Shown piece by piece: positions 1 to 64,000 of a stretch of 64,000 nucleotides of DNA. This stretch comes from Escherichia phage FL31. Under the pieces are notes generated by a model. That model saw only the letters and a list, made by a program, of their open reading frames with translations. It had not been told where the DNA came from and did not search any database. Location of the stretch: the sequence record PP400782; one strand, 5' to 3'. A program made the position numbers and the translations under genes. Positions within the stretch are counted from its first letter, which is position 1. Every line of letters starts with the position of its first letter.

Positions 1-41
1 ATGTTTCCTTTAAATGTAAATAGGTCTGAGTATTAGCTTTA

Positions 42-620
42 TTAGGAATTACGGGCTGCATTAGCAACGGCGTAAGCGTACTGAACATTAGCGTCTTTAA
101 ACGTGCCCTTAGTTGTATCTAGTTCTACCTTAAAACCGCCTTTAGCCATAACATCGGCAAATTCTTTACGGAAAGCCATTGCATCAAGACCTTTCCATGA
201 TGATTTATGCTTGGCAAATTCAAGACCTGCGAAGTTGACAGCTTTAGCTAATTTATTATCAATGACCCATTTACCTGCTTTAGGCACAAACTTCGGACCT
301 TTTTGTTTAGAGAACAGTTTTAAATTCCAGCGACGAAGGTCACTGTCGGCTTTAACAAAAGCTGCGTCTAAGTTACTAGCAACAACATCTTCAATATGAG
401 CAAATTTAAGTCCGTCAACTTCAATATTTAGATCATTACGCCAGCGTAGTCCTTCCCAAGCGAAGGCTTTAAAGTCGGAAGCCTTTGTAGCTAAGTACCG
501 TTCAATAGGAGCAGTTTTAGGGTCAAAGCCGTTTCCGCCACGATAAGTCCACTCGTCTTTATTAATGCCTTGAGCTTTTCCTGCAAAGGCCTCGGCGATA
601 AATTCTTTATATGTTTTCAT
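42..620 (-). CDS. ipIII: Internal protein III-like capsid-packaged protein with N-terminal capsid-targeting sequence (CTS)
   Basis: 192 aa; N-terminus MKTYKEFIAEA matches the T4 IP leader (MKTYQEFIAE) cleaved by gp21; size and body match T4 IPIII as recalled; ATG at 618-620. Confidence 0.7.
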   Translation of the reverse strand: MKTYKEFIAEAFAGKAQGINKDEWTYRGGNGFDPKTAPIERYLATKASDFKAFAWEGLRWRNDLNIEVDGLKFAHIEDVVASNLDAAFVKADSDLRRWNLKLFSKQKGPKFVPKAGKWVIDNKLAKAVNFAGLEFAKHKSSWKGLDAMAFRKEFADVMAKGGFKVELDTTKGTFKDANVQYAYAVANAARNS

Positions 621-645
621 TTTGTTCCTATTGATTTAATTTATG

Positions 646-960
646 TTATTCTTTAGGGAAGTTTTTAGAGTATGCGTCATAAAGTTTATTACCGATGCGA
701 CGGAAGACTTTAGCTGCAAAACGGTTTTCAGGGTTTTTAATCATGATTTGCATCATGTAAGTTCCTGCATCCGAAAGAGCTTCTTCATAGTACCCATTAA
801 TTTCTTTAAGAGTCCTACGTTTACCACCAGGACCATCAACAGTAATTTTCCATTTACCAGTAGAAGTGCGGCTCGGTGGTTCAACTTGTTCAATCCAAAT
901 ATAACCACCTTCAACGCGTTGGTTGGCGGATTCTGCAATAAATTCTTTATACGTTTTCAT
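646..960 (-). CDS. CTS-bearing internal-protein candidate (104 aa), function unknown
   Basis: N-terminus MKTYKEFIAES; ATG at 958-960; early promoter GTTTAC-N18-TATAAT and RBS AAGGAAA upstream. Confidence 0.55.
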   Translation of the reverse strand: MKTYKEFIAESANQRVEGGYIWIEQVEPPSRTSTGKWKITVDGPGGKRRTLKEINGYYEEALSDAGTYMMQIMIKNPENRFAAKVFRRIGNKLYDAYSKNFPKE

Positions 961-990
961 TTTTGTTTCCTTGTTTGTTTTGATAGAGTA

Positions 991-1020
991 ATTATACCAT
1001 ATTAATACTTAAGCGTAAAC
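991..1020 (-). promoter_or_regulatory. Early promoter GTTTAC-N18-TATAAT for the CTS-gene run 960 to 42
   Basis: Minus strand GTTTACGCTTAAGTATTAATATGGTATAAT. Confidence 0.55.
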
Positions 1021-1023
1021 AAT

Positions 1024-1284
1024 TTAAGCTTTACCGTCAGAAATAATTCCGAAGTTGTTAAAATCGTATCCAATATCGTCAACATCTACTTTAGGACTTG
1101 CTACAACATAAGCAATTTCACTACGTTTTGCATAGGTGTTGATTTCTTTACCATCGCCACCTAAGAAAGAATACCCATTACGTTTTAATGAGCCAAAGTC
1201 TTCCGCATCACCAATGAAAGCTTTAACTTTAAATTTAGGACCTTTGACATCTGTTTCAATGATAAATTCTTGATACATTTTCAT
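1024..1284 (-). CDS. CTS-bearing internal-protein candidate (86 aa), function unknown
   Basis: N-terminus MKMYQEFIIE; ATG at 1282-1284; directly downstream of denV on the minus strand. Confidence 0.55.
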   Translation of the reverse strand: MKMYQEFIIETDVKGPKFKVKAFIGDAEDFGSLKRNGYSFLGGDGKEINTYAKRSEIAYVVASPKVDVDDIGYDFNNFGIISDGKA

Positions 1285-1290
1285 TTTTCC

Positions 1291-1704
1291 TTAGTAAATT
1301 GATTTACCATAGTATTTGTACCAAGTAGGACGCTGAGCAATTTTTTCATCTAAGCGTGCTTGACTTATCGCAATGGACGCTTCGGACGGGACATAATTAT
1401 TACGAAATTCTACAGGAATATCGGAAATATCCTGGACAGTCGTGTCCTTGATTTTGAAACCACGTTTCAAACATTCGGCTATTAGCTCGATTTGACGTAA
1501 ACGTAAAAATTCGAGTTTGTCGTAAAAGAATGTTACGTGACCTGTGCCTAAGATAAATGTTGGAGAGATTTTAAAATCCTTTACACGTTTACCGTTTTGA
1601 ACATGTTTACGGACTGCACCAAATACGCGTGGTAATTCACGATACTCAGCCATAAGATGTTGGTCGGTCAGTTCAGAAACAAGTGTTAAATTGATACGGG
1701 TCAT
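1291..1704 (-). CDS. denV: Endonuclease V, pyrimidine-dimer DNA glycosylase/AP lyase
   Basis: 137 aa from internal ATG ([12 protein letters not shown]...), near-identical to T4 DenV as recalled; RBS GGAGGAAATT; ORF-track start is upstream non-ATG. Confidence 0.9.
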
Positions 1705-1709
1705 AATTT

Positions 1710-1761
1710 CCTCCAAGTAGTTGATGAATGTATAGTATCAAAGTCCTTGGAGGAAGTAAAC
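1710..1761 (-). promoter_or_regulatory. Early promoter for denV wrapped in an 8-bp inverted repeat
   Basis: GTTTAC-N18-TACTAT; arms CCTCCAAG (1710-1717) and CTTGGAGG (1746-1753) enclose the -10. Confidence 0.5.
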
Positions 1762-1762
1762 A

Positions 1763-2044
1763 CTATTTTTCTGAAGCGCCTGAAATATATTTTTCAAGAC
1801 GCTGTTTCATCAACGAGCCGTTCTTAGCGATTTCTTCCGGTTTATCGCACATACGCAACAATGCTTCAAGCTTAACGATATCACTGGTGCGCTCAAATTT
1901 GCGAGTATCTATCTTACTAGCAAGTTCAGAAATACGTGCTAATAGACTTTCGGCTTCAACCAAAGCTGCACCTAGCTTAGTTGCAAATGTGTCAGTAGCT
2001 TCGTTAAGAATAGATTCCGATAAAAATTCACTATATGTTTTCAT
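1763..2044 (-). CDS. CTS-bearing internal protein (93 aa) in the ipII/ipIII position between e and denV
   Basis: Starts [10 protein letters not shown] at ATG 2042-2044, overlapping the e stop (ATGA); track start is an upstream in-frame ATG. Confidence 0.55.
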
Positions 2045-2529
2045 ATATACGCTTTCCAAGTTCCTGTTTTAAATGTTGAGATTACGCGTTTCGCGCGATT
2101 AGGTGTCTGACGATACCATTTAGATTGGGCTAGATTTACTGCCGCTTCGTCCCAACGTTTCTGTTGAAGCATACGAAGAGAATTAGTAAAACCGGCGACG
2201 CCTGCTACACCCATTTGGAAGACCATATTGACCAATGCACAACGACGAACCGCATCTAAAAAATCATATACCGGTTTAAGTTTAGCATTACCCAAGATTC
2301 CGCGAACGGCTTTATCAACGTCTTCATTAAATAGCTTTTCAGCCTCATCAAGGGTAATTGTACCGTTGCATTTACGACCGATCATTCTGTCAAGTTCAGC
2401 TTTAGCTACGGCTAAAGACGGGTTCTTTGTTACCAAATGGCCTATGCCAATCGTCCAAAAGCCTTCAGTGTCTTTGTATAAAGTCAGTCTAAGACCTTCG
2501 TCATTACGAAGCATTTCAAATATATTCAT
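2041..2529 (-). CDS. e: Lysozyme (endolysin, glycoside hydrolase family 24)
   Basis: MNIFEMLR...GIGHL...; near-identical to T4 lysozyme as recalled; start trimmed to ATG 2527-2529 with RBS GGGAGGTA. Confidence 0.95.
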
Positions 2530-2563
2530 AATACCTCCCACGTTTATAGGAGGTATTTATTAC

Positions 2564-3022
2564 TTATAGGAGGGTAGTGAGCACCTTATATAATGATTTG
2601 CCCATTACATATTCCCATTGAGAAGGTTTAATTAAAGCGAATGCATCAAATTCAGGAATCTGTCGTCCGTCTGGGAATGTATGATAGGAATTACAAACAC
2701 TGTTTCTGAATTGCTCGTGCTCTACAGGGATGGTATATTGGAACAGATGAATATTCTTATTGTCTGAGTAATGATGTTCACCTAGGTCTTTCAGGAAGGC
2801 AGGGTCATATTGTGTAAACCCAGTTTCTTCTTCGCATTCACGAATAGCGGCTTCAATAGGAGATTCGCCAGGTTCGACACGGCCTTTAGGAATATCCCAC
2901 CGATGAGCTAAAGAACCTTTAGGACGAGAACCAGTTACACGGCCCATGAATAATTCTTTATCTTCGGTAAGGAAAATAATACCAGCTGATAGTTCTTTCA
3001 CTTTATTTTTCTTACTCATCAT
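2564..3022 (-). CDS. nudE: Nudix hydrolase NudE
   Basis: Nudix box GRVEPGESPIEAAIRECEEETG; position immediately after e as T4 e.1; ATG 3020-3022 overlaps upstream stop (ATGA). Confidence 0.85.
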   Translation of the reverse strand: MMSKKNKVKELSAGIIFLTEDKELFMGRVTGSRPKGSLAHRWDIPKGRVEPGESPIEAAIRECEEETGFTQYDPAFLKDLGEHHYSDNKNIHLFQYTIPVEHEQFRNSVCNSYHTFPDGRQIPEFDAFALIKPSQWEYVMGKSLYKVLTTLL

Positions 3023-3417
3023 CTCAAATTCCTGCATTCGGTGATAAAACGTTCAACTTCATTATTCTTGGCTTTTATCTTGTCTTTACGTTCCTGTAAA
3101 CTACTTTTAACAAGATTAATAATGATGCCTACAGTACCTCCACCAATAATACCACCAATAATACTTACGATAGTAGATGCTAATAAGATAGCGATAATAT
3201 CTAGTATAGCAAAGGCACTTACTTTAGTACTAAAAAACCACACTGACGGTACAAATATAATCCATCCTGTTATCCATTGACACTTATTGAAAAACTTTTC
3301 AAGCTCAGCTTGAGTTGTTCGTATTACTTCATCGATAGGTTGATATCCATTAATGTATCTGTTCACGATAATACCTGCTGGCTGGTTGATTTTAAATTCT
3401 TGGCAAATATGTTTCAC
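3019..3417 (-). CDS. Hypothetical membrane protein (C-terminal hydrophobic, Gly-rich segment)
   Basis: 132-aa ORF with no ATG anywhere in frame; only possible start is GTG at 3415-3417 with in-frame TAG directly upstream; weak RBS. Confidence 0.4.
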   Translation of the reverse strand: MKHICQEFKINQPAGIIVNRYINGYQPIDEVIRTTQAELEKFFNKCQWITGWIIFVPSVWFFSTKVSAFAILDIIAILLASTIVSIIGGIIGGGTVGIIINLVKSSLQERKDKIKAKNNEVERFITECRNLR

Positions 3418-3499
3418 TAAGTAGGATGGACATCCTGTCCAATCTACTGAATAATACGAAATACCTTCGTTGCATTAGACCAATATGTTTTGTTAATCA

Positions 3500-4186
3500 T
3501 TACCAGCCTTCCATAGGGAATTCCAGATAAACTTGAGCGTTGACACGAATTTCATTGGTAATCTTTTTAACTCGGTCTGTATTACGAGATACACGTCCAA
3601 ACCAACGCCATCCGTTACTAATTGCACGAGAACCAGTGTGCCATGTTTGCCAATCAAATTGAAGAAGAGTACGGTCTGGAGCTTCCCATTTCTCTAGTTC
3701 GCCTTTTTCGATTTTTTCGAGGACTTCTTTGTGCCACTGGCGATAGATAAGTTCGCCATCAGGAATCTGACTGAACTCTGCAGTTCCTGTTGCAAAATGA
3801 GTAGGACACACATCAGCGTTAACAAGACCAAGAATATGTTCAGACAAATAGCGAGGATTGTCATAGTCAGGTTGTCCTGCAGTAATAAAGTGTTGACCAA
3901 CTGGAATATCAGGGCGTGGAACATCGTCATGGTGATATCCAGGAATAGCAGGGTACCAGCCAGGCATCAGCATGTGGACTCGTGAATCAAATACAACCTG
4001 GTCGGTGTTCCAATCATCCGGCAAGTTCATGATGAAGCTGCGAGTAATAGGACCGCCGTTATTATAAGCAAATTCTAAACTACAGTTGAAGAACATAGGC
4101 TCGTTCTTGATTTTATCATTAGAAATACCGCCGGCAAAACCACCTACTGCACGAGCTTGACTATTAAACACTTTAGAACTATTCAT
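3500..4186 (-). CDS. Hypothetical protein (228 aa)
   Basis: ATG 4184-4186; long ORF in early block; His/Asp-rich motif GYHHDDVP; no family recognised. Confidence 0.55.
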   Translation of the reverse strand: MNSSKVFNSQARAVGGFAGGISNDKIKNEPMFFNCSLEFAYNNGGPITRSFIMNLPDDWNTDQVVFDSRVHMLMPGWYPAIPGYHHDDVPRPDIPVGQHFITAGQPDYDNPRYLSEHILGLVNADVCPTHFATGTAEFSQIPDGELIYRQWHKEVLEKIEKGELEKWEAPDRTLLQFDWQTWHTGSRAISNGWRWFGRVSRNTDRVKKITNEIRVNAQVYLEFPMEGW

Positions 4187-4187
4187 A

Positions 4188-4493
4188 TTATTTTCCTCGA
4201 CATTCTTTAATGAAATTTTCTAGATTGGTAGATTCAATAGCTTTTTTACGAGCTTCTGCGTGTTCTTCTTCGGTCAATTTATGTTTATAATTGACCCAGA
4301 CATTATGGTCGAAACTAGTCGTGGCATATAATAACAAAGCTCCGACGAATAATAAAAACGGTGATAAGAATATACAACCAGGCACACCATCCATACTGTA
4401 AGCCTTTTGTAATACTGCAACAGAAAGAGTTGCGTAAAAAAGTGATGCAAATATTGTTAAAAGACCAATTCGGTTGGTTTCGCCTAATTTCAT
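4188..4493 (-). CDS. Hypothetical small membrane protein (two predicted TM helices)
   Basis: ATG 4491-4493 preceded by GAGGAG RBS and palindromic early promoter. Confidence 0.55.
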   Translation of the reverse strand: MKLGETNRIGLLTIFASLFYATLSVAVLQKAYSMDGVPGCIFLSPFLLFVGALLLYATTSFDHNVWVNYKHKLTEEEHAEARKKAIESTNLENFIKECRGK

Positions 4494-4513
4494 AATATTC
4501 TCCTCATGTTTTG

Positions 4514-4550
4514 GTAGGACTACTATAACATAGTCCTATAATTGTGTAAA
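4514..4550 (-). promoter_or_regulatory. Early promoter with stem-loop (TAGGACT..AGTCCTA around -10 TATAGT)
   Basis: Minus strand GTTTACACAATTATAGGACTATGTTATAGTAGTCCTACC. Confidence 0.55.
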
Positions 4551-4563
4551 CAGTTTTGCGAAA

Positions 4564-5520
4564 TTATTTGAAAGGTTTTACCATATGGAAATTTTGTTTG
4601 AAACGTTTGACGTAATCGTCATGTCCTAAGCTTTGGTACATACTTACTACTTTGCTGTAGTTTTCCCAGGCGTATTCACGGAACCAACCGGAGGTGATGC
4701 TTGTACAGACCTTTTCCAATGCCGTCATAAAACTGGCTTCAGGGTTAATTTTAAAGTCATTAGGAATCTGAGAACGTTCTAATGCTAATACACATGATTC
4801 TTCATATACACCGGCCAATTTGACCATTTCCGGTAATGATTCGAACTTCTCGCGTGAGGTCATGACTTCAGAACCATCTTTCATGTAAAATGTATACGCT
4901 GGACGGTCTGTTAGTGCAATGGCTTCATGAATAGTATCATGGTCATATGTATAGATGTCATCTTTAAAGAATGCGCTTTTAGAAGTGTCAAGAACCGGGT
5001 GAGCATAATTCAAGGTTTCTTTCTGGCGTTTCAGCATAATTTCAGTAAGTTCATCGTTCAGTGTAACACCTTTACCACGAAGATACTGAATATGGTTCAT
5101 AGTCTTTAAAAAGAATGGATTATTTTTCTTGAAACGATGAGACATCTTAATTGCAAGACACATCTCAGGAGTTGCCCAGTAAAACCCGTTAAAACGATCT
5201 TTAGTCAAATTTTTCTTGGCGTATTTTAAAAGGTCATAAGAAGACGTGAAATCTTCAGGAGTGAGTTCACCGACTAATTCACGGACATTAGTGATTGCCG
5301 GAACAATATATGCTTCAAAATGAGTTTCGCGTCCATTATGGAAGCATTTGAAAACTTGGACATCAGGGTTATCTTGGTGAACATATACACCCATCATTTG
5401 ATTTTTGAATGCATTCCAAGAACCTTGGTCCGCAATAAAGTCCCAATCACTATTTTTAATAGCGCTAGAATCAATAAGACCGTGATAGTGAAGTGCACGA
5501 GAACCAATAACTAACATCAT
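4564..5520 (-). CDS. Hypothetical protein (318 aa), possible nucleotidyltransferase-like N-terminus
   Basis: ATG 5518-5520; N-terminal IGSRALHYHG...DWDF loosely resembles G[GS]...DxD; no confident family. Confidence 0.55.
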   Translation of the reverse strand: MMLVIGSRALHYHGLIDSSAIKNSDWDFIADQGSWNAFKNQMMGVYVHQDNPDVQVFKCFHNGRETHFEAYIVPAITNVRELVGELTPEDFTSSYDLLKYAKKNLTKDRFNGFYWATPEMCLAIKMSHRFKKNNPFFLKTMNHIQYLRGKGVTLNDELTEIMLKRQKETLNYAHPVLDTSKSAFFKDDIYTYDHDTIHEAIALTDRPAYTFYMKDGSEVMTSREKFESLPEMVKLAGVYEESCVLALERSQIPNDFKINPEASFMTALEKVCTSITSGWFREYAWENYSKVVSMYQSLGHDDYVKRFKQNFHMVKPFK

Positions 5521-5548
5521 AATATTTTCCTCGGATTAATTCATTAAC

Positions 5549-5800
5549 TTAAATTTCACGACATGCGATATTATATTCATCCCAGAGGTCATCGTGTGAA
5601 GCCTCTACTAATGGAACGATTGTACCATTTATGTCTTCATTATAAGGGCAAATTGTACAATGTGCATCTTCGAATCGGATGCCTTTGTGTTCAGATTTTT
5701 TATAACGCATATCGAATATCTTTGCAAACTTTTCACGAGTAATGGTTTTACCAACCACTTCGGTTCCGATACTTTCGTAATAAATCATTGTGGACTCCAT
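5549..5800 (-). CDS. Hypothetical protein (83 aa)
   Basis: ATG 5798-5800; palindromic early promoter upstream (5817-5846). Confidence 0.5.
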   Translation of the reverse strand: MESTMIYYESIGTEVVGKTITREKFAKIFDMRYKKSEHKGIRFEDAHCTICPYNEDINGTIVPLVEASHDDLWDEYNIACREI

Positions 5801-5808
5801 TTAATTTG

Positions 5809-5846
5809 ATAGGACTACTATAACATAGCCCTATCTTGTTGTAAAC
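5809..5846 (-). promoter_or_regulatory. Early promoter with stem-loop, same family
   Basis: ATAGGACT..AGCCCTAT arms (one mismatch) around TATAGT; GTTTAC at 5841-5846. Confidence 0.5.
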
Positions 5847-5851
5847 TGTTT

Positions 5852-6049
5852 TTAGCAAGAATAACTAGATGATACCCAGCCTTGAACAGTAATACTATTG
5901 TGGGATAATGAGATCGCGTCCTGGAGATTCAGACCTGCGTTATCTTCAATCCATAATGTAACTTCTTCGCGTTCTTCTGTTGCAATTTGGAACAGGTTTT
6001 CTAGAGCAGCTACTGCGGTACGTACAGCACAATCTAATTCACGAGACAT
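5852..6049 (-). CDS. Small acidic protein, paralogue 1 of tandem triplet ending WVSSSYSC
   Basis: 65 aa; ATG 6047-6049 with RBS TAAGGAAACC; C-terminal GWVSSSYSC shared with two upstream paralogues. Confidence 0.5.
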   Translation of the reverse strand: MSRELDCAVRTAVAALENLFQIATEEREEVTLWIEDNAGLNLQDAISLSHNSITVQGWVSSSYSC

Positions 6050-6058
6050 ATGGTTTCC

Positions 6059-6331
6059 TTAGCAAGTGTGAGAAGATGCAACCCAACCACCAGTTTCGAG
6101 GCTCAGGTTGTAGTCATATTGGTAAACGTCCGCCCATTCAGCATAGCCGTTTTTTGTACAACGTTCAAGATCGGCTTTAAGATGTCCGGGTGAATGATAG
6201 GTTCCACCCATACCATAAGCTGGGTACAAGTTGAATGTTGTGTTTTGTTTATCAGCAATTTCTTTGGCAGCCTCAATAGCTGCATAGATTTTTGCTACAG
6301 CTTCGGCCAGTTCGGTTTGTTCTTTAGACAT
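6059..6331 (-). CDS. Small acidic protein, paralogue 2 of tandem triplet ending WVASSHTC
   Basis: 90 aa; ATG 6329-6331 with RBS TAAGGAATC; Ala-rich N-terminal helix; C-terminus GGWVASSHTC. Confidence 0.55.
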   Translation of the reverse strand: MSKEQTELAEAVAKIYAAIEAAKEIADKQNTTFNLYPAYGMGGTYHSPGHLKADLERCTKNGYAEWADVYQYDYNLSLETGGWVASSHTC

Positions 6332-6340
6332 AATGATTCC

Positions 6341-6646
6341 TTAGCACAACGCAGAAGACGAAACCCAAGCACCTTCAGTAATAACGTATCCATTACCTTC
6401 ACGCTTAACATCGCCGCCATTATTTTCAATTTCATCTTTCATCCACTGGGATACGATTTCACCCTTAGGATAATAAGTACGACCGCTACCATAATCACCT
6501 ACAGAAAATGATACGGCATATTGGTCTGCGATCTTTGTTGCTTCTTCTTCGATACGTTCAGCTTGATTCAGAAGTTTATAAATTGCATCTGAAGCGGATT
6601 TGGCATCATTAAACTCTGGTACTTTAATTTCAATAATCTTACTCAT
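6341..6646 (-). CDS. Small acidic protein, paralogue 3 of tandem triplet ending WVSSSALC
   Basis: 101 aa; ATG 6644-6646; early promoter GTTTAC-N18-TATAAT at 6706-6735; C-terminus GAWVSSSALC. Confidence 0.55.
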   Translation of the reverse strand: MSKIIEIKVPEFNDAKSASDAIYKLLNQAERIEEEATKIADQYAVSFSVGDYGSGRTYYPKGEIVSQWMKDEIENNGGDVKREGNGYVITEGAWVSSSALC

Positions 6647-6744
6647 TTTCTACATTCCTTAATAAAGTTTTCGATTGTTTCATTTTCACGTCTAGCTAGG
6701 AGTTCATTATAACTAATCATTTGAGAAGCGTAAACAGCATAATT

Positions 6745-7137
6745 TCAGTTGAGGCTTTTGCATCTTATTTCCTTAACGAATTCCATAGCTTCTTCATATT
6801 CATACTTTTTAACAGCTTCATCATACTGAGCTTGGGCTTTTGCGCACTGAACTTTCCATTCTCTTAATCTGGCTCTGTGATGACGTCCTTGGTACCAATA
6901 TCCCATCCAGTTAATAGGCATTAATAAAAACGGTATAATAAGTGGTGCGACGAACATTAATGAAAATGCTGCATCAGACGATATAACTTCACTAGAATCT
7001 AAAACAGCTCCTATAATCATAAAGATTAAAAATGCTAAAGCTAAAATAGGGCCAAATAATACTTCATTTGGGATTAATTTACGCTTGTATTCATACGCCC
7101 AGGGCTTAATTGGCATGTATAGGGTTGGCTTTGACAT
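6745..7137 (-). CDS. Hypothetical membrane protein (2 TM helices, basic C-terminal tail)
   Basis: Trimmed to ATG 7135-7137 (MSKPTLYM...); ORF-track start is TTG. Confidence 0.45.
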   Translation of the reverse strand: MSKPTLYMPIKPWAYEYKRKLIPNEVLFGPILALAFLIFMIIGAVLDSSEVISSDAAFSLMFVAPLIIPFLLMPINWMGYWYQGRHHRARLREWKVQCAKAQAQYDEAVKKYEYEEAMEFVKEIRCKSLN

Positions 7138-7708
7138 ATTCTCTACATTCCATAATAAATTGCTCAAGGATTAAATTGTTAGTGAAATTAGGACTAACAA
7201 CCATAGTTTCATAAAGCGCATCAATAGCACTTAAAGCATCAGCTCTTTTAAGCAAAGGCTTGCCTTCATACATAGTTTCAGAATCGACGATTAACGTAAA
7301 GTAATATTTTTTATTATCGACTAGAACTTCTGTATCGATATAAAACATATTAGACCTTAAAAGCTTATCTCTAAAACCATAATAATCTTCAGAGCGTTCG
7401 CTGATATATTCCCATTCAGTGTTTAAACAACAAACAGACCATGTAGGAGCAACGAAATCAGTGAATCTAATATCATGGTCTGCAACTAGTTTAGCAATAG
7501 CTCCGATATCATGAATCATAATACCTGGGGCTAATAAAGATTTTCTGTTATGGCTAGCCGTTTTCTCGGTGGTCTCATAAGAAGCCGACCAGTACCATTT
7601 ACGACCGGTTGCGGCATATCGTAATGAATCAACTAAAGACGTAGGTGGATTTACCTTATTTCGGAACTCTTCGAACATTGAGTCAATATCATTATTTTGG
7701 TTTCGCAT
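7106..7708 (-). CDS. Hypothetical protein (200 aa)
   Basis: Trimmed to ATG 7706-7708 with RBS AAAGGAG; track start is TTG. Confidence 0.55.
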   Translation of the reverse strand: MRNQNNDIDSMFEEFRNKVNPPTSLVDSLRYAATGRKWYWSASYETTEKTASHNRKSLLAPGIMIHDIGAIAKLVADHDIRFTDFVAPTWSVCCLNTEWEYISERSEDYYGFRDKLLRSNMFYIDTEVLVDNKKYYFTLIVDSETMYEGKPLLKRADALSAIDALYETMVVSPNFTNNLILEQFIMECREYVKANPIHAN

Positions 7709-7731
7709 GTTAACTCCTTTATTATCCAAAA

Positions 7732-7749
7732 GGAGGACCGGAGTCCTCC
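7732..7749 (-). terminator. Hairpin plus T-run after ORF 7758-8351
   Basis: Minus strand GGAGGAC-TCCG-GTCCTCC then TTTTGG. Confidence 0.5.
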
Positions 7750-7757
7750 GTATTATT

Positions 7758-8351
7758 TTATTTCAAAGAGTTAATATATTCTTGTACATCAGCAGAAGTG
7801 GTTTCGACACCGACCGGAGTGCCATTGAATGTTTCGACACGAGTCAGAGTGTCTTCGATATCAACCTTAGTCAGTGCAGCGATTTCAATTACATCATCGG
7901 CCGTAGAGATACCAAGGGCATTGGCTGCTCGAGTTTCACGAATGTATTCGAGTTTGATTGCCAGGTTCTGACGAGCATCGTCAAGTTCAACCACCTTACG
8001 AGCAATTTCAATTCGCATAGCGGCATACCCGTCAGCTTTTGTATTAAGTTGTTCGGCAGTTCGACGATACAGAAGACCAAGCTTAGCATGCATGGTAACA
8101 TCTTGTCCTTCGGCCAGGAGCTTACGAATTTCACGTTCCTTAGAAGCGGCTTGCTTGTTCTTTTCATTAACAAGTTCGCGAATACGTTTTTCTTCATTAA
8201 TAGATTTAACAGAAGCCGTTTTTAGTTCTTTGATTTGGGTAATCAACTTATCTGCAGCTGCGTTATACTGTTCTTCAACAGTCAGATTTTTAGCCATAGC
8301 AGTACCCAGTTTAGTGCGGATGAATTCAACAAGTTTCTTCAGTGTGTTCAT
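7758..8351 (-). CDS. Hypothetical coiled-coil protein (197 aa), faint PspA/IM30-like character
   Basis: Trimmed to ATG 8349-8351; heptad-rich Lys/Glu/Ala/Arg composition; hairpin terminator directly downstream. Confidence 0.5.
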
Positions 8352-8421
8352 ATTATTACCTTTCAATTGGTGGTTTATTATCCAACGAGAGCATTATACT
8401 CTGCTCTCAAGAGTTTGTAAA

Positions 8422-8649
8422 TTATTTTTTAATCAAATTGACATAAAACTTGGCGTCTTCGGGGTGCATGCCTTCGCAGTATTCTTCAACCATGAACTTC
8501 TTAATAGCTTCATAAGGACCACTCAGATTAAGCTCAGTTGTCCAGAACTTGGAATCTTGGGCTGAATCGATACGAACTTCAGGGTGACGGTTGCGAATAA
8601 CTTCTTCGGTGTATTCATAATCAACGACATCAATACTAACTGTAGCCAT
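8422..8649 (-). CDS. Hypothetical protein (75 aa)
   Basis: ATG 8647-8649; GAGGAAAA RBS; early promoter TTTACA-N17-TATAGT at 8680-8708. Confidence 0.5.
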   Translation of the reverse strand: MATVSIDVVDYEYTEEVIRNRHPEVRIDSAQDSKFWTTELNLSGPYEAIKKFMVEEYCEGMHPEDAKFYVNLIKK

Positions 8650-8697
8650 TTTGTTTTCCTCTTGATTTGATAGGAGACTACTATAACATAAACTTAC

Positions 8698-8862
8698 TTA
8701 GATGTAAATTATTTCAACGTCACCTTTAGCTGCTTTATAACCTTCAGCCCAAGATACAACAGAGTTTTTATCTGAGGATTCAAATTCAGGCATTGGACTT
8801 TCACCAATATTCACACAGTATGTTTCTTCATTTTCATCGAACCAAATAATTAAAGTAGTCAT
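8698..8862 (-). CDS. Small ORF (54 aa) below ORF-track cutoff, driven by the duplicated 47-bp cassette
   Basis: ATG 8860-8862; MTTLIIWFDENEETYCVNIGESPMPEF...; promoter, GAGGAG RBS and first codons identical to 45012-45058. Confidence 0.4.
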   Translation of the reverse strand: MTTLIIWFDENEETYCVNIGESPMPEFESSDKNSVVSWAEGYKAAKGDVEIIYI

Positions 8863-8902
8863 TTTGTTTACTCCTCTGTAGTTGATAAGTCTATAGTATC
8901 AC
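8856..8902 (-). repeat. 47-bp exact direct repeat, copy A (early promoter -10, 5'UTR, RBS, ATG and first codons)
   Basis: TAGTCATTTTGTTTACTCCTCTGTAGTTGATAAGTCTATAGTATCAC read on the plus strand; identical at 45012-45058. Confidence 0.85.
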
Positions 8903-8930
8903 CATCCTTGGTGCTTGTACATCATTATTT

Positions 8931-9236
8931 TTAATTTTTCCAACTTAACAACTTGTAGTGTCCTTCATTCATACGTGGTTTATCCCAAGAAATACTAATA
9001 TATGATTCGCTGTCAATAGAAGTCGCCGGGTTTTTCTCTACCGTAAGACCTTCACTTTCCAGCCATTCAATAGTATTTGCGCATAAATCAGAAGAACACC
9101 TAATCGGAAACCGGCAAGATTTTTCACCTTTAGCTGCAGTGTTATACATCTTTTCTAAAATACGCTTTTGCACGTTTTTAAAAATAGTTTCAGCAGATTC
9201 TTCAGATTTTTTATTCAGTTCAGTGTAAAGACTCAT
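8931..9236 (-). CDS. Hypothetical protein (101 aa)
   Basis: ATG 9234-9236; GAGGAG RBS; early promoter GTTTAC-N17-TACTAT at 9265-9293. Confidence 0.5.
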   Translation of the reverse strand: MSLYTELNKKSEESAETIFKNVQKRILEKMYNTAAKGEKSCRFPIRCSSDLCANTIEWLESEGLTVEKNPATSIDSESYISISWDKPRMNEGHYKLLSWKN

Positions 9237-9323
9237 AATATTCTCCTCATGTTTTGATAGGTCTATAGTAACACATCTAGGGAAGAAGTAAACAACTTTT
9301 TCAGTAAGTTATAGACCCCCTAA

Positions 9324-9339
9324 AGGGGACCGAAGTCCC
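9324..9339 (-). terminator. UUCG-tetraloop hairpin after CTS gene 9346-9972
   Basis: Minus strand GGGGAC-TTCG-GTCCCC immediately after the stop. Confidence 0.45.
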
Positions 9340-9345
9340 CATTCT

Positions 9346-9972
9346 TTACTTACGAGTTTTTGCATACTGAGCAGCGTCAGCAGCCAAACGACCTGCCTGA
9401 CGAAGTTTTTCTTTAATCGCATCGTGAAGTGGTTGAGTGTACTTCAAACCTTCGATAGTCAAATAAAGACGATAAAGGTCCGGGGTATCAAGGTTGTTGA
9501 TATGTTGGCCATTACGAAGAATATTGAATTCACGAACGAGTGAAGATGTATCGGATTCAATATCACGAACAAGCGAAGATAGTTGTTTATATTTTTTTTC
9601 CAGACTAGAAGTATCAAACTTAAGAGCAGGAGCTTTAGGAGTTGCTTTTACTTCAGGCTTAGGCTCAGGTTTTGCTATTGCTTTAGGGGTCGCAGGTTTA
9701 GGAATGGAAGGAGTAGGTTTTACTTTAGGCGAACCCGATTTAGCAGAAACACCACCACTAACAATATCTTTGAATGCTTTAGAAGCTCTGTAATATTCTT
9801 TTTGGCTGGAAGTGTCGATACCGTACATGGCTTGAACGTTTTTGAAAAACTCTGTACTAGTTTTTGTACCAGAAATAGCATCGTAAGCAGCTTGCCATTT
9901 CTCTTTTGTCATACGTACACCGGCTTCGGTGATTACTTCCGTTTCGGCTAAAAATTCATTAAAAGTATACAT
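9346..9972 (-). CDS. CTS-bearing capsid-packaged protein candidate (208 aa) with Pro/Lys-rich linker
   Basis: Trimmed to ATG 9970-9972 (MYTFNEFLAE...); RBS TAAGGA; minus-strand TATAAATA at 10008-10015; linker PKVKPTPSIPKPATPKAIAKPEPKPEVKATPKAP. Confidence 0.6.
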   Translation of the reverse strand: MYTFNEFLAETEVITEAGVRMTKEKWQAAYDAISGTKTSTEFFKNVQAMYGIDTSSQKEYYRASKAFKDIVSGGVSAKSGSPKVKPTPSIPKPATPKAIAKPEPKPEVKATPKAPALKFDTSSLEKKYKQLSSLVRDIESDTSSLVREFNILRNGQHINNLDTPDLYRLYLTIEGLKYTQPLHDAIKEKLRQAGRLAADAAQYAKTRK

Positions 9973-10007
9973 CAATGGTCCTTAGAAAGTAGGTTTATTG
10001 TTTACTA

Positions 10008-10015
10008 TATTTATA
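10008..10015 (-). promoter_or_regulatory. Late promoter TATAAATA upstream of CTS protein 9346-9972
   Basis: Minus strand reads TGTATAAATATAG about 36 nt before the ATG, directly after hairpin plus T-run. Confidence 0.5.
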
Positions 10016-10021
10016 CAAAAA

Positions 10022-10045
10022 AGCCCCAACCTTTCGGAAGGGGCT
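10022..10045 (-). terminator. Hairpin plus T-run terminator ending the tRNA/structured-RNA transcript
   Basis: Minus strand AGCCCC..GGGGCT followed by TTTTTTG. Confidence 0.55.
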
Positions 10046-10345
10046 ATATACCTTGTCGGGGTTCCACCTGCTAAGGCAAGTGTTTGTACGAAACGCCGGG
10101 ATTCGAACCCGGTTATTAAGTAGTTGACGCTACTCAATATTTTTAAAAGGCCATATCTCGACCATATCCGAACGTTCCGTCAAAAACGCTACTCGGCTTA
10201 CGGCAAAGATATTTCCTCGAATCGATAATTCGGTGCGCCGTTTCTGCTGTGATATAAGGGGGCATTAACAAAACATAAAGATTTATTAATGCCAGTCCTT
10301 ACTCAGGGAACATCAGTCCGACGACTTACCGGTAGCGACCCGGCT
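10046..10345 (-). ncRNA. Possible stable structured RNA(s), tRNA-like T-arm element
   Basis: No ORF; minus strand contains CCGGGTTCGAATCCCGG (perfect T-arm) but no cloverleaf could be built; position matches where T4 encodes small stable RNAs (recall). Confidence 0.25.
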
Positions 10346-10347
10346 TC

Positions 10348-10692
10348 TTATTTTGGCATATCATCAATTTGCTCTCGACGCCGACGCCATAGATTAATCG
10401 CTTCATAAACACATTCTGCGTTTGGTATATGACGGCAATAATATAATGATTCGCGTTTCTGGAATCGATGTTGCAATGGGATTTCGTTTAAAAGGTCTTT
10501 ACGGTCAAAGTATTCAAAACTAGTTAACCCGGAACGGTTTTTAATGAACTTCCAATGACCAAATTCATTTTGAACATAGATGTAATCTGCATGTTGGTAT
10601 AACAAATTAATCAATCGGTCTGAAATAACTGTATCATGTTCGTTAAAATAAAACGTTAAATCATGAACTACTAAGTAAACATTACCTTTCAT
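10348..10692 (-). CDS. Hypothetical protein (114 aa) within the tRNA region
   Basis: Trimmed to ATG 10690-10692 with RBS GAGGAAA; track TTG start would overlap tRNA-Arg. Confidence 0.5.
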   Translation of the reverse strand: MKGNVYLVVHDLTFYFNEHDTVISDRLINLLYQHADYIYVQNEFGHWKFIKNRSGLTSFEYFDRKDLLNEIPLQHRFQKRESLYYCRHIPNAECVYEAINLWRRRREQIDDMPK

Positions 10693-10710
10693 ATTTTCCT
10701 CACTTAAAAT

Positions 10711-10787
<77 letters not shown>

Positions 10788-10887
10788 ATGATGCGGCTTT
10801 GGGTGTTTCAGTGTTACTCGTTTGTAGGTTCTACTTTTAACCCTTATTCGAACAACTTACCTACCTAAGAGCGTACTCACCGCGAAT

Positions 10888-10962
10888 TGGTGGCCCTGGC
10901 TGGTTTCGATCCAGCTACCTATCAGTTATGAGCTGACAGCTCTCCCATTGAGCTACAGGGCC
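10888..10962 (-). tRNA. tRNA with CAU anticodon (Met, or Ile if lysidine-modified as in T4)
   Basis: Minus strand: acceptor GGCCCTG/CAGGGCC, D-arm GCTC-AATGGGA-GAGC, anticodon arm GTCAG-CTCATAA-CTGAT, T-arm GCTGG-ATCGAAA-CCAGC, encoded ACCA. Confidence 0.8.
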
Positions 10963-11058
10963 TAAATAACTTTCTATTATGAAAGGCACTTGAGGGAGCA
11001 CCTTTGGTAATAGAGGGTAGATTAATAATAACACATAATTCTTAAAGCAAATTACGTT

Positions 11059-11349
11059 TTACCGTACCATATTAATGTAGTTATATTCAATGCAACGTAA
11101 TTTCAAAGGGTTCTTGAAAATATCATATTCAAGAGGGCCTTTTTCTGTTTCAATAAAGAAATCAAAGTTAACTGTGTTAAATTTAACGTCTTCACAGAGT
11201 AATTTAACTTGTGAAGATGAACGGTCGATATAAACCTTTTCAACCTCAAAGATAGTCAGAATACCGTAGTCATTAACCAGTGCTTTAGCTGCACGTTGGT
11301 CGCTTTCATATCCGTTCTCAATGGACGATACTTTAGCATAAAGAATCAT
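11059..11349 (-). CDS. Hypothetical protein (96 aa)
   Basis: ATG 11347-11349 overlapping upstream stop (ATGA). Confidence 0.5.
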   Translation of the reverse strand: MILYAKVSSIENGYESDQRAAKALVNDYGILTIFEVEKVYIDRSSSQVKLLCEDVKFNTVNFDFFIETEKGPLEYDIFKNPLKLRCIEYNYINMVR

Positions 11350-11708
11350 GAATGTTCCACCATTTCAAAGGTATGAGCATCAACAATATGATACCAGTCA
11401 AAATTTTCTTCCGCGTTTTTATAAATTTCGCGAAGAGCTTCAACAGTTTTTCCTGTAGCAACAAGATCGTCAATACCACCAAGAGGATAACAGTAATAAC
11501 CAGCAAACAGAAGGAAATTAATAGTTTCTGTAGGTTCTGGATGCAGAACTCCGTTATCGTCTACCACTTCAAAGAAAGTGTAAGAAGGAGTACAAGTTTT
11601 AATCCAAGCCCATGCTTGAGCTGCCGAATCAAATGGTTTGCGTATCAAACGACAATCAGGGTCTTTAGAAGGATTTGCTTCAAAATCTGCATATACATGA
11701 TATTTCAT
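11346..11708 (-). CDS. Hypothetical protein (120 aa)
   Basis: ATG 11706-11708; no recognisable motif. Confidence 0.5.
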   Translation of the reverse strand: MKYHVYADFEANPSKDPDCRLIRKPFDSAAQAWAWIKTCTPSYTFFEVVDDNGVLHPEPTETINFLLFAGYYCYPLGGIDDLVATGKTVEALREIYKNAEENFDWYHIVDAHTFEMVEHS

Positions 11709-11894
11709 TTACTCACCTTTTGCAATTTTATCCATAACAATAGCGATTAAACCGATTAGAAATGCTACTACCAATGAGATAGAATTTTCTGTTGTTGTCA
11801 GTAGTCCACAAATGAATCCTACAAACATCGAAAAACTAAAAGCCATTGAAGCAATTACTACAGCAACATTACGAATCAGTTCAGCGCGTTTCAT
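11709..11894 (-). CDS. Hypothetical small membrane protein (61 aa)
   Basis: Trimmed to ATG 11892-11894 (MKRAELIRNV...) with RBS GGAGA; early promoter at 11932-11960. Confidence 0.45.
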   Translation of the reverse strand: MKRAELIRNVAVVIASMAFSFSMFVGFICGLLTTTENSISLVVAFLIGLIAIVMDKIAKGE

Positions 11895-12057
11895 TTTATT
11901 TCTCCATTTACTCATTTGTTTTGATAGGACTACTATAACATATCCCTATAGGCTTGTATACCTTTATTTCAAATATATTGCGTATTTTTTATAGCCACCA
12001 GGCTCGTGTCGAAGACCTTTATCATTCGCAAAACGTTGAATGTTATTGAACTGGTTT

Positions 12058-12228
12058 TCATCAAGTTCGGATGTGTTAAATATAAAAAAAGTTTCGTTTG
12101 TTACCAAGCGTGATATGCGGAGTTAAGTCAATGTTATACAAATTAAGAATATCAGCAATAACCTGATTAACCGCTTTGTTAATTTTCACGCCAGACGATT
12201 CTGAGATGAATTCGTTGAAAGTTTTCAT
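12058..12228 (-). CDS. Small CTS-bearing ORF (56 aa) below ORF-track cutoff
   Basis: ATG 12226-12228; MKTFNEFISESSGVKINKAV...; early promoter TTTACA-N17-TATAGT at 12261-12289. Confidence 0.4.
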
Positions 12229-12252
12229 TTTAGGTTCCATTTGGTTGTTTTG

Positions 12253-12289
12253 ATAGGACTACTATAACATAGTCCTATCATGTTGTAAA
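12253..12289 (-). promoter_or_regulatory. Early promoter with perfect 8-bp stem-loop (ATAGGACT/AGTCCTAT)
   Basis: TTTACA-N17-TATAGT; arms at 12253-12260 and 12271-12278. Confidence 0.55.
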
Positions 12290-12601
12290 TTATTTTATGC
12301 CTTTAGAAGAAATGGTATTTTGGCGTTTGGCCCCTGTTTGTGAAAAATCGTGGTTATCGATTTGGTCAACTCTCATAACACCAAATGCGGATTTAATTTT
12401 GGCTTTTGAACCTTTTTTGATACTAATTATCATATAAGTATCATTTTTCTTATATTCGAAATTTGTTACTTCAACGCCTTGATTAGAAATTGACTTAATA
12501 ATAGCATTAGCGTATTCATCATCTAATGGACCGGTAGTGTTAATAATAAAATTTTTATCTGGTTTAGTAGCTTCAGCGATAAACTCTTGATAAGTTTTCA
12601 T
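12290..12601 (-). CDS. CTS-bearing internal protein at the ipI locus (103 aa)
   Basis: Trimmed to ATG 12599-12601 (MKTYQEFIAEATKPD...), exact T4 IP leader; sits where T4 encodes ipI. Confidence 0.6.
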   Translation of the reverse strand: MKTYQEFIAEATKPDKNFIINTTGPLDDEYANAIIKSISNQGVEVTNFEYKKNDTYMIISIKKGSKAKIKSAFGVMRVDQIDNHDFSQTGAKRQNTISSKGIK

Positions 12602-12630
12602 TTGTTTTTCCGTTTGGTTTGTGATTTGAT

Positions 12631-12666
12631 AGGATGATAGTAACACACCATCATCCTTATGTAAAC
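12631..12666 (-). promoter_or_regulatory. Early promoter with 8-bp stem-loop (AGGATGAT/ATCATCCT) for the ipI-locus CTS gene
   Basis: GTTTACA-N18-TACTAT; arms 12631-12638 and 12650-12657. Confidence 0.5.
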
Positions 12667-12679
12667 TGTTTTGTGAAAA

Positions 12680-13365
<686 letters not shown>

Positions 13366-13369
13366 TTTA

Positions 13370-14104
13370 TTACCTTAAGATTTTTTCAATTTTAGAATAA
13401 AGCTCTTCTAACGAGCCGTCGTTTGTAATAACTAAGTCGCCTTCTTCAATAGGCAACCCAGCTTCTGTAATATGTTTATCAGTGGATTCCGTACCAGAGC
13501 GAACCACATGAATAACTGTAGCACCCATCGCTCTAGCGGTTTCCATTTCATGGACTTGGCGTGTATCGGTCACAACGTAGTAATCGAAATCACTTCCAAT
13601 ATAATCCATATAGTTTAATGCAAAAAGTTTAACCCAATACATACGGTCAAATAAATTAACGACAACATCCGTACCGAGGGCTTGCATAAGACGGCGGATT
13701 GACCACGTGTCGTTGATATTATTTATAGCTTCACGCAGGGCTTCGTACGGTTTAATATCTAGATATGAGTATCCACCTTCTAGTGATGATAATACGTTAA
13801 CACCATTAATTGGCAGGTATTGTCGTTGTAAATAAATTAGCGTTTCTTCCATTAATTCAATAACATCCAATTTATTGAGATTTAATGGTGTTTCACGGTC
13901 GTATCCAATGCCTTCAAAGTATTCATATTTCAACTCGGTGAATACATCAGGGTTTTCGGCATGTTTACGCTCCCAAGCTATTGCTAGAGCGTCTTTAATT
14001 GGATACGCTAATTGATATTTTATAGATTTAAAGTTTGAATTGATGTAATCAGCAGTAGTGTCTTTACCACTACGTTTGATGCCGCTTAAAAAGATTAGCT
14101 CCAT
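13370..14104 (-). CDS. 1: Deoxynucleoside monophosphate kinase gp1
   Basis: 244 aa; P-loop LSGIKRSGKDT; matches T4 gp1 along length as recalled. Confidence 0.9.
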   Translation of the reverse strand: MELIFLSGIKRSGKDTTADYINSNFKSIKYQLAYPIKDALAIAWERKHAENPDVFTELKYEYFEGIGYDRETPLNLNKLDVIELMEETLIYLQRQYLPINGVNVLSSLEGGYSYLDIKPYEALREAINNINDTWSIRRLMQALGTDVVVNLFDRMYWVKLFALNYMDYIGSDFDYYVVTDTRQVHEMETARAMGATVIHVVRSGTESTDKHITEAGLPIEEGDLVITNDGSLEELYSKIEKILR

Positions 14105-14158
14105 AGGTTTTTCCTCATATAATTTATGAACGATTATAACATATGGAGCTAGAAGCGA

Positions 14159-14743
14159 TTAGCGCAAGGAAGGGTGTCTAGAAATGGATTTAGATTCGGC
14201 AGCCTGACGTGGTTGTTGAGATACAATGACTTCGCCATCCTTTTCTATCGTCATATACGCGTAATGAATAGTTGCTACGCAAGTAACGGCAGGGTCAGAG
14301 TCTTCGGTGTAACTAAATTCAATTTCACTCAAATCAGAAATCCATGGTTTATAGAAATTCGCCGTCAAAACTACTTCAGTCTTATTGTTGTTTAAAATGT
14401 GCAAAGTAACAAACTCAGGACCATCGGAGTGTGCCGTATTATGTCCGGTTATATAGTTATTAGTGCTGAGCATCCATTTATACATGTTCATCCAGGACGT
14501 CATGTCTTCATCAACTATAAATCGTACAACAAAAGGGTCATATTCAAATGTGGTGCCTGCACGCATTGCACGTCCTAACCCCATTGTGCCTGTCACAGTT
14601 TCAACAACAGGAATTCTCACACCTGGCAATGGAGCCGTTTGGGCATTGAGCACAAAACCTGAAGTTCGTGTACTATCCGGGATATCCACAACAAAGTTTG
14701 TTATATTTGTTTGGTTAAAAATCTGTCTCGCTGGACGAGTCAT
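14159..14743 (-). CDS. 3: Tail completion and sheath stabiliser protein gp3
   Basis: Trimmed to ATG 14741-14743; NQTNITNF...APLPGVRIPV matches T4 gp3 as recalled; track start is GTG. Confidence 0.8.
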   Translation of the reverse strand: MTRPARQIFNQTNITNFVVDIPDSTRTSGFVLNAQTAPLPGVRIPVVETVTGTMGLGRAMRAGTTFEYDPFVVRFIVDEDMTSWMNMYKWMLSTNNYITGHNTAHSDGPEFVTLHILNNNKTEVVLTANFYKPWISDLSEIEFSYTEDSDPAVTCVATIHYAYMTIEKDGEVIVSQQPRQAAESKSISRHPSLR

Positions 14744-14845
14744 AAGCACCTCAAAAACGCTTTAATAAAAATGCAGTATAATGGTTTTAGGTCTCTTCCA
14801 TTAATCCGGTTTAACAGAATATCAGACGAACGGAAGAGAATAGAA

Positions 14846-15667
14846 TTAAGATTTCCAAACAGTATTTGCAGAGAAACGTTTTCCTTTTGACATAAACTGC
14901 TGAGTAGGTAACATGATTATGTTAGCCCAGTCTTTAGGAGCTATTTCTGTTATTGTTCCTCTAATGTGGCCTGGCAGGTATGCTTTAATCATTTTGTCAG
15001 CACCTTGAAATCCTTTCACCTTGCTCCAGTCTATCTTCAACTTTGTGTTATTAGTAATAGTAGTTGTGCTAGCATATTGCTTCAGCAATTCTTCAAGAAA
15101 CTGTTGACGTGCTTTAGGTGGGATATAGTGCAAGTTTAACCCATACATCAAATTATGTTTACCTAATCCTAAATAAATAATCAAAGGATATCTGTCCCAA
15201 TACGGTAGAGTATCTTTATGTTTAGCATCATACACGTAAGTATAAATTTTGCCTGGCGTAGGCTTGACTACTTTATGACCTTTTACACTTTTCTTAATTG
15301 TTTCAACAAACCACTTGGATGATTTGTTGTTTACTGCTGCGCCTTCATTTCTAATCTTTTCTCGTATTGAACTGCGAAACGAGTTTATCATCAGAAGTTG
15401 ACGTTCTTGCTTATTGAGTTTATTTTTAGGTTTAGATTCAAGCGTTTCAATTTTCTGTGCAGTCTTAATAGATGATGCATATCTAGACATTGCAGATGTA
15501 AACGACGAGTATTTTATTCCTTTTGATTCTGCAAATGCTTTTGCAGTGATTCCTTTCTCTTTAGCTTTCTTGTATTCTAATCCTATCTCAATCCATTTTC
15601 TTTCATTCATAGACTGAGCAATCTTAGGGGCTTGTACGCCTTCAGATATAATTTGGAATATGCTCAT
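14846..15667 (-). CDS. 2: DNA end protector protein gp2
   Basis: 273 aa; ATG 15665-15667; synteny 4-2-3-1-57 as in T4. Confidence 0.85.
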
Positions 15668-15669
15668 AA

Positions 15670-16119
15670 TTACCCCTTGTATCCGAGTTTTCTAAGTCCG
15701 TCTTCGGTTAGAACTCGAAATTTTATATTTCTCTTTTCAGCAACAGCTGAGGCAGCTTTCCATTTGTCACAGTTCACAGACCACGTGTAGATTTCATTCA
15801 TATAACGTTTCTTAGCCGCAGTTGTAAGATTCACCGGTTTAATAGGCGGCTGAGTTTCTTTCTTTGGTTTTATTTCTACAAAGAACTCTTGACCTGATGC
15901 ATCTTTCATCCATATGTCCATATAGTATCGACGTTTCTTACCTTCGGCATTACAAAAATATGGAATTACTGCTGTTTCACTACCCCATGCAATAATTTCT
16001 GGATTTTTATCCAACCATTCGAAAAAGAATTTTTCCCAGTTTGAACGATACGTTATTTTGGTATGGTCTCCACGGTATTTTTTTAAATTTTTTGGGACCC
16101 ATTTACCAGAGTAGGCCAT
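15670..16119 (-). CDS. 4: Head completion protein gp4
   Basis: Trimmed to ATG 16117-16119 ([11 protein letters not shown]...), 149 aa; RBS GGAGG; minus-strand TATAAATA at 16146-16153. Confidence 0.85.
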
Positions 16120-16130
16120 GTTGTCCTCCT

Positions 16131-16138
16131 TATAAATA
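16131..16138 (+). promoter_or_regulatory. Late promoter TATAAATA for gene 53
   Basis: TATAAATA 43 nt upstream of the gp53 ATG. Confidence 0.6.
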
Positions 16139-16145
16139 GTATTAT

Positions 16146-16153
16146 TATTTATA
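16146..16153 (-). promoter_or_regulatory. Late promoter TATAAATA for gene 4 (divergent from the gene 53 promoter)
   Basis: Minus strand reads GGTATAAATAATAA; gp4 ATG follows. Confidence 0.55.
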
Positions 16154-16180
16154 CCAATTTCATATTGGAAGGAGACTATC

Positions 16181-16756
16181 TTGTTATTTACATTCTTCGA
16201 CCCAATAGGATATAGTGCTAAAACAGTTGATAAGAATGCACCTACTATTCCTATGACAGACATATTTCGTAACTATAAAGAGTACTTTAAGCGTGTTGCT
16301 GCCAATTATAGATTACGTTCTTATTATATTAAAGGCTCTCCACGTCCTGAAGAACTAGCGAATATCATTTATGGCAACCCTCAATTATACTGGGTCCTTT
16401 TGATGTGTAATGATAACTATGATCCGTATTATGGTTGGATTACATCTCAGGAAGCAGCGTATCAAGCTTCTATTCAGAAGTATGCAAATGCAGGTGGAGA
16501 CCAAATTCTTTATCATATTAACGAAAAACGCGAGAAATTTTACAACTTAGTTTCATATCCAGATGAGCCATTAGTATGGTATGATAAAGGCGACAAAGCT
16601 CGTAAGTATCCGCAATATAAAGGACCTTTAGCTGCAGTAGATACTTATGAAGCGGCAGTATTAGATAATGAAAAACTTCGTAAAATAAAAATTGTTGCAA
16701 AAGAAGATATAAACTCATTTATCACTGATTTGATTCGTGAGATGGAGATTGCATAA
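16181..16756 (+). CDS. 53: Baseplate wedge protein gp53
   Basis: 191 aa MLFTFFDPIGYSAKTVDKNAPTIPMTDIFRNYK... near-identical to T4 gp53 as recalled. Confidence 0.9.
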   Translation: MLFTFFDPIGYSAKTVDKNAPTIPMTDIFRNYKEYFKRVAANYRLRSYYIKGSPRPEELANIIYGNPQLYWVLLMCNDNYDPYYGWITSQEAAYQASIQKYANAGGDQILYHINEKREKFYNLVSYPDEPLVWYDKGDKARKYPQYKGPLAAVDTYEAAVLDNEKLRKIKIVAKEDINSFITDLIREMEIA

Positions 16757-18489
16757 TGGAAATGATTAGTAGTAGCCTTAATTGGTTTGTAGGTGTTGTT
16801 GAAGACAGAATGGACCCATTGAAACAAGGGCGTGTTCGAGTACGAGTCGTAGGCCTGCATCCGGCGCAGAGAACACAAGGTGATGTACAAGGTATTCCTA
16901 CAGAAAAACTTCCATGGATGACTGTTATTCAACCTATTACGTCTGCATCAATGTCAGGTATTGGTGGTTCTGTTACAGGTCCTGTTGAAGGAACTCGAGT
17001 ATATGGTCATTTCTTAGACAAATGGAAAACAAACGGTATTGTACTCGGTACATACGGTGGAATCGTACGTGAAAAGCCTAATAGACTTGAAGGTTTTTCA
17101 GACCCGACAGGCCAGTATCCACGACGTTTAGGTAATGATACGAACGTATTAAACCAAGGTGGTGAAGCTGGTTATTATTCGAACTCTAACGTAATTCAAG
17201 ATAACAACTTGGATTATGGTATAAACCCAGACGATACAGATTTAGCAAATATTCCAGAAGATGATGACCCAAATTTTACAATAACAGAAATGTTACGTCG
17301 TGACGAAGGTCTTCGTGATAAAGTGTATTGGGACCATCTCGGATATCCTACAGTAGGTATTGGACACCTTATCGTAATGGAAAAGACCCGAGATATGTCT
17401 CGAATTAATAAATTGTTATCCGATCAAGTAGGGCGTGAAGTAACAGGAAATCCAGGGACTATTACATTAGAAGAAGCAACAGCGTTATTTGAGAAAGACC
17501 TTGCTAAGATGCAGAAAGACATTCGTTCTAATTCTAAAGTAGGTCCTGTTTATGCTAAAATGAACAGATCTCGCCAAATGGCATTAGAAAACATGTGCTT
17601 CCAAATGGGCGTTGGTGGTGTAGCAAAATTCAATACTATGCTTAAAGCAATGGCCGAAGGTGATTGGAAAACTGCATACAAATCTGGACGCGATTCATTA
17701 TGGTTCCAACAGACTAAAGGACGCGCTTCACGTGTAACAACAATTATTTTAACCGGTAACATGGAATCATACGGTGTTCCTGTTAAAACACCGCCTTCAC
17801 CAGGAGTTGGTGCCGATTTAGTTACTAGAAATACCGATCCAGAAGACCCGGCTGGTCCTCCTGTTCCATTAGATTCACGCATCCTTTTTAAAGAACCGGA
17901 ATCAAGTTATCGTGGTGAGTATCCATACGTTCATGCTATGGAAACAGAAAGTGGTCATATCCAAGAATTTGACGATACTCCAGGTAATGAACGTTATCGC
18001 TTAGTTCATCCAACAGGGTCATATGAGGAAGTTTCTCCATCCGGGCGTCGTACTCGTAAAACTGTAGAAGACCTTTTTGACATCACTAATGGTGATGGGA
18101 ACTTTTTGATTTCTGGCGATAAGCTTGTTAACGTTGGTGCTAATGAAATATATTATAACATGGCAGACCGCCTCCATCAAATAGATGGCAATGACACAAT
18201 CTTTATTCGTGGCAACCAAGTTAAAACTGTTGAAGGCGATGGAACTCTTTATGTTAAGGGTAATATCAAAATAGTTGTTGACGGAAATGCAGATATTCTT
18301 GTTAAAGGTGATGCTAAAACTCAGGTCGAAGGGAATCATGATTACACCGTAAACGGAAACGTTAAATGGACTGTTAATGGTAATGTTGATATGACTGTTA
18401 CCGGGGATTGGGCAGAGACAATGTCTACAATGAGCTCAATAGCTTCAGGACAATACACTGTTGACGGATCTCGTATTGATATTGGGTAA
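16756..18489 (+). CDS. 5: Baseplate hub and tail lysozyme gp5
   Basis: 577 aa; lysozyme-like core (EGLRDKVYWDHLGYPTVGIGHL) and C-terminal beta-helix repeats; TAATG overlap with gene 53. Confidence 0.95.
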   Translation: MEMISSSLNWFVGVVEDRMDPLKQGRVRVRVVGLHPAQRTQGDVQGIPTEKLPWMTVIQPITSASMSGIGGSVTGPVEGTRVYGHFLDKWKTNGIVLGTYGGIVREKPNRLEGFSDPTGQYPRRLGNDTNVLNQGGEAGYYSNSNVIQDNNLDYGINPDDTDLANIPEDDDPNFTITEMLRRDEGLRDKVYWDHLGYPTVGIGHLIVMEKTRDMSRINKLLSDQVGREVTGNPGTITLEEATALFEKDLAKMQKDIRSNSKVGPVYAKMNRSRQMALENMCFQMGVGGVAKFNTMLKAMAEGDWKTAYKSGRDSLWFQQTKGRASRVTTIILTGNMESYGVPVKTPPSPGVGADLVTRNTDPEDPAGPPVPLDSRILFKEPESSYRGEYPYVHAMETESGHIQEFDDTPGNERYRLVHPTGSYEEVSPSGRRTRKTVEDLFDITNGDGNFLISGDKLVNVGANEIYYNMADRLHQIDGNDTIFIRGNQVKTVEGDGTLYVKGNIKIVVDGNADILVKGDAKTQVEGNHDYTVNGNVKWTVNGNVDMTVTGDWAETMSTMSSIASGQYTVDGSRIDIG

Positions 18490-18492
18490 TAT

Positions 18493-19008
18493 ATGGCACA
18501 AATACTTCCTTTAAATACCGACTTAGGAGAAGACATGGAAGGGGCGTCTATTGACGTCCTTTTTACTCCGCAGTTAGAAACAACCGAAACTTTAGTGTCA
18601 ATAAATATAACAGATTATGAACCGACACAAGGCATTGCGGTAGATGGCAATCGTTTATATGGAACATATGAAAGTGTGTTTAGCTTTTCTTCAGATGCAT
18701 TGAAATACCGATTAAATGATGATTTTGAAACCGCATCTTCATGGGATGATTTACCAAAAGATGAATCCACACAGTTATATTTGTGGAGAGCTCCTCAGAA
18801 TCTTCGTAAAGTGTTTAGTTATACGGTTGAAATGATTTATAACTACCAAGAAGAAAGTTCATCAGGCGGTTCTAGAAGTGACTCTGGTACAGAACCTCCG
18901 CCAGCTCCGATACAAAAAACTCTTACTAAGGTTTATACAAAAACTATAGTAGGAAATTGGAGCAAATGGGCTCAACAATTACGAAACTATGTTTATGCGA
19001 GGCCATAA
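18493..19008 (+). CDS. 5.1: Conserved hypothetical protein, T4 5.1-like
   Basis: 171 aa between gene 5 and the PAAR-like 5.4, as in T4. Confidence 0.65.
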
Positions 19009-19010
19009 AA

Positions 19011-19304
19011 ATGTCTGGATTAAGTTACGACAAGTGCGTTACAGCAGGTCATGAAGCATGGCCTCCTACTGTAATAAATGCTTCCCAATCTAAAGTGTTC
19101 ACCGGCGGTATTCCTGTTCTTGTGGCAGGAGACCAAATAACACCTCATACAGAAATTAAAAAACCATACGAGACTCATGGAGGTGTTACTGAACCTCGTA
19201 CATCTAAAGTATACGTCACCGGTAAAAAGGCCGTTCAAATGGCTGACCCAATTTCATGCGGGGATACTGTTTCTCAGGCCTCGTCAAAAGTCTTTATAAA
19301 ATAG
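19011..19304 (+). CDS. 5.4: Baseplate spike tip protein gp5.4 (PAAR-like)
   Basis: Trimmed to ATG 19011 ([20 protein letters not shown]...), 97 aa; matches T4 gp5.4 as recalled. Confidence 0.85.
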
Positions 19305-19312
19305 GAATTAAA

Positions 19313-21283
19313 ATGGCAAACACTCCTGTAAATTATCAATTAACCCGAACAGCGAATGCTATTCCCGAGATTTTTATCGGGGGCACATTTGCCGAAATCA
19401 AACAGAACATTATCGAATGGCTTAATGGACAGAATGAATTTCTTGATTATGATTTTGAAGGTTCACGCTTAAACGTATTGTGTGACCTTTTAGCATATAA
19501 TACTCTTTATATCCAACAGTTCAGTAATAGTGCAGTGTATGAAAGCTTTATGCGTACTGCTAACTTGCGCAGTTCCGTTGTACAAGCGGCTCAGGATAAT
19601 GGATATCTGCCTGCATCTAAATCAGCAGCACAAACAGAAATTATGCTCACATGTACGGATGCATTAAATAGAAACTATATCACTATTCCACGTGGTACTC
19701 GTTTCCTGGCGTATGCTAAAGGTACTTCTGTAAATCCATATAACTTTGTTTCCACCGAAGACGTCATTGTAGTTAAAGACAAAAATAATCAATATTTCCC
19801 ACGTCTTAGGTTAGCTCAGGGACGTATTGTTCGTACTGAATTAATATTTGATAAATTAAAACCTATCATTATTCGTGATAAGAACATCGACCGTAATTTG
19901 GTTAAATTGTATGTTGACGGAGCAGAATGGATTAACTGGACTCGCAAATCGATGGTTCATGCTGGTTCTACTTCAACCATTTATTATATGCGAGAAACTG
20001 TTGACGGGAACACTGAATTTTATTTTGGTGAAGGTGAAATCTCTATTAACACATCAGAAGGTGCTTTAACATCCAACTACATTGGTGGCCTTAAACCTGT
20101 CCAGGGTTCTAAAATCGTAATTGAATATATTTCTACTAATGGTGCTGAAGCAAATGGTGCAGTAGGATTCTCTTATGCTGATACATTAGCTAATATCACA
20201 GTTATTGGAATTAATGAAAACCCAAGTAATAACCCTGACTTCGTTGGTGCGGATGGCGGTGGCGACCCTGAAGATATTGAACGTATCCGTGAATTAGGTA
20301 CAATTAAACGTGAAACTCAACAACGATGTGTGACTGCGACTGATTACGACACATTCGTCTCTGAACGATTTGGTTCTATTATTCAAGCGGTTCAGACATT
20401 TACGGATTCATCTAAGCCTGGGTACGCATTTATTGCTGCTAAACCTAAGTCTGGGTTATATTTGACTTCCGTCCAACGAGATGATATTAAAAATTATCTT
20501 AATGAGTATAACTTAGGGACGATAACTCCTGTTGTTATTTCTCCTGATTATTTGTTTATTAAAATGAATATTCGCGTTACGTATGCATTGAACAAATTAC
20601 AGGAATCTGAACAATGGTTAGAAGGCCAAATTATTAATAAAATCGACCGTTATTATATTGAAGACGTGGAAATTTTTAACTCGTCATTCGCAAAATCTAA
20701 AATGTTAACGTATGTCGATGACGCGGATATTTCTATCATTGGTTCGTCTGCGACTATTCAAATGGTTCGCGAGGTACAGAACTTCTACAAAACACCTGAA
20801 ACAGGTATTAAATACAATAACCAGATTAAAGATAGAACATTAGAATCTAACGTGTTTTCATTTGATAGTTTACGCGTTGACCCTGAAACGGAAGCTACTA
20901 TTAAATACGACGTTCGCATTGTAGGTTCAGATAGAAATGACCGCGGCATTGGACAAGTTATTATTGGCCCGTTTGCAGATGGCGACGTTATAGAAAACGC
21001 TTATATTCAACCATATACTGGTGACGATTTTAATAAACTTCATGTTACGGACGGAAGAAACAAATATTACTCTATAGGTGAAGTAAATTATCCGGCTGAT
21101 TCAATTTATTGGAATATAGCTAAAATTGATTTAACTTCTGATAGGTTTGAAGTTCAAACTATTGAACTCTATTCAGACCCAGCTGATGATGTTATCTTTA
21201 CTAAAGACGGGTCATTAATTGTATTTGAAAATGACTTACGTCCACAATATTTAACCATAGATTTGGAGCCTATTTCACAATGA
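19313..21283 (+). CDS. 6: Baseplate wedge protein gp6
   Basis: Trimmed to ATG 19313 (MANTPVNYQLTRTANAIPEIF...), 656 aa. Confidence 0.9.
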   Translation: MANTPVNYQLTRTANAIPEIFIGGTFAEIKQNIIEWLNGQNEFLDYDFEGSRLNVLCDLLAYNTLYIQQFSNSAVYESFMRTANLRSSVVQAAQDNGYLPASKSAAQTEIMLTCTDALNRNYITIPRGTRFLAYAKGTSVNPYNFVSTEDVIVVKDKNNQYFPRLRLAQGRIVRTELIFDKLKPIIIRDKNIDRNLVKLYVDGAEWINWTRKSMVHAGSTSTIYYMRETVDGNTEFYFGEGEISINTSEGALTSNYIGGLKPVQGSKIVIEYISTNGAEANGAVGFSYADTLANITVIGINENPSNNPDFVGADGGGDPEDIERIRELGTIKRETQQRCVTATDYDTFVSERFGSIIQAVQTFTDSSKPGYAFIAAKPKSGLYLTSVQRDDIKNYLNEYNLGTITPVVISPDYLFIKMNIRVTYALNKLQESEQWLEGQIINKIDRYYIEDVEIFNSSFAKSKMLTYVDDADISIIGSSATIQMVREVQNFYKTPETGIKYNNQIKDRTLESNVFSFDSLRVDPETEATIKYDVRIVGSDRNDRGIGQVIIGPFADGDVIENAYIQPYTGDDFNKLHVTDGRNKYYSIGEVNYPADSIYWNIAKIDLTSDRFEVQTIELYSDPADDVIFTKDGSLIVFENDLRPQYLTIDLEPISQ

Positions 21284-24200
21284 CAGTAAAAGCGCCAGCA
21301 GTCACGAGTCTCAGATTATCTAAATTGTCCGCAAACCAAGTTCAAATTCGCTGGGATGAGGTTGGCGCTAATTTCTACTATTTTGTGGAAATAGCTGAGA
21401 CCAAAACAGCTAACGGGGAAGTAATTCCACGTAATAGCTATAGATGGACTAATTTAGGATATACCGCTGATAACAATTTCTTTGAGTCCGGTTTAAATTC
21501 ATTAACAACATATATGATGCGTGTGGCTACAGCAGCGGAGGGATTTGAGCAGTCTGATTGGAGATACACCGAAGAGTTTGAAACATTTGAAATAAACGCT
21601 TACACATTCCAACATATGATTGAAATGCAATTAGCTAATGAGTTTATTTCTGAAAAATTTACAAAAAATAATACAAACTACGTTGATTTTAATAATGACA
21701 CGATCATGGCAGCCCTGATGAGCGAGTCGTTCCAATTTAGTCCTGCATACACCGATGTGTCGTCGATTAGAAATTTTATAATTGGTGAAAATCAGTATCA
21801 TGAAATCCAGGGGCATATCCAGGACGTATGTAAAGATATAAATCGAGTATATCTAATGGAATCTGAAGGAATTCTTTACCTTTTTGAAAGATTCCAACCT
21901 ATTGTAAAAGTGTCTAATGATAAAGGCCAAACATGGAAAGCGGTTAAATTGCTTAATGACCGTGTAGGATATCCACTTTCACGAACTGTATATTACCAAT
22001 CAGAATATACGACGTATTTGCTCGGCTATGATAAGATTTTTTACGGGCGTAAATCATCCGATATTCGTTGGTCTGCTGATGATGTTCGTTTCAGTTCACA
22101 AGATGTAACATTTGCTAAAATCGGGGACCGATTAAATTTAGGTTTTGATGTAGAGATTTTCGGTACATACGCGTCATTACCAGGAAACGTATCACGTATT
22201 GCAGAAGCTATTACTTGTAATGATGACTATGTTTATATTGCGGCCAGAGATAAAGTTCGCTTCGTTAAAACCAGTAACGCTCCTATTGATTCAGATCCAT
22301 TATCTCCGACCTATTCCGAACGGTTGTTTGAACCTGAGACGTTTACAATAACAGGCAACCCTAAAGCAGTTTGTTATAAAATGGATTCTGTTGGTGGAAG
22401 AATATTCGCTCTTATTATTGGTGAAGTCGAAAACGTTAATGACGACCCAAGAACAAAGCCTATTTTGGATTCCGTTGATAAAGGTGTATACGTTTTAGAC
22501 CATGACGCTGGAACATTTAAAAGGATATTTGGTAATACCGAAGAAGAACGCCGTCGTATAGAACCGGCTTTCACCAATATGTCTACTGATGGTGTTGAGC
22601 TTTATATCTCTTCTAGTAATTTTAAATTTTTAGAATCTGATATTGTTGACGACCCAGAAACGCAATCTAAGTATGGACTTTTAGAAGCAGTTAAGTATGA
22701 ATATCCTAGAGAATGGCTCGCAGATAAACATTACCATATGATGATTTTCGCATCAAACGAAGAAAGTAATTGGGAAACTTTTTCACCAACTCCTATGCAG
22801 TATTATGCAGAACCTTTCTTTAGTTATTCTAGAAAATCAGGCACACGTTCTTGGATTAATAACTCTGATAGAGCGGTAGTGATTTATTCTGATTTGCTTT
22901 ACACAAAGGTAGTGGAAAGCCACCCTAGCACTTCACCTGATCGCAAAGTTCATGAATACTGGAATGATGGCGATTGTAAGATTGTTATGCCGAATATAGA
23001 ATTCACCGGATTTAAAAAATACGCATCTGGTATGTTATTTTATAAATCATCAGGTGAAATAATTTCATATTATGATTTTAGTTATCGTGTTAGAGATAAC
23101 GTTTCTATAATTTGGAAGCCCACTAACGTATTCTTGACCGCCTCATTACAAAACCAAGAAAAAGAAACTTCTTGGGTTCCTGTTGAAGAGACAGGTCTAG
23201 CTGACCCGGATTTACGCCCATTACTCACTACAATGATGCCAGAGTCTTATCTGTTGGATAATACAAACTTTGAAGCATTTTGTGAAGCGTATATTCAATA
23301 TCTTTCTGATGGATACGGGACTCATTATAATAACTTATTGAATTTGATTAAAAATAAATACCCACGAGAAGAACACGCCTGGGAATATCTTTGGTCTGAA
23401 ATTTATAAACGGAACATTTATTTGAATGCTGAGAAACGTGATTTAGTTTCTAGGTTCTTTGAGTCCAGAAGTTATGATTTTTATTCTACTAAAGGAACTG
23501 AAGCGTCGTATAAGTTTTTGTTTAAAGTTCTTTATAACGAAGACGTTGAAGTTGAAATCGAGTCATCTGCTGGAACAGAGTACGATATCATAATTCAATC
23601 TGATTCTATAAGTGAAGATTTGGTTGGACAAACTATATACACCGCTACAGGTAGATGTAATGTTACATATTTAGAAAGAAGCTATTCTAAAGGTAAATTA
23701 CAATGGACTGTGACTATTCATAACCTTTTAGGTAGGCTTTTAGTCGGTCAAGAAGTAAAAGCCGAAAGACTAGCAGATTTTGAAGGTGAAATAGTTCGCG
23801 GTATTAAAGGTAAAGAACTTGCCCAAAACACTATCGATTATTTTAATCGTGGTAGAGCTTATTACGTCATGAAAATAAAGTCAAATCTTCCATCCTCTCG
23901 TTGGAAATCTGACGTACTACGTTTTGTACATCCGGTAGGATTTGGATTTATTGCAATAACCTTATTAACAATGTTTATTAATACAGGATTAACGCTTAAA
24001 CATGTTGGAACTATTATTAATAAATATAAAAATTATAAGTGGGATTCCGGACTGCCTACGGAATATGCAGACCGAGTCGCTCGTTTAGACCCTCAAGGTA
24101 ATGTGGAATTCAATCCTGTTACAGGTGAAGTAATTTATGATGCTGGTCCTTATGCTGGTATCGAATACCCTTTACCTGCAAATTATAACGAAGAAAATGA

Positions 24201-24378
24201 TAACTCTATTTTCCAAGGACAATTACCGTCCGAACGACGCAAGCAAATGAGCCCATTATTTGATGCATCAGGTACAACGTTCTCTAGATTTAGAGAGCTT
24301 GTTAATGAAAGATTGTTAGATAACGTGGGAAATCCTAGAGACCCGATTAATCCACCACAGGTTAAATTAGATGAATGA
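21280..24378 (+). CDS. 7: Baseplate wedge protein gp7
   Basis: 1032 aa, same length as T4 gp7; ATGA overlap with gene 6. Confidence 0.9.
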   Translation: MTVKAPAVTSLRLSKLSANQVQIRWDEVGANFYYFVEIAETKTANGEVIPRNSYRWTNLGYTADNNFFESGLNSLTTYMMRVATAAEGFEQSDWRYTEEFETFEINAYTFQHMIEMQLANEFISEKFTKNNTNYVDFNNDTIMAALMSESFQFSPAYTDVSSIRNFIIGENQYHEIQGHIQDVCKDINRVYLMESEGILYLFERFQPIVKVSNDKGQTWKAVKLLNDRVGYPLSRTVYYQSEYTTYLLGYDKIFYGRKSSDIRWSADDVRFSSQDVTFAKIGDRLNLGFDVEIFGTYASLPGNVSRIAEAITCNDDYVYIAARDKVRFVKTSNAPIDSDPLSPTYSERLFEPETFTITGNPKAVCYKMDSVGGRIFALIIGEVENVNDDPRTKPILDSVDKGVYVLDHDAGTFKRIFGNTEEERRRIEPAFTNMSTDGVELYISSSNFKFLESDIVDDPETQSKYGLLEAVKYEYPREWLADKHYHMMIFASNEESNWETFSPTPMQYYAEPFFSYSRKSGTRSWINNSDRAVVIYSDLLYTKVVESHPSTSPDRKVHEYWNDGDCKIVMPNIEFTGFKKYASGMLFYKSSGEIISYYDFSYRVRDNVSIIWKPTNVFLTASLQNQEKETSWVPVEETGLADPDLRPLLTTMMPESYLLDNTNFEAFCEAYIQYLSDGYGTHYNNLLNLIKNKYPREEHAWEYLWSEIYKRNIYLNAEKRDLVSRFFESRSYDFYSTKGTEASYKFLFKVLYNEDVEVEIESSAGTEYDIIIQSDSISEDLVGQTIYTATGRCNVTYLERSYSKGKLQWTVTIHNLLGRLLVGQEVKAERLADFEGEIVRGIKGKELAQNTIDYFNRGRAYYVMKIKSNLPSSRWKSDVLRFVHPVGFGFIAITLLTMFINTGLTLKHVGTIINKYKNYKWDSGLPTEYADRVARLDPQGNVEFNPVTGEVIYDAGPYAGIEYPLPANYNEENDNSIFQGQLPSERRKQMSPLFDASGTTFSRFRELVNERLLDNVGNPRDPINPPQVKLDE

Positions 24379-25375
24379 TTCAAGTGTTGTCTATCGTTCG
24401 ATAGTTACTTCAAAATTTAGAACTGAAAAAATGTTGAATTTCTACAATTCAATAGGTGATGGTGATAATAAAAACACCATCTTTATAACGTTTGGTCGGT
24501 CTGAACCATGGGCTGCTAATGAAAATGAGGTGGGCTTCGCCCCGCCGTATCCAACAGACTCGGTTTTAGGTGTAACAGATATGTGGACTAACATGATGGG
24601 TTTAGTTAAAGTTATCCCATCTATGTTAGACTCGGTTATTCCTAGACGTGACTGGGGAGATATTCGTTATCCAGACCCTTATACATTCAAAATAAATGAT
24701 ATAGTCGTATGTAATACAGCCCCTTATAATGCTACTGAAGACGGGGCAGGATGGTTAGTATATCGTTGCGTAGATGTTCCTGATGTTGGGATGTGTTCTA
24801 TTGAGTCTCTCGACAACAAAGAAGAATGTCTTAAATTAGGTGGTAAATGGACTCCATCTGTTAGGTCTTTAACACCTCCTGAAGGCCGTGGAGATGCTGA
24901 AGGGATTATCGAAGTTGGTGATGGATATATATGGGAGTATCTTTATGAGATTCCACCTGATGTGTCTATAAACCGATGTACTAATGAATATATAGTCGTT
25001 CCATGGCCGGAAGAAGTTAAAGAAGACCCTGCTCGTTGGGGATATGAAAACAATCTAACCTGGCAACAAGATGATTTTGGCCTTGTGTATAGAGTTAAAG
25101 CAAACATAATTCGTTTTAAAGCCTATTTAGACTCAGTTTATTTCCCTAATGCAGCACTGCCTGGTAATAAAGGATTTAGACAAATTTCTATTATCACAAA
25201 CCCGTTGGAAGCTAAACTCCGTCCTAATGACCCTAATATAAAAGCTGAAAAGGATTATTATGACCCCAGAGATTTACAGCGTCATTCTGGTGAAATGATT
25301 TATATGGAAAACCGTCCACCTATTATTATGGCAATGGACCAAACCGAAGAGATCAATATTTTGTTTATGTTCTAA
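24371..25375 (+). CDS. 8: Baseplate wedge protein gp8
   Basis: 334 aa, same length as T4 gp8; synteny. Confidence 0.9.
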   Translation: MNDSSVVYRSIVTSKFRTEKMLNFYNSIGDGDNKNTIFITFGRSEPWAANENEVGFAPPYPTDSVLGVTDMWTNMMGLVKVIPSMLDSVIPRRDWGDIRYPDPYTFKINDIVVCNTAPYNATEDGAGWLVYRCVDVPDVGMCSIESLDNKEECLKLGGKWTPSVRSLTPPEGRGDAEGIIEVGDGYIWEYLYEIPPDVSINRCTNEYIVVPWPEEVKEDPARWGYENNLTWQQDDFGLVYRVKANIIRFKAYLDSVYFPNAALPGNKGFRQISIITNPLEAKLRPNDPNIKAEKDYYDPRDLQRHSGEMIYMENRPPIIMAMDQTEEINILFMF

Positions 25376-25379
25376 TTTA

Positions 25380-25397
25380 GGGAGACTTCGGTCTCCC
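25380..25397 (+). terminator. UUCG-tetraloop hairpin after gene 8
   Basis: GGGAGAC-TTCG-GTCTCCC followed by TTT; identical 18-mer recurs at 44721-44738. Confidence 0.55.
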
Positions 25398-25404
25398 TTT
25401 CGTG

Positions 25405-25412
25405 TATAAATA
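25405..25412 (+). promoter_or_regulatory. Late promoter TATAAATA for gene 9
   Basis: TATAAATA 25 nt upstream of the gp9 ATG; AAGGA RBS. Confidence 0.6.
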
Positions 25413-25437
25413 GTATAAACTATTAAGGATTAGCCAC

Positions 25438-26301
25438 ATGTATATTCAAACTCCAAAACAATTGATTGACGTTGGCGAAATTGGTAACGCTTCTACAGGC
25501 GATATCCTTTTTGACGGCGGTGTTAAAATAAACAGTGATATAAATGCTATTTACAACGCGTTTGGTGATCAACGAAAAATGGCAACTGCTAATGGGACAG
25601 GACCAAATGGACAAATAATCCATGCCACTGGATACTACCAAAAAGGAGGTCCTACTGATTATTTCACCCCTGTTCCAGTAGGAAGTAGACATGACATAGA
25701 TGCTTCTACCGGTGGTGTTATTGTTACTGTTGCTAGAGGTGAACTCGGTGATTCCGTGGAATTTATAAATTCAAACGGGTCAATTTCTGTAAACAACCCA
25801 TTAAGTATCCAAGCATTAGATTCTATTAAAGGTGTTGCAGGTAATTTAGTTATAACTACACCTTATACTAAAGTTACTCTTCGTTGTATTTCTTCTGGTG
25901 CAGGCGGTTCAATATGGGATTATTCTACAGAAAGTATGTTTAGTCATACCGAAATTCCTGTAGACGGGACATGGAATATTATTTCAGACTATGTCAATAT
26001 TCCTCTATTTTATAAAACTGAATATAATGCTGCTAAACTTTTGGTTACATGCCAATCTGCCAACGGTAGAAAAATTAAATCATGTGAAATAAATATTCTA
26101 ATAGATACAATTAATTCAAGAGTTATTTCAACCGAATACGCAGTGATGCGCGTTGGAAATGATAACGAAGAAGATGAAATTGCGAATATTAGTTTTTCGA
26201 TAATTAACAATTTTGCCACTATGACAGTTTCTTCACATATAAATGGTCTTCGAGTGGCAGCTAAAGTTATTTCAACTCAGAAAATTAGGGTCGCTCAATA
26301 A
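25438..26301 (+). CDS. 9: Baseplate wedge protein gp9 (long tail fibre socket)
   Basis: 287 aa; IDVGEIGNASTGDILFDGG... matches T4 gp9 as recalled. Confidence 0.9.
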   Translation: MYIQTPKQLIDVGEIGNASTGDILFDGGVKINSDINAIYNAFGDQRKMATANGTGPNGQIIHATGYYQKGGPTDYFTPVPVGSRHDIDASTGGVIVTVARGELGDSVEFINSNGSISVNNPLSIQALDSIKGVAGNLVITTPYTKVTLRCISSGAGGSIWDYSTESMFSHTEIPVDGTWNIISDYVNIPLFYKTEYNAAKLLVTCQSANGRKIKSCEINILIDTINSRVISTEYAVMRVGNDNEEDEIANISFSIINNFATMTVSSHINGLRVAAKVISTQKIRVAQ

Positions 26302-28115
26302 TGAAACAAAATATTAAAATTGGGAACGTCGTTGATGACGGACAAGGCGATTACCTTCGTCGTGGTGGTGCAAAAATTAATGAAAACTTTGATGAGTTGT
26401 ATTATGAATTAGGCGATGGCGAAGTTCCATATTCCGCTGGTGCCTGGAAAACATACCATTCTTCAGATGGACTTAATTTAGCTGCTGAATGGGGTAAATC
26501 ATACGCAATTGATACTTCAACAGGGCGTGTTTCTATAAATTTACCTAAAGGAACAGTGGAAGATTATAATAAAGTAATTAGAGCCCGTGATGTATTCGCC
26601 ACATGGAATATTAACCCTGTAACATTAATTGCTGCCAGCGGTGATACTATTAAAGGTTCTTCTAGCCCAGTAGAAATCAATGTGCAGTTTTCAGACTTAG
26701 AATTAGTTTACTGTTCTCCTGGGCGATGGGAATACGTTAAAAATAAACAAATAGACAAAATTACTAGTTCTGATATTAGTAGTGTAGCTCGTAAAGAATT
26801 TTTAGTCGAAGTTCAAGGTCAAACTGATTTTCTTGATGTATTTGGGTCTGTTTCTTATAATGTGAATAATATCCGTGTAAAACATCGTGGTAACGAATTA
26901 TACTACGGTGATGCGTTCAGTGACAATAGTGACTTTGGTTCTCCAGGAGCTAATCCTGGTGAAATCGTTGCATTAGATGGTAAAAACATCCGTTTAAGAC
27001 AACCATGTAATATTGGCGACACCGTACAAATTGAAACCTTTTTGGATGGGATTACACAATTACGCAGTTCTTATTCTCGCCGCCAAATACGTATTTTAGA
27101 TTCGAAATTAACAACCCGTCCTTCCTTAGAAGGAAGTGTATATGTCGCTGATTTGTCAACTTTGAAATCTATTCCTTTTTCGGCATTTGGAGTTAATCCT
27201 TCAGAACCTGTCAATACTAATTCTTTAGAAGTTCGTTTTAATGGTATTCTTCAAGAATTAGCTGGTACTGTTGGTTTACCTATGTTCAGATGTGAAGGTG
27301 CTGATGCAGAAACTTCTACCGAGTGTTCAGCTTTAGGTGGGACTTGGGTTACATCTAACACCGATTATTCTATTGAATATGATGATAACGATGCAACTAT
27401 TGCACGTGCTTTAGTCTTTGACCGTAAGTTTGAAGACCAAGACATTATTGATATTACATGGTTTAATAACGATTTAGGCACTTTATTAAGTATCGATGAC
27501 ATTTTAGATACAACTGATGAAAGATATGTTGCACAAGGTGCAACCGTAAATGTGACCGGCGATGTGGCTTTGACCGATTTCAATAATATCGGATGGCCTA
27601 ATGTAGAATCTGTTCCGGCATATAGCAGGGAATTCTCATCTATTGCAAATATTTTTAACACTATTTACCCTGTCGGTACTATTTACGAAAATGCAGTGAA
27701 CCCTAATAACCCAGCCACGTATTTAGGATTTGGCTCTTGGAAATTATGGGGACAAGGAAAAGTATTAGTTGGATGGAACGACGATATTAGCGATCCTAAT
27801 TTTGCATTAAATAATAACGACCTTGATTCTAGCGGGAATCCTACACATACCGCCGGTGGAACAGTCGGAACAACGTCTAACACACTAACTAATTCTGATT
27901 TACCTCCTACTCAAACTGACGAGAAAGTTCTTATTTCCGATGAGAACGGTACAATTATTATTGGTGGCTGTCAATACGACCCTGATGCAGAAGGTCCTAT
28001 ATACACCAAATACCGTGAAGGCCACGCCACAACGAATAGTACACACATACCGCCTCAAGCCGTAAATAATATTCAACCGTCAATTACCGTATACCGTTGG
28101 GTAAGGATTGCATAA
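26301..28115 (+). CDS. 10: Baseplate wedge protein gp10
   Basis: 604 aa; synteny 9-10-11-12. Confidence 0.9.
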
Positions 28116-28774
28116 TGACCATACTTAATACTAAAGCGGGAGTAATATCCCGCGAAGCAGATTTTTTAGGATTTAGAAAAAATCCTACTCAAATTGATAT
28201 TTTAAACAACCAAGGCGTAGGTTCTGTAACCATTTCTCAATTGGCAAAAGGATTCTACGATGATAACGTAGAATCTGCAATAAACGATGTTCATAATATT
28301 GCTAGAGCAGATGTAGGAACAGTTACAATTAACACCTCAGGTGTATCTCCTGAAGGAACTTCACAGGTAGATTATTGGTCCTTTAGTGGAAGTGTAACTG
28401 ACCCTAGTTTGCCCGATGGAAGCCCTGTTATTGTAAAAGTTTACGGGCTTCCTGTTAATGCTACTGTAGGTATGACAGCCGACGAATTTGTTGTACAATT
28501 ACGTACTACTCTCCGGAATGCGATTTCCGACCAATTGGCTATTGCAGAGTATAAAGATGACCCTACTGTTGGGACTAAATTACAAATAACATATTTAGAT
28601 AACCAAAGACACGTACTCCCAACGTATTCCTCTTATGGTATCACGGTTTCTCAAGAAATAGTGTCTCAGGCTAAGTCCGGGTACGGCACTTGGAATTTAC
28701 TAGGTGCGCAAACCATTACTCTTGACAACCATATTTCACCTACAACCTTTTATTATTTTGTGAGAACCGCATGA
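28115..28774 (+). CDS. 11: Baseplate wedge protein gp11 (short tail fibre attachment)
   Basis: Trimmed to ATG 28115 ([20 protein letters not shown]...), 219 aa; TAATG overlap with gene 10; track start is TTG. Confidence 0.9.
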
Positions 28775-30321
28775 GTAACAATACATATCAACACGTTTCG
28801 AACGAATCGGTATATGTTGAATTTGACCCGGTAGGGTCAAATTTTGATAGTTCAATAACCAATGTCCAGGCAGCCTTAGCCTCAATTAGCGCATATGGTG
28901 TTAAAGGTGTTCCGGACGCAAGCGAAGCAGAAAAAGGTGTAATTCAATTAGCGACAGAACAAGAAGTTCTTGATGGATTTAATAGTACTAAAGCCGTTAC
29001 ACCCGCCACATTAAATGCAAGACTTCAGTATCCGAACGCGTCAGAAACACAGTACGGCGTAACTAAATATGCAACACAAGAGGAGGCCATTGCTGGCACT
29101 TTAGACACTGTTTCTATTACTCCGCTTAAATTAAACCAAACTATTGATAACACGTTCTCTACTCGTTATTCAACAGAAACAACTAACGGTGTTATTAAAA
29201 TTGCAACTCAAACCGCTGCACTTGCCGGGTCTGATGACACCACAGCAATGACTCCGCTTAAAACGCAGCAATTAGCAATAAAATTAATTTCTCAAATAGC
29301 TCCTAATAACGACCCGGCTTCAGAATCTATTACCGGTGTTGTGCGTTTAGCTACGGTGGCTCAAACACGTCAAGGAACTCTTCGCGAAGGATATGCAATT
29401 TCCCCATATACCTTTATGAATTCTGTTGCAACACAAGAATATAAAGGTGTTATACGTCTAGGAACACAAGCGGAAATTAATAGTAATTTGGGAGATGTTG
29501 CTGTAACAGGTGAAACGCTAAATGGTAGAGGAGCTACCGGTTCTATGCGTGGAGTCGTAAAATTAACGACGCAGGCCGGTATTGCCCCTGAAGGCGATAG
29601 CTCCGGAGCATTAGCATGGAACGCAGATGTAATTAATACACGCGGTGGACAAACTATTAATGGTTCTTTAAATTTAGATCACCTCACAGCAAATGGAATT
29701 TGGTCGCGTGGCGGAATGTGGAAAAACGGTGACCAGCCAGTTGCAACAGAGAGATATGCATCTGAACGTGTTCCTGTTGGAACAATTCAAATGTTCGCAG
29801 GTGATAGCGCTCCTCCAGGTTGGGTTTTATGTCATGGTGGGACCATTTCTGGAGACCAATTTCCGGACTATCGAAATGTGGTTGGAACAAGATTTGGCGG
29901 TGATTGGAATAATCCTGGAATTCCGGATATGCGCGGCCTTTTTGTTAGAGGAGCTGGTACTGGCAGTCATATTTTAAATAATCGTGGCCAAGACGGCTAT
30001 GGAAAGGATAGATTAGGTGTAGGATGTGACGGCATGCATGTTGGTGGTGTCCAAGCACAACAAATGTCATATCATAAACATGCCGGTGGATGGGGCGAAT
30101 ATCAACGTCATGAGGCACCGTTCGGAGCATCCGTATATCAAGGTTATTTAGGTACTAGAAAATACTCTGATTGGGATAACGCATCATATTTCACAAATGA
30201 CGGCTTCGAATTAGGTGGTCACCGCGACGCGCTGGGTACTCTTAACCGTGAAGGACTTATCGGATATGAGACTCGTCCGTGGAATATATCTTTAAATTAT
30301 ATTATTAAAGTCCATTACTAA
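28771..30321 (+). CDS. 12: Short tail fibre protein gp12
   Basis: 516 aa; repeat-rich N-terminal half and His-rich C-terminal receptor-binding region. Confidence 0.9.
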
Positions 30322-30330
30322 GGGTAAAAA

Positions 30331-31773
30331 ATGATCGAATTAAAAAGTCTACCATATGTTGATGGCCCTCCTGACGAGGGTCAAAAACGTTTAAACTGGA
30401 TTAAAAATTCAGAAGAAATAACTGGTGCTGACACGTTATATGGTTCTGAAGGAGTAATGAACCGTCCAATAACAGAAGTTCAACGAAATGTGGAAACAAT
30501 TAACGATAACGTTAAGACTATTGCAGAATCTTTAGATACCGCTAATGCTGATATTGTCACAATTAAAAGTATCTTGGATGTTTCTGGTGACGTAGATGCT
30601 TTAGCACAAATTGGACATAACACTGATGATATTGAAGTATTAAAACATACTGTAAATTCACACGGTGTTGATATTTTAAACACTGAAGAAAAACTAGATG
30701 ATACTATTGCTAATATCGGAGTAGTTAATCCGGAAACAGATTCAGTGTATCGTACGGTGCGTAACGACCTTCTTTGGATTAAAACCGAATTAGGGCAATA
30801 TACTGGACAAGATATTAATGGTGTCCCGACCGAAGGTAATGAAAGCACCGGGATGAAACGACGTATTATTACTAACAGCTCAGTGTTGGTTGACCAAGGC
30901 GTTCGTTTAACCGAGTTGGAAAATAAATTTGCCGATTCTGATGTTGGGGCTCTGACAACTGAAGTTGAAAACCTCCGCCAAGAAATGGGTCCTAGACCAT
31001 CGTTAACAGTACCGGTTTACACTCGTTTATCTAGTATTGATTCATCCATTTCTATCCAAACCAGAGATATTGCGGCATTAAAAGATTTTGTTGGATATCC
31101 TAATTCAACCGCTATTAAAACTCAAGTCGAGGCCAATCGTCTTTCTATATCAACAATAAATTCAGACATTAACTCGCCTGGTGGTATTAAACCACGTTTG
31201 ACAACGTTAGAAACTACTATAGGCTCTCCGGATTTACCGACTACTCTTCAGGGTAAGATCAAATTAAATACCGATTCCATTTCAGGTATTAACACAGTTT
31301 TAGGTGTTGATTCTTCTAGCGGTTTACGTTTTAACGTAGCATGGCTTAATCAGGTGGTTGGCGTCGATTCAAATGGTGGACAACCTGAACCGGCTGGTTC
31401 ACTTTTATATAGGACTCGTATTCTTGAAAATGGTGTTACTGACCTAGGCAATAACATTCAAAACGTTCAAACCGAATTGGGAACTAATTCGTCCGGTATT
31501 AAAGGACAAGTGACTAGTTTAAATAAACTTATAAGCGGCACTAACCCAAACGGTCAAACCATAGAAGAACGTGGTATATTGCCAACAGTTAAAAACCATG
31601 ACACGACAATTACGGATTTAACTACGCGTGTTACCACTTTAGAAACAGACCTTGCTGCAGCAGAAGAAGAAATTCAAGCCCTTAAAGAGGCCGGATATAT
31701 CGAAGACGCTCCTTCAGACGGTAAATTCTATGTTCGTAAAGATGGTGCTTGGGTTGAACTTCCTACAGCTTAA
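30331..31773 (+). CDS. wac: Fibritin (whiskers, neck collar)
   Basis: 480 aa coiled-coil ending in foldon-like GYIEDAPSDGKFYVRKDGAWVELPTA. Confidence 0.9.
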   Translation: MIELKSLPYVDGPPDEGQKRLNWIKNSEEITGADTLYGSEGVMNRPITEVQRNVETINDNVKTIAESLDTANADIVTIKSILDVSGDVDALAQIGHNTDDIEVLKHTVNSHGVDILNTEEKLDDTIANIGVVNPETDSVYRTVRNDLLWIKTELGQYTGQDINGVPTEGNESTGMKRRIITNSSVLVDQGVRLTELENKFADSDVGALTTEVENLRQEMGPRPSLTVPVYTRLSSIDSSISIQTRDIAALKDFVGYPNSTAIKTQVEANRLSISTINSDINSPGGIKPRLTTLETTIGSPDLPTTLQGKIKLNTDSISGINTVLGVDSSSGLRFNVAWLNQVVGVDSNGGQPEPAGSLLYRTRILENGVTDLGNNIQNVQTELGTNSSGIKGQVTSLNKLISGTNPNGQTIEERGILPTVKNHDTTITDLTTRVTTLETDLAAAEEEIQALKEAGYIEDAPSDGKFYVRKDGAWVELPTA

Positions 31774-31778
31774 TGAAA

Positions 31779-31794
31779 AGGGCCTTCGGGCCCT
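31779..31794 (+). terminator. UUCG-tetraloop hairpin after wac
   Basis: AGGGCC-TTCG-GGCCCT immediately after the wac stop. Confidence 0.5.
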
Positions 31795-31805
31795 AAAGGA
31801 TTTAT

Positions 31806-32732
31806 ATGTCAGGTTATAATGCACAAAACCCTAAAGAATTAAAGGATGTAATATTACGTCGTTTAGGCGCTCCTATTGTAAATGTTGAATTAACTACAGA
31901 CCAAATTTATGATTGTATTTCACGGGCGTTAGAACTTTATGGTGAATATCATTTTGACGGATTGAATAAAGGTTTTCACGTATTTTTTGTTGATGACGAA
32001 GAAAAATACCGTCACGGCGTATTTGATATGCGCGGTTCTAATGTATTTGCTGTAACAAGAATTATAAGAACAAACGTTGGCTCTATTACTTCAATGGATG
32101 GTAATGCAACTTATCCTTGGTTCACTGATTTCCTTTTAGGAATGGCAGGTGTTTCTGGTGGTATGGGTAGTAATTGTGGTAAATTCTACGGTCCGAACGC
32201 TTTTGGTGCCGACCTCGGGTATTATTCTCAATTAGTATCTTATATGGGTATGCTTCAAGATATGATTGCTCCTCTTCCGGATTTTTGGTTTAACTCTGCA
32301 AACGAGCAATTAAAAGTAATGGGTAACTTTAGACAGAAAGATGTCATTATCGTTGAATCGTATGTTCGCTCTTATATCGAGACCCATAAGATGGTAGGAA
32401 ATACAGTAGGGTACGGTCAGGTCGGTCCTCGTGATTCATGGTCTATTTCTGAACGTTATGATAATCCAGACCATAATTTGGTAGGACGTCGAGTTGGTGA
32501 AGATCCTGCAACCAAACAAGGCGCGTATAACAACCGCTGGGTTAAAGATTATGCAACTGCATTAGCTAAAGAGCTTAATGGACAAATTCTTGCTAAACAT
32601 CAAGGTATGATGTTACCTGGTGGTGTCACTGTTGACGGTGTTCGATTAATTGAAGAAGCCCGTTTAGAGAAAGAAGCTTTACGAGAAGAGTTATATTTAC
32701 TGGACCCTCCTGCAGGTATTTTGGTAGGTTAA
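31806..32732 (+). CDS. 13: Neck protein gp13
   Basis: 308 aa; synteny wac-13-14-15. Confidence 0.9.
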
Positions 32733-32733
32733 T

Positions 32734-33498
32734 ATGGCAACTTATGATAAAAATCTTTTCGCCAAGCTAGAAAATCGTGGTGGGTATTCTCAGACAAATG
32801 AGACCGAAATCCTCAATCCATTTGTCAATTTTAATAACTATGAGAATAGTCAGACATTAGCCGATGTTCTAGTGGCAGAAAGCATACAGATGCGCGGTAT
32901 TGAGTGTTTTTATGTTCCACGTGAATATGTTGCCGTGGACCTTATCTTTGGTGAGGACCTTAAAAATAAATTTACTAAAGCATGGAAATTTGCTGCATAT
33001 CTGAACTCTTTTGAAGGTTATGAAGGAGCGAAATCGTTCTTCAGCAACTTCGGAATGCAAGTTCAAGACGAAGTTACATTATCTATTAACCCAGGTCTTT
33101 TCAAACACCAGGTCAACAATCAGGAGCCCAAGGAAGGTGATTTAATATACTTCCCAATGGACAACAGTTTGTTTGAGATTAACTGGGTTGAACCATATGA
33201 CCCATTCTATCAAGTAGGTAAAAATGCGATTCGTAAAATTACTGCAGGCAAGTTTATTTACTCTGGCGAAGAAATCAATCCGGTGCTTCAGAAAAATGAA
33301 GGTATCAATATACCTGAATTTAGTGACTTGGAACTTAACCCTGTTAGAAATCTTGACGGTATCCATGACATTAATATCGATGAATATTCTGAAGTTGAGC
33401 AAATCAATTCAGAGGCAAGTGAATACGTTGAACCGTACGTAGTAGTTAACAACCGTGGTAGACAAAATTCACCATTTGACGATGGGTTTATGAATTAA
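32734..33498 (+). CDS. 14: Neck protein gp14
   Basis: 254 aa; synteny. Confidence 0.9.
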
Positions 33499-33521
33499 TA
33501 AATAGATAAGATAAAGCAAAC

Positions 33522-33539
33522 ACCGGCCGAAAGGCCGGT
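33522..33539 (+). terminator. GNRA-loop hairpin after gene 14
   Basis: ACCGGCC-GAAA-GGCCGGT followed by AGGAG RBS of gene 15. Confidence 0.45.
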
Positions 33540-33550
33540 TAGGAGAAATG

Positions 33551-34372
33551 ATGTTTGGCTATTTTTACAACTCGTCGTTCAGGCGATATATCACAATGAT
33601 GGGCGATTTGTTTTCAAATATCCAAGTTAACCGTCAATTGTCTACAGGCAATAAATTAATTAGAGTTCCTATTACGTATGCATCTAAAGAGCACTTTATG
33701 ATGAAACTTAATAAATGGACCTCTATAAACTCACAAGAAGATGTGGCTAAAGTCGAAACTATTCTACCACGTATAAATCTCCAAATGGTAGATTTCGTTT
33801 ATAACCCAACGTTTAAAACGAATATATTGAATAACTCTCTTTTGAGTAAATCGACTAAGGATATTGTAGACCAATACAACCCATCACCAATTAAAATGAT
33901 TTTTGAACTGAGCATCTTTACTCGTTATGAAGATGATATGTTCCAAATCGTTGAGCAAATTATTCCATATTTTCAGCCGCATTTTAATACGACTATGATT
34001 GAGCAATATGGGCAGGATATTCCATTTGAAAGGGATATTAAAGTCGTATGGATGGCAGCAGCAATGGATGAACAAATAGACGGTGATAATTTATCTCGTC
34101 GACGTTTAGAGTGGTCATTAACATTTGAAGTAAATGGATGGATGTATCCTCCGGTAGGCGCAGCAGAAGGCCTTATTAAAACGACTTATCTTGATTTTCA
34201 TGCTAATGAACGAGACCTTCAAACAGCCGCCCACGTTTTTGAATCAGTTGATACAGAAATTAAACCGAGAGACGTTGAAGCACAAGATTGGAATGGTGAA
34301 GTTGAACAAACTTATACTCATGATATTCCAATCCCGACTCCACCAACCCCTCCTGGTCCTAGAAAACAATAA
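33551..34372 (+). CDS. 15: Tail sheath stabiliser and completion protein gp15
   Basis: Start taken at second ATG (MFGYFYNSSFRRY...) for RBS spacing; 273 aa. Confidence 0.9.
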   Translation: MFGYFYNSSFRRYITMMGDLFSNIQVNRQLSTGNKLIRVPITYASKEHFMMKLNKWTSINSQEDVAKVETILPRINLQMVDFVYNPTFKTNILNNSLLSKSTKDIVDQYNPSPIKMIFELSIFTRYEDDMFQIVEQIIPYFQPHFNTTMIEQYGQDIPFERDIKVVWMAAAMDEQIDGDNLSRRRLEWSLTFEVNGWMYPPVGAAEGLIKTTYLDFHANERDLQTAAHVFESVDTEIKPRDVEAQDWNGEVEQTYTHDIPIPTPPTPPGPRKQ

Positions 34373-34381
34373 GAGGTAAAT

Positions 34382-36698
<2,317 letters not shown>

Positions 36699-36725
36699 AA
36701 ATAAAGCAAATTAAGAGGAATTAAA

Positions 36726-38708
36726 ATGGCACTTCTCTCTCCGGGCGTTGAGCTCAAAGAAACTACCGTACAGAGTACTGTAGTTAATAACTCCACTGGT
36801 ACTGCTGCCCTGGCTGGAAAATTCCAATGGGGACCTGCATTCCAGATTAAACAAATCACCGATGAGGTTGCGTTGGTTGATATGTTTGGTACTCCTAACA
36901 CAGACACCGCAGATTATTTCATGTCTGCTATGAACTTCCTTCAATATGGTAATGACCTTCGTGTTGTACGCGCAGTTGATCGTGATACTGCTAAGAACTC
37001 ATCTCCTGTGGCAGGAAACATTAATTTTACTATTTCTTCGGCTGGCACCAACTACAGAGTAGGTGATAAAGTTGTAGTTAAATATTCTACAGATATTATC
37101 GAACCAGACGGTGAAGTTACTTCAGTTGATTCTGACGGTAAAATTTTGAATATCTTTATTCCTTCAGGTAAAATTATCGCTAAAGCGAAAGAAATCGGCG
37201 AATATCCTGAATTAGGTTCAAACTGGACTGCCGAAATGTCTGGGTCTTCTTCTGGTCTGTCTGCAGTAATTACTATTGATTCCGTTGTAATGGATTCTGG
37301 TATTCTGTTGACTGAAGTTGAAACTTCAGAAGAAGCTATTACTTCTCTAACTTTCCAAGAATCTATTAAAAAATATGGTGTCCCGGGTGTAGTTGCTCTT
37401 TATCCTGGTGAACTTGGCGACCAGCTTGAAATCGAAATCGTATCTAAAGCAGACTATGACAAAGGTGCTTCAGCCCAGTTAAAAATTTATCCTGATGGTG
37501 GTACTCGTGCATCTACTGCTAAAGCAGTGTTTGGATATGGCCCACAAACTGATGACCAATACGCAATTATCGTTCGTCGTAACGATGCTGTAGTTCAGAG
37601 CGTAGTTCTTTCTACTAAACGCGGTGAACGAGATATTTATGGTAGTAATATCTTTATTGATGATTTCTTTGCTAAAGGCGCAAGCAATTATATTTTCGCT
37701 ACTGCACAAGGTTGGCCAAAAGGTTTCTCTGGTGTAATCAAACTGAATGGTGGCTTATCATCTAATGAAACGGTTGACGCTGGTGATTTAATGGAAGCTT
37801 GGGATTTGTTTGCTGACCGTGAATCTGTTAATGCGCAGTTGTTTATTGCCGGTTCTTGTGCAGGTGAATCTTTAGAAGTTGCTTCTACAGTTCAGAAACA
37901 TGTTGTAGCAATTGGTGATTCTCGTCAAGATTGCTTGGTTCTTTGCTCGCCTCCACGTGCAGCTGTAGTTGGTATTCCTGTTAATCGTGCAGTTGATAAT
38001 CTGGTTGATTGGCGTACAGCGTCAGGAACTTACACTGATAATAACTTTAATATAAGTTCTACTTATGCTGCTATTGACGGTAACTATAAATATCAATATG
38101 ACAAATATAATGACGTGAATCGTTGGGTTCCATTAGCTGCTGATATTGCTGGTCTTTGTGCTCGAACAGACAATATTTCTCAGCCTTGGATGTCTCCAGC
38201 CGGTTATAACCGTGGACAAATTCTTAACGTTATTAAGCTTGCAATTGAAACTCGTCAAGCACAACGAGATCGTTTGTATCAGGAAGCTATTAACCCTGTT
38301 ACTGGTACCGGTGGTGATGGGTATGTTCTGTACGGCGATAAAACTGCCACTTCTGTTCCTTCGCCATTTGACCGTATTAACGTTCGTCGTTTGTTCAATA
38401 TGGTTAAAACGAACATTGGTTCAGCATCTAAATATCGCCTGTTTGAATTGAACAACGCATTTACCCGTTCTTCTTTCCGTACAGAGACTTCTCAATATCT
38501 ACAGGGTATTAAAGCTCTTGGTGGTGTATATAACTTTAAAGTTGTTTGTGATACTACCAATAACACCCCAGCAGTTATCGACCGTAATGAATTTGTAGCT
38601 ACTTTCTACTTACAACCTGCCCGCTCGATAAATTATATTACGTTGAACTTTGTAGCAACAGCAACTGGTGCTGATTTCGACGAACTGATTGGTGCTGTAG
38701 GTGGTTAA
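36726..38708 (+). CDS. 18: Tail sheath protein gp18
   Basis: 660 aa; MALLSPGVELKETTVQSTVVNNSTG...; matches T4 gp18 as recalled. Confidence 0.95.
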   Translation: MALLSPGVELKETTVQSTVVNNSTGTAALAGKFQWGPAFQIKQITDEVALVDMFGTPNTDTADYFMSAMNFLQYGNDLRVVRAVDRDTAKNSSPVAGNINFTISSAGTNYRVGDKVVVKYSTDIIEPDGEVTSVDSDGKILNIFIPSGKIIAKAKEIGEYPELGSNWTAEMSGSSSGLSAVITIDSVVMDSGILLTEVETSEEAITSLTFQESIKKYGVPGVVALYPGELGDQLEIEIVSKADYDKGASAQLKIYPDGGTRASTAKAVFGYGPQTDDQYAIIVRRNDAVVQSVVLSTKRGERDIYGSNIFIDDFFAKGASNYIFATAQGWPKGFSGVIKLNGGLSSNETVDAGDLMEAWDLFADRESVNAQLFIAGSCAGESLEVASTVQKHVVAIGDSRQDCLVLCSPPRAAVVGIPVNRAVDNLVDWRTASGTYTDNNFNISSTYAAIDGNYKYQYDKYNDVNRWVPLAADIAGLCARTDNISQPWMSPAGYNRGQILNVIKLAIETRQAQRDRLYQEAINPVTGTGGDGYVLYGDKTATSVPSPFDRINVRRLFNMVKTNIGSASKYRLFELNNAFTRSSFRTETSQYLQGIKALGGVYNFKVVCDTTNNTPAVIDRNEFVATFYLQPARSINYITLNFVATATGADFDELIGAVGG

Positions 38709-38740
38709 TAAGACGCCTGATGGGCTATTTCGGTAGCCCA

Positions 38741-38748
38741 TATAAATA
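38741..38748 (+). promoter_or_regulatory. Late promoter TATAAATA for gene 19, preceded by hairpin 38721-38740
   Basis: TGGGCTA-TTTCGG-TAGCCCA hairpin immediately followed by TATAAATA. Confidence 0.6.
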
Positions 38749-38820
38749 TACTATATCGTTTAAAAATTAATTCTATGGGCCTCCGGTTAATCCTAAGCCC
38801 ATATTACTACAGAGGCTAAT

Positions 38821-39312
38821 ATGTTTGTAGATGACGTAACTCGCGCCTTCGAATCTGGTGATTTCGCTCGCCCTAACCTGTTCGAAGTAGAAATCTCTTA
38901 TCTTGGGCAAAACTTTAGCTTCCAGTGTCGTGCTACGGCTCTTCCTGCTGCGATCGTTGAAAAGGTTCCTGTTTCTTATATGAACCGTAAAATTAACGTG
39001 GCCGGTGATCGTACATTCGATGATTGGACTATTACAGTAATGAACGATGATGCTCATAGCATTCGTCAGAAATTTGTTGATTGGCAAGGTATTGCTGCTG
39101 GTCAAGGAAATGAAATTACTGGTGGTAAACCTGCTGAATATAAAAAGTCTGCTATCGTTCGTCAATTTGCCCGTGATGCTAAAACGGTCACTAAAGAAGT
39201 TGAAATTGTCGGCTTGTGGCCTACTAACGTTGGCGAAGTATCTCTTGACTGGGACAGCAATAACGAGATTGAAACGTTCGAAGTAACTCTTGCTCTTGAT
39301 TGGTGGGAATAA
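38821..39312 (+). CDS. 19: Tail tube protein gp19
   Basis: 163 aa, same length as T4 gp19. Confidence 0.95.
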   Translation: MFVDDVTRAFESGDFARPNLFEVEISYLGQNFSFQCRATALPAAIVEKVPVSYMNRKINVAGDRTFDDWTITVMNDDAHSIRQKFVDWQGIAAGQGNEITGGKPAEYKKSAIVRQFARDAKTVTKEVEIVGLWPTNVGEVSLDWDSNNEIETFEVTLALDWWE

Positions 39313-39360
39313 TCTGGTTGGGGAGAAATCCCCAGCTTCCCGTGATGACGGAGAAGTCCA

Positions 39361-39368
39361 TATAAATA
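39361..39368 (+). promoter_or_regulatory. Late promoter TATAAATA for gene 20
   Basis: TATAAATA 28 nt upstream of the gp20 ATG. Confidence 0.6.
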
Positions 39369-39396
39369 TAACTATAATTCCCATTCGGAGAATACA

Positions 39397-40968
39397 ATGA
39401 AATTTAATATCTTAAGTTTGTTTGCTCCATGGGCAAAAATGGACGAACGTGATTACAAAGACCAAGAAAAAGAAAATTTAGAATCTATCACCGCACCAAA
39501 ATTGGACGACGGCGCTAAAGAATACGAAGTATCTGAAAATGAAGCACAGCAAACATATAATGCTATGTTTCAGAGAATGTTCGGTAGTCAAGAACCAGGG
39601 CTCAAATCAACCCGTGAATTAATCGATACGTATCGAAATTTGATGACGAACTATGAAGTGGATAATGCAGTCTCTGAAATAGTTTCTGATGCTATCGTAT
39701 ATGAAGATGATACAGAAGTCGTTTCTATAAATTTAGACAACACAAAATTTAGTCCAAATATCAAATCAATGATGTTGGATGAATTTAACGAAGTGTTAAA
39801 TCATTTATCTTTCCAACGTAAAGGTTCAGATCATTTTAGACGTTGGTATGTGGATTCTCGAATTTTCTTCCATAAAATTATTGACCCTAAACGCCCTAAA
39901 GAAGGTATTAAAGAGCTTCGTCGTTTAGACCCACGTCAAGTTCAATATGTCCGTGAAGTTATTACAACCACTGAAGCCGGTGTTAAAATAGTCAAGGGTT
40001 ATAAAGAATATTTCATTTATGACACATCACACGAATCTTATGCTTGTGATGGTCGCATATATGAAGCTGGCACAAAAATAAAAATCCCTAAAGCCGCGAT
40101 TGTTTATGCCCATTCTGGTTTAGTTGATTGTTGTGGTAAAAATATCATTGGTTATTTGCATCGGGCTATTAAGCCGGCGAACCAATTAAAACTTCTTGAA
40201 GATGCCGTCGTAATTTATCGTATTACTCGTGCTCCTGATCGTCGTGTATGGTATGTTGATACAGGTAATATGCCTTCAAGAAAAGCAGCCGAACATATGC
40301 AACATGTTATGAATACGATGAAAAACCGTATTGCATATGATGCTACTACAGGCAAGATTAAAAACCAGCAGCATATTATGTCGATGACCGAAGATTATTG
40401 GTTACAACGACGTGATGGTAAAGCAGTAACAGAAGTTGACACATTACCAGGTGCAGATAATACTGGAAATATGGAAGATGTACGTTGGTTCCGTAATGCG
40501 CTTTATATGGCTTTACGTATTCCTATTACCCGTATTCCAAGTGACCAAGGTGGTATACAGTTTGATGCTGGTACTTCTATTACACGAGATGAATTGACAT
40601 TTGGTAAATTTATTCGTGAGCTGCAACATAAATTTGAAGAGATATTTCTAGACCCGCTTAAAACTAATTTAATTCTTAAAGGAATTATTACAGAAGATGA
40701 GTGGAATGATGAAATAAATAATATTAAGATAAAATTTCATCGGGATAGTTATTTCTCGGAATTAAAGGATGCTGAGATTCTGGAGCGTCGCATTAATATG
40801 CTTCAGATGGCCGAACCATTTATTGGTAAATATATTTCTCACAGAACAGCTATGAAAGATATTCTTCAGATGTCTGACGAGGAAATTGAACAAGAGGCTA
40901 AGCAAATTGAAGAAGAGTCGAAAGAGGCTCGTTTCCAAGACCCCGACCAAGAACAAGAGGATTTTTAA
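39397..40968 (+). CDS. 20: Portal vertex protein gp20
   Basis: 523 aa; synteny 19-20-67-68-21-22-23. Confidence 0.95.
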
Positions 40969-41198
40969 TGGACGATTTAATTCAAGCTATTAAATCAAAC
41001 GACCTCGTTGCTACTCGAAAGTTTTTTGAAAGTGCAATGGCAGAAAAAACGGTTCGTTTGATTGAAGCACGCAAAGCAGAAATCGCTTCTCAATTTTTGA
41101 TTGAAGGCGAAGAACCCGAAGAAGAAGAGAAAGCTTCGGAAGACGACGCTGATGAAGGCGATGACGACGAAGACGAAGATGATGAGGACGATGAATAA
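40968..41198 (+). CDS. 67: Prohead core protein gp67
   Basis: 76 aa with poly-acidic C-terminus; TAATG overlap with gene 20. Confidence 0.8.
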
Positions 41199-41623
41199 TG
41201 TATCTTATCCCTGAATCTTATGAATTGGTACTCGAAAATGTCGAAGCACTTATTCCTGAAGCACAGGGCCGAATCGATGCATTGTCTTCTGCTCTCGATA
41301 TTGACGATATAAATACTATTATCGAGAACATGCTTGAAACTGAAACGGATTTAGCTGTTGCAATGGCTTCCATTATTAATGAAGAACAGTTAAATGAGTT
41401 TATCGTTAAACATGTTTCTTCTCGTGGTGAAGTCACTCGCACTAAAGACCGTAAAACTCGTGAACGTAACGCGTTCCAAACAACTGGTCTTTCTAAAGCA
41501 AAACGTAGACAAATCGCTCGTAAGGTCGTTAAAGCTAAAAAAGCTAACCCTTCAGGCCAAGTTAAAGGCTTGCGTAAGCGTAAAAAAGCTCTTAAACGTC
41601 GTAAAGCATTAGGATTAAGCTAA
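41198..41623 (+). CDS. 68: Prohead core protein gp68
   Basis: 141 aa with basic C-terminus; TAATG overlaps on both sides. Confidence 0.8.
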
Positions 41624-42264
41624 TGAATAAACCCGAGTTACTTATTGAAACTTGGGGTCAACCCGGTGAGATTATTGATGGCGTTCCAATGTTGGAATCT
41701 CATGATGGAAAAGATTCTGGCTTAAAACCAGGGCTTTATATAGAAGGTATTTTTCTTCAGGCAGAGGTTGTTAACCGAAATAAACGTTTATATCCTAAAC
41801 GCGTTTTGGAAAAAGCAGTAAGTGACTATATTAAAGAACAAGTCGAAACCAAACAAGCCCTTGGAGAATTAAACCATCCACCTCGTGCAAATGTTGACCC
41901 CATGCAAGCCGCTATCATTATTGAAGATATGTGGTGGAAAGGAAACGATGTATATGGACGTGCTAGAATTATTGAAGGCGACCATGGTCCCGGTGATAAA
42001 TTAGCTGCTAATATACGAGCTGGTTGGATTCCAGGTGTTTCCTCTCGTGGTCTTGGTTCTTTAACCGACACCAATAAAGGGTACCGTATCGTGAACGAAG
42101 GATTTAAATTAACCGTCGGCGTAGATGCCGTATGGGGACCTTCTGCTCCAGATGCTTGGGTTACTCCTAAACAAATATCAGAATCAGAAAATTCGGTGGA
42201 AATCACCAAAAACAGTGCTGATGAAGCATTTAAAGCTCTCGCAGAGAGTTTAAAAGCATTATAA
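41623..42264 (+). CDS. 21: Prohead core protease gp21
   Basis: 213 aa; synteny between 68 and 22; this protease cleaves the CTS leaders. Confidence 0.9.
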   Translation: MNKPELLIETWGQPGEIIDGVPMLESHDGKDSGLKPGLYIEGIFLQAEVVNRNKRLYPKRVLEKAVSDYIKEQVETKQALGELNHPPRANVDPMQAAIIIEDMWWKGNDVYGRARIIEGDHGPGDKLAANIRAGWIPGVSSRGLGSLTDTNKGYRIVNEGFKLTVGVDAVWGPSAPDAWVTPKQISESENSVEITKNSADEAFKALAESLKAL

Positions 42265-42267
42265 ATA
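42260..42267 (+). promoter_or_regulatory. Late promoter TATAAATA for gene 22
   Basis: TATAAATA overlapping the gene 21 stop, about 30 nt before the gp22 ATG. Confidence 0.55.
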
Positions 42268-42297
42268 ATAATGTAATCTAAACCACAGGACACTAAA

Positions 42298-43110
42298 ATG
42301 ATCAAAGAACAACTTTTGAAAGAAGCTCAGAATATCGAGACTTCAGTTGCTCTTAATAGTGTTTTCGAATCAGTAGAACTGTCTCCGGACGTTAAAGCTA
42401 ATTTCAGCACTGTATTCGAAGCCACCGTTAAGCAGGAAGCAGTCAAACTAGCTGAATCTCATATCAAAGCTATCGCCGAAAAAGCCGAAGAAGAAGTTGA
42501 AAAGGCTAAAGAAGATGCTGAAGAGAAAGCTGATAAAAAATTGGCTGAACAAGCTTCTAAATTCCTGGACCATCTTGCAAAAGAATGGCTCGCAGAAAAC
42601 CAAATCGCAGTTGATAAAGGCATTAAAGCTGATTTGTTCGAATCCATGCTTGGTGGTCTGAAAGAACTGTTTGTTGAACATAACGTTGTTGTTCCAGAAG
42701 AATCTGTAGATGTTGTAGCAGAAATGGAAGAAGAGCTGGCCGAACATAAAGAAGAAACCGCTCGTTTGTTCGAAGAAGTTACCAAACGTGATGCATATAT
42801 CAATTACGTTCAGCGTGAAACCGCTATTAATGAAAGCGTGAAAGACCTGACTGAATCTCAGAAAGAAAAAGTTATTGGCCTGGTTGAAGGTATGGATTAT
42901 TCTGACGCATTTGGTACTAAGTTAACTGCTATTGTAGAAATGGTTAAAGGTTCTACTAAAGAAGAAGCCGCTATTACCGAAAGTATAAATACAGTTGACA
43001 ATGACGCTGCCGGTCTTAATTTTGTTGCCGAAGCAGTTGACACTACCACAACTCAGGTAGAACAGAATTCTAATGTAAGTTTATATGCGAAAGTCGCATC
43101 TCGTTTCTAA
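42298..43110 (+). CDS. 22: Prohead core scaffold protein gp22
   Basis: 270 aa, acidic coiled-coil-like. Confidence 0.9.
   Translation: MIKEQLLKEAQNIETSVALNSVFESVELSPDVKANFSTVFEATVKQEAVKLAESHIKAIAEKAEEEVEKAKEDAEEKADKKLAEQASKFLDHLAKEWLAENQIAVDKGIKADLFESMLGGLKELFVEHNVVVPEESVDVVAEMEEELAEHKEETARLFEEVTKRDAYINYVQRETAINESVKDLTESQKEKVIGLVEGMDYSDAFGTKLTAIVEMVKGSTKEEAAITESINTVDNDAAGLNFVAEAVDTTTTQVEQNSNVSLYAKVASRF
42984..42991 (+). promoter_or_regulatory. Late promoter TATAAATA for gene 23, inside the 3' end of gene 22
   Basis: AGTATAAATACAG about 137 nt upstream of the gp23 ATG. Confidence 0.55.
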
Positions 43111-43127
43111 TTTAAAGGTTAACACAA

Positions 43128-44696
43128 ATGACTACTATCAAAACTAAAGCTCAGCTCGTAGACAAATGGAAAGAACTGCTGGAAGGTGAAGGCCTGCCGG
43201 AAATCGCTAATAGCAAGCAGGCTATTATCGCTAAAATCTTCGAAAACCAGGAAAAAGATTTCGAAGTATCCCCTGAATATAAAGACGAGAAAATCGCTCA
43301 GGCATTTGGTTCTTTCTTGACCGAAGCTGAAATTGGTGGTGACCATGGTTATAATGCTCAGAACATCGCAGCAGGTCAAACCTCTGGTGCAGTAACCCAA
43401 ATTGGGCCGGCAGTTATGGGTATGGTTCGTCGTGCTATTCCTAATCTGATCGCTTTTGATATTTGTGGTGTTCAGCCTATGAACAGCCCGACCGGACAGG
43501 TATTTGCTCTCCGTGCAGTATATGGTAAAGACCCTATCGCTGCTGGCGCTAAAGAAGCTTTCCATCCGATGTATGCCCCAGACGCGATGTTCTCTGGTCA
43601 GGGTGCTGCTAAGAAATTCCCAGCTCTGGCTGCTGACACTACTACTGTTGTAGGTGATATCTATACTCACTTCTTCCAAGAAACTGGTACTGTATATCTG
43701 CAAGCTTCTGCTGTCGTAACACTTGATTCTGGTGCAACTGATGCAGCTAAATTAGATGCAGAAGTTAAGAAACAAATGGAAGCTGGTGCACTGGTAGAAA
43801 TCGCTGAAGGTATGGCTACTTCTATCGCTGAACTCCAGGAAGGTTTCAACGGTTCTACCGATAACCCATGGAATGAAATGGGCTTCCGTATCGATAAACA
43901 AGTTATCGAAGCTAAATCTCGCCAGCTGAAAGCTGCTTACTCTATCGAATTAGCACAAGACCTCCGTGCAGTACACGGTATGGATGCTGATGCTGAACTG
44001 AGCGGTATTCTGGCTACAGAAATTATGCTAGAAATCAACCGTGAAGTTGTTGATTGGATTAACTACTCAGCACAGGTCGGTAAATCTGGTATGACCCTGA
44101 CTCCTGGTTCTAAAGCTGGTGTATTTGACTTCCAGGACCCGATTGATATCCGTGGTGCTCGTTGGGCCGGTGAAAGCTTTAAATCTCTGTTGTTCCAGAT
44201 TGATAAAGAAGCAGTTGAAATTGCTCGTCAAACCGGGCGTGGTGAAGGTAACTTCATTATCGCTTCCCGTAACGTAGTTAACGTACTGGCTTCAGTTGAT
44301 ACTGGTATTTCTTACGCTGCACAGGGCCTGGCTTCTGGTTTTAATACCGACACTACTAAGTCTGTATTTGCCGGTGTACTTGGTGGTAAATACCGCGTAT
44401 ACATTGACCAGTATGCTAAACAGGATTACTTCACCGTTGGTTACAAAGGCGCTAACGAAATGGATGCAGGTATTTACTATGCTCCTTACGTTGCACTTAC
44501 CCCACTGCGTGGTTCCGATCCTAAGAACTTCCAGCCGGTAATGGGCTTTAAAACTCGTTACGGTATCGGTGTTAACCCGTTTGCTGAAAGTTCCCTGCAG
44601 GCTCCAGGTGCTCGCATCCAGTCCGGTATGCCGTCTATCCTGAACAGCCTTGGTAAGAACGCTTACTTCCGCCGTGTATATGTAAAAGGCATCTAA
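43128..44696 (+). CDS. 23: Major capsid protein gp23
   Basis: 522 aa; MTTIKTKAQLVDKWKELLEGEGLPEIANSKQAIIAKIFENQEKDF...; near-identical to T4 gp23 as recalled. Confidence 0.97.
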   Translation: MTTIKTKAQLVDKWKELLEGEGLPEIANSKQAIIAKIFENQEKDFEVSPEYKDEKIAQAFGSFLTEAEIGGDHGYNAQNIAAGQTSGAVTQIGPAVMGMVRRAIPNLIAFDICGVQPMNSPTGQVFALRAVYGKDPIAAGAKEAFHPMYAPDAMFSGQGAAKKFPALAADTTTVVGDIYTHFFQETGTVYLQASAVVTLDSGATDAAKLDAEVKKQMEAGALVEIAEGMATSIAELQEGFNGSTDNPWNEMGFRIDKQVIEAKSRQLKAAYSIELAQDLRAVHGMDADAELSGILATEIMLEINREVVDWINYSAQVGKSGMTLTPGSKAGVFDFQDPIDIRGARWAGESFKSLLFQIDKEAVEIARQTGRGEGNFIIASRNVVNVLASVDTGISYAAQGLASGFNTDTTKSVFAGVLGGKYRVYIDQYAKQDYFTVGYKGANEMDAGIYYAPYVALTPLRGSDPKNFQPVMGFKTRYGIGVNPFAESSLQAPGARIQSGMPSILNSLGKNAYFRRVYVKGI

Positions 44697-44720
44697 TCTT
44701 AATTGATTAAATCTTATTTT

Positions 44721-44738
44721 GGGAGACTTCGGTCTCCC
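44721..44738 (+). terminator. UUCG-tetraloop hairpin plus T-run after gene 23
   Basis: GGGAGAC-TTCG-GTCTCCC followed by ATTTTTGG; same 18-mer as 25380-25397. Confidence 0.65.
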
Positions 44739-44748
44739 ATTTTTGGTT

Positions 44749-45018
44749 TTATTTCTGTGCAATTTCGATGTAAGTTTTCAAAATATTTTGCCAATTAGGC
44801 ATACCTTCTTGGACATATGCCGGAGAACCATCTTTGTTTTTGAATGATGCAAGTTTATCAGTGGCCCAATAACCTTTAGCTCGAGCTTCAGAATCAACTT
44901 TCATCCATACTTTGTTGAAGGCATTACCATTAACTTTTGCACCGTATTTTTCTACTAACTTAACTGCTTCAGCTTCCAGAACTTTTAAAGTATCTCGTAA
45001 GAAACGTGCTTTAGTCAT
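44749..45018 (-). CDS. Small early protein (89 aa) on the opposite strand in the 23-24 intergenic slot
   Basis: ATG 45016-45018; own early promoter GTTTACA-N17-TACTAT; MTKARFLRDTLKVLEAEAVKLVEKYGAKVNGN...; T4 carries segD here (recall). Confidence 0.55.
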   Translation of the reverse strand: MTKARFLRDTLKVLEAEAVKLVEKYGAKVNGNAFNKVWMKVDSEARAKGYWATDKLASFKNKDGSPAYVQEGMPNWQNILKTYIEIAQK

Positions 45019-45058
45019 TTTGTTTACTCCTCTGTAGTTGATAAGTCTATAGTATCAC
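45012..45058 (-). repeat. 47-bp exact direct repeat, copy B
   Basis: Identical to 8856-8902 by direct comparison of the two stretches. Confidence 0.85.
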
Positions 45059-45078
45059 ATACTAAATACGTTGTAAAC
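45049..45078 (-). promoter_or_regulatory. Early promoter (GTTTACA-N17-TACTAT) for ORF 44749-45018
   Basis: -10 and 5'UTR are part of the 47-bp cassette repeated at 8856-8902. Confidence 0.55.
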
Positions 45079-45084
45079 AATCTT

Positions 45085-45092
45085 TATAAATA
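45085..45092 (+). promoter_or_regulatory. Late promoter TATAAATA for gene 24
   Basis: TATAAATA 27 nt upstream of the gp24 ATG. Confidence 0.6.
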
Positions 45093-45119
45093 ATCTATAT
45101 CACATAAGGAAAAAATGCA

Positions 45120-46403
45120 ATGAGTAAAATCCAAAAATTATTGCGTGAATCTACAACGTCTACTAGCAACTCAATTGGTCGCCCAAATCTCGTTGCTTTG
45201 ACTCGCGCTACGACTAAATTAATATATTCTGACATTGTAGCAACACAAAGAACTAATCAACCTGTTGCTGCTTTTTATGGTATCAAATATCTTAACCCAG
45301 ATAACGAATTCACATTTAAAACCGGTGCTACTTATGCTGGCGAAGTTGGATATGTAGACCGAGAAAAAATTACTGAGCTCACAGAAGAATCAAAAGTCAC
45401 ACTAAATAAAGGTGATTTTTTCAAATATAATAATATCGTCTATAAAGTGTTAGAAGATACACCATTTGCAGATATTCAAGAAAGTGATCTAGAATTAGCT
45501 CTTCAGATTGCAGTCGTTCATTTAAAGGTACGGTTATTTTCAGATGCAGCGGTAACAAGCAAATTTGAAAGCTCTGATAGCGAAATTTCTGATGCAAGAT
45601 TCCAGATTAATAAATGGCAAACTTCAGTCAAATCTCGCAAACTTAAAACTGGTCTCACGGTTGAATTAGCGCAAGATTTGGAAGCGAATGGATTTGATGC
45701 TCCTAACTTCTTAGAGGATTTGCTTGCTACTGAAATGGCTGATGAAATTAATAAAGATATTCTTCAGTCTTTAATTACTGTATCGAAACGTTATAAAGTT
45801 ACTGGAATTACTGACACCGGATTTATTGACTTGAGCTATGCATCCGCTCCAGAAGCAGGTCGTTCATTATATCGAATGGTGTGTGAAATGGTATCACACA
45901 TTCAAAAAGAGACAACTTATACTGCAACGTTTTGTGTAGCCTCAGCTCGTGCAGCTGCTATTCTTGCTGCTTCCGGTTGGTTAAAACATAAGCCAGAAGA
46001 TGACAAGTATCTTTCACAAAATGCTTATGGATTCTTGGCAAATGGATTACCTCTTTACTGCGATACCAACAGTCCGTTAGATTATGTTATTGTTGGTGTT
46101 GTAGAAAATATCGGCGAAAAAGAAATTGTAGGGTCCATCTTTTATGCTCCATACACTGAAGGAGTAGATTTAGATGACCCGGAACATGTTGGTGCATTTA
46201 AAGTTGTAGTTGATCCAGAAAGCTTGCAACCGTCTATCGGATTATTGGTTAGATATGCTTTATCAGCAAATCCTTACACAGTAGCAAAAGATGAAAAAGA
46301 AGCGAGAGTAATTGATGGCGGGGACATGGATAAAATGGCAGGACGTTCAGACTTGTCTGTTTTACTCGGTGTTAAATTGCCTAAAATTATTATAGATGAA
46401 TAA
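45120..46403 (+). CDS. 24: Capsid vertex protein gp24
   Basis: 427 aa, same length as T4 gp24; gp23-like fold expected. Confidence 0.9.
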   Translation: MSKIQKLLRESTTSTSNSIGRPNLVALTRATTKLIYSDIVATQRTNQPVAAFYGIKYLNPDNEFTFKTGATYAGEVGYVDREKITELTEESKVTLNKGDFFKYNNIVYKVLEDTPFADIQESDLELALQIAVVHLKVRLFSDAAVTSKFESSDSEISDARFQINKWQTSVKSRKLKTGLTVELAQDLEANGFDAPNFLEDLLATEMADEINKDILQSLITVSKRYKVTGITDTGFIDLSYASAPEAGRSLYRMVCEMVSHIQKETTYTATFCVASARAAAILAASGWLKHKPEDDKYLSQNAYGFLANGLPLYCDTNSPLDYVIVGVVENIGEKEIVGSIFYAPYTEGVDLDDPEHVGAFKVVVDPESLQPSIGLLVRYALSANPYTVAKDEKEARVIDGGDMDKMAGRSDLSVLLGVKLPKIIIDE

Positions 46404-46411
46404 ACAAAAAA

Positions 46412-46429
46412 AGGGACCGTAAGGTCCCT
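46412..46429. terminator. Bidirectional hairpin terminator between gene 24 (+) and rnlB (-)
   Basis: AGGGACC-GTAA-GGTCCCT flanked by A-run and T-run. Confidence 0.6.
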
Positions 46430-46435
46430 TTTTAG

Positions 46436-47434
46436 TTATGATACTAATTCAATCCATGCAGGACGCAGAACATCTTGCACCATTCGGACTAATTCTTTCT
46501 TAACAAGATTCGGATTATCAGATGATGTTAATACAATACCTTCACGAGAAGTTTCTTCCAGAATATCTTGAACAGTCAATCCCATCACTTTGCCAAAATC
46601 TTTTGGCGTTACAGTCCCAATCTTAGAAATCACATTATTAACACGGTTTAATGTAACATAACAAGCTAGGACATCAAGCAAGTTTTTGTCAATTTCGGTT
46701 AATGGAACCTGAGTTTTAATAGGCTTATCAGACTTTTTCTTTTCACTGAATTTAGAGTTCTTACACTTAATAGCTACACGAGTACCGTTTGGCAGCCATT
46801 TAGGGAAACAAGGCTTCAGAACATAACCTTCTGCCGTATTATCGCCAATAACATTAGCATCAAATACACAATTATTTGCTTCTACAAGGTCTTCTGACGC
46901 AGTAGCATTATAAGCGGCTAAAACGGAATCAAGGTCATTTGGAATCATGATAAGAGAATCAAATGTTCCACGACCAAGCATTGGTGCCATTTTAAAACCG
47001 AATTCATTACAGAAATCTTGCATTTCGTAATCGGTCAAATACGTATTATCACCGCTTTCTGTATTGATAAGGATATCGAACACATAAAAATCTTTTTCAC
47101 CGTAGTCAACACCTTTCTGGATTCCACCACCAGCGAATTCACCAAAGACCTGATATGATACAGCTCGAGAACTACCAATTACTTCTTGAACGTTTTTAAT
47201 AGCCTTATCATACTTCTTGAGTACAATTTCATAACCATAAAAATCTTCTGCTGGAAGAATAGGGCCTGTGCGCTTGGCGCATGTGACGTTGTCACGTTCA
47301 ATTATTAACGAGAAGTTAGTCCCATGGATTTTCTCACGTGCTACCCAAACACCAGTAGTCAAACCATTAGTGTAGAGTTTTTCAATAAACTTAGAGTTGT
47401 AGTGGTTTTCAAGACTGCTGTATTTCTTAAACAT
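46436..47434 (-). CDS. rnlB: RNA ligase 2
   Basis: 332 aa; nucleotidyltransferase motif I KIHGTN; position after gene 24 as T4 rnlB. Confidence 0.9.
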
Positions 47435-47525
47435 AAATCACCATTATAAATAATAATATCAAAATAATTAGCAGAGACTCTATCTCTGACCGGATGTTTA
47501 ATTTGAATGGATAGAACCTAGATTC

Positions 47526-47551
47526 ATTATACCATCAAAAATTGTAAAGCA
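47526..47551 (-). promoter_or_regulatory. Candidate MotA-dependent middle promoter upstream of rnlB
   Basis: Minus strand ATTGCTTTACA (MotA-box-like TGCTTTA) then 12-13 nt then TATAAT. Confidence 0.3.
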
Positions 47552-47553
47552 TA

Positions 47554-47805
47554 TTAGAACTTGATTTCTATCCAATGACCATCACGCTGGTCGTGATTAA
47601 TTTTGTACTGAAAGCCGTTATCACGAAGCCATTGACCGACTTGTTCAGTTATAGTTAAATCATTCTTTGACGGATAGTATGTAAATTGTGTCTGGCCTTT
47701 GTCAGCGGCTTTCTCTGCCATCGCAGAGAAGTTAGTAATAAAATCACTCAACAAATTAGCTTTAGTGGCCAGAGCCCTTTCTCTTAATTCCTGTGCAAAA
47801 CTCAT
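47554..47805 (-). CDS. Hypothetical protein (83 aa), T4 24.2/24.3-position
   Basis: ATG 47803-47805 overlapping upstream stop (ATGA). Confidence 0.5.
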   Translation of the reverse strand: MSFAQELRERALATKANLLSDFITNFSAMAEKAADKGQTQFTYYPSKNDLTITEQVGQWLRDNGFQYKINHDQRDGHWIEIKF

Positions 47806-47996
47806 TTCTTCACCTTTTTGTTAATCAAACGTTTACGGTATACAACTTTTTCTTTTGCTTTAAACTTTGACCGAGCTATCTCGGCTTTAGTCCATAGTAA
47901 TCCAACTTCTTTAGGTTGTAAACCAATTTTTTGAGCAATTTCTACGAATGAAAATCCCGCCTCATGTAATGTATAAACTTCAACTTCAGCTCTCAT
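47802..47996 (-). CDS. Small basic protein with helix-turn-helix-like segment (64 aa)
   Basis: Trimmed to ATG 47994-47996; LHEAGFSFVEIAQKIGLQPKEVG resembles an HTH; Lys-rich C-terminus; weak RBS. Confidence 0.4.
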   Translation of the reverse strand: MRAEVEVYTLHEAGFSFVEIAQKIGLQPKEVGLLWTKAEIARSKFKAKEKVVYRKRLINKKVKK

Positions 47997-48075
47997 AATC
48001 AATCCCGTATTATTTGGTTTGTGCCATTATATACATCAATCTCAAGTTGTGTTTTGTATGCTTTAAAAACGAAGA

Positions 48076-48093
48076 AAGGGGCCGAAGCCCCTT
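48076..48093 (-). terminator. UUCG-tetraloop hairpin plus T-run after hoc
   Basis: Minus strand AAGGGGC-TTCG-GCCCCTT then TCTTCGTTTTT. Confidence 0.6.
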
Positions 48094-48097
48094 ACGA

Positions 48098-49228
48098 TTA
48101 TGGATATGTATAGATGATACCAGTTTCCAAAGCAGTTTTATGGATGATGTATCCATTACGTGATTCTTGAACATCAACTTCCGGATAGTCTTTCATCATC
48201 TTCTGAAGAGTGTAACGATGCAGGTAGTATTTACTATCTGGATCTTCAGTTTTCCAATCTTTACCTTCTTCAGTCATTTTTTGGATTTCATCCATAACCC
48301 ACCAACCGCACCAGATGTAAGCTGAAGTACGATGTGGAAGAGGATGAACATAAGGTAGTTCACCTTCTGGTTCTGGAGCAACTTTATCAGTTACCTGAAC
48401 TTGACCTTCTGCTGTAATAGTTTTGCTATCGTAATCAGTTGCAGTAATAGTTGCAGTAACTTCAATAGTTTGACTTCCAATAGATGAGGTATCAACGGTA
48501 TATACATTAGTTGACCCTTCTACAGGAGAAGAATCTTTCTTCCATGAATACGCAATTTGCGCTTCTTCTGGAGCATCCGTAACATTAGCGGTAAATGTAG
48601 CTGAAGCATCTTGCTGAACGTTAATAGAAGGAGGAGTCAATGTAACCTGTGGATTCATTGTCTTCTTATTAACCGTTAATGATACTTCATTCGAAGTAAC
48701 TTCCTTTGCATCATAATCTGTCGCAGTTACTTGGGCTACACATTTAATTCTTTTTACTCCATTTGTAGTTGGAGTATAATTAAATGTAGAGTTAGTTTCT
48801 CCACTAACTTGAGAACCGTCAACATACCATTGGTACGTAGCAGATGCGCCTGACGGTTGAGAAGCTAAAGCCGCAGTAAATTTAACAGCTGTTCCAATTA
48901 CTCCAGCAGCAGGGCTATCAGGAGTTATAGCCAGAGTAGTTGACTGAGTTTTATTTTTAACCGTGATAGTCGTAGTAATTTCTGCTGTTTCAGCTTCAGC
49001 TTCTGGAACTGTATTTGTTGCAACTACTTTAATAGTCTTTTGACCGGCAGGTCCCTTTAGTATATAACTAAAAGTTGCTTCAGCTCCATCTTGTGGAACA
49101 TCATCCACAGTCCAAGCATATGTAATAGTTCCACCTTCAGCCTGACCACTGGGTGTGGCAGTAAACTGCTGAGTCTGTCCTATAACTCCAGTAGGTGTTT
49201 TAGGAGTTATATTAACTGTAAAAGCCAT
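48098..49228 (-). CDS. hoc: Highly immunogenic outer capsid protein Hoc (Ig-like domains)
   Basis: 376 aa, same length and near-identical sequence to T4 Hoc as recalled. Confidence 0.9.
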   Translation of the reverse strand: MAFTVNITPKTPTGVIGQTQQFTATPSGQAEGGTITYAWTVDDVPQDGAEATFSYILKGPAGQKTIKVVATNTVPEAEAETAEITTTITVKNKTQSTTLAITPDSPAAGVIGTAVKFTAALASQPSGASATYQWYVDGSQVSGETNSTFNYTPTTNGVKRIKCVAQVTATDYDAKEVTSNEVSLTVNKKTMNPQVTLTPPSINVQQDASATFTANVTDAPEEAQIAYSWKKDSSPVEGSTNVYTVDTSSIGSQTIEVTATITATDYDSKTITAEGQVQVTDKVAPEPEGELPYVHPLPHRTSAYIWCGWWVMDEIQKMTEEGKDWKTEDPDSKYYLHRYTLQKMMKDYPEVDVQESRNGYIIHKTALETGIIYTYP

Positions 49229-49237
49229 AAGTTATCC

Positions 49238-49906
49238 TTATTTTAATGTTATGAAAGAAGAATTACGAGTTTCACGAATTAGAACTGATCCATCGCGATT
49301 AATATAATAAATTAAGCTAAATAATGTTTGGTGAGCAGAAGCATGTACAAAACTAGTTGGGCGAGATTTCCAATCTGGGGTTTCGGCTATCCATTGATAA
49401 ATCCACCAAGGAACAGTAACATATCCTGGGGCTTTGCCTAATTTAATGAGTGTAGGACTAAAATTTTCAGGCAGAACAAATTTTACTTCTTTATTTACCT
49501 CTGACTCAGGCTCTTTTTCAGATTCAACAACCTGAGTAATTGCTTCTTCGAATTTATCATGGTCGAATTCTTTTTCTTGTTCGACAACTTCTAATACTTC
49601 AACTTGTTCTGTTGGAGAATCAAACAACAGAATAGCTTCTTCTTTAACTTCTTCGTTGGTGAAATTAACACCGTCCACATCATCTGCGGCAGTAATTAAA
49701 TCAGTGATAGATAATCCATCAGTTTCAGGTAATGGTTCATCAGCCAGTGCGTTAAGAGCTTCTTCGATATCAATAACAATATTATCGAATGATTTTGTTT
49801 TCTTAACACTAATGCCAAATTGTTTCGCATATTCGAACAGTTTAGCTTTGGCTTCCTTTTTATCAGAAAGAGCACGTAACTCTTCAATATAGTCTTTATC
49901 GATCAT
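49238..49906 (-). CDS. inh: Inhibitor of prohead protease Inh
   Basis: 222 aa; position upstream of hoc as in T4; acidic middle region. Confidence 0.8.
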   Translation of the reverse strand: MIDKDYIEELRALSDKKEAKAKLFEYAKQFGISVKKTKSFDNIVIDIEEALNALADEPLPETDGLSITDLITAADDVDGVNFTNEEVKEEAILLFDSPTEQVEVLEVVEQEKEFDHDKFEEAITQVVESEKEPESEVNKEVKFVLPENFSPTLIKLGKAPGYVTVPWWIYQWIAETPDWKSRPTSFVHASAHQTLFSLIYYINRDGSVLIRETRNSSFITLK

Positions 49907-49919
49907 GGTATTTCCTCAT

Positions 49920-49927
49920 TATAAATA
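49920..49927 (+). promoter_or_regulatory. Late promoter TATAAATA for uvsW
   Basis: TATAAATA 29 nt upstream of the uvsW ATG. Confidence 0.55.
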
Positions 49928-49956
49928 TAACTATATTTATTACATGGTAATTTGAC

Positions 49957-51471
49957 ATGACTGACATTAAAGTACATTTTTATGATTTTAGTCACGTGCG
50001 CATTGAATGCGACGAAAGTACGTTTTACGAACTTCGTGACTTTTTTAGCTTTGAAGCTGACGGGTATAAATTTAACCCAAAATATCGCTATGGGCAATGG
50101 GATGGTAGAATTCGACTTTTAGATTACAACCGTTTGTTACCATATGGACTTGTAGGACAAATAAAAAAGTTCTGTAGCAATATGAGTTATTCTGTATGGA
50201 TTGACCCTAAAATCTTTGAGACCGAAGACCTTACCAGAGAAGATTTTGACGCATGGCTTTCTAAACAAGAAATTTATTCGGGCAACGCCAAAATCGAACC
50301 ACATTGGTATCAAAAAGATGCAGTATATGAAGGACTAGTTAATCGTCGTCGAATTTTAAACCTTCCGACATCAGCAGGTAAATCACTAATCCAAGCACTT
50401 TTAGCTCGATATTATCTAGAGAATTATGAAGGTAAAATTCTCATTATCGTCCCTACAACAGCATTGACAACCCAGATGGCTAATGATTTTGTTGATTATC
50501 GCTTGTTTAGTCATTCGATGATTAAGAAAATTGGCGGTGGTGCTGATAAAGCAGACAAATCTAAAAACGACGCTCCAATTATTGTTGGCACATGGCAAAC
50601 GGTAGTTAAGCAGCCTAAAGAATGGTTCTCTCAGTTCGGTATGATGATGAACGATGAATGCCACTTAGCAACAGGTAAAAGTATTTCTTCAATCATCTCA
50701 GGATTAAATAATTGCATGTTTAAATTCGGTTTATCCGGCTCATTAAGAGACGGAAAAGCCAATGTAATGCAGTACGTAGGAATGTTCGGTGAAATCTTCC
50801 GTCCTGTTAGCACGTCTAAATTAATGGAAGACGGTCAAGTAACTGAGCTTAAGATTAATAGTATTTTCCTTCGTTATCCGGACGAATTCACCGTTAAATT
50901 AAAAGGTAAAACATACCAAGAAGAAGTTAAAATTATTACCGGACTAAAACGTCGTACAAAGTGGATTGCTCAACTTTCGGTCAAATTGGCTAAGAAAGAC
51001 GAGAACGCCTTTGTAATGTTTAAACATGTTACACATGGTAAAGAAATATTTGAAGCTATTAAAGAGCTTGGATACGAAAAAGTTTATTACGTATCAGGTG
51101 AAGTTGATACTGAAACACGTAACGCGCTTAAAGTCATGGCAGAAAATGGTAAAGGCATTATTATTGTCGCATCATATGGAGTATTCTCTACCGGTATTTC
51201 AGTCAAGAATCTTCATCATGTTATTTTTGCCCATGGTGTTAAATCAAAAATTATCGTACTTCAAACAGTAGGTCGTGTGCTTCGTAAGCATGGTTCTAAA
51301 GCCGTTGCTACAGTTTGGGATCTCATCGATGACGCAGGTGTAAAACCTAAATCATTAAATACTAAAAAGAAGTATACTCATCTTAATTACTTGTTAAAAC
51401 ACGGTATTGATCGTATCCAGCGTTACGCTGATGAGAAATTTAACTATGTAATGAAAACAATTAATTTATAA
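49957..51471 (+). CDS. uvsW: DNA helicase UvsW (SF2, recombination/repair)
   Basis: 504 aa; Walker A PTSAGKS and DECH box MMMNDECHLA. Confidence 0.9.
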   Translation: MTDIKVHFYDFSHVRIECDESTFYELRDFFSFEADGYKFNPKYRYGQWDGRIRLLDYNRLLPYGLVGQIKKFCSNMSYSVWIDPKIFETEDLTREDFDAWLSKQEIYSGNAKIEPHWYQKDAVYEGLVNRRRILNLPTSAGKSLIQALLARYYLENYEGKILIIVPTTALTTQMANDFVDYRLFSHSMIKKIGGGADKADKSKNDAPIIVGTWQTVVKQPKEWFSQFGMMMNDECHLATGKSISSIISGLNNCMFKFGLSGSLRDGKANVMQYVGMFGEIFRPVSTSKLMEDGQVTELKINSIFLRYPDEFTVKLKGKTYQEEVKIITGLKRRTKWIAQLSVKLAKKDENAFVMFKHVTHGKEIFEAIKELGYEKVYYVSGEVDTETRNALKVMAENGKGIIIVASYGVFSTGISVKNLHHVIFAHGVKSKIIVLQTVGRVLRKHGSKAVATVWDLIDDAGVKPKSLNTKKKYTHLNYLLKHGIDRIQRYADEKFNYVMKTINL

Positions 51472-51496
51472 GGGCTTCGGCCCTTAGGAGATAAAA

Positions 51497-51730
51497 ATGG
51501 TACTTGAATTTAAACAATTTTTATACGAAGCATCTATTGACGAATTCATGGGTAAAATTGCTAGTTGTCATACCTTAGAAGGGCTTGAAGAATTGGAAGC
51601 TTATTATAAGAAACGTATAAAAGAAACGGAATTAAAAGATACAGATGATATTTCTGTCAGGGATGCCTTAGCAGGTAAGCGTGCCGAACTTGAAGGCGAC
51701 GATGATGAGGATGTGGAAGAAGACTTCTAA
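51497..51730 (+). CDS. uvsW.1: UvsW.1 small acidic protein
   Basis: 77 aa immediately after uvsW, with acidic C-terminus. Confidence 0.7.
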   Translation: MVLEFKQFLYEASIDEFMGKIASCHTLEGLEELEAYYKKRIKETELKDTDDISVRDALAGKRAELEGDDDEDVEEDF

Positions 51731-51738
51731 TTAAAAAA

Positions 51739-51761
51739 GGCCCGACCTTTTCGGAAGGGCC
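51739..51761. terminator. Bidirectional hairpin between uvsW.1 (+) and the uvsY operon (-)
   Basis: GGCCCGACC-TTTTCGG-AAGGGCC flanked by A-runs. Confidence 0.5.
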
Positions 51762-51786
51762 AAAAACCATAGGCAAAAAGGTAACA

Positions 51787-51954
51787 CTATAGTAAAAGTT
51801 GGGTTTCGTTCAATTGCTCTTCTGAACTTTCTGAAACCGGCAATTGTTGGACATAGTTATAACAAGGACCAGGATGTGCTGGACCTTTGTCTGTTTCAAC
51901 AACCAATGCAGAATCGATTGGAGTTTTACAGACAACACAAATCTTATCTGACAT
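51787..51954 (-). CDS. Small Cys-containing ORF (55 aa), uvsY.-2 position
   Basis: ATG 51952-51954 with RBS GGAGG; MSDKICVVCKTPIDS...PGPCYNY; below ORF-track cutoff. Confidence 0.45.
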   Translation of the reverse strand: MSDKICVVCKTPIDSALVVETDKGPAHPGPCYNYVQQLPVSESSEEQLNETQLLL

Positions 51955-51986
51955 GATTGCCTCCTAAGTTGAAATTACATATCTAT

Positions 51987-52211
51987 TTATACAACTCTCA
52001 TATGCATATCAATGCCCATATCTTTAGAATAAAAATATTCATCAAGATATCCAGCAAATTTTCCTTTAATATAAAGGACATCTTCACCACACGGGTGGTC
52101 GGCCAGGATACGAATATCCTGACGACGTAGACGATACTTTTCCATTAAGAATTTAATTTCAGTTTCAAATTCTTCGTCATTATTAAAGGCATCTTCAATT
52201 GAATAACGCAT
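51987..52211 (-). CDS. Hypothetical protein, uvsY.-1 position
   Basis: 74 aa; ATG overlaps uvsY stop (TAATG). Confidence 0.6.
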   Translation of the reverse strand: MRYSIEDAFNNDEEFETEIKFLMEKYRLRRQDIRILADHPCGEDVLYIKGKFAGYLDEYFYSKDMGIDMHMRVV

Positions 52212-52624
52212 TATTGCCCCGCTTCAAATTCTCGCATATCCTGGATATGTTTAAGTGCAAAACTACGAGACTTAACTGCGTCAAGTGCACCACTACAGAA
52301 CTCAAGTAAAATTCCCCAGTATTGTAAAGTAGTCTCTATTTTAAGCACATCTTTATCTGCAGCCAGGACAGTTTTCATTTCAGATTTCTCGTATCGGTCC
52401 ATACTGAATTCATCACCGTCACCTCGTCCCGAGTAGTAGTCTAATCTTGCTTTTAGAGCAGTTTTCTTCTGAGTCTCTATACGCAACATTTCTTTACGAA
52501 TAAATGAGTGCTTACGTAGCCATTTGCTGTATAACTTAACATTATTCGCCGTCTCATATTGCAACTTTGTCATATCAATAGCTAAGTCCGCGTCTAACTC
52601 TTCCTGTAAATCTTCCAGCTTCAT
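52211..52624 (-). CDS. uvsY: Recombination mediator UvsY
   Basis: 137 aa; ...RLDYYSGRGDGDEFSMDRYEKSEMKTVL... near-identical to T4 UvsY as recalled. Confidence 0.9.
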   Translation of the reverse strand: MKLEDLQEELDADLAIDMTKLQYETANNVKLYSKWLRKHSFIRKEMLRIETQKKTALKARLDYYSGRGDGDEFSMDRYEKSEMKTVLAADKDVLKIETTLQYWGILLEFCSGALDAVKSRSFALKHIQDMREFEAGQ

Positions 52625-52703
52625 AATATTCTCTCTTTAACTAATAATCTCCCGGCTGTATCGGAAGGACCTAAAACCATTATACATAGGTCGCCTTGAA
52701 GCA

Positions 52704-53102
52704 TTACACTCTATTGCTTGACGCTAACTGAAGTTTAATTTGTTCAATATCGTCAGGGTTGTCTACGACCGAAAATCTAATCTCTACTATAACCGTATAG
52801 TCATCATATACTGGCGTTACACTTACAGAAAGTTTGTCGATGCGTGGCTCATAGTTACGAACAGCTGCCTGGATATTACGCTCAATCGTATCGGCTGTAA
52901 GTGGTGTCATGTTCTCGAAAAGTTCATCAACCAAATCGCATCCAAATTCAGGGTCGAAGGGGCGTGAGCCTTTTCTAGTTGTCACTATGCCAAGAAGACT
53001 ATTTTTAATAGAACGAAGTCCTACAGAACGAGCAACGTCCTTGTTCCAATCCATACGCATTTCTGGGTCGATATCTGAATAAAGTTTATTGATATTAGAC
53101 AT
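52704..53102 (-). CDS. 25: Baseplate wedge protein gp25
   Basis: 132 aa; MSNINKLYSDIDPEMRMDWNKDV... matches T4 gp25 as recalled. Confidence 0.9.
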   Translation of the reverse strand: MSNINKLYSDIDPEMRMDWNKDVARSVGLRSIKNSLLGIVTTRKGSRPFDPEFGCDLVDELFENMTPLTADTIERNIQAAVRNYEPRIDKLSVSVTPVYDDYTVIVEIRFSVVDNPDDIEQIKLQLASSNRV

Positions 53103-53728
53103 TATAGTAACTCAAAGAATTCTTTGAGGCCTCGTATTGTGTGAACGTGTGACGCCCCACATTTGGGACATTTAATAGGGGTTGCCAGATAAATTGATGG
53201 CGACACCAAAAGATTTTTAATATTGATCATATCATCTTCTGTTATAAGGCCGTAAAGGTCGTTTATTTCTGCTTCAGTTAAATCTTCAACAGGGATGGAC
53301 TCTCCATTGACAAAAACGGCCTCAATACATGAAGCAATCATTAATGCGATATTTTTATCGTCAAATAATTTAGGTTGACGGAACTTAATTTTAATACCAC
53401 TAAACGAATACCAGGGATCGGCCTGTCCATCTAATTGAGTGTGCAATAAATTCATATAGACTTGAAATGAATGCCCACAGGAACAATTCCAGGTGTGTTC
53501 TTGATTCACTTCACCTAATGAATGTGCCCACAGATTTACCAACAATAACTCGGCTTCTTGTTTAGTCAAGTTTTTAGCATTAGAGCAATTAGTGATAATA
53601 TTGTTCACTGCGGATTCAATAGTACCGGTAGCCCGCGCACCTATGAGTCCTAAATATTCTTTTAAAGTAAAGGCTCTACAATTCACTTCTTTATCGCCTA
53701 AACGTACTGTAAACGTATATTTGTACAT
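53102..53728 (-). CDS. 26: Baseplate hub protein gp26
   Basis: 208 aa, same length as T4 gp26; TAATG overlap with gene 25. Confidence 0.85.
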   Translation of the reverse strand: MYKYTFTVRLGDKEVNCRAFTLKEYLGLIGARATGTIESAVNNIITNCSNAKNLTKQEAELLLVNLWAHSLGEVNQEHTWNCSCGHSFQVYMNLLHTQLDGQADPWYSFSGIKIKFRQPKLFDDKNIALMIASCIEAVFVNGESIPVEDLTEAEINDLYGLITEDDMINIKNLLVSPSIYLATPIKCPKCGASHVHTIRGLKEFFELL

Positions 53729-53746
53729 GTTAACTCCTTTATTGTG

Positions 53747-53754
53747 TATTTATA
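53747..53754 (-). promoter_or_regulatory. Late promoter TATAAATA for gene 26 (overlapping divergent pair)
   Basis: Plus strand TATTTATAAATA reads TATAAATA on both strands. Confidence 0.5.
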
Positions 53755-53758
53755 AATA
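53751..53758 (+). promoter_or_regulatory. Late promoter TATAAATA for gene 51
   Basis: TATAAATA 17 nt upstream of the gp51 ATG with AAAGGAG RBS. Confidence 0.5.
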
Positions 53759-53775
53759 ATAGAAAAGGAGTAATT

Positions 53776-54528
53776 ATGGCTAATATAATTCGTTGTAAAT
53801 TACCGGATGGTGTTCATCGTTTCAAGCCGTTCACCGTAGCGGATTATAGAGACTTTTTACTAGTTAGAAATGATATCGAACATCGTTCGCCACAAGAACA
53901 AAAAGAAATAATTGCCGATCTGATTGATGATTATTTTGGCGAGTATCCTAAAACATGGCAACCATTTATATTCCTGCAAGTTTTTGCAGGCTCTATAGGC
54001 AAAACAAAAGTTCCCGTTATTTTCACTTGCCCTAAATGCTCTAAAGAAAAAACTGCACCATTTGAGATATATCAAAAAGAACTAGTCGAACCTGAACTTG
54101 ATGTTGCTGGTATAAAAATACGTTTTTCTTTCCCTGAAAAGTTTTATGACAACAAGGCATTAATGATAAGTGAAAACATAAAAGAAATATATTATAATGA
54201 CGAATGGTACCCATGGAATGATTTGACTGAAGAGAACCAAATCCAAGTAATAGAAGCAATAGACATTGACTCGCTCGAGAAGGTTATTGCTTCTATGAAT
54301 CCTATTAATTTGACCCTTAGATTAGGTTGTTGTGAACGACATGTTAAAACATATACCGATATCTTAGAGGTTTTTAAATTGTTAGTTAACCCTGATGAGA
54401 TTTTTACATTCTATCAGATAAACCATTCACTAGTAAAGAGTCAATACACATTGGATTCTATTATGCAAATGATTCCTGTTGAACGTGGTATTGCTTTAAC
54501 ATTAGTAGAAAAGGACCATAAAAAATGA
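53776..54528 (+). CDS. 51: Baseplate hub assembly catalyst gp51
   Basis: 250 aa; Cys pairs [13 protein letters not shown]; synteny. Confidence 0.85.
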
Positions 54529-55697
54529 AAGTATTCCAACGTCCAGGATATCCTAACTTAAGCGTTAAATTATATCAAGATTATTCGGCTTGGCAAGAAA
54601 ATAGATACGTTGAACTCGCGGCAACAATAACAACTTTAACCATGCGAGATTCGCTATATGGAAGAAATGAAGGGATTCTTCAATTTTATGACACTAAAAA
54701 CATCCACACTAAAATGGACGGTAGACAGATAGTTCAAATCTCTGTTTCAAATTCAAACACACCTCTCCAAGTTAGAACTCGAATTTATGGATGTAGACAT
54801 TATTCTGTGTCTGTGGACTCAAAAGGTGACAATATTATTGCAATTGAGCTTGGAACAATACATTCTATAGAGAACCTTAAATTTGGGCGTCCATTCTTCC
54901 CGGACGCAGGCGAATCTATACGTGAAATGTTAGGTGTCATATACAAAGACCGTGCGTTAATTACTCCGCCAATAAACACTATTAATGCTTATGTTCCTGA
55001 TATCCCTTGGACAAGCACATTTGATGATTATTTGGCATATGTCAGAGAATTAGGACTTGCTACAGCGAGTGATAAGTTCGTATTCGTATGGCAAGATATT
55101 TTAGGCGTAAACATGATTGACTACGATACTCTTATTGGACAGGAAGGCATTAAGATGATTGTAGGTGAGCCAAATACTGTAGGTCAGTATATTCAAGAGC
55201 TTGAGTATCCATTAGTATGGGATTTCACCTGGATGACTAAAGCTAACCAATTTACAAGAGACCCTATTAAAAACGCCACGATATTCGCTCATTCATTTTT
55301 AGATACATCTATTCCGGTTATTGTTACAGGCGATGGTGATAATGCTATTCTTGTGTCAAGATCCGGTGGATATTCCGAAATGACCTATCGTAATGGATTT
55401 GAAGAAGCAAGTCGTCTTCAGACAATGGCTCAATATGACGGATATGCTAAATGCACTACTACAGGCAATTTTAACATAACGCCTGCTACTAAAATTATAT
55501 TTGTTGACCAAAAGAACCAATTCAAATCCGAATTTTACGTAGATGAAGTTATTCATGAGTTATCAAATAACAACTCACAAACTCATCTGTACATGTTTAC
55601 CAACTCAATGGTGTTAGAACCTGTTAACCCAGTTAAGGTTAAAAATGAACTTAAATCTGATTCTACCTCTAAAGAAAATAATTCTACCACAGTCTAA
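54525..55697 (+). CDS. 27: Baseplate hub protein gp27
   Basis: 390 aa; ATGA overlap with gene 51. Confidence 0.9.
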
Positions 55698-56178
55698 TAA
55701 AAAGGTAATGATTCCTAAATTAGGGCTCAAACATTATAATCTTTTAAAGGACGTTAAAGGTCCTGATGAAAACATGAAAATCTTAGCTGATTCTATTTGT
55801 AAAAATATGAGTCCCGCAGATTTTGATTTTGCATGTCTACACATATTGGAATTTAATAACAAACTTAAGTCTGAAGTTGAAAAAGATGGATTCACTTATA
55901 AACTAGATGACGTCTATGTATGCCAACGAACAGAATTCCAATTCCAAGGTAATACTTTTTATTTTAGACCACCAGGCAAATTTGAACAATTCGCTACAAT
56001 CAGTGAAATGCTATCAAATTGCTTAATAAAAGTTAATGACGAAGAGAAAGAAATTTCTTTCCTTGAGATGCCTGCTTTTGTAATCAAATGGGCAGAAGAC
56101 CTTTCGACAACTATTGCTATTCCAGGCCCTAATGGTCCTATTAAGGGTATAGCAGAAATTATTGGATTGCTTGAATGA
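55645..56178 (+). CDS. 28: Baseplate hub distal subunit gp28
   Basis: 177 aa, same length as T4 gp28; overlaps 3' end of gene 27 out of frame. Confidence 0.85.
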
Positions 56179-57947
56179 AACCTGAAGAAATGAAATCCAT
56201 GCGTAGAAATAAGGTCATTGCCGATAATAAACCACAAAAAGTAGCTGCAACAGCAGCTACCGATTCATTAGAAGCATTGAATGATATTTCATCAAAACTA
56301 GACGATGTCCAAGCTGCGTCTGAACTCACATCACAAAGTGTAGAAGATAAAGGCAATGGAATTATTGAATCAATTGGAGACTTAAAGAATTCGACAGATA
56401 ATACTGCTGAAGGCACAGAGCTTATCGCAGAAGTTATTGAAAAACAAACTGAAGTCACTAAAAGTATAAACGAAGTTTCTAGTGCAATAAGCTCTAAGTT
56501 AGACCGATTAGCTACATTATTAGAGCAAAAATTACAAACATCTACCGCTATTCAAAATACAGGAGGCACCTCTCTTGAAGTAATTGAGAACGCAATACCT
56601 GTTAAAGTGGTTGAGAATGAAACTTCTGATGAGTTGTTTAAAGCATTCCCTACACCTGAAAAGATTGATAATAAGCCAGACGAAGATTTCTTCCCAGCAC
56701 CGGTTCAAGAAAGTGCTAATTCTACTTCCGATTCTAAAGGCGGAATTAGCTTTAAATTGAGCGATAAAATTGCAATGCTCACCAAAACAGTTCAAACCGG
56801 GTTTAATAAATCAATATCAATTTCAGACAGAATTGCTGGAATGCTTTTCAAATACACTATAACGGCTGCTATTGAAGCAACAAAAATGGCCGCACTTATT
56901 CTTGGTATTGTTATCGGTATTGATTTATTGATAGTCCATTTCAAATATTGGACAGACAAGTTCACTTCTGCCTGGGATTTATTTGATGAAAACTTTACTA
57001 AATTCTCCGATGAAGCTAAAGAGTGGGGTAAATTCTTAAGTGATATATTCACTTCTATTGACTCGATAAAACAATTGTGGGAAGCTGGAGACTGGGGTGG
57101 TTTAACCGTTGCTATTGTCAAAGGTGTAGGAACAGCATTAATGAACTTAGGTGAACTAATTCAATTAGGAATGGCTAAACTCTCCGCGTCTATATTGCGT
57201 GCTATAGGTTTTGGCGATACCGCGGACGAAATAGAAGGACGTGCTTTAGAAGGATTCCAAGAAACTACTGGGAACAAATTAAAGAAAGAAGACCAAGAGA
57301 AAGTCGCTAAATATCAAATGAAGCGTGACGATGGGGAATTAGGAACCGTTTCTAAAGGTCTTGATATGTTACAACGCGGCAAAACATTCGTTACTAACTG
57401 GGTTCGTGGTAATGACAATAAAGAAGAGTTTAGTACAAGCGATGAGCGTGCTGCGGAATCAGCAAAATTAAAAGAGTTACCTGAAGAGGAACGTAAAGAG
57501 GCATACATAAAAGCGAATGAAACTCGTGCGGCACTGGTTAGATTTGAAGATTATATCGATAAAATCGATATGACTAATCCGGAAAATGCTAAAAACGTCG
57601 AGAAGTCTTATGCTGATTTAAGTAAACTTATTAAAGACCCTGAACTTAATAAAACTCCTGTTATTAAAAAGGAATTAGATGCTAGATTTGAAAAGCTAAA
57701 TAATAAAATGGCTGAAGCCAAAAAGGCTCAGACAACAGTTAAGCCTGAATCTTCGTCTAAATCTCCGGAAGCAAAACAAGTTCAGTCAATAGAGAAAGGA
57801 CGTGCTTCTGAATCTAAACAACAGCAACCGGTAGCGGCGATTAGTAACACAAATAATGTCGTCAAAAAGAATACCGTAGTCCAGAATATGACCCCTGTAA
57901 CAAGTACAACGGCTCCTGGAATTTTCCATGCCACCGGTGTTAATTAA
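56175..57947 (+). CDS. 29: Tail length tape-measure and baseplate hub protein gp29
   Basis: 590 aa, same length as T4 gp29; ATGA overlap with gene 28. Confidence 0.9.
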   Translation: MKPEEMKSMRRNKVIADNKPQKVAATAATDSLEALNDISSKLDDVQAASELTSQSVEDKGNGIIESIGDLKNSTDNTAEGTELIAEVIEKQTEVTKSINEVSSAISSKLDRLATLLEQKLQTSTAIQNTGGTSLEVIENAIPVKVVENETSDELFKAFPTPEKIDNKPDEDFFPAPVQESANSTSDSKGGISFKLSDKIAMLTKTVQTGFNKSISISDRIAGMLFKYTITAAIEATKMAALILGIVIGIDLLIVHFKYWTDKFTSAWDLFDENFTKFSDEAKEWGKFLSDIFTSIDSIKQLWEAGDWGGLTVAIVKGVGTALMNLGELIQLGMAKLSASILRAIGFGDTADEIEGRALEGFQETTGNKLKKEDQEKVAKYQMKRDDGELGTVSKGLDMLQRGKTFVTNWVRGNDNKEEFSTSDERAAESAKLKELPEEERKEAYIKANETRAALVRFEDYIDKIDMTNPENAKNVEKSYADLSKLIKDPELNKTPVIKKELDARFEKLNNKMAEAKKAQTTVKPESSSKSPEAKQVQSIEKGRASESKQQQPVAAISNTNNVVKKNTVVQNMTPVTSTTAPGIFHATGVN

Positions 57948-57955
57948 GGATTATT

Positions 57956-59065
57956 ATGATTAGTGTAAAAGAAATAGTAGTAGATGCAAAGGATTTAAAT
58001 AAAGCAATCCCAGTCTCAGAAAGTGCCGGGCAAAGCACTAAAACCGAAACAACTACTAAAACTTATGTTGCTCAATTTCCTACAGGAAGAGCAGCCGGAA
58101 ATGACTCCACAGGAGACTTCCAGGTAACAGACCTTTATAAGAATGGATTATTATTTACCGCGTACAATATGTCTGCACGCGATTCAGGATCCCTCAGGAA
58201 TTTACGTCCGGCGTATGCCGGGACTTCATCTAATGGTATCATATCAGATTTAACTGATAACGTGAAAGATGCAGTGACTAAATTCTCAAATGGCTTGCTT
58301 CCTGCCGGAGCTAATAAGTCTACTATAAACAAAACTCCTGTTGCTAATATACTTTTGCCACGTTCCAAATCTGATGTTGATACAACTTCACATCGTTTTA
58401 ATGATATCGGTGATAGCCTTATTACTAAAGGTGGAGGTACTGCTACAGGTGTTTTAAGTAACATTGCTTCTACTGCAGTTTTTGGTGCATTAGATTCTAT
58501 TACTCAAGGGCTTATGGCTGATAATAACGAGCAGATTTATACGACTTCTCGTAGTATGTATGGCGGTGCCGAGAACCGTACTAAAGTCTTTACATGGGAT
58601 TTAACTCCGCGTTCAACTGAAGACCTTATGGCTATTATAAACATTTACCAGTATTTTAACTATTTCTCATATGGTGAGACCGGTAAATCACAGTACGCCC
58701 AAGAGATTAAAAGTTATTTAGACGAATGGTACCGTTCAACGTTTATTGAGCCTATGACGCCAGATGATGCAGTAAAAAATAAGACATTGTTTGAAAAGAT
58801 TACTGCGTCATTAACAAATGTATTAGTTGTAAGCAACCCTACAATTTGGATGGTTAAAAACTTTGGTTATACATCTAAATTTGATGGATTAACTGACGTA
58901 TTTGGTCCATGCCAAATTCAAAGCGTACGTTTTGATAAAACTCCAAATGGACAATTTAATGGTCTTGCTGTTGCTCCTAACTTACCGTCAACATTTACGT
59001 TAGAGATAACAATGCGAGAAATTATTACATTAAACCGTTCTTCACTTTATGCGGGGACTTTCTAA
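57956..59065 (+). CDS. 48: Baseplate tail-tube junction protein gp48
   Basis: 369 aa; synteny 29-48-54. Confidence 0.9.
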   Translation: MISVKEIVVDAKDLNKAIPVSESAGQSTKTETTTKTYVAQFPTGRAAGNDSTGDFQVTDLYKNGLLFTAYNMSARDSGSLRNLRPAYAGTSSNGIISDLTDNVKDAVTKFSNGLLPAGANKSTINKTPVANILLPRSKSDVDTTSHRFNDIGDSLITKGGGTATGVLSNIASTAVFGALDSITQGLMADNNEQIYTTSRSMYGGAENRTKVFTWDLTPRSTEDLMAIINIYQYFNYFSYGETGKSQYAQEIKSYLDEWYRSTFIEPMTPDDAVKNKTLFEKITASLTNVLVVSNPTIWMVKNFGYTSKFDGLTDVFGPCQIQSVRFDKTPNGQFNGLAVAPNLPSTFTLEITMREIITLNRSSLYAGTF

Positions 59066-60027
59066 TGTACTCTTTAGAAGAATTTAATAACCAAGCTATA
59101 AATGCAGATTTCCAACGAAACAATATGTTTAGTTGTGTATTTGCTACTACACCATCGACTAAATCATCTTCACTAATTTCGTCAATTGGTAGTTTTGCTT
59201 ATAGTAACTTAGGGTTGGATTCCGATTGGCTAGGATTGTCTCAAGGTGATATCAATCAGGGCGTAACAACCCTGATTACAGCAGGAACACAGAAATTAAT
59301 TCGAAAATCAGGTGTAAGTAAATATCTGATTGGAGCAATGAGTCAACGTACGGTACAAAGCTTGTTAGGTGAGTTCACAGTAGGAACTTATCTGATAGAC
59401 TTCTTCAATATGGCATATAATAATACAGGTTTAATGATTTATTCTGTAAAAATGCCTGAGAACCGATTATCTTATGAAACGGATTTCAACTATAACTCCC
59501 CGAACATCCGAATTACCGGCCGTGAAATGGACCCGTTAGTAATAAGCTTTAGAATGGATTCTGAAGCATCTAACTTTAGAGCAATGCAAGACTGGGTAAA
59601 CTCAGTCCAAGACCCTGTAACAGGTCTTCGTGCTTTACCACAAGACGTCGAAGCAGATATTCAGGTTAATTTACATGCACGAAATGGTTTACCACATACC
59701 GCTGTTATGTTCACCGGATGTATTCCTGTTAGCGTCTCTTCTCCTGAGTTAACGTATGATGGTGATAATCAGATAACAGTTTTTGATGTAACATTTGCTT
59801 ATCGTGTTATGCAATCAGGTGCTGTAAATAGACAGGCTGCTTTAGAATGGCTGGAATCAGGACTTATTAGTAGTGTTTCAGGAATGTTTGGAAATAATCA
59901 GAATGATTCTGGACTAGGAAGTGCAGTATCAAGACTTTCTAGATTAGGTGGGACTGCTGGTGGTGTGTCTAATATAAACACATTGACAGGTGTGGTGAAT
60001 TCTGCGTCAAGAGTTTTAGGACTATAA
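59065..60027 (+). CDS. 54: Baseplate tail-tube initiator gp54
   Basis: 320 aa, same length as T4 gp54; TAATG overlap with gene 48. Confidence 0.9.
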   Translation: MYSLEEFNNQAINADFQRNNMFSCVFATTPSTKSSSLISSIGSFAYSNLGLDSDWLGLSQGDINQGVTTLITAGTQKLIRKSGVSKYLIGAMSQRTVQSLLGEFTVGTYLIDFFNMAYNNTGLMIYSVKMPENRLSYETDFNYNSPNIRITGREMDPLVISFRMDSEASNFRAMQDWVNSVQDPVTGLRALPQDVEADIQVNLHARNGLPHTAVMFTGCIPVSVSSPELTYDGDNQITVFDVTFAYRVMQSGAVNRQAALEWLESGLISSVSGMFGNNQNDSGLGSAVSRLSRLGGTAGGVSNINTLTGVVNSASRVLGL

Positions 60028-60032
60028 GAAAA

Positions 60033-60051
60033 AGGGAGACGTTGTCTCCCT
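60033..60051. terminator. Hairpin after gene 54, shared with the convergent minus-strand gene
   Basis: AGGGAGAC-GTT-GTCTCCCT flanked by A- and T-rich runs. Confidence 0.5.
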
Positions 60052-60059
60052 TTAGGGGT

Positions 60060-60353
60060 TTATTTACGGAATGAAAGGAATGCTGGTGCTCGGAATGGAG
60101 TATCATCTTTAGAGTATTTAACTAATACGACCATTGGTACCTCTGTTTCTAAATGACCTGTCACTACACCGATAAAAATTTGATCAGTGTGCTCAGGGTC
60201 ACGAAAGTTTTTAAGAGGTTCCATAGCAATATGGAATGCACCTGGGAATACTCGATTCAATTCGTCAATCACAGCTTCGTTAAAAACATCATCCGCTGGG
60301 ATAGCATCTTCAACTACTAGTTCTTGACCATTAAAGCGAAGCATAGATTTCAT
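60060..60353 (-). CDS. Hypothetical protein (97 aa), alt.-1 position
   Basis: Trimmed to ATG 60351-60353 with RBS GAGGAAAA; early promoter at 60383-60412; track start is TTG. Confidence 0.5.
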   Translation of the reverse strand: MKSMLRFNGQELVVEDAIPADDVFNEAVIDELNRVFPGAFHIAMEPLKNFRDPEHTDQIFIGVVTGHLETEVPMVVLVKYSKDDTPFRAPAFLSFRK

Positions 60354-60382
60354 AACGTTTTCCTCATGTTGTTGATGGGACA

Positions 60383-60412
60383 ATAGTATCACACATCCAT
60401 GTGTTTGTAAAC
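60383..60412 (-). promoter_or_regulatory. Early promoter (GTTTAC-N18-TACTAT) with embedded palindrome ACACATCCATGTGT
   Basis: Overlaps the 3' end of alt. Confidence 0.5.
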
Positions 60413-62499
60413 TATCCTTGGACAAATTTAAACGGAACTGATTCTAAATCCATTAAAGATGCTAACAATTTCAAACCTTTAGGTGCACTAGTTTTTTCTA
60501 CAAATGAGGCAAAAGATACCGGCTCATCTGATTCGATTTCACCCGTCATAGCAACTACCTCGCCTGTTTCCATGAGAACATCACCATCGTAAATGACAGC
60601 TTCGTCCAACTGGTCCGATGACATGACTTCAGCTTGAATAAATTTAAGGTTGGATTCTAAACCTGCACCAGTGTCAGATGACGCATCTGTAATTTTATTT
60701 ATCTGTAAGAGAATGCCTCTAGGCAAAATAATTTCTTGCTCATTAGGGTGATTACTCAACTGCCCCGGATAAATCACGTTAACTTTATGAGCGCCATCAA
60801 TAGCCCATCCAACATTAACACGAATTTGTTCTGGCGCATGCATAGCGGTACGCACCAGGCTAGGAGAAATAGTAACACCTTCGTCATTATTGTCAATGTT
60901 AAGCTCTTTGCGAACTTCTTCAGGAGCAAGTCCAAGGGCAACGTTCTCTTTAAACCCACCGAAAATAATAGGAGCTAGTGAAGTGGAAACATAGTTTCTG
61001 AAGTAGAATACCTTATTTTTAACCATTGCTTCGTAAATAGGCATTCTGATAGACTGAGCTCTATATAACGTTAGTCCTTCAGGTAAACGATCTCCATTTA
61101 AAAACGCTGAATCAAGACCATCAATAGCGCGTTTAACTTCATCTTCATCTGCAACATCGTAAAAATCTGGTTTATAACGACCTAACAACATATTATTGAT
61201 ATCGGTATACGCAGAAGAGGCATATTCACGAATAGCTCGTTTTTCAGCAACAGAGTATTGTTTAGGGTCCCGATTCATTGTTATATTAAAGGTGCCTCTA
61301 GCCGATTCTCGTGCATAAGTATACATCACATTAGACAAGAACGCTGATTTACGTTGTTTCCAAGTTTTTTCAGATACTTCAGCCAAAACATCGTCTGCCA
61401 GTTGGAAATTATCTCGTCTAAAATCTTCAAACCATTCGTCTCTAATAGAGTCTGCAATTTCATTTGCAGCTTCAACAAAAGCAGCTAATGCTTTAACAGA
61501 TGTTGTTTTTTCGGTTTTAATTTTCTTAGCAAACTTTTCTAAAGTTGGCTTAATAACACTACCATAAGAAACTTCATCAGCAAATCTAAAGGATTCATCA
61601 ATACGATTATAAATCTTATTTTCGATATCAGCAACTAAAGTGCCTTTTGCTGTGGATGATGCTTGGGCTAGTACGATTTCATATGCTTCAGGAAGTAATT
61701 CGGCTGTAGCCGGGCCACTAACTTCTTTAGCAGAATTTTCGTATTTCTGGAATAACTCACCTTCTTGGCGGTCAGCTTCTAAAGATTGGCTTGCGGCAAT
61801 AGCGCGCCGAGAAATTTTAGTACGAGCAATAACAGGCTTATCTTTACGTTTTTCTTCTACAGCAGCAATAGAACCAGCGATAGCCGTTTCTTTGGTGACC
61901 GTTTCGCCAGTCTTTTTACTCACATAAACTTCGCCAACATCAGAATCTACTTTCGTGTACAACTCTGTGTTAATGTTAGGGATGCCTTTAATATCTTCAA
62001 TGTTGGCATTTTTACGAACCATCATCACATAAGTGTGTTTACCTGTGAATTGATACATTGCCGACAATACTTTAAAACGACCACCGGTTTTAGTAGAAAC
62101 TAAACGAGCAAGAAGAGTTTGAAGTTGCTGTCCACGTCCTTTCAATTTCTTGGTAGGGAATCGGAACAGAACTGCATCCATACGAAGAGCTTTAACCTGT
62201 TCATACACTGTATTGAAAATGGTGTTGATTGCATCAATAGGAGCAGGGCCAAGGCCATTTTTCAATTCAGCTAGATTACCCTTTTCAGACAGACTCATAA
62301 TAACAACATGAGCGTATTTGTCGCCAAGTTTAACTTGTTTTACAGCGTCGCCTTCGGAAAGGTAAGAGAATAAACGAACTACAATATTTGTATCGATATC
62401 ACCAATTTTCCAGACTTGTGGAACTTTAGCTTTAGGGTTCAAATTGACGACAGGAAGACTGCCTTCAGATTCAAACACTTCATTTAATTGTTCAGACAT
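60412..62499 (-). CDS. alt: Capsid-packaged ADP-ribosyltransferase Alt
   Basis: 695 aa; leader MSEQLNEVFESE; R (YRAQ) / STS (YVSTSL) catalytic signature; position between 54 and 30 as in T4. Confidence 0.85.
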   Translation of the reverse strand: MSEQLNEVFESEGSLPVVNLNPKAKVPQVWKIGDIDTNIVVRLFSYLSEGDAVKQVKLGDKYAHVVIMSLSEKGNLAELKNGLGPAPIDAINTIFNTVYEQVKALRMDAVLFRFPTKKLKGRGQQLQTLLARLVSTKTGGRFKVLSAMYQFTGKHTYVMMVRKNANIEDIKGIPNINTELYTKVDSDVGEVYVSKKTGETVTKETAIAGSIAAVEEKRKDKPVIARTKISRRAIAASQSLEADRQEGELFQKYENSAKEVSGPATAELLPEAYEIVLAQASSTAKGTLVADIENKIYNRIDESFRFADEVSYGSVIKPTLEKFAKKIKTEKTTSVKALAAFVEAANEIADSIRDEWFEDFRRDNFQLADDVLAEVSEKTWKQRKSAFLSNVMYTYARESARGTFNITMNRDPKQYSVAEKRAIREYASSAYTDINNMLLGRYKPDFYDVADEDEVKRAIDGLDSAFLNGDRLPEGLTLYRAQSIRMPIYEAMVKNKVFYFRNYVSTSLAPIIFGGFKENVALGLAPEEVRKELNIDNNDEGVTISPSLVRTAMHAPEQIRVNVGWAIDGAHKVNVIYPGQLSNHPNEQEIILPRGILLQINKITDASSDTGAGLESNLKFIQAEVMSSDQLDEAVIYDGDVLMETGEVVAMTGEIESDEPVSFASFVEKTSAPKGLKLLASLMDLESVPFKFVQG

Positions 62500-62539
62500 A
62501 GTGTTTTCCTTTTAGTAATAATTTATATTTATGCCAAAA

Positions 62540-62555
62540 AGAGCCCGAAGGCTCT
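62540..62555 (-). terminator. UUCG-tetraloop hairpin plus T-run between gene 30 operon and alt
   Basis: Minus strand AGAGCC-TTCG-GGCTCT then TTTTTGG, followed by late-promoter-like ATAAATATAAAT. Confidence 0.55.
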
Positions 62556-62743
62556 TAATCCACAATCGGAAGCAAAGTACGATAAACTTCAAAATTAGGG
62601 CCTTTTTCATACCCATTAACGTTATCTACGAAAACCCGATACGAATTTTCATTAGGAAAATCTAATATAATCTGAGAGCAAGAGGTGGAAACATCTCCAC
62701 CATCCTTCTTAGCTACAATAACTGTTTCTAAATAAGCTTTCAT
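62555..62743 (-). CDS. Small ORF (62 aa) coupled to the gene 30 stop
   Basis: Trimmed to ATG 62741-62743 overlapping ligase stop (TAATG); terminator directly downstream; track start is GTG. Confidence 0.4.
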   Translation of the reverse strand: MKAYLETVIVAKKDGGDVSTSCSQIILDFPNENSYRVFVDNVNGYEKGPNFEVYRTLLPIVD

Positions 62744-64000
62744 TATAAACCTGTCTGGGACCACGGTCCAAATACGTCTTCAAATGAATCCGCTTCTGTT
62801 TTATCAAAACGGAACCCTTTAATAATTGGAAGGAAAATACCTACAGTACCTTCACGGCCTTTAGAATGAACCCAACCATTGCATTCACAATCAGCAATAC
62901 GTCCAATCAATTTACCTTCACGAGCTTCGGTCATTAATCGTTCACGGTCCAAATCATGACGCTCATCTAAAGGAATAAGAACCTTTACACCATCAACTGT
63001 TTTATGAGTTGTATCTTTAAACCCTGAACCACAATCAGTTGTAATACGACGACAACGTGATACGAGTTCGACACCACCTAATTTGTTAGGGTCTTTAGAG
63101 TGTTCATAGTATCCTACAACTTCTAAAGCGATATCAATAACTTCTTTAAATTTAATTAGGTTCTTAGAGCGTTTGTTTTCCCAGTATGAATCACGGTTTT
63201 TAAGGATAATACCTTCAAGACCTTGGTCAACATATTTTTTATAAACCACTTTAGCTTCATCAAGATTACGAACTAACTGGTTTTCGATAGGTTCAATTCG
63301 TTTAAAGCCTTCAGCCATATTTTCAAGAGCAGCAAAACGAACATCGTATTTCTGACCTTTAATTTTGCCGTCAGAATAGACTTCATCTAAAGGAACATAG
63401 TCCCAGGCTTGAAGAACCATACCTTCCGCTTCTTTAGGAGAAATAGTCCCTTGAAGAGATTTATTTGCTAAACCGTTTGAAGTGCTACGGTCTGCAACTT
63501 GTACTTCTTCGGATTCTTCATTATCACCAAATAAGAACGACAAGTCATTTCCTGAGCTCACAGCCTTTTTAATATCAAATGAATGATAAACTAATTCACC
63601 GTCGATTAAAACCCCATTAGGGTGTCTTTCACGAGCTTCTTTAGTCATTTCCATTAGTTCATCCGCTAATAGAGTAAGACCATGGTATTCATTACCAGCA
63701 CGAGAAAAGAATTGAACACCATCATCGCGAACTTCAGCGAAACAACGAGCACCATCTGCTTTTAATTGGGCAAATGCAGGCCATTTAATATTTTTAGTAA
63801 TCAATTTCTCGTCATATGCAGATGCTAACATCTGTGGTTGCAATTGAATAAGTCCAGGCCACACCTTATTCGCGATAGACACTGAAGCACCTACTTCAAG
63901 GTCGCGCATCATTACACGACGAAGGACTTCTACATCATCAGGTTTACCGTCAGCGATATAACCCATGAGCTCTTTAATTGCAGCATTACCAGTGAGTTTA
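62743..64000 (-). CDS. 30: DNA ligase gp30, partial (N-terminal part lies beyond the window)
   Basis: Reading frame runs to the window edge; KADGAR adenylation motif; C-terminal GKILECECNGW-like segment as in T4 ligase (recall). Confidence 0.85.
   Translation of the reverse strand, partial: KLTGNAAIKELMGYIADGKPDDVEVLRRVMMRDLEVGASVSIANKVWPGLIQLQPQMLASAYDEKLITKNIKWPAFAQLKADGARCFAEVRDDGVQFFSRAGNEYHGLTLLADELMEMTKEARERHPNGVLIDGELVYHSFDIKKAVSSGNDLSFLFGDNEESEEVQVADRSTSNGLANKSLQGTISPKEAEGMVLQAWDYVPLDEVYSDGKIKGQKYDVRFAALENMAEGFKRIEPIENQLVRNLDEAKVVYKKYVDQGLEGIILKNRDSYWENKRSKNLIKFKEVIDIALEVVGYYEHSKDPNKLGGVELVSRCRRITTDCGSGFKDTTHKTVDGVKVLIPLDERHDLDRERLMTEAREGKLIGRIADCECNGWVHSKGREGTVGIFLPIIKGFRFDKTEADSFEDVFGPWSQTGL

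Follow-up and report, generated by a model that had tools for sequence, protein, structure and literature searches.

Internal protein genes bearing the T4-type capsid-targeting leader at the e-denV locus of a Mosigvirus phage

Four small genes flanking denV in Escherichia phage FL31 share a ten-residue leader and very probably encode T4-type internal proteins (IPs), which would be packaged through that leader, cleaved by gp21, injected, exchanged between phages as cassettes and active against host defences. The window, by which we mean the whole 64,000-nucleotide stretch of record PP400782 that was analysed, is a segment of a Mosigvirus (RB69-like T-even) genome, and the region is its e-denV internal-protein locus. 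All four leader-bearing ORFs of the initial annotation were recovered on the minus strand (Table 1), and the ten-residue leaders quoted there are the exact N-termini of the four. The same annotation described the bodies behind the leaders as unrelated, and indeed the leaderless ORFs displayed no significant mutual similarity by blastp or hhalign. Its description of them as unknown members did not hold: ORF 42-620 is IPIII proper, and for the other three a named or annotated family exists (Ip10, Ip5-like and RB69 ORF125c). The finding is correct but ordinary, since sequences of the array, for the most part with annotation, are already available from many close relatives.

Table 1 Features of the internal-protein array and of related loci in the window
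Feature	Position	Strand	Basis or remark
5' UTR and RBS of ipII-type gene	1-41	-	RBS AAGGAAA at 4-10; ATG 1 nt beyond left edge
IPIII orthologue, 192 aa	42-620	-	Body 92% identical to T4 IPIII
Leader MKTYKEFIAE	591-620	-	ORF 42-620
Ip10, 104 aa	646-960	-	Homology to proteins deposited as Ip10
Leader MKTYKEFIAE	931-960	-	ORF 646-960
T4 early-type promoter (TTTACG, 17-nt spacer, TG-TATAAT)	991-1019	-	Upstream of Ip10; conserved 5' UTR
RB69 ORF125c-family IP gene, 86 aa	1024-1284	-	tblastn homologues
Leader MKMYQEFIIE	1255-1284	-	ORF 1024-1284
denV (pyrimidine-dimer glycosylase)	1291-1704	-	Pfam Pyr_excise, E 3e-14; non-IP gene inside array
Ip5-like IP gene, 93 aa	1763-2044	-	T2 Ip5 homology; phrog_3499
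10-residue leader	2015-2044	-	ORF 1763-2044
e (T4-type lysozyme)	2041-2529	-	Pfam Phage_lysozyme, E 9e-14; upstream anchor of array
208-aa ORF, third locus	9346-9972	-	Leader-like N-terminus MYTFNEFLAE
Leader-bearing ORF, 50 aa	12076-12228	-	Leader MKTFNEFISE
Ip7 homologue, 103 aa	12290-12601	-	Leader MKTYQEFIAE; second IP locus, beside 57B
gp67 scaffold	40968-41198		Adjoins gp21
gp21 prohead protease	41623-42264	+	Pfam Peptidase_S77, E 2.5e-107; expected leader-removing enzyme
gp22 scaffold	42298-43110		T4_CASP; adjoins gp21

Results

Layout of the array

The IP genes follow one another in the tandem order Ip5-like, ORF125c-family, Ip10 and IPIII, with denV inserted after the first and IPII just outside the window; e lies upstream of all four. 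Both nudE and e directly precede the array, as they do ipIII and ipII in T4, and in relatives vs.8 and regB lie beyond it. The location is the polymorphic IP locus between e and vs.8, the other such locus being that between 57B and trna.4. As the initial annotation stated, T4 has two IP genes at this shared chromosomal position (e-ipIII-ipII-denV), whereas there are at least five in the present phage, where denV comes second, and T4 is devoid of counterparts of the Ip5-like, ORF125c-family and Ip10 genes. The DenV proteins of the two phages are 90.6% identical in amino acids.

The count of four covers the array genes inside the window; the array itself comprises at least five, an ipII-type gene beginning beyond the left edge. 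The reverse complement of positions 1-45 ends ...TATTTACATTTAAAGGAAACAT, identical to the 5' UTR of T4 ipII, and phages phi25-307 and mogra have, beginning at precisely this position, a gene for a 100-aa homologue of IPII, 93% identical to the T4 protein. ESh15, S143_2, phi25-307, Bas46 and p000v carry this array too, with full coverage at 96-97% identity.

A translated leader with the residues of the T4 capsid targeting sequence

In six-frame translation the window contains the core motif [YF]xEF[LI]xE seven times; 200 local shuffles gave a mean of 0.125 and a maximum of 1, which puts the leader far outside chance expectation. Each of the seven motifs occupies residues 4-10 of a minus-strand ORF preceded by ATG, and a ribosome-binding site is placed 5-9 nt upstream of each of the four array starts. 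For codon usage we drew on the loci compared, which gave 43 distinct gene starts with the leader, a set in whose selection Glu10 was not used. Thr3 codons vary freely among these starts while the amino acid is kept (ACA 15, ACT 11, ACC 8, ACG 3), Glu10 is present in 37 of the 43, and conservation collapses just past codon 10. The possibility, raised at the outset, of a shared 5' DNA motif devoid of translation is thereby answered: the ribosome-binding sites, the free wobble at Thr3 and the retention of Glu10 support in-frame translation.

This leader is the T4 capsid targeting sequence (CTS), of which residues 4 and 7 matter for targeting and residues 8 and 10 for processing (PMC9026906). All four ORFs begin with the pattern MK(T/M)YxEF and possess Y4, F7, I/L8 and E10. 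Cleavage by gp21 after the leader Glu, as first proposed, is predicted in each from the I/L-x-E motif with its E at residue 10 (FIAE, FIAE, FIIE and FLSE), and the same rule recovers the known 76-residue T4 IPI* from a site at residue 19 of 95. T4 IPI, IPII and IPIII share with the window ORFs both the ten-residue leader and the I/L-x-E cleavage site.

Families of the four proteins

Three of the four ORFs carry PHROG labels of 'internal head protein' or 'internal virion protein', and in RefSeq most of these ORFs are annotated as internal head proteins. None of the four is shortened relative to its family. Searches of Pfam and PDB with the four body sequences gave no match.

The gene nearest the left edge is the IPIII orthologue by sequence, its body matching T4 IPIII at 92% over 178 residues (E 9e-127) and the ORF matching phrog_5341 'internal virion protein' (E 1e-117). 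Its neighbour is assigned to the Ip10 family by full-length homology, being 96% identical to PP01 ip10 and 72% to VR7/SP18 ip10. The structure model of Ip10 is confident, and a fold search with this predicted structure gave no informative match among known structures. A likeness to CsgH (E 0.074 in Pfam, 0.79 in PDB) was too weak for any threshold and was set aside. In RB69, ORF124c represents Ip10 in a shortened, 90-aa form.

The 86-aa gene starts 6 nt past the denV stop codon. Homologues annotated either 'internal head protein' or hypothetical were found by tblastn in 217 phage records, and the family includes VR7 ORF127c and S16 gp70.1; the AlphaFold model (pLDDT 47) is unusable. Kinship with Ip7 was considered on the grounds of a common phrog_2667 match and rejected, the leaderless profiles being unrelated (hhalign probability 0.1%). 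The match is probably driven by the leader, or else this PHROG is heterogeneous. Truncated or frameshifted copies of the family occur in public data (P0009, P0010, P0012 and P0014).

The fourth gene overlaps the e stop codon with its ATG (ATGA). Over 72 residues its body shares 48.6% identity with T2 Ip5 (E 2e-17), and the ORF matches phrog_3499 'internal head protein' (E 1e-46). The protein is present in 496 phage records, in about 232 of which it adjoins e at 95% identity or more, and a version about 48% identical is the Ip5 of the Tequatrovirus ipI locus. Rather than occupying the ipI locus, the Ip5-like gene of this phage sits beside e, and it represents a divergent Ip5 subfamily at a different locus.

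Leader-bearing ORFs elsewhere in the window

Three more leader-bearing ORFs lie outside the array (Table 1). The Ip7 homologue is 67-68% identical to T2 Ip7. The 50-aa ORF beside it matches only positions 1-52 of the 90-position profile phrog_7673 'internal head protein' and is probably a truncated IP gene. The 208-aa ORF matches phrog_2280, a PHROG of unknown function, and is accompanied by an exact late promoter, TATAAATA, with its 5' base at 10015. A further ORF at 51497-51730 (N-terminus MVLEFKQFLYE) was considered as gp67 and discarded, as it adjoins a helicase gene and the real gp67 lies at 40968-41198. That helicase gene, annotated radD in phi25-307, we take to be uvsW from the T4 gene order, and the position beside it makes UvsW.1 the most likely identity of the ORF.

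Packaging machinery and promoters

The phage that carries these IP genes also encodes the cognate protease and the scaffolding core, and its gp23 retains the canonical cleavage site LTE|AEIGG, ending at residue 66. We found no virion proteomics of Mosigvirus in the open-access literature.

The promoter at 991-1019 is the best sigma-70-type match in positions 1-3200, agreeing at 10 of 12 positions and having an extended -10 element. The same GTTTAC-N17 arrangement stands before T4 ipIII, ipII, ipI and denV. In mogra, where Ip10 is absent, an identical promoter and UTR precede IPIII. Late expression of the array has to be assumed, because no exact match to the late promoter TATAAATA occurs in positions 1-3300 and the clearest promoter is of the early type.

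Exchange of cassettes between phages

The shuffling of cassettes that the initial annotation had suggested is supported by the positions of the families, by DNA identity across genera and by a chimeric leader in mogra. Compared across T-even genomes, the same families recur in different orders and at different loci, and occupancy of the locus ranges from no IP gene (Bas37) to six (phi25-307). At the DNA level, IPIII and Ip10 match Tequatrovirus at 91% and 88%, respectively, whereas nudE, e, denV, 57B and gene 1 reach 65-79%. The junction that marks the absence of Ip10 from mogra falls inside the leader and leaves a chimeric Ip10/IPIII leader (ATG AAA ACG ... ATC GCC GAG). Cassettes are gained and lost by recombination within the leader itself. 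Relative to the polymorphic IP genes of other T-even phages (Ip5, Ip7, Ip9, Ip10 and others), the present phage differs only in order and combination, which already exist in several deposited Mosigvirus genomes.

Discussion

Taken together, our findings place the array within a delivery system known from T4, where the IPs are packaged in the head at about 1000 copies in all (PMC3012670, PMC5694885). By analogy, the CTS would bind each IP product to the scaffolding core (gp22/gp67/gp68) during prohead assembly, and the prohead protease gp21 would cut past Glu10 at the I/L-x-E motif. The mature IP would then stay in the head with the DNA and be injected together with it into the next host. There the mature IPs may act on arrival, before phage gene expression, as small binders that neutralise host defences. 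A comparable principle is seen in T4 Alt and in head proteins of SPN3US and phiKZ, propeptide-targeted ejection proteins that are cleaved at A/S-x-E (PMC5694885). In these, likewise, a related prohead protease removes an N-terminal propeptide after Glu and the cargo enters together with the DNA, as we propose for the window IPs; however, the propeptides differ in sequence and length, most of the cargos are large and the genes do not form exchangeable small-gene cassettes.

The packaged proteins might instead serve mainly as DNA counter-ions or condensation aids, histone-like fillers with no specific host target. Such a function would suit mature IPIII (net charge +9, pI 9.6) and Ip10 (+5, pI 9.6), which are basic like T4 IPII and IPIII, and solid-state NMR places lysines of T4 internal proteins in contact with DNA phosphates (PMC3012670). 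The mature Ip5-like protein (net 0, pI 6.3) and the 86-aa protein (net -1, pI 5.2), however, are not basic, and a generic role of this kind leaves the unrelated folded bodies, the rapid turnover and the exchange across genera unexplained. Furthermore, T4 IPI, T4 IPIII and Bas37_0260 have host-specific phenotypes. We therefore regard charge balance as an unlikely main function, although the basic members IPIII and Ip10 may also help to balance DNA charge in the head.

An appreciably poorer account sees in the common 5' end no more than a recombination scar or a regulatory DNA motif, some of the ORFs being untargeted or decaying remnants. The leader does serve as a recombination site in mogra, and remnants exist in the damaged copies of the 86-aa family, in the 90-aa RB69 protein and in the 50-aa ORF that covers half of its PHROG profile. 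Against this, the four window ORFs have kept the full length of their families, and conservation acts at the level of protein, with wobble positions free and Y4, F7 and E10 kept. DNA similarity stops exactly at codon 10 and, upstream, extends no further than the ribosome-binding site; in T4, ten CTS residues are sufficient for packaging (PMC9026906). It is more improbable still that the IPs are early cytoplasmic effectors made after injection, with a vestigial leader and a function independent of packaging: the early-type promoter before Ip10, the missing exact late promoter in the array and the rescue of ECOR17 infection by CTS-less T4 IPIII expressed in the host (PMC9391042) would fit, but T4 ipI, ipII and ipIII have the same early-type promoter signals and yet head-packaged products (PMC3012670, PMC5694885), and strict conservation of targeting and cleavage residues across unrelated bodies would be needless in a purely cytoplasmic protein.

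The reading of the array as capsid-targeted, injected proteins brings with it the question of their targets. IPI* acts against GmrSD (PMC3012670), IPIII is needed on ECOR17 (PMC9391042), and Bas37_0260 acts against McrBC (bioRxiv 10.1101/2025.11.20.689424). An anti-defence role for IPs is plausible on this comparison and has been published as an idea. We located Bas37_0260 at 145553-145786 of MZ501089, in the ipI locus of phage KarlGJung. Like the window IPs it combines the leader (MKTYQEFIAE) with a small body lacking a known domain, and its anti-restriction activity is experimentally supported; its body, however, is unlike that of any leader-bearing ORF of the window, and Bas37, unlike the present phage, has no IP genes between e and denV. 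A link to this McrBC inhibitor was accordingly set aside, there being no homologue in the window. Searched against T4 IPI and Bas37_0260, the leaderless window ORFs gave no match at E < 1. Save for the genetic phenotype of IPIII, the bodies are without homology to a proven anti-defence protein.

Later accounts (PMC3012670, PMC9026906) credit Repoila et al. 1994 (EMBO J 13:4181) with the polymorphic IP loci and with the names Ip5, Ip7 and Ip10. Reviews describe the T-even internal proteins as a diverse anti-defence set of which the capsid targeting sequence is the sole common feature. The cassette system, its two loci and the presumed anti-defence role are thus already in the literature, and we add nothing new to them.

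It is nevertheless a prospect worth holding, at somewhat less than even chances, that one or more of Ip10, the ORF125c-family protein and the Ip5-like protein inhibits, once injected, a defence for which no phage counter-measure is known, for example a nuclease or glycosylase attacking sugar-modified hydroxymethylcytosine DNA. If so, Ip10 would act through a new inhibitor fold, its confident model being unmatched among solved structures. Bas46 (ChristianSchoenbein), a phage of the public BASEL collection, has the same array and can be used for testing the candidates. Since IPs reach the cell with the DNA, before gene expression, they would be the only proteins with which the phage can counter first-response defences, type IV restriction among them, and Ip10, the ORF125c family and the Ip5-like protein may provide phage therapy and defence research with a short candidate list of injected inhibitors.

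Organization and identity of the leader-bearing genes

The initial annotation described four leader-bearing genes around e and denV with otherwise unrelated bodies. Their coordinates and quoted starts were exact, all four lie on the minus strand, and comparison of the four bodies without their leaders revealed no significant mutual similarity. The gene order, following transcription, runs nudE, e, the 93-aa ORF, denV, and then the 86-aa, 104-aa and 192-aa ORFs. Three are tightly coupled to the upstream gene: the Ip5-like start codon and the e stop codon overlap in ATGA, 6 nt lie between the denV stop and the 86-aa gene, and 25 nt separate Ip10 from the IPIII gene. Window positions 1-45 correspond to a T4-like ipII 5' UTR with a ribosome-binding site (RBS), and relatives possess a 100-aa IPII just to the left; because an ipII-type gene begins one base past the left edge, the array comprises at least five leader-bearing genes. 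Phage phi25-307 has a sixth further on in its array.

Leader-bearing ORFs and associated genes in the window, assigned by similarity, with predicted mature products
Feature	Coordinates	Strand	Length (aa)	Remarks	Predicted mature product
IPIII orthologue	42-620	-	192	leader MKTYKEFIAE	20.3 kDa, net charge +9
Ip10	646-960	-	104	leader MKTYKEFIAE	10.8 kDa, net charge +5
RB69 ORF125c-family gene	1024-1284	-	86	leader MKMYQEFIIE	8.2 kDa, net charge -1
denV	1291-1704	-		Pfam	
Ip5-like gene	1763-2044	-	93	leader at N-terminus	9.2 kDa, net charge 0
e (lysozyme)	2041-2529	-		Pfam	
nudE	2564-3019	-			
208-aa ORF	9346-9972	-	208	start MYTFNEFLAE; phrog_2280 ('unknown function')	
50-aa leader-bearing ORF	12076-12228	-	50	ipI locus adjoining 57B	
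Ip7 homologue	12290-12601	-	103	67-68% to T2 Ip7; ipI locus adjoining 57B	
gp21 prohead protease	41623-42264	+		Peptidase_S77, E 2.5e-107	

By sequence, the 192-aa product is an orthologue of T4 IPIII, to which its body is 92% identical (phrog_5341 match, E 1e-117). The 104-aa product is assigned as Ip10, with 96% identity to the PP01 gene deposited as ip10, 72% to the VR7 and SP18 ip10 genes and approximately 53% to homologues in Karamvirus; it occurs in 189 records. The 86-aa gene belongs, with VR7 ORF127c and S16 gp70.1, to the RB69 ORF125c family (217 records), often labelled 'internal head protein' in RefSeq. We assign the 93-aa product as a divergent relative of Ip5 (48.6% identical to T2 Ip5, E 2e-17). 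Its 496 matches are bimodal in identity: approximately 232 records at ≥95%, adjoining e (those listed being Mosigvirus or relatives), and a group at approximately 48% that represents Ip5 at the Tequatrovirus ipI locus.

The start of the 86-aa gene differs among public records. RefSeq entries for phi25-307 (locus L001, 2525-2779) and mogra (L002, 2184-2438) begin at the second ATG, giving 84 aa and losing the leader Met-Lys; the Bas46 entry (L005, 12016-12342) is longer, at 108 aa, and overlaps denV. The ATG that yields MKMYQEF is the one favoured by the RBS. Several public copies of this family (homologues P0009, P0010, P0012 and P0014) are truncated, frameshifted or internally deleted, and RB69 ORF124c (L009, 5848-6120) is a shortened Ip10 of 90 aa, which suggests frequent decay of individual cassettes.

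The first 3.1 kb of the window matches 491 phage records. The best matches (96-97% identity) are full-length and from Mosigvirus (RB69-like T-even phages), namely ESh15, S143_2, phi25-307, Bas46 ChristianSchoenbein and p000v; the exact array is therefore already present several times in GenBank.

The leader as a conserved protein sequence

The motif [YF]xEF[LI]xE was found seven times when the window was translated in all six frames; 200 local shuffles gave 0.125 matches on average and never more than 1. All seven are minus-strand matches that span residues 4-10 of ORFs following an ATG, a recurrence far beyond chance. The initial annotation had raised the alternative that the leader is a mere DNA motif. 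This is ruled out by an RBS 5-9 nt upstream of every leader start and by a set of 43 distinct leader-bearing starts taken from this window and loci related to it. In this set, the wobble base of Thr3 is free (ACA 15, ACT 11, ACC 8, ACG 3), 37 of the 43 have Glu10, a residue that was not used in their selection, and information content is at background straight after codon 10 as well as 5' of the RBS.

Beyond the array, the match of the 50-aa ORF to phrog_7673 is limited to positions 1-52 of 90; this ORF is probably an internal-protein gene that has been truncated, or a remnant. The 208-aa ORF has a leader like the capsid targeting sequence (CTS) without Lys2-Thr3 and a Pro/Lys/Ala-rich central linker. 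An exact late promoter, TATAAATA, lies approximately 35 nt upstream (approximately 10008-10015), preceded by a GC-rich stretch and then a T-run. The locus is the third of its kind and lies between e.8 and the tRNA genes; other leader-bearing ORFs occur there in Bas46, Bas37 and RB69 (MKTYAEFLTE, up to 187 aa), with a second in Bas46 (154 aa, MKSYAEFLTE); such ORFs may be unannotated internal proteins. A superficially leader-like 77-aa ORF (51497-51730, plus strand, MVLEFKQFLYE) adjoins the helicase gene (uvsW; annotated radD in phi25-307) and from its position is most likely UvsW.1 rather than an internal protein.

Predicted packaging and processing, and expression signals

In T4, the first ten residues of IPIII are enough for head incorporation, with leader positions 4 and 7 important for targeting and 8 and 10 for cleavage (PMC9026906). 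T4 internal proteins bind the scaffolding core before gp21 removes the propeptide; they then stay in the head, at approximately 1000 copies in total, and are ejected with the DNA (PMC3012670; PMC5694885). Y4, F7, I/L8 and E10 are present in all four array ORFs; the [LI]xE rule applied to T4 IPI gives the known 76-residue IPI*. The window head module includes portal gp20, gp67, gp68, gp21, scaffold gp22 and major capsid protein gp23, in which the classical cleavage site LTE|AEIGG is retained. T4-type machinery for recognizing and removing the leader is therefore encoded approximately 40 kb from the array. By analogy, the array products would be packaged in the head, cleaved and injected.

Ip10 is preceded by a T4 early-type promoter of its own, of the type found at T4 ipI, ipII and ipIII. 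Upstream of Ip10, the 50-aa ORF and the Ip7 homologue (961-1023, 12229-12289 and 12602-12670, minus strand), a common early-type promoter is followed by a similar 5' UTR (CTATCAAAACAAAC...GGAA). No exact late promoter was found within the array, so its late expression is assumed.

Cassette exchange at the e locus

Repoila is said to have described in 1994 two highly polymorphic loci, both for internal proteins with a conserved leader. Cassette shuffling, as initially proposed, is supported by three independent lines of sequence evidence. Firstly, internal-protein gene content from e to vs.8 differs among T-even phages: none in Bas37, ipIII and ipII in T4, ip10 and ipIV in PP01, two genes each in S16 and CC31, ip10, ORF127c and ip7 in VR7, five in RB69 and six in phi25-307. 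Furthermore, the location of Ip5 and Ip7 varies between the ipI and e loci from phage to phage. Bas37 has no internal-protein gene from e to denV (L008, 4353-5323) and PP01 carries its two without denV (L010, 2772-4162); denV itself therefore varies in its presence or its position within the array.

Secondly, DNA identity between this Mosigvirus and Tequatrovirus is 91% for IPIII and 88% for Ip10, against 65% for nudE, 76% for e, 79% for denV, 75% for 57B and 70% for gene 1, a pattern that points to exchange after the two genera had split.

Thirdly, mogra lacks Ip10 (L002 2120-2190 versus window 575-1030), and the Ip10 promoter and 5' UTR precede its IPIII, whose leader reads ATG AAA ACG TAT AAA GAA TTT ATC GCC GAG. 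Through codon 3 this is Ip10-type (window Ip10: ACG ... ATT GCA GAA), and from codon 8 IPIII-type (window IPIII: ACA ... ATC GCC GAG), which places the crossover within the 14 nt of the leader that both genes share, TATAAAGAATTTAT. The leader, a predicted targeting signal, also acts as the recombination site that preserves frame in swaps.

Function of the bodies and biological meaning

Searches with the four bodies found neither a Pfam family nor a solved-structure relative by sequence, and no likeness to IPI or to the recently reported McrBC inhibitor Bas37_0260. The AlphaFold model of Ip10 is confident (pLDDT 85, pTM 0.77) and predicts a leader helix, three strands, a long helix and two strands. 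Precedent is therefore the basis for the suggested anti-defence role: IPI* acts against GmrSD (PMC3012670), IPIII is needed to infect ECOR17 (PMC9391042) and the CTS protein Bas37_0260 inhibits McrBC (2025 preprint, bioRxiv 10.1101/2025.11.20.689424). Rapid cassette turnover is consistent with such a role. That internal proteins serve purely as counter-ions would fit the basic members but fails for the neutral or acidic ones.

Taken together, these results confirm the initial observation and support its interpretation. The finding is already known and agrees on each point with the published picture. Reviews treat the T-even internal proteins as a varied group of anti-defence proteins whose one common feature is the CTS (PMC3012670), a view given likewise for T2, T4D and T6 by Kuhn and Thomas (2022; PMC9026906); He et al. 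(2015) refer to the diversity of internal proteins encoded at ip1. The chimeric mogra leader is a neat illustration of the mechanism, and the overall picture is unchanged.

Follow-up and report, generated by a model that had tools for sequence, protein, structure and literature searches.

Why is the region between nudE and the tRNA genes so much longer in Escherichia phage FL31 than in T4, and does the additional DNA hold anything new? A sequence-only reading of the 64,000-nucleotide stretch analysed here (PP400782; hereafter the window) had described positions 3019-9236 as a densely packed accessory block about twice the T4 size, T4 being put at roughly 3.5 kb. Counted in the same way in all three genomes, the distance between the start codon of nudE and the first homologous base of the rnaC region comes to 6,990 bp for the window, 3,334 bp for T4 and 7,890 bp for RB69, a ratio of about 2.1 between window and T4. 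The T4 figure given was also correct, since T4 e.2-e.8 spans 2,972 bp and its nudE-to-rnaC interval 3,417 bp. Packing is indeed dense, with 14 minus-strand ORFs at a coding density of 90.4%, whose order reads leftwards as small operons. They are called early here on the basis of promoter motifs and of synteny with T4 and RB69.

The block as a whole is quite probably best explained as the hyperplastic region between nudE and the tRNA genes of a T4-like phage of the RB69 type (Mosigvirus). The window belongs to a Mosigvirus and over the block is 97.9% identical to the deposited genome of phage G2469, and 127 phage records cover at least 80% of a 9-kb query around the block (window 2000-11000). 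RB69 (NC_004928) has the same genes in the same order, with 94-100% protein identity, annotated as e.2, ORF132c-139c, e.3-e.6, frd.3 and ORF145c-150c, and the same two tRNAs (Arg-UCU, Met-CAU) at the far end. Already deposited, and annotated gene by gene in RB69, the block is no phage-specific novelty. The window differs from RB69 in lacking ORF130c, in an e.3 reduced to its last ~30 codons, in a 10-bp deletion in e.2, in an intact o101b where RB69 splits it into ORF138c and ORF139c, and in o209, which stands in for RB69 e.8, ORF148c and ORF149c.

Table 1. Features of the block and its flanks, by position in the window.
Feature	Positions	Strand	Description
nudE (Nudix hydrolase)	2564-3022	-	Conserved right-hand, downstream flank of the block
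e.2 homologue, disrupted	3019-3510	-	95% identical to RB69 e.2 residues 32-163
o228 (RB69ORF132c)	3500-4186	-	228 aa; structure prediction and invariant residues
o101a (RB69ORF133c)	4188-4493	-	PHROG 9798; PHROG 2203 (E 1.3e-4)
Putative PeSL-type cassette upstream of o101a	4490-4566	-	Repeat families D1/D2
o318 (RB69ORF134c)	4564-5520	-	DUF7277 + DUF7275, 318 aa
o83 (RB69ORF135c)	5549-5800	-	PHROG 3723; small acidic protein
Putative PeSL-type cassette upstream of o83	5785-5861	-	Strict promoter motif and hairpin
Triplet o65, o90, o101b	5852-6646	-	5852-6049, 6059-6331, 6341-6646; 9-nt spacers
e.3 3' remnant	6647-6744	-	~30 codons, ending ...ENFIKECRK
e.4 orthologue	6745-7137	-	Two-TM, ending ...FVKEIRCKSLN; identity 55% to T4 e.4, 96% to RB69
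e.5 orthologue	7106-7708	-	47% identical to T4 e.5; PHROG 2607
Intrinsic-terminator-like hairpin	7732-7749	-	Between e.6 and e.5; GGAGGACTCCGGTCCTCC then TTTT
e.6 orthologue	7758-8351	-	88% identical to T4 e.6; PHROG 1203
Putative PeSL-type cassette upstream of e.6	8349-8436	-	TTTACA-17 nt-TATAAT
frd.3 paralogue (o75)	8422-8649	-	Pfam Phage_FRD3, E 9e-38
Putative promoter cassette upstream of frd.3	8647-8724	-	Repeat families D2/D3
o54 (RB69ORF145c)	8698-8862	-	100% identical to RB69; PHROG 5461
o101c (RB69ORF146c)	8931-9236	-	99% identical to RB69; PHROG 18312
Putative PeSL-type cassette upstream of o101c	9233-9345	-	Repeat families D1/D3/D4
o209	9346-9972	-	PHROG 2280; outside 3019-9236
rnaC/rnaD stable-RNA homologues	10013-10353	-	91% identical to T4 rnaC-rnaD

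T4 shares the flanks (e, nudE on one side, rnaC, rnaD and the tRNAs on the other) and has e.3 alone between e.2 and e.4, where seven early genes stand here; it keeps e.3, e.7 and e.8 intact and lacks the seven-gene cassette, o54, o101c and o209. The length of about 2.1 times that of T4 is thus due to this 3,147-bp cassette (3500-6646) and to the replacement of e.7/e.8 by the frd.3 paralogue, o54 and o101c, plus o209 beyond 9236. Ten ORFs (o228, o101a, o318, o83, o65, o90, o101b, o54, o101c and o209) had no match by tblastn against T4 1-76,000 and 120,001-168,903, which covers T4 apart from its late region (76-120 kb). The ORFs therefore do not pair one to one with e.2-e.8, and the extra content is real, although 5 of the 14 are T4 orthologues or paralogues. 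The statement that none was recognisable does not hold, as e.4, e.5, e.6 and frd.3 were all recognised.

The T4 e.x set itself is in varied states of decay: e.2 is frameshifted, e.3 is a stub, and e.4, e.5 and e.6 are intact. At the right-hand flank, nudE, which RB69 annotates under that name, is 64% identical to that of T4 and 99-100% to those of RB69 and G2469. Next to it, e.2 keeps an intact C-terminal part of 132 codons (3019-3417) with two TM segments and the tail ...FITECRNLR, matching PHROG 2203 'membrane protein' (E 1e-36), while its N-terminal domain is frameshifted through the deletion, which lies near 3460, measures 11 bp in G2469 and is absent from moskry and RB69, where the gene is intact. 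Even RB69 e.2 matches T4 e.2 over the N-terminal ~55 aa only (30% identity, E 8e-8), and in T4 itself e.2 is truncated, a C-terminal remnant with a broken frame being left in the gap between e.2 and nudE. The e.3 remnant agrees in frame translation with the RB69 e.3 C-terminus, RB69 being longer by 250 bp at this point (breakpoint 6735/6747). The e.5 product is soluble, with ...FIMECREYV... near its C-terminus, and the 'coiled-coil protein' noticed earlier is the e.6 orthologue, for which a PDB search gave no sequence relative. Membrane mini-proteins had also been announced, and three were found (o132, o101a and o140), with two hydrophobic segments each. In o101a, a paralogue of the e.2 C-terminal half, they lie at 9-27 and 35-53, and the protein ends ...ENFIKECRGK.

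At the other end, the frd.3 paralogue is 56% identical to T4 146578-146802, T4 frd.3 being located elsewhere, adjoining frd. The basic protein o209, with an internal-head-protein-type N-terminus (M-Y-T-F-N-E-F-L-A-E), has no counterpart in RB69 or T4. On the left, the variable block really ends at the rnaC/rnaD homologues; 'ORFs' called mechanically at 9982-10271 are really RNA genes, matching the T4 rnaC-rnaD region. Further along, a 57B homologue lies at 12680-13135, and internal-protein-type genes occur in the neighbourhood.

The block's one fresh lead is the pairing of an enzyme with a small-protein tail. The paralogue triplet reported earlier was recovered (o90 against o101b, E 5e-6; o65 against o90, E 1e-3). 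Its members are small acidic proteins in which G-W-V-[SA]-S-S-x-x-C stands directly at the stop codon, and translating the whole 64-kb window in six frames gives no other occurrence of W-V-[SA]-S-S-x-x-C. The family comprises at least 526 clusters; its proteins are 65-135 aa long and have a conserved core, YGMGGTYYP, that looks structured, and an almost invariant C-terminal G-W-x-[SA]-S-S-x-x-C. It is apparently phage-restricted, a species-genome search having returned 5 hits among 185,579, all in MAG contigs. Phages of very different types have one to four tandem copies upstream of, and on the same strand as, a gene of the o318 family. Starting from the enzyme, 71 of 80 o318-family loci carry the small-protein family (66 by HMM and 5 by tail pattern), and every one of the 132 hits is on the enzyme gene's strand and upstream of it; no hit was downstream or antisense. 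For the other nine loci, no small-protein partner was found. Among the 47 loci sharing no other gene with the window, the family is present in 34 (+5). Starting from the YGMGGTY motif, the enzyme was present at every one of the 40 informative loci (21 lie on contigs outside the forward set) and in all seven informative exact-protein look-ups, including one T7-like context. Comparative genomics thus shows, for the first time here, that the two families are genomically tied in both directions. They are linked rather than always adjacent, since the median spacing is 0.5-0.8 kb, with other small genes between; a small acidic gene sometimes overlaps the nucleotidyltransferase gene by 38 nt. The gene between triplet and enzyme in the window, o83, is found upstream of the nucleotidyltransferase in 12 of 80 loci only.

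The 318-aa ORF, singled out earlier, is predicted to encode a Pol-beta-fold nucleotidyltransferase closest to MenT toxins, an assignment new here; no paper on DUF7275 or DUF7277 was found in the literature. Its G-S...D-x-D...E signature is intact, and the best structural matches are MenT1, TglT/MenT3 and MenT4, with ANT(2'') and LnuA, whose substrates are small molecules, scoring almost as well. As in MenT/AbiEii toxins (PDB 8an4, 6j7n, 6y56), a predicted N-terminal nucleotidyltransferase core is followed by a helical domain, and a small partner gene lies upstream. However, o318 is no sequence-level member of that group, its C-terminal domain (DUF7275) is much larger and highly conserved (64% identity, against 39% for the core), and its partners are a distinct Cys-tailed family, often in several tandem copies. 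The other large cassette protein, o228, is newly predicted here to be an Fe(II)/2-oxoglutarate dioxygenase of the PhyH/EctD type. It has the predicted double-stranded beta-helix fold of PhyH/EctD/EasH-type enzymes, and among its invariant residues are a candidate H-x-D...H triad and Arg; it has no Pfam PhyH match and, at 228 aa, is shorter than most matches. For each of the two proteins, over 1,000 homologues were found, spread over many genera. However, o228 accompanies o318 in 23 of 80 loci, always downstream and in the T4-like subset only, so the seven-gene cassette is no single conserved operon.

Could the extra ~3 kb have entered a T4-like backbone recently, as a lineage-specific insertion of novel modules for host takeover or counter-defence? 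We consider this improbable. The ten ORFs with no detectable T4 homologue would fit, as would whole-gene indels among close relatives (ORF130c, a 66-aa ORF in moskry, e.3, and o209 versus e.8/148c/149c) and the internal-protein-type genes and 57B homologue nearby. Yet RB69, G2469 and moskry have the cassette with 94-100% conservation, the 127 records and the many homologues of o228 and o318 count against it, composition is unremarkable (GC 0.33-0.44 across the block), and no block protein matched a PADLOC model. In addition, a Karamvirus holds o318 and its partner in the same slot, between e.6 and nudE, and 28 of the 80 loci with the 318-aa family have nudE and e downstream; for these two reasons we infer that reduction in T4, rather than expansion in this phage, may account for the difference. 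That the block is merely inflated by decaying genes and mechanical ORF calls is largely refuted and very improbable: the damaged e.2 and e.3, the o101b split in RB69 and the RNA genes called as ORFs go in this direction, but the coding density is high, every ORF has a PHROG family match at E <= 1e-19, and the two largest proteins, o228 and o318, fold confidently with dozens of invariant residues.

As for function, o318 would act on, or be gated by, the Ser-rich, Cys-terminated tail, and the pair would serve counter-defence or the early takeover of the host. Small protein partners are modified by nucleotidyltransferases in GlnD-PII uridylylation and in MNT-HEPN type VII toxin-antitoxin systems. 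These resemble the o318 pair by description rather than by any shown homology, in that a Pol-beta-fold enzyme is coupled, in genetic or functional terms, to a small protein with conserved hydroxyl residues. A toxin-regulator module of the MenAT/AbiE type, in which o318 would transfer nucleotides to host tRNA or to some other nucleic acid and halt translation, with the acidic proteins restraining or timing it, is possible, if rather unlikely. The MenT-like folds and the upstream, sometimes overlapping, acidic gene, as in antitoxin-toxin operons, are consistent with it, whereas the near-equal scores of small-molecule enzymes, the want of any sequence match to DUF1814/AbiEii or PADLOC models and the unusual number of up to four tandem 'antitoxins' speak against it; the invariant terminal Cys has no known MenA or AbiEi counterpart. 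Nolan et al. (PMC1524935) noted that plasmid libraries under-represent novel-ORF regions, which also favours a toxin. We give little credence to the o228-to-o101b cassette being one pathway, for instance a RiPP-like or protein-tail-modifying system, where the small proteins would be substrates, o318 would activate Ser residues of the tail, the terminal Cys would close a ring and the dioxygenase would tailor the product. The S-x-x-C spacing is that of AviCys or lanthionine rings, as in epidermin. Short tandem genes with an invariant, modification-site-like tail upstream of an enzyme, the C-terminal domain of o318 being more conserved than its core, and the adjacency of o228 in T4-like phages would suit this pathway. 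But 57 of the 80 loci lack o228, as do all four annotated neighbourhoods that are non-syntenic, no block protein matches a known RiPP enzyme or recognition-element family in Pfam/NCBIfam, and proteins of this length with a structured-looking core are unlike typical leader/core peptides.

Regarding expression, the claim that each ORF has its own promoter was overstated: 6-7 promoter-like sites were counted for 14 ORFs, and in 7 cases an ORF touches or overlaps the next one upstream, which leaves no space for a promoter. The strict GTTTAC-N17/18-TAtAgT motif occurs three times in the block (4551-4522, 5846-5817 and 6735-6706, the last, GTTTAC-18 nt-TATAAT, within the e.3 coding remnant); further sites, at 8421-8393, 8708-8680 and 9293-9265 and a degenerate one upstream of o54, came from relaxed and sigma-70 scans. 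Hits of a generic sigma-70 scan were not enriched in the region (35 sites versus 27.3 +/- 6.0 in shuffles). The T4-type (T4/PST) consensus is TTTACW-N17-TAYWAT (PMC2839356, PMC4122927), and novel-ORF clusters with early promoters are known in RB69 (PMC1524935). Hairpins, as claimed, are present in most intergenic gaps; the G2469 annotation has a terminator at the place of the 7732-7749 hairpin, and a terminator-like hairpin, GGGGACTTCGGTCCCC (9340-9325), follows o209.

Most promoter-like sites are copies of a repeated ~65-nt promoter/stem-loop/Shine-Dalgarno cassette, which fits the published description of PeSLs (Arbiol et al. 2010, PMC2839356; Comeau et al. 2014, PMC4122927). Both have an AT-rich lead and a sigma-70-like promoter that matches the T4/PST consensus and whose -10 box is overlapped by a stem-loop; a Shine-Dalgarno sequence and the start codon follow. 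Both recur upstream of ORFans, with indels between relatives at the cassettes. RB69-type phages lie outside the analysis of those papers ('RB69' occurs 0 times in PMC4122927), and the promoters and terminators here are predicted from sequence. Upstream of o101a, GTTTAC is followed after 18 nt by TATAGT, the putative -10 box lying within the stem TAGGACTA...TAGTCCTA; upstream of e.6 it lies within GAGAGCA...TGCTCTC. The -35 box of the frd.3 cassette falls within the o54 3' end. Comparison with close relatives gives four indel breakpoints, of which two are away from such cassettes (3019-3025 and 6735/6747) and two are at them: that with RB69 at 9250, in the o101c cassette, and that with moskry at 4545-4551, where the extra 66-aa ORF is inserted exactly at the -35 box of the o101a cassette.

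Megablast of positions 2000-11000 against 50,697 phage records returned 914 matching records, and in 127 of these the query was covered to 80% or more. The closest was Escherichia phage vB_EcoM_G2469 (Mosigvirus), with 97.9% identity across 100% of the query, and FL31 is therefore an RB69-type phage. The ORF list and a tRNA scan gave a T4-type layout, with denV, e, nudE, a run of small minus-strand ORFs and then two tRNAs. Positions 3019-9236 (6,218 bp) hold 14 minus-strand ORFs at a coding density of 90.4%. Measured in the same way in each phage, between the start codon of nudE and the point where alignment with the T4 rnaC region sets in, the interval is 6,990 bp long here, against 3,334 bp for T4 and 7,890 bp for RB69. 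The sequence-only reading, which had put the block at about twice the T4 size, was right on this point. The T4 length of about 3.5 kb that it gave was accurate too, since e.2-e.8 in T4 measures 2,972 bp and nudE-to-rnaC 3,417 bp. The novelty that it implied did not stand, as a near-identical region has been deposited many times and RB69 (NC_004928) is annotated gene by gene over the same interval. As stated, the enlarged block changes nothing, the RB69-type nudE-tRNA block having entered GenBank with the RB69 genome. GC content is mildly higher at 3500-4250 and 5750-6500 (o228 and the small acidic triplet proteins, 0.41-0.44) than in the flanking membrane-protein genes (0.33-0.38).

Small, mostly uncharacterised early-strand ORFs lying between conserved blocks and varying among close relatives make this a T4-type hyperplastic region. 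Nolan et al. 2006 reported that RB69 novel ORFs cluster between conserved blocks, often with their own early promoters (PMC1524935), and the principle that clusters of early novel ORFs are shuffled at promoter/stem-loop cassettes was published between 2006 and 2014. The idea that every ORF of the block has its own promoter goes too far: three sites have the strict motif GTTTAC-N17/18-TATA[AG]T, looser scans raise the total to six or seven promoter-like sites for the 14 ORFs, and seven ORFs abut or overlap a neighbour. Sigma-70 sites from a generic scan of the region were not enriched relative to shuffles (35 vs 27.3 +/- 6.0). The promoter cassettes make up repeat families D1-D4 and D8. Their repeated unit of about 65 nt runs from an AT-rich lead through (G)TTTAC(A), 17-18 nt, TA(T/C)(A/T)(A/G)T and a spacer to GAGG and ATG, a stem-loop enclosing the -10 box. 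Such a repeated association of a sigma-70-like early promoter with a stem-loop has been described as the promoter-early stem-loop, or PeSL, with a T4/PST-type consensus TTTACW-N17-TAYWAT and, as its commonest form, a stem over the -10 box (PMC2839356, PMC4122927). By sequence, the cassettes of the block fit PeSLs in both respects. The block itself is thus already known, being a hyperplastic region with PeSLs, a described kind. From the motifs, its genes are probably expressed early, and the likely operons would be o101c; o54; frd.3; e.6; e.5-e.4; the triplet; o83-o318; and o101a-o228-e.2-nudE.

Features of the nudE-tRNA region and its surroundings (ORFs are named by their length in amino acids)
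Feature	Position	Strand	Remarks
e (lysozyme)	2041-2541
nudE	2564-3022
F-[IV]-x-[ED]-[CI]-R tail sites	3031-3048, 4197-4214, 6649-6666, 6763-6780, 7142-7159	-	carried by e.2, o101a (ORF133c), e.3 remnant, e.4, e.5
o132			C-terminal 132 residues of RB69 e.2
o228, o101a, o318, o83, o65, o90, o101b			RB69ORF132c-139c; no T4 match
o140			e.4; 55% identical to T4
o207			e.5; 47% identical to T4
o202			e.6; 88% identical to T4; the "coiled-coil" protein of the sequence-only reading
o75			Phage_FRD3 protein (Pfam E 9e-38); 56% identical to T4 frd.3, which adjoins frd in T4
o54, o101c			RB69ORF145c, 146c; no T4 match
Repeated unit of about 65 nt	4490-4566, 5785-5861, 8647-8724, 8860-8940, 9233-9310		66-94% identity between copies
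Related promoter/stem-loop unit	8349-8436
Terminator-like hairpins	7749-7732; 9340-9325
o209	9346-9972	-	absent from RB69 and T4
rnaC/rnaD stable-RNA homologues	10013-10353	-	91% identical to T4; best-conserved DNA of the neighbourhood
tRNA-Arg(UCU) and tRNA-Met(CAU)	10711-10962
T4 gene 57B homologue	12680-13135	-	annotated 57B in RB69

Every ORF was then compared by tblastn with G2469, moskry, RB69 and T4, as well as with T4 1-76,000 and 120,001-168,903. Within the nudE-rnaC interval the only T4 matches found by tblastn were e.4, e.5 and e.6, and e.2 gave a weak one by BLASTP with the RB69 protein. These three T4 orthologues and the Phage_FRD3 protein o75 had been thought unrecognisable. The triplet of paralogues, the ORF of 318 aa and three membrane mini-proteins with two TM segments, also described from sequence, are all real. 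One-to-one orthology of every ORF with T4 e.2-e.8 does not exist: nine ORFs in 3019-9236 had no match in the T4 segments searched, frd.3 is elsewhere in T4, and T4 e.7 and e.8 have no counterpart in the block. It follows from this map that the excess over T4 consists of a 3,147-bp cassette of seven genes (3500-6646) between e.2 and e.4, plus other genes replacing e.7/e.8. The earlier interpretation is partly supported, its size and non-T4 content being right. All block ORFs belong to existing PHROGs, each of unknown function. Because a Karamvirus also carries the cassette between e.6 and nudE, and nudE and e lie downstream in 28 of 80 loci containing o318, T4 may be the shortened version of the region.

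The worthwhile residue of the block is a module made of small proteins and a predicted nucleotidyltransferase (NTase), the triplet (o65, o90 and o101b) and o318. The triplet paralogues share an N-terminal helix and a tail, G-W-V-[SA]-S-S-x-x-C, followed directly by the stop codon. Four annotated distant phages (Aeromonas phage 31, a Klebsiella Karamvirus, a Phapecoctavirus and an Otagovirus) have a member of this family close upstream of their o318 homologue, and apart from this pair the Phapecoctavirus and the Otagovirus share no gene with the window. An HMM of the small family was positive in 66 of 80 viral contigs retrieved via o318, with 132 genes, 1 to 4 per locus; all 132 were upstream on the same strand, none downstream and none antisense. 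Five further o318 loci had an upstream ORF with the tail. Where no other block gene was in common with the window, 34 (plus 5) of 47 o318 loci carried the small family. The reverse test started from 42 contigs retrieved solely through the internal motif YGMGGTY. An o318-family gene was found downstream on the same strand in 40 of them, 21 of which were absent from the forward set, and the other two contigs end too early to be informative. Exact-protein look-ups of eight distant representatives were positive for all seven informative ones. The genomic linkage between the small proteins and the NTase is thus bidirectional. As o228 accompanies o318 in 23/80 loci and o83 in 12/80, the conserved unit is the small protein(s) with the NTase and not the whole cassette; at such a frequency, functional coupling of o228 and o318 was rejected as a general rule.

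An exhaustive profile search yielded 526 clusters of the small family at 50% identity. Among the best 145 of the 526, a terminal Cys was present in 137, and of these 137, 136 have W at -8, all have S at -5 and 134 have S at -4. An internal Y-G-x-G was found in 136 of the same best 145, and in 31 of them two or three W-x-[SAP]-S units occur in the acidic linker before the terminal tail, as if the tail motif were repeated internally. The family has a median pI of 4.5. In 185,579 species genomes the o318 family was nearly absent, being found on five MAG contigs only, probably phage sequence that had been binned. One of the seven positive look-ups is on a contig that also encodes a T7-type single-subunit RNA polymerase and DNA polymerase A (pair at L105 3001-4111 and L106 101-1211); the small-protein and NTase genes share 38 nt there, and a nucleoside 2-deoxyribosyltransferase-like gene comes after them.

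The predicted fold of o318 has the alpha/beta NTase core of the Pol-beta superfamily. Its hG[GS]...[DE]h[DE]h signature and third carboxylate are present, and over 72 relatives, whose N-domains average 39% identity, G6 was conserved in 72, S7 in 70, D25 in 71, D27 in 71 and E69 in 70 (plus 2 with D). We predict that o318 is a nucleotidyltransferase with an intact NTase signature. The predicted fold of o228 is a double-stranded beta-helix, and sequence conservation points to invariant, plausibly spaced candidates for an H-x-D...H iron triad and a 2OG-binding Arg (H85/H86-D87/D88, H183, R194/R198). No family was found for it in Pfam (E <= 0.1) or NCBIfam (<= 0.01), and one UniRef label reads "phytanoyl-CoA dioxygenase family". 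This protein is predicted to be a PhyH-like Fe(II)/2OG dioxygenase. By sequence search, no significant match to any PDB chain was obtained with o318, o228, e.5, e.6 and o209 or with profiles of o318 and of the small proteins, and ten block proteins had no meaningful match in PADLOC or NCBIfam. Literature searches found nothing on DUF7275, DUF7277, RB69ORF134c or phrog_2141, nor on these genes in work on MenT with phage or on Mosigvirus accessory genes. A preprint screen of early proteins (AV110) covers T4-homologous proteins only, and its positive adjoins motA, outside the block. Fold-level predictions for two of the largest conserved-unknown proteins in many T4-like phages may matter, and so may the tie, which holds both ways and in unrelated phage backbones, between the NTase and a large small-protein family whose terminal-Cys tail belongs to no Pfam family.

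The module occurs in widely differing phage settings: in T4-like phages, in Phapecoctavirus and Otagovirus, on the contig with the T7-type RNA polymerase and on viral contigs of 355-390 kb. Our tentative proposal is that the triplet and o318 constitute an undescribed, apparently phage-restricted two-component system, in which a MenT-like NTase, equipped with a large and conserved DUF7275 domain, would nucleotidylate, cyclise or be gated by the near-invariant G-W-x-S-S-S-x-x-C tail of 1 to 4 small acidic proteins in tandem. The enzyme would transfer a nucleotide onto the Ser-rich, Cys-terminated tail; alternatively, the tail would occupy and control the active site, and the enzyme would have some other target, for example tRNA. 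That enzyme and tail are directly related in such a new way is possible, and we hold to it loosely.

A toxin-regulator arrangement similar to MenAT seems to us rather doubtful. As candidate antitoxins, the small proteins are obligately linked upstream of o318, often at 0.5-1 kb, and show no relation to known antitoxins in Pfam, PDB or PADLOC. For o318 itself no MenT/AbiEii (DUF1814) profile match was found: Pfam at E <= 0.1 gave only DUF7277 and DUF7275, and there was none in PADLOC or in the PDB profile search. The gene arrangement of the triplet and o318 resembles a RiPP-type precursor/enzyme cluster, but the likeness is limited to that arrangement and no known maturase or recognition-element family was found in the cluster (Pfam, NCBIfam). 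We consider a RiPP-like pathway that would include the dioxygenase improbable. The remaining probability falls to co-regulation without direct interaction. If the proposed two-component system is real, it would amount to protein-tail modification, or a toxin-regulator circuit, of a new type that acts early in infection. Confirmation of its activity would assign a function to DUF7275 and DUF7277 and add an enzyme-partner system that is new to the early biology of phages.

Four indel differences, all whole-gene events, separate the window, G2469, moskry and RB69. RB69ORF130c, missing from the window, is bounded by 7-nt GAGATGA repeats (3019-3025; RB69 piece L004, 6172-6408) at overlapping stop and start codons, and was gained or lost cleanly with no PeSL involved. 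In moskry, an additional ORF of 66 aa is placed exactly at a -35 box (4545-4551). In the window e.3 has been cut to its last 30 codons or so (6647-6744), with a promoter-like site (6735-6706) within the remnant, and o209 stands in place of RB69 e.8, ORF148c and ORF149c, one joint being at 9250 within a promoter cassette. Breakpoints therefore coincide with PeSLs in two of the four cases (4545-4551 and 9250), the others being the GAGATGA repeat and e.3 coding sequence (6735/6747). Decay is also visible in e.2, whose N-terminal domain is broken near codon 11 by the loss of 10 bp (11 bp in G2469). The annotated T4 e.2 (102 aa) is a truncated form of the 163-aa RB69 gene, since the unannotated 161-nt gap between e.2 and nudE in T4 (T4 67491-67651; L003 3492-3652) holds a further part of e.2 in broken frame, whose last residues, NNFITECRK, fall at the start of nudE.

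Translated in six frames, the 64-kb window contains the motif F-[IV]-x-[ED]-[CI]-R five times, always in the block, on the minus strand and at most 11 residues from a stop. Four of its carriers (e.2, o101a, the e.3 remnant and e.4) are or were two-TM proteins, and PHROG 2203 is common to e.2 and o101a. We read these as paralogous small membrane proteins with a common, putatively cytoplasmic tail, which is borne also by the soluble e.5. A recombination site at the DNA level was considered and rejected: the copies differ synonymously, which favours a protein motif. One pair of tails (6645-6666 vs 7138-7159) is 91% identical in DNA.

The variable region extends past the right-hand coordinate of the block to o209, after which come the rnaC/rnaD homologues. 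The N-terminus of o209, M-Y-T-F-N-E-F-L-A-E, is of the internal-head-protein type M-K-T-Y-x-E-F-I-x-E and aligns position by position with those of six other ORFs of the window (starts 620, 960, 1284, 2044, 12228 and 12601). We take this type of motif to be a capsid-targeting signal, as in T4 IPI-III. As a protein so equipped substitutes for RB69 e.8, ORF148c and ORF149c, the slot resembles a place at which injected proteins are exchanged. Rfam reported only the two tRNAs in 2500-11200, rnaC and rnaD having no Rfam family, and the mechanical ORF list had miscalled their homologues as two short ORFs (9982-10137 and 10143-10271). The 57B homologue was noted further along; T4 57B is the anti-CBASS nuclease Acb1, which places a known counter-defence gene about 3 kb past the block.

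Follow-up and report, generated by a model that had tools for sequence, protein, structure and literature searches.

PeSL-like early promoters overlapped by an inverted repeat at gene-cassette junctions in an RB69-like T4-type phage

According to the accounts given in PMC2839356 and PMC4122927, Repoila et al. (1994, EMBO J 13:4181) reported an early promoter with an inverted repeat at the internal-protein (IP) loci of T-even phages; the former account, citing the same work, places PeSL-like elements with T4 early promoters and weaker, AT-rich stems at both T-even IP loci. Arbiol et al. 2010 (PMC2839356) described the PeSL itself as a strong early promoter together with a stem-loop, which has a terminator or attenuator role and mediates modular shuffling, and termed the T-even elements analogues, not homologues, of the PeSLs of RB49. 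Terminator and mini-circle activity was shown in that study only for RB49/phi1 elements, and the experimental demonstration of termination concerned only the GC-rich RB49 stem-loop. For PST/T4, Comeau et al. 2014 (PMC4122927) gave the consensus TTTACW-N17-TAYWAT, with a stem of the form AGNA-loop-TCNT. The sites analysed below represent this known element of T4 phages, in which an inverted repeat overlaps a strong early promoter; they are PeSL-like in character and not new.

The window, by which we mean the whole 64,000-nucleotide stretch of Escherichia phage FL31 DNA (sequence record PP400782), derives from an RB69-like T4-type phage of the genus Mosigvirus. Its segment 4000-13000 shares 97.8% identity with Escherichia phage vB_EcoM_G2469 (hereafter G2469), the closest complete genome. 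The gene run, all on the minus strand, comprises denV, IP genes, small ORFs of unknown function, two tRNAs, 57B and gene 1. An Rfam scan of positions 1-14000 matched only the two tRNAs, and its covariance models called no family at any promoter hairpin in that range. The tRNA genes lie at 10714-10787 (-) and 10891-10962 (-), their G2469 equivalents being annotated as Arg(tct) and Met(cat); the tRNA region is variable among relatives and carries an inserted homing endonuclease gene in phage p000v. The IP gene at 12076-12228 (-) encodes only 50 amino acids, as against 87 in its G2469 orthologue, because a T homopolymer (T-run near 12083-12090) contains a +1 frameshift; either the gene is a pseudogene or the homopolymer was misread in sequencing. 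Four further tandem genes on the minus strand (42-1284 and 1763-2047) have an internal-protein leader at their start, and a promoter between such tandem genes, at 991-1019, has no hairpin.

The original prediction had placed six early promoters in this region, each with its -10 box in the loop of an inverted repeat. All six were found at the coordinates given, on the minus strand (Table 1). Read on that strand, they have a -35 box TTTACA (TATACA at 11960), a 17-nt spacer and a -10 box TATAGT preceded by TGn, with A-rich sequence upstream; of the promoter-like matches in positions 1-14000, they are among the best, in keeping with their designation as early promoters. The four that had been called near-identical share a 24-nt core, TAGGACTACTATAACATAGTCCTA, with 0-2 mismatches (4515-4538, 5810-5833, 11925-11948 and 12254-12277); 100 dinucleotide-preserving shuffles gave no match to this core. 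The arms are TAGGACTA (-23 to -16) and TAGTCCTA (-7 to +1), and the inverted repeat spans 8-12 bp over the copies, being lengthened to 11-12 bp at 12251-12280. As had been predicted for the -10 box, the extended -10 lies in the loop, TGTTATAG: five of the -10 bases fall there, and the sixth forms the first pair of the stem. At the variant site 12631-12666, the outer AGGA/TCCT is retained, and the inner stem differs yet is complementary. Gaps between co-oriented early genes measure about 60-70 nt, with the upstream stop codon 0-14 nt from the -35 box, the Shine-Dalgarno sequence about 20 nt past the -10 box and the start codons 28-37 nt past it. Positions 1-13000 contain six hairpin elements, none of them among late genes.

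Table 1. Positions of the early promoters and associated repeats in the window.
Feature	Coordinates	Strand	Details
Early promoter/stem-loop	4514-4550	-	Upstream of membrane-protein gene 4188-4493; -35 4545-4550, -10 4522-4527; arms 4531-4538 and 4515-4522
Element	5808-5845	-	Upstream of ORF 5549-5788; -35 5840-5845, -10 5817-5822; arms GAUAGGGCUA/UAGUCCUAUC, one G.U
Element	11924-11960	-	Upstream of trna.4-like gene 11709-11894; -35 TATACA 11955-11960, -10 11932-11937; imperfect stem with one mismatch and one G.U
Element	12251-12289	-	Upstream of IP gene 12076-12228; -35 12284-12289, -10 12261-12266; perfect 11-12 bp stem, the most stable copy
Variant element	12631-12665	-	Upstream of IP gene 12290-12601; -35 12660-12665, -10 TACTAT 12637-12642; arms AGGATGAT (12650-12657 on +) and ATCATCCT (12631-12638 on +)
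Element sharing the design, arms unrelated (GAGAGCA/TGCTCTC)	8387-8421	-	-10 TATAAT 8393-8398; upstream of e.6-like gene; absent from the original prediction
Degenerate half element	8680-8708	-	Promoter and 3' arm kept with 2-nt insertion; 5' arm lost; no hairpin (z +0.99); absent from the original prediction
denV early promoter in Shine-Dalgarno-sequestering repeat	1708-1760	-	-35 1755-1760, -10 1732-1737; start codon 1702-1704

The family to which the four near-identical copies belong has eight copies in G2469, and the element type with arms GAGAGCA/TGCTCTC has four members there. The half element at 8680-8708 resembles the degraded '1/2 PeSLs' of Comeau et al. 2014 (PMC4122927).

The sites fit the PeSL-like class, since all of its sequence-level defining features are present. 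Their promoters (TTTACA-N17-TATAGT or TACTAT) conform to the TTTACW-N17-TAYWAT consensus and their stems (AGGA...TCCT) to the AGNA-loop-TCNT form; they are intergenic, occur in many copies among small accessory genes and are associated with indels. Among the described systems, the elements of the T-even IP loci share with them the neighbourhoods denV-ipII-ipIII and trna.4-ipI-57B, promoters of the T4 early type, AT-rich stems of variable sequence, flanked IP genes that carry an MKTYxEFIxE leader, and IP cassettes that vary between related phages at the elements. They differ from the T4 loci in that the arm family of the RB69-like phage, TAGGACTA/TAGTCCTA, is not that of T4, in that copies also precede the non-IP genes 4188-4493, 5549-5788 and 11709-11894, and in that copies lie far from the IP loci across the full G2469 genome. 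With the PeSLs of RB49/phi1, PST/T4 and nt-1/KVP40 they have in common a composite structure, an intergenic and multicopy occurrence among small accessory genes and a location at indel junctions, and a stem overlapping the -10 box is one common arrangement among RB49 PeSLs (PMC2839356). The RB49 PeSLs, in contrast, have near-consensus TTGACA/TATAAT promoters and poly-G/poly-C stems.

We surveyed the pairing genome-wide by assembling the whole of G2469 and scanning early-promoter-like sites with an ORF within 45 nt; T4 was surveyed over 50-100 kb. Perfect stems of at least 6, 7 and 8 bp enclosing the -10 box were present at 18, 11 and 9 of the 48 G2469 promoters, respectively, against shuffle means of 2.9, 0.78 and 0.23, counts which, like the covariation figures, are inflated by kinship among the copies. 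A permutation control, in which the downstream halves were swapped between G2469 promoters, was also exceeded. In an ungapped alignment of 81 promoters that had not been selected for stems, the covariation score at the pairing given above was 0.321, compared with 0.232 for shuffles, none of 500 of which reached the observed value, and with a maximum of 0.224 for slid pairing partners. The register -16:-7 to -23:+1 had at least 7 of 8 Watson-Crick pairs in 26 of 114 promoters, as against 0-1 at shifted registers. The registers of T4 ipII and ipIII are shifted by 2-3 nt, and the fixed register partly reflects common ancestry.

The arms themselves vary widely. Compensatory arm types round the same loop include TAGGACTA/TAGTCCTA, TAGGGCTA/TAGCCCTA, TAGGGTCA/TGACCCTA, AGGGCCA/TGGCCCT and GAGAGCA/TGCTCTC, the third and fourth of which, together with TGGTAGGAAG/CTTCCTACCA, are contributed by T4-like metagenomic contigs; GGACTA/TAGTCC versus GGGCTA/TAGCCC represents a double compensatory change. 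T4 ipI, ipII and ipIII have the same layout with wholly different arms (TGATGAGGTA/TACCTCATCA in ipI and TCCTAGAATTGTGA/TCACAATTCTAGGA in ipII). IMG/VR was scanned with a promoter-only pattern, TTTACA-N14-TGTTATAGT; among the matches listed, most were chance matches in unrelated contigs, which served as background and had stems mostly of 2-5 bp, and at least about 8 were T4-like loci with new arm types. The arms thus co-vary among copies and among related phages, the outcome on which the original prediction had staked its proposal. Taken together, these comparisons indicate that the inverted repeat is under selection beyond shared ancestry, and the number of independent arm types makes this qualitative conclusion safe despite the kinship.

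It had also been proposed that RNA reading through from the upstream gene would fold into a hairpin at the next promoter. Such hairpins are predicted at all five compact sites of the original list, with energies from -9.1 to -17.5 kcal/mol: -13.4 kcal/mol at 4550 (z -2.5), -16.0 at 5845 (z -4.8), -17.5 at 12289 (z -6.2), -15.4 at 12666 (z -4.0) and, more weakly, -9.1 at 11960 (z -1.2). Four of these five fold better than almost all shuffles, and the compact hairpins are kept when folded in 141-nt contexts. The additional element at 8387-8421 gives -12.6 kcal/mol (z -3.7). RB69 early promoters have a reported C-rich consensus at -3 to -1, with which the arm numbering -23 to -16 and -7 to +1 agrees. 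From this consensus and the spacing we infer the position of the transcription start: the element's own transcript should begin near the final base of the 3' arm, which would leave read-through RNA as the only RNA able to hold the hairpin. A literature search for T4 3'-end or long-read transcript maps gave nothing usable.

The same pairing would also be compatible with a role in DNA, in which an extruded cruciform or single-strand hairpin offers the -10 box as single-stranded DNA to sigma-70, or a cut by a structure-specific nuclease starts cassette exchange. Conserved pairing with varying sequence suits DNA hairpins as well as RNA, the -10 box is always in the loop, and Arbiol et al. (PMC2839356) speculated on a structure- or sequence-specific recombination factor. 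RB49 stem-loops, however, occupy five different positions relative to the promoter (PMC2839356), which argues against a role in a fixed promoter geometry. G.T pairs, which count as mismatches on one of the two DNA strands, are moreover tolerated in several copies. Extrusion is also known to be poor for stems of 8-12 bp with 8-nt loops. More G.T than A.C mismatches would favour folding in the sense-strand RNA. In the raw counts of non-Watson-Crick pairs, 13 were G.T and 2 were A.C; with the promoter-constrained closing pair excluded and identical arm types collapsed, these became 9 and 6 (p = 0.6). Since the G.T excess is gone once constrained and related positions are corrected for, these pairing data fit structure in RNA and structure in DNA alike. 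All things considered, we regard a DNA-level function as unlikely.

The original prediction had further proposed that the element acts as a terminator or processing site and a promoter in one. In its strong form, which is also that of the strong PeSL model, the stems would be efficient factor-independent terminators and each gene a closed promoter-to-terminator unit. This receives support from the position of the hairpins directly after the upstream stop codons and from the RB49 PeSL stem-loop, which cut lacZ read-through about as much as rrnB T1 (PMC2839356). The RB49 stems are GC-rich, whereas the stems here hold only 3-4 G-C pairs. No T/U run follows the stem at any site, the tail after the stems being CCTATCAAAACAA, and a terminator scan of positions 1-14000 called none of the promoter stems, yet found a canonical terminator (GGAGGAC...GTCCTCC-TTTT) at 7749-7732. 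The latter shows that the phage uses ordinary terminators where needed, and the G2469 annotation likewise puts predicted terminators elsewhere. The elements thus share with intrinsic (Rho-independent) terminators an RNA stem-loop just past a stop codon and differ from them in the missing U-tract and the few G-C pairs. Efficient intrinsic termination is rated unlikely on account of the missing U-tract, the scan result and the canonical terminator, and we give the closed-unit model little chance of being correct; AT-rich stems such as these, lacking a U-tract, do not suit the 'terminator' label used in the literature. Its G+C-rich hairpin, GGAGGACTCCGGTCCTCC (window 7732-7749, both strands), has TTTT directly after it on the minus strand, and the G2469 equivalent is annotated as a terminator.

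Two other readings fare worse. The palindrome might be the operator of a dimeric DNA-binding protein, for example one acting in early-promoter shut-off, a process incompletely understood in T4, and the 24-bp dyad is centred on the -10 box; this is highly improbable, and we rejected it on the co-variation of the arms, which differ completely between copies and phages with complementarity kept, pointing to a folded nucleic acid, and most early promoters have no such repeat. That the repeat is functionless and was merely carried along in the duplication of a single ancestral promoter, as the four near-identical copies and the eight same-family copies in G2469 might suggest, is hardly credible and was likewise rejected on the arm co-variation, given that unrelated arm families share the design, that double compensatory changes occur and that the excess over shuffled and permuted nulls is strong.

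The denV site, which had been grouped with the others (as 1710-1761), is a real promoter in a repeat and does not share their design. Its 10-bp repeat pairs the 5' arm UUCCUCCAAG (1746-1755), the spacer just downstream of the -35 box, with CUUGGAGGAA (1708-1717), which includes the Shine-Dalgarno sequence of denV (assigned to phrog_1183), and leaves the -10 box in a 28-nt loop; a 121-nt fold has -25.5 kcal/mol (z -3.1). The compact hairpins at the other five sites leave the Shine-Dalgarno sequence untouched. Folding suggests that, in read-through RNA, this repeat hides the Shine-Dalgarno sequence of denV, a mechanism different from that of the compact hairpins. T4 denV and regB have the same spacer-to-Shine-Dalgarno design with different arm sequences, and such pairing of at least 7 bp occurs at 6 of 48 early promoters in G2469, against a permutation mean of 1.36. 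These would form a second class of early promoters, with read-through RNA translationally masked and promoter-proximal RNA open. The sites of this class are at 1708-1760 (-) in the window, at 7427, 20333, 20767, 58581, 62234 and 65984 in G2469 and at 12796 and 15412 of the T4 locus. The arrangement resembles the inhibitory hairpins of T4 e, soc, 49 and I-TevI (PMC3014915) in that the denV 3' arm contains the Shine-Dalgarno sequence and a promoter lies inside the hairpin. The T4 genes, in contrast, use late promoters and have translation on late, whereas the internal promoter of denV is early.

A more far-reaching revision would be that the repeat is no RNA signal at all and is instead a DNA-level structural part of an early-promoter subclass or, on a smaller reading, that roughly an eighth of the early promoters, those of denV and regB among them, lie inside Shine-Dalgarno-masking hairpins; we think it improbable that matters stand this way. 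If the DNA-level reading were true, such promoters would sense template topology; if the masking reading were true, denV, regB and others would be translated only from the transcripts of their own promoters.

The repeated copies had also been proposed to provide homology for recombination, and they do coincide with insertion, deletion and replacement junctions in the three relatives, JS09, p000v and LF82-1, with which we compared positions 3500-13200 of the window. JS09 has a 262-bp insertion exactly at window 4545-4551 (JS09 locus 1051-1312), containing an extra ORF, JS09_048, of 66 amino acids, for which the annotation gives similarity to a protein of Yersinia phage phiD1; the insert lies between two promoter/stem-loop elements whose arms differ, AGGTCT/AGACCT and TAGGGCTA/TAGTCCTA. 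Phage p000v is without 11962-12222, that is, one IP cassette, and has a single hybrid element, the upstream half of which matches the 12289 copy and the downstream half the 11960 copy. The element 11924-11960 is a cassette junction in all three relatives. Between the elements, JS09 and LF82-1 carry different IP genes, and homology picks up again at the conserved leader codons of these genes. Of the approximately eight breakpoint clusters in these comparisons, about 5 lie at early promoters, including 4 at hairpin elements; the three others are located away from promoters, at 8946-8976, in the tRNA region and at 11052-11061. These alignments indicate that the elements mark points at which related phages swapped or lost gene cassettes.

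The explanation that we consider probable is that each site is a T-even-type early promoter with a selected inverted repeat, whose read-through hairpin serves as a weak attenuator, a pause or a 3'-end barrier, and which provides portable homology. Its promoter-like anatomy, predicted fold, selected pairing and coincidence with junctions are directly supported by the analyses above. As regards the original prediction as a whole, the promoters, the selected repeat and the junctions stand, the terminator is not supported, and denV was grouped with elements of another kind. At each element, host sigma-70 RNA polymerase would recognise TTTACA, the 17-nt spacer and TGnTATAGT. The intergenic gap is taken up nearly entirely by the promoter, which limits the stem to the loosely constrained spacer and positions -6 to +1; with only these segments free for the stem, the -10 box comes to lie in the loop. 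Transcripts started at the element would be without the hairpin, and those reading through from the upstream gene would fold an 8-12 bp hairpin just past its stop codon. Hairpin formation in vivo, like any attenuator or stabiliser activity, is something we infer: the read-through hairpin is most likely a weak attenuator, a pause site or a barrier at the 3' end against 3' exonuclease, and it may in this way provide every small cassette with transcriptional insulation and make the upstream message more stable. The conserved element of about 70 bp would at the same time act as portable homology, joined at the IP genes by the conserved leader codons, which the T4 recombination machinery could use to delete, insert or swap the flanked cassettes.

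No new principle emerges from the window. What it contributes is the occurrence of a known design in an RB69-like phage, together with quantitative evidence of selected pairing. Elements of this class help explain how T4-type phages maintain dozens of small accessory genes, each of which could be expressed independently and exchanged easily. Many of these small genes are likely anti-defence genes, and the IP cassettes have an effect on host range: GmrSD is blocked by IPI, and T4 requires IPIII to infect ECOR17.

Follow-up and report, generated by a model that had tools for sequence, protein, structure and literature searches.

The described systems closest to the locus reported here are built around nucleotidyltransferases (NTases) of the Pol-beta superfamily. 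MenT and AbiEii proteins (DUF1814) are encoded in bacterial toxin–antitoxin loci, in which MenT1, MenT3 and MenT4 act on tRNA 3′ ends, while MenA1, a small helical protein encoded upstream of MenT1, blocks the active site of the toxin. RlaP (PF10127; NrdC.11 in T4) is an RNA-ligase-associated NTase of large phages, in which an N-terminal NTase lobe and a helical C-terminal lobe enclose a cleft; it adds NMP to the 3′-OH of RNA and has no array of partner proteins. ANT(2″)-Ia and LnuA, of about 160–180 amino acids (aa), use small-molecule acceptors and have no partners. Finally, other NTases of the Pol-beta fold (GlnE, GlnD, DrrA, MntA) modify the hydroxyl of Tyr, Ser or Thr residues in proteins. 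In the pairs GlnD–PII and MntA–HepT, the modified hydroxyl (Tyr) belongs to a small co-encoded or cognate protein, and GlnD moreover pairs its NTase, the writer of UMP on the small protein PII, with an eraser, a helical (HD) domain rich in His and Asp. The CCA-adding enzyme of E. coli likewise joins an NTase to an HD 2′,3′-cyclic phosphodiesterase.

Here, we describe a 318-aa protein encoded in a 64-kb stretch of phage DNA (the window, taken at its full length), along with an array of small Cys-tailed proteins encoded upstream of it. Judging from its conserved residues and its predicted fold, the 318-aa protein is very probably a genuine nucleotide-transferring enzyme from an uncharacterised phage-only family. 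The enzyme and the Cys-tailed array make up a conserved two-component module, of which no description was found in the searchable literature, where neither the NTase family nor the W..SS..C partner family is the subject of any paper that we could retrieve.

This module differs from the MenT and AbiEii systems in several respects: the phage sequence does not match PF08843 (the Pfam family of DUF1814), its C-terminal lobe is about 100 aa larger than in MenT toxins, with invariant H-D-x-x-H, E-E and E-R motifs of its own, and its family is restricted to phages, whereas theirs belongs to bacterial toxin–antitoxin loci. Similarly, the upstream phage genes are unrelated to MenA and AbiEi, and form arrays encoding one to six proteins with a W..SS..C-COOH tail. 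The two-lobe plan is the same as in RlaP and, in one jumbo-phage clade, the NTase gene even lies near Rnl1 and PNKP genes, but there is no Pfam or profile match to RlaP, and Rnl1 and/or PNKP genes are found within 6 kb in only 13 of 83 loci, from particular clades, and not in the window. With ANT(2″)-Ia and LnuA, no sequence relation was detected. As for GlnD–PII and MntA–HepT, neither structure nor sequence searches with the phage NTase brought them up, and the likeness would be a functional analogy only, the universal hydroxyls of the phage partners being those of Ser-Ser instead of Tyr.

A phage-only family with a Pol-beta NTase fold

The gene is an ATG-to-stop ORF on the minus strand (Table 1), the longest in the first 12 kb of the window, and clearly a real gene. 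Its product starts with MMLVIGSRALHYHGLIDSSAIKNSDWDFI, and contains both of the strings that a sequence-only reading of this DNA had compared to NTase signatures, IGSRALHYHG at residues 5–14 and DWDF at residues 25–28. The window is ~96% identical to Mosigvirus phages (RB69-like T-even phages), such as PhAPEC2, in which the gene is annotated as a homologue of RB69ORF134c; Mosigvirus and Phapecoctavirus are genera frequent among E. coli phage isolates.

Table 1. Features of the NTase locus and of the upstream array (positions in the window).
Feature	Position	Strand	Description
NTase-like gene	4564..5520	minus	318 aa + stop; RB69ORF134c homologue; DUF7277 + DUF7275; PHROG 2141
C-terminal all-helical lobe (predicted)	4567..5205	minus	aa 106–318; DUF7275 = nt 4606–5163
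N-terminal lobe, Pol-beta NTase fold (predicted)	5206..5520	minus	aa 1–105
Catalytic signature	5500–5505; 5440–5448; 5314–5316	minus	G6-S7; D25-W-D27; E69
Shine-Dalgarno GAGGA	5528..5532	minus	7 nt before the NTase ATG at 5520
83-aa acidic ORF	5549..5800	minus	between array and NTase; PHROG 3723; C-x-x-C (HCTICP)
Promoter-like site TTTACA-17-TATAGT with TG	5817..5845	minus	upstream of 83-aa ORF and NTase; consensus match only
Partner protein 3	5852..6049	minus	65 aa, pI 4.2; ends GWVSSSYSC
Partner protein 2	6059..6331	minus	90 aa, pI 5.0; YGMGG type, PHROG 899; ends GGWVASSHTC
Partner protein 1	6341..6646	minus	101 aa, pI 4.6; DYGSGRTYYP type, PHROG 899; ends GAWVSSSALC
Promoter-like site TTTACG-17-TATAAT	6706..6734	minus	upstream of array; consensus match only

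The same reading had left the protein unassigned, which stands as far as function is concerned, since all the matched families are of unknown function, but not with respect to family membership: Pfam DUF7277 covers residues 2–101 (E = 1e-27; 97 bits for a cut-off of 27), DUF7275 residues 120–305 (E = 2e-78; 263 bits, same cut-off of 27), and PHROG 2141 is matched at E = 3e-149. No usable match emerged from an NCBIfam scan or from phmmer and profile searches of PDB sequences, a PADLOC scan for anti-phage defence returned 0 families at E ≤ 10, and scanning 73 members of the family against Pfam at E ≤ 1 did not add any characterised family. Matches to PsaB, IZUMO and HisJ were discarded as due to chance.

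Homologues are numerous in phages. A tblastn search returned 733 phage records with the gene, at 99% down to about 25% identity; in 551, the match spans 80% or more of the protein. At E ≤ 1e-3, 2176 homologues were collected in a database clustered at 90% identity. The family amounts to 1587 clusters at 50% identity, nearly all of proteins of about 300 aa. Across 185,579 bacterial and archaeal species (one genome each), only five matches were recovered, all five on MAG contigs. Hence, the family is essentially phage-only, and, in essence, confined to large virulent phages. Arabinosyl-hmC DNA modification occurs in RB69-like phages, and a role of the enzyme in the synthesis of the corresponding sugar nucleotide was considered; it was dropped, as the family extends to Phapecoctavirus, Otagovirus and actinophages, and as its fold differs from that of sugar-1-phosphate NTases.

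In the AlphaFold2 (AF2) model, a confident one computed from a 73-sequence alignment (pLDDT 93.8; pTM 0.88), the N-terminal lobe (strand 2–5, helix 6–12, strand 26–31 and later strands, including 64–73) is predicted to adopt the alpha/beta core fold of the Pol-beta superfamily. The superfamily motifs are found at the expected places of this model, i.e., hG[GS] (I5-G6-S7) at the junction of strand 2–5 and helix 6–12, and [DE]h[DE]h (D25-W-D27-F) at the start of strand 26–31, with the third carboxylate (E69) in strand 64–73. G6, S7, D25 and D27 are invariant in 90/90 aligned homologues, of which 84 have E, 5 have D and 1 has N at the position of the third carboxylate, even though the alignment takes in a distant actinophage/Vibrio subfamily and goes down to about 25% identity. 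As the sequence-only reading had remarked, the spacing of the signature is atypical, 17 residues separating S7 from D25 where the classical G[GS]-to-Dx[DE] distance is 9–13; the length of this loop is variable in the alignment, and the long spacer is a variation inside the Pol-beta fold, which does not contradict fold membership.

The structural neighbours of the model (listed values) are MenT1 (10.0), ANT(2″) (8.7), TglT/MenT3 (8.5), MenT4 (7.8), TM1012 (7.6), an NTase-like protein of Paracoccidioides (7.6), JHP933 (7.4), LnuA (7.2) and the Megavirus poly(A) polymerase (6.7), and Foldseek agrees with this list. With NTases as neighbours and an invariant acidic pair (D25/D27), instead of an unrelated fold devoid of conserved acidic residues, the model bears out the NTase-like N-terminus that had been suspected from the letters alone, and the protein is supported as an uncharacterised phage-only branch of the well-known Pol-beta superfamily. 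That it would be a catalytically dead NTase-like scaffold, binding only small proteins or nucleotides, is very improbable: pseudo-NTases do exist, and nothing specific speaks for one here, whereas the conservation of the carboxylates and of G-S across 90 sequences (E or D at position 69 in 89) is the pattern of an active enzyme.

The acceptor is less readily read from these neighbours, the nearest of which act on tRNA 3′ ends (MenT1, MenT3, MenT4) or on small molecules (ANT(2″), LnuA), which goes against the protein acceptor that we favour (see below). According to the main rival explanation, which we regard as possible but doubtful, the enzyme would add nucleotides to RNA 3′-OH groups, most plausibly at tRNA acceptor ends, either to repair ends damaged by nucleases of host defence, in the way of RlaP or CCA-adding enzymes, or to block host tRNAs, as MenT toxins do. 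It draws on the kinship in structure with the tRNA-modifying MenT toxins and on the two-lobe plan shared with RlaP, which itself adds NMP to RNA 3′-OH. Yet, neither PF08843 (DUF1814, MenT/AbiEii; E ≤ 10 for the query, E ≤ 1 for the 73 members) nor PF10127 (RlaP; query and, at E ≤ 1, the same 73 members) is matched. The first helix of the C-terminal lobe carries an invariant Lys, K125, after which no invariant acidic residue is seen at 15–22 residues, where a counterpart of MenT motif IV would be expected; the next one, from the alignment only, is E168 (motifs III and IV of MenT1 being K137 and D152). Transfer to a small molecule, as by ANT(2″)-Ia or LnuA, with a host metabolite, a signalling nucleotide or an antibiotic-like compound as acceptor, appears quite unlikely: the C-terminal lobe, with its 213 aa, far exceeds in size that of ANT(2″) or LnuA, and the Pfam families of aminoglycoside and lincosamide NTases are matched neither by the query nor by the 73 members.

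The C-terminal lobe (aa 106–318) is very strongly conserved and has no significant match in the PDB, be it structural or by profile, although the bilobed plan as such recalls MenT, RlaP and ANT enzymes. Its residues invariant across the family are K125, H128, K139, H194-D195-x-x-H198, E240-E241, E248-R249, K270, S274, T276 and G278. Some of these (H128 ... H194-D195 ... E240/E241/E248) are candidates for a second, metal-dependent HD-like phosphoesterase site, by which the protein would be a bifunctional writer/eraser, in the manner of GlnD, or an end-healing enzyme, in the manner of the CCA-adding enzyme; we consider this unlikely, and it would be compatible with a protein acceptor as well as with an RNA acceptor.

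The Cys-tailed array and its linkage to the NTase gene

In the window, the NTase gene belongs to a block of seven ORFs on the minus strand (3500–6646), lying between homologues of e.2 and e.3, and comprising a 228-aa ORF, a 101-aa ORF, the NTase, the 83-aa ORF, then the ORFs of 65, 90 and 101 aa that form the array. In PhAPEC2, too, the gene is one of seven ORFs between the e.2 and e.3 homologues. In T4, e.2 abuts e.3 and the whole block is absent, NTase and array together, nor does any ORF with the motif of the array occur in 65 kb of T4. The flanking ORFs of 228, 101 and 83 aa were not counted among the core components, since only subsets of the fetched loci carry them, 24 for the 228-aa ORF and only 13 for the 83-aa ORF, which probably stands outside the core of the module. 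The downstream 101-aa ORF (4188–4493, minus) matches PHROG 9798 and, weakly, a membrane-protein PHROG, and its product resembles a membrane protein. In the 70-nt gap past the NTase stop, a T4-early-like promoter match (TTTACA-17-TATAGT with TG; 4522–4550, minus) would drive this ORF and the 228-aa ORF.

The three array ORFs are the only ones of the 64-kb window to end in W-x-x-S-S-x-x-C. Their products have no Pfam family, their database homologues are all labelled ‘hypothetical’, and two of the three match PHROG 899. In the AF2 model of partner 2 (pLDDT 91), a long N-terminal helix is followed by a beta-hairpin, two helices and a last strand carrying Trp83, and the tail S86-S87-x-x-C90 (S-S-H-T-C) lies outside regular strand structure. 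In general, partner proteins are acidic (median pI 4.4; median net charge −8) and only about 30% identical to each other, the near-invariant positions being the W, S, S and C of the tail, whereas a Y-G-x-G-x-x-Y hairpin is kept in most partner types. The terminal Cys is the sole cysteine in 72 of 173 partner proteins.

When the flanks of NTase homologues were first compared between Phapecoctavirus, Otagovirus and an Acinetobacter Lazarusvirus, the upstream small proteins were the only neighbours in common. We then fetched 80 further loci from IMG/VR with a profile of the NTase protein, for a count based on 83 viral loci. W..[SA]S..C ORFs lie upstream of the NTase gene in 78 of them, nearly all on the same strand, in numbers of 1–4 (strict motif) or 1–6 (relaxed motif). 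With the latter, 228 of 3480 upstream same-strand ORFs are positive, against 8 of 13122 ORFs elsewhere, and none of 230 same-strand motif ORFs is downstream of the NTase. Those eight ORFs are themselves true members of the partner family, divergently oriented in four related loci (L046, L047, L049 and L073, at about 10.8–12.9 kb, minus strand), where they lie ~5–6 kb downstream in opposite orientation, with tails such as ...AWCSSSMEC and ...YWDDSGC. The MAG loci follow the same array–NTase pattern in 4 of 5 independent cases.

Lineages showing the linkage include many genera of Straboviridae, Lazarusvirus, Phapecoctavirus, Otagovirus and ~350-kb jumbo phages. Three partner types (YGMGG, DYGxGxTYYP and double-W..SS..C) are common to T4-like phages and Phapecoctavirus, and the YGMGG type is also present in Otagovirus, Lazarusvirus and jumbo phages. 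This recurrence of partner types is suggestive of an ancient pairing of array and enzyme, which has been transferred from one phage lineage to another. A 377-aa protein (P0211), which looked like a natural fusion of partner and NTase, was rejected as a gene-calling artefact owing to an in-frame TAG in the DNA; at this locus, a small ORF ends in ...PACW*, five codons before the NTase start, and has no terminal Cys. The protein comes from a metagenome contig of ENA (L096, 107–1240), for which either genes were called with an alternative code or the phage recodes TAG.

Partners are missing from the distant actinophage/Vibrio subfamily of the NTase, which has kept the catalytic core but lost R129, R165, Y172, H174, Y190, C243, C272, S277 and R281, a co-variation of residues and partners that is based on a single deep phylogenetic split. 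Other small genes were seen next to some distant homologues. Directly downstream of short NTase homologues (251–263 aa) of actinophages and Vibrio K408, which are without a W..SS..C array, there is a gene of ~100 aa (L085, 4624–4962; L086, 4454–4747; L088, 4620–4985), whose products look related by eye (...EVKPV.K.I..YE C-terminus) and possibly represent an alternative partner. Upstream of the homologue in Brevibacillus phage Sundance (L087, 3258–3539), a 93-aa acidic protein with an N-terminal helix has a tail with repeated EEEEYSSSYY, the aromatic residues and Ser-Ser-Ser of which recall W..SSS, without a terminal Cys.

The array bears on each of the alternatives. If the enzyme acted on RNA, its partners would be MenA1-like inhibitors, regulators or RNA mimics filling a basic cleft, and MenA1 is indeed small, helical and encoded upstream, like them; in addition, 13 of 83 loci, from a jumbo-phage clade and from Aeromonas phages, have Rnl1 and/or PNKP genes 4–6 kb upstream of the NTase, a proximity that points to an RNA substrate and argues against a protein one. 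Nevertheless, these RNA-repair neighbours are restricted to particular clades and absent from the window, up to six ancient and individually conserved ‘antitoxins’ in tandem for a single toxin would be unprecedented, and the universal W..SS..C tail is left unexplained, as are the arrays. For a small-molecule transferase, the small proteins next to it would come from early genes unrelated to it in function, and the near-universal oriented linkage to W..SS..C proteins across unrelated lineages would then have no explanation. Two of the jumbo-phage contigs (L097 and L099, at 1–5 kb and 9–14 kb) have an Rnl1-type RNA ligase and a PNKP upstream of the module and, downstream of it, two Metallophos phosphoesterases, a DNA/RNA ligase and a ClpP-like protease; L097 starts with a gene of the Gad2 family (PF26128).

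Proposed NMPylation of the partner tails

We tentatively prefer a reading in which the NTase attaches an NMP to the Ser-Ser tail, putatively exposed, of its partner proteins. The fold, the invariance of the catalytic residues, the restriction to phages and the gene linkage across lineages are results of the analysis, from which catalytic activity, acceptor, nucleotide and biological role are inferred. The enzyme would be a catalytically competent two-lobed Pol-beta NTase, binding NTP-Mg2+ through G6-S7, D25, D27 and E69, and passing the NMP to a hydroxyl lodged in the cleft that its NTase lobe forms with the family-specific helical lobe. It would represent one half of the module, the other half being the tandem small acidic proteins (three here), each consisting of a folded body, a last strand with the Trp, then the Ser-Ser-x-x-Cys-COOH tail as the likeliest acceptor. 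Once NMPylated on Ser by the NTase, the partners would serve the early infection as modified effectors.

The tail is ranked as the likeliest acceptor because ancient and divergent proteins keep one and the same tag beside a near-invariant enzyme, because, in the model, this tag seems exposed where the fold ends, and because the partner-less subfamily lost specific residues of the C-terminal lobe but not the catalytic core. A shared hydroxyl-rich terminal tag on otherwise diverse proteins is also what would be expected of several substrates of one enzyme, and GlnE, GlnD, DrrA and MntA offer precedents for hydroxyl modification of proteins by this fold. By extension, NTase and array may constitute a phage-specific protein-modification system that nucleotidylylates the Ser-Ser of the W-x-x-S-S-x-x-Cys tag on several effectors, a proposal that we regard as possible but doubtful. 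In its most radical version, NMP-Ser would be eliminated and the terminal Cys would close a thioether (lanthionine-like) ring.

What raises the interest of this NTase is its membership in a two-component module with Cys-tailed small proteins, in that the intact signature of the enzyme and the multi-copy tagged proteins bring two sets of ‘hypothetical proteins’ under one hypothesis. Should the partners instead regulate an RNA-end transferase, the module would be a phage counterpart of the MenAT toxin–antitoxin systems or of RlaP-type RNA repair. If they are substrates, it would be, to our knowledge, a new type of phage protein-modification system and, if the thioether version is true, virulent phages would have a novel, nucleotide-dependent way of producing ribosomally synthesised and post-translationally modified proteins.
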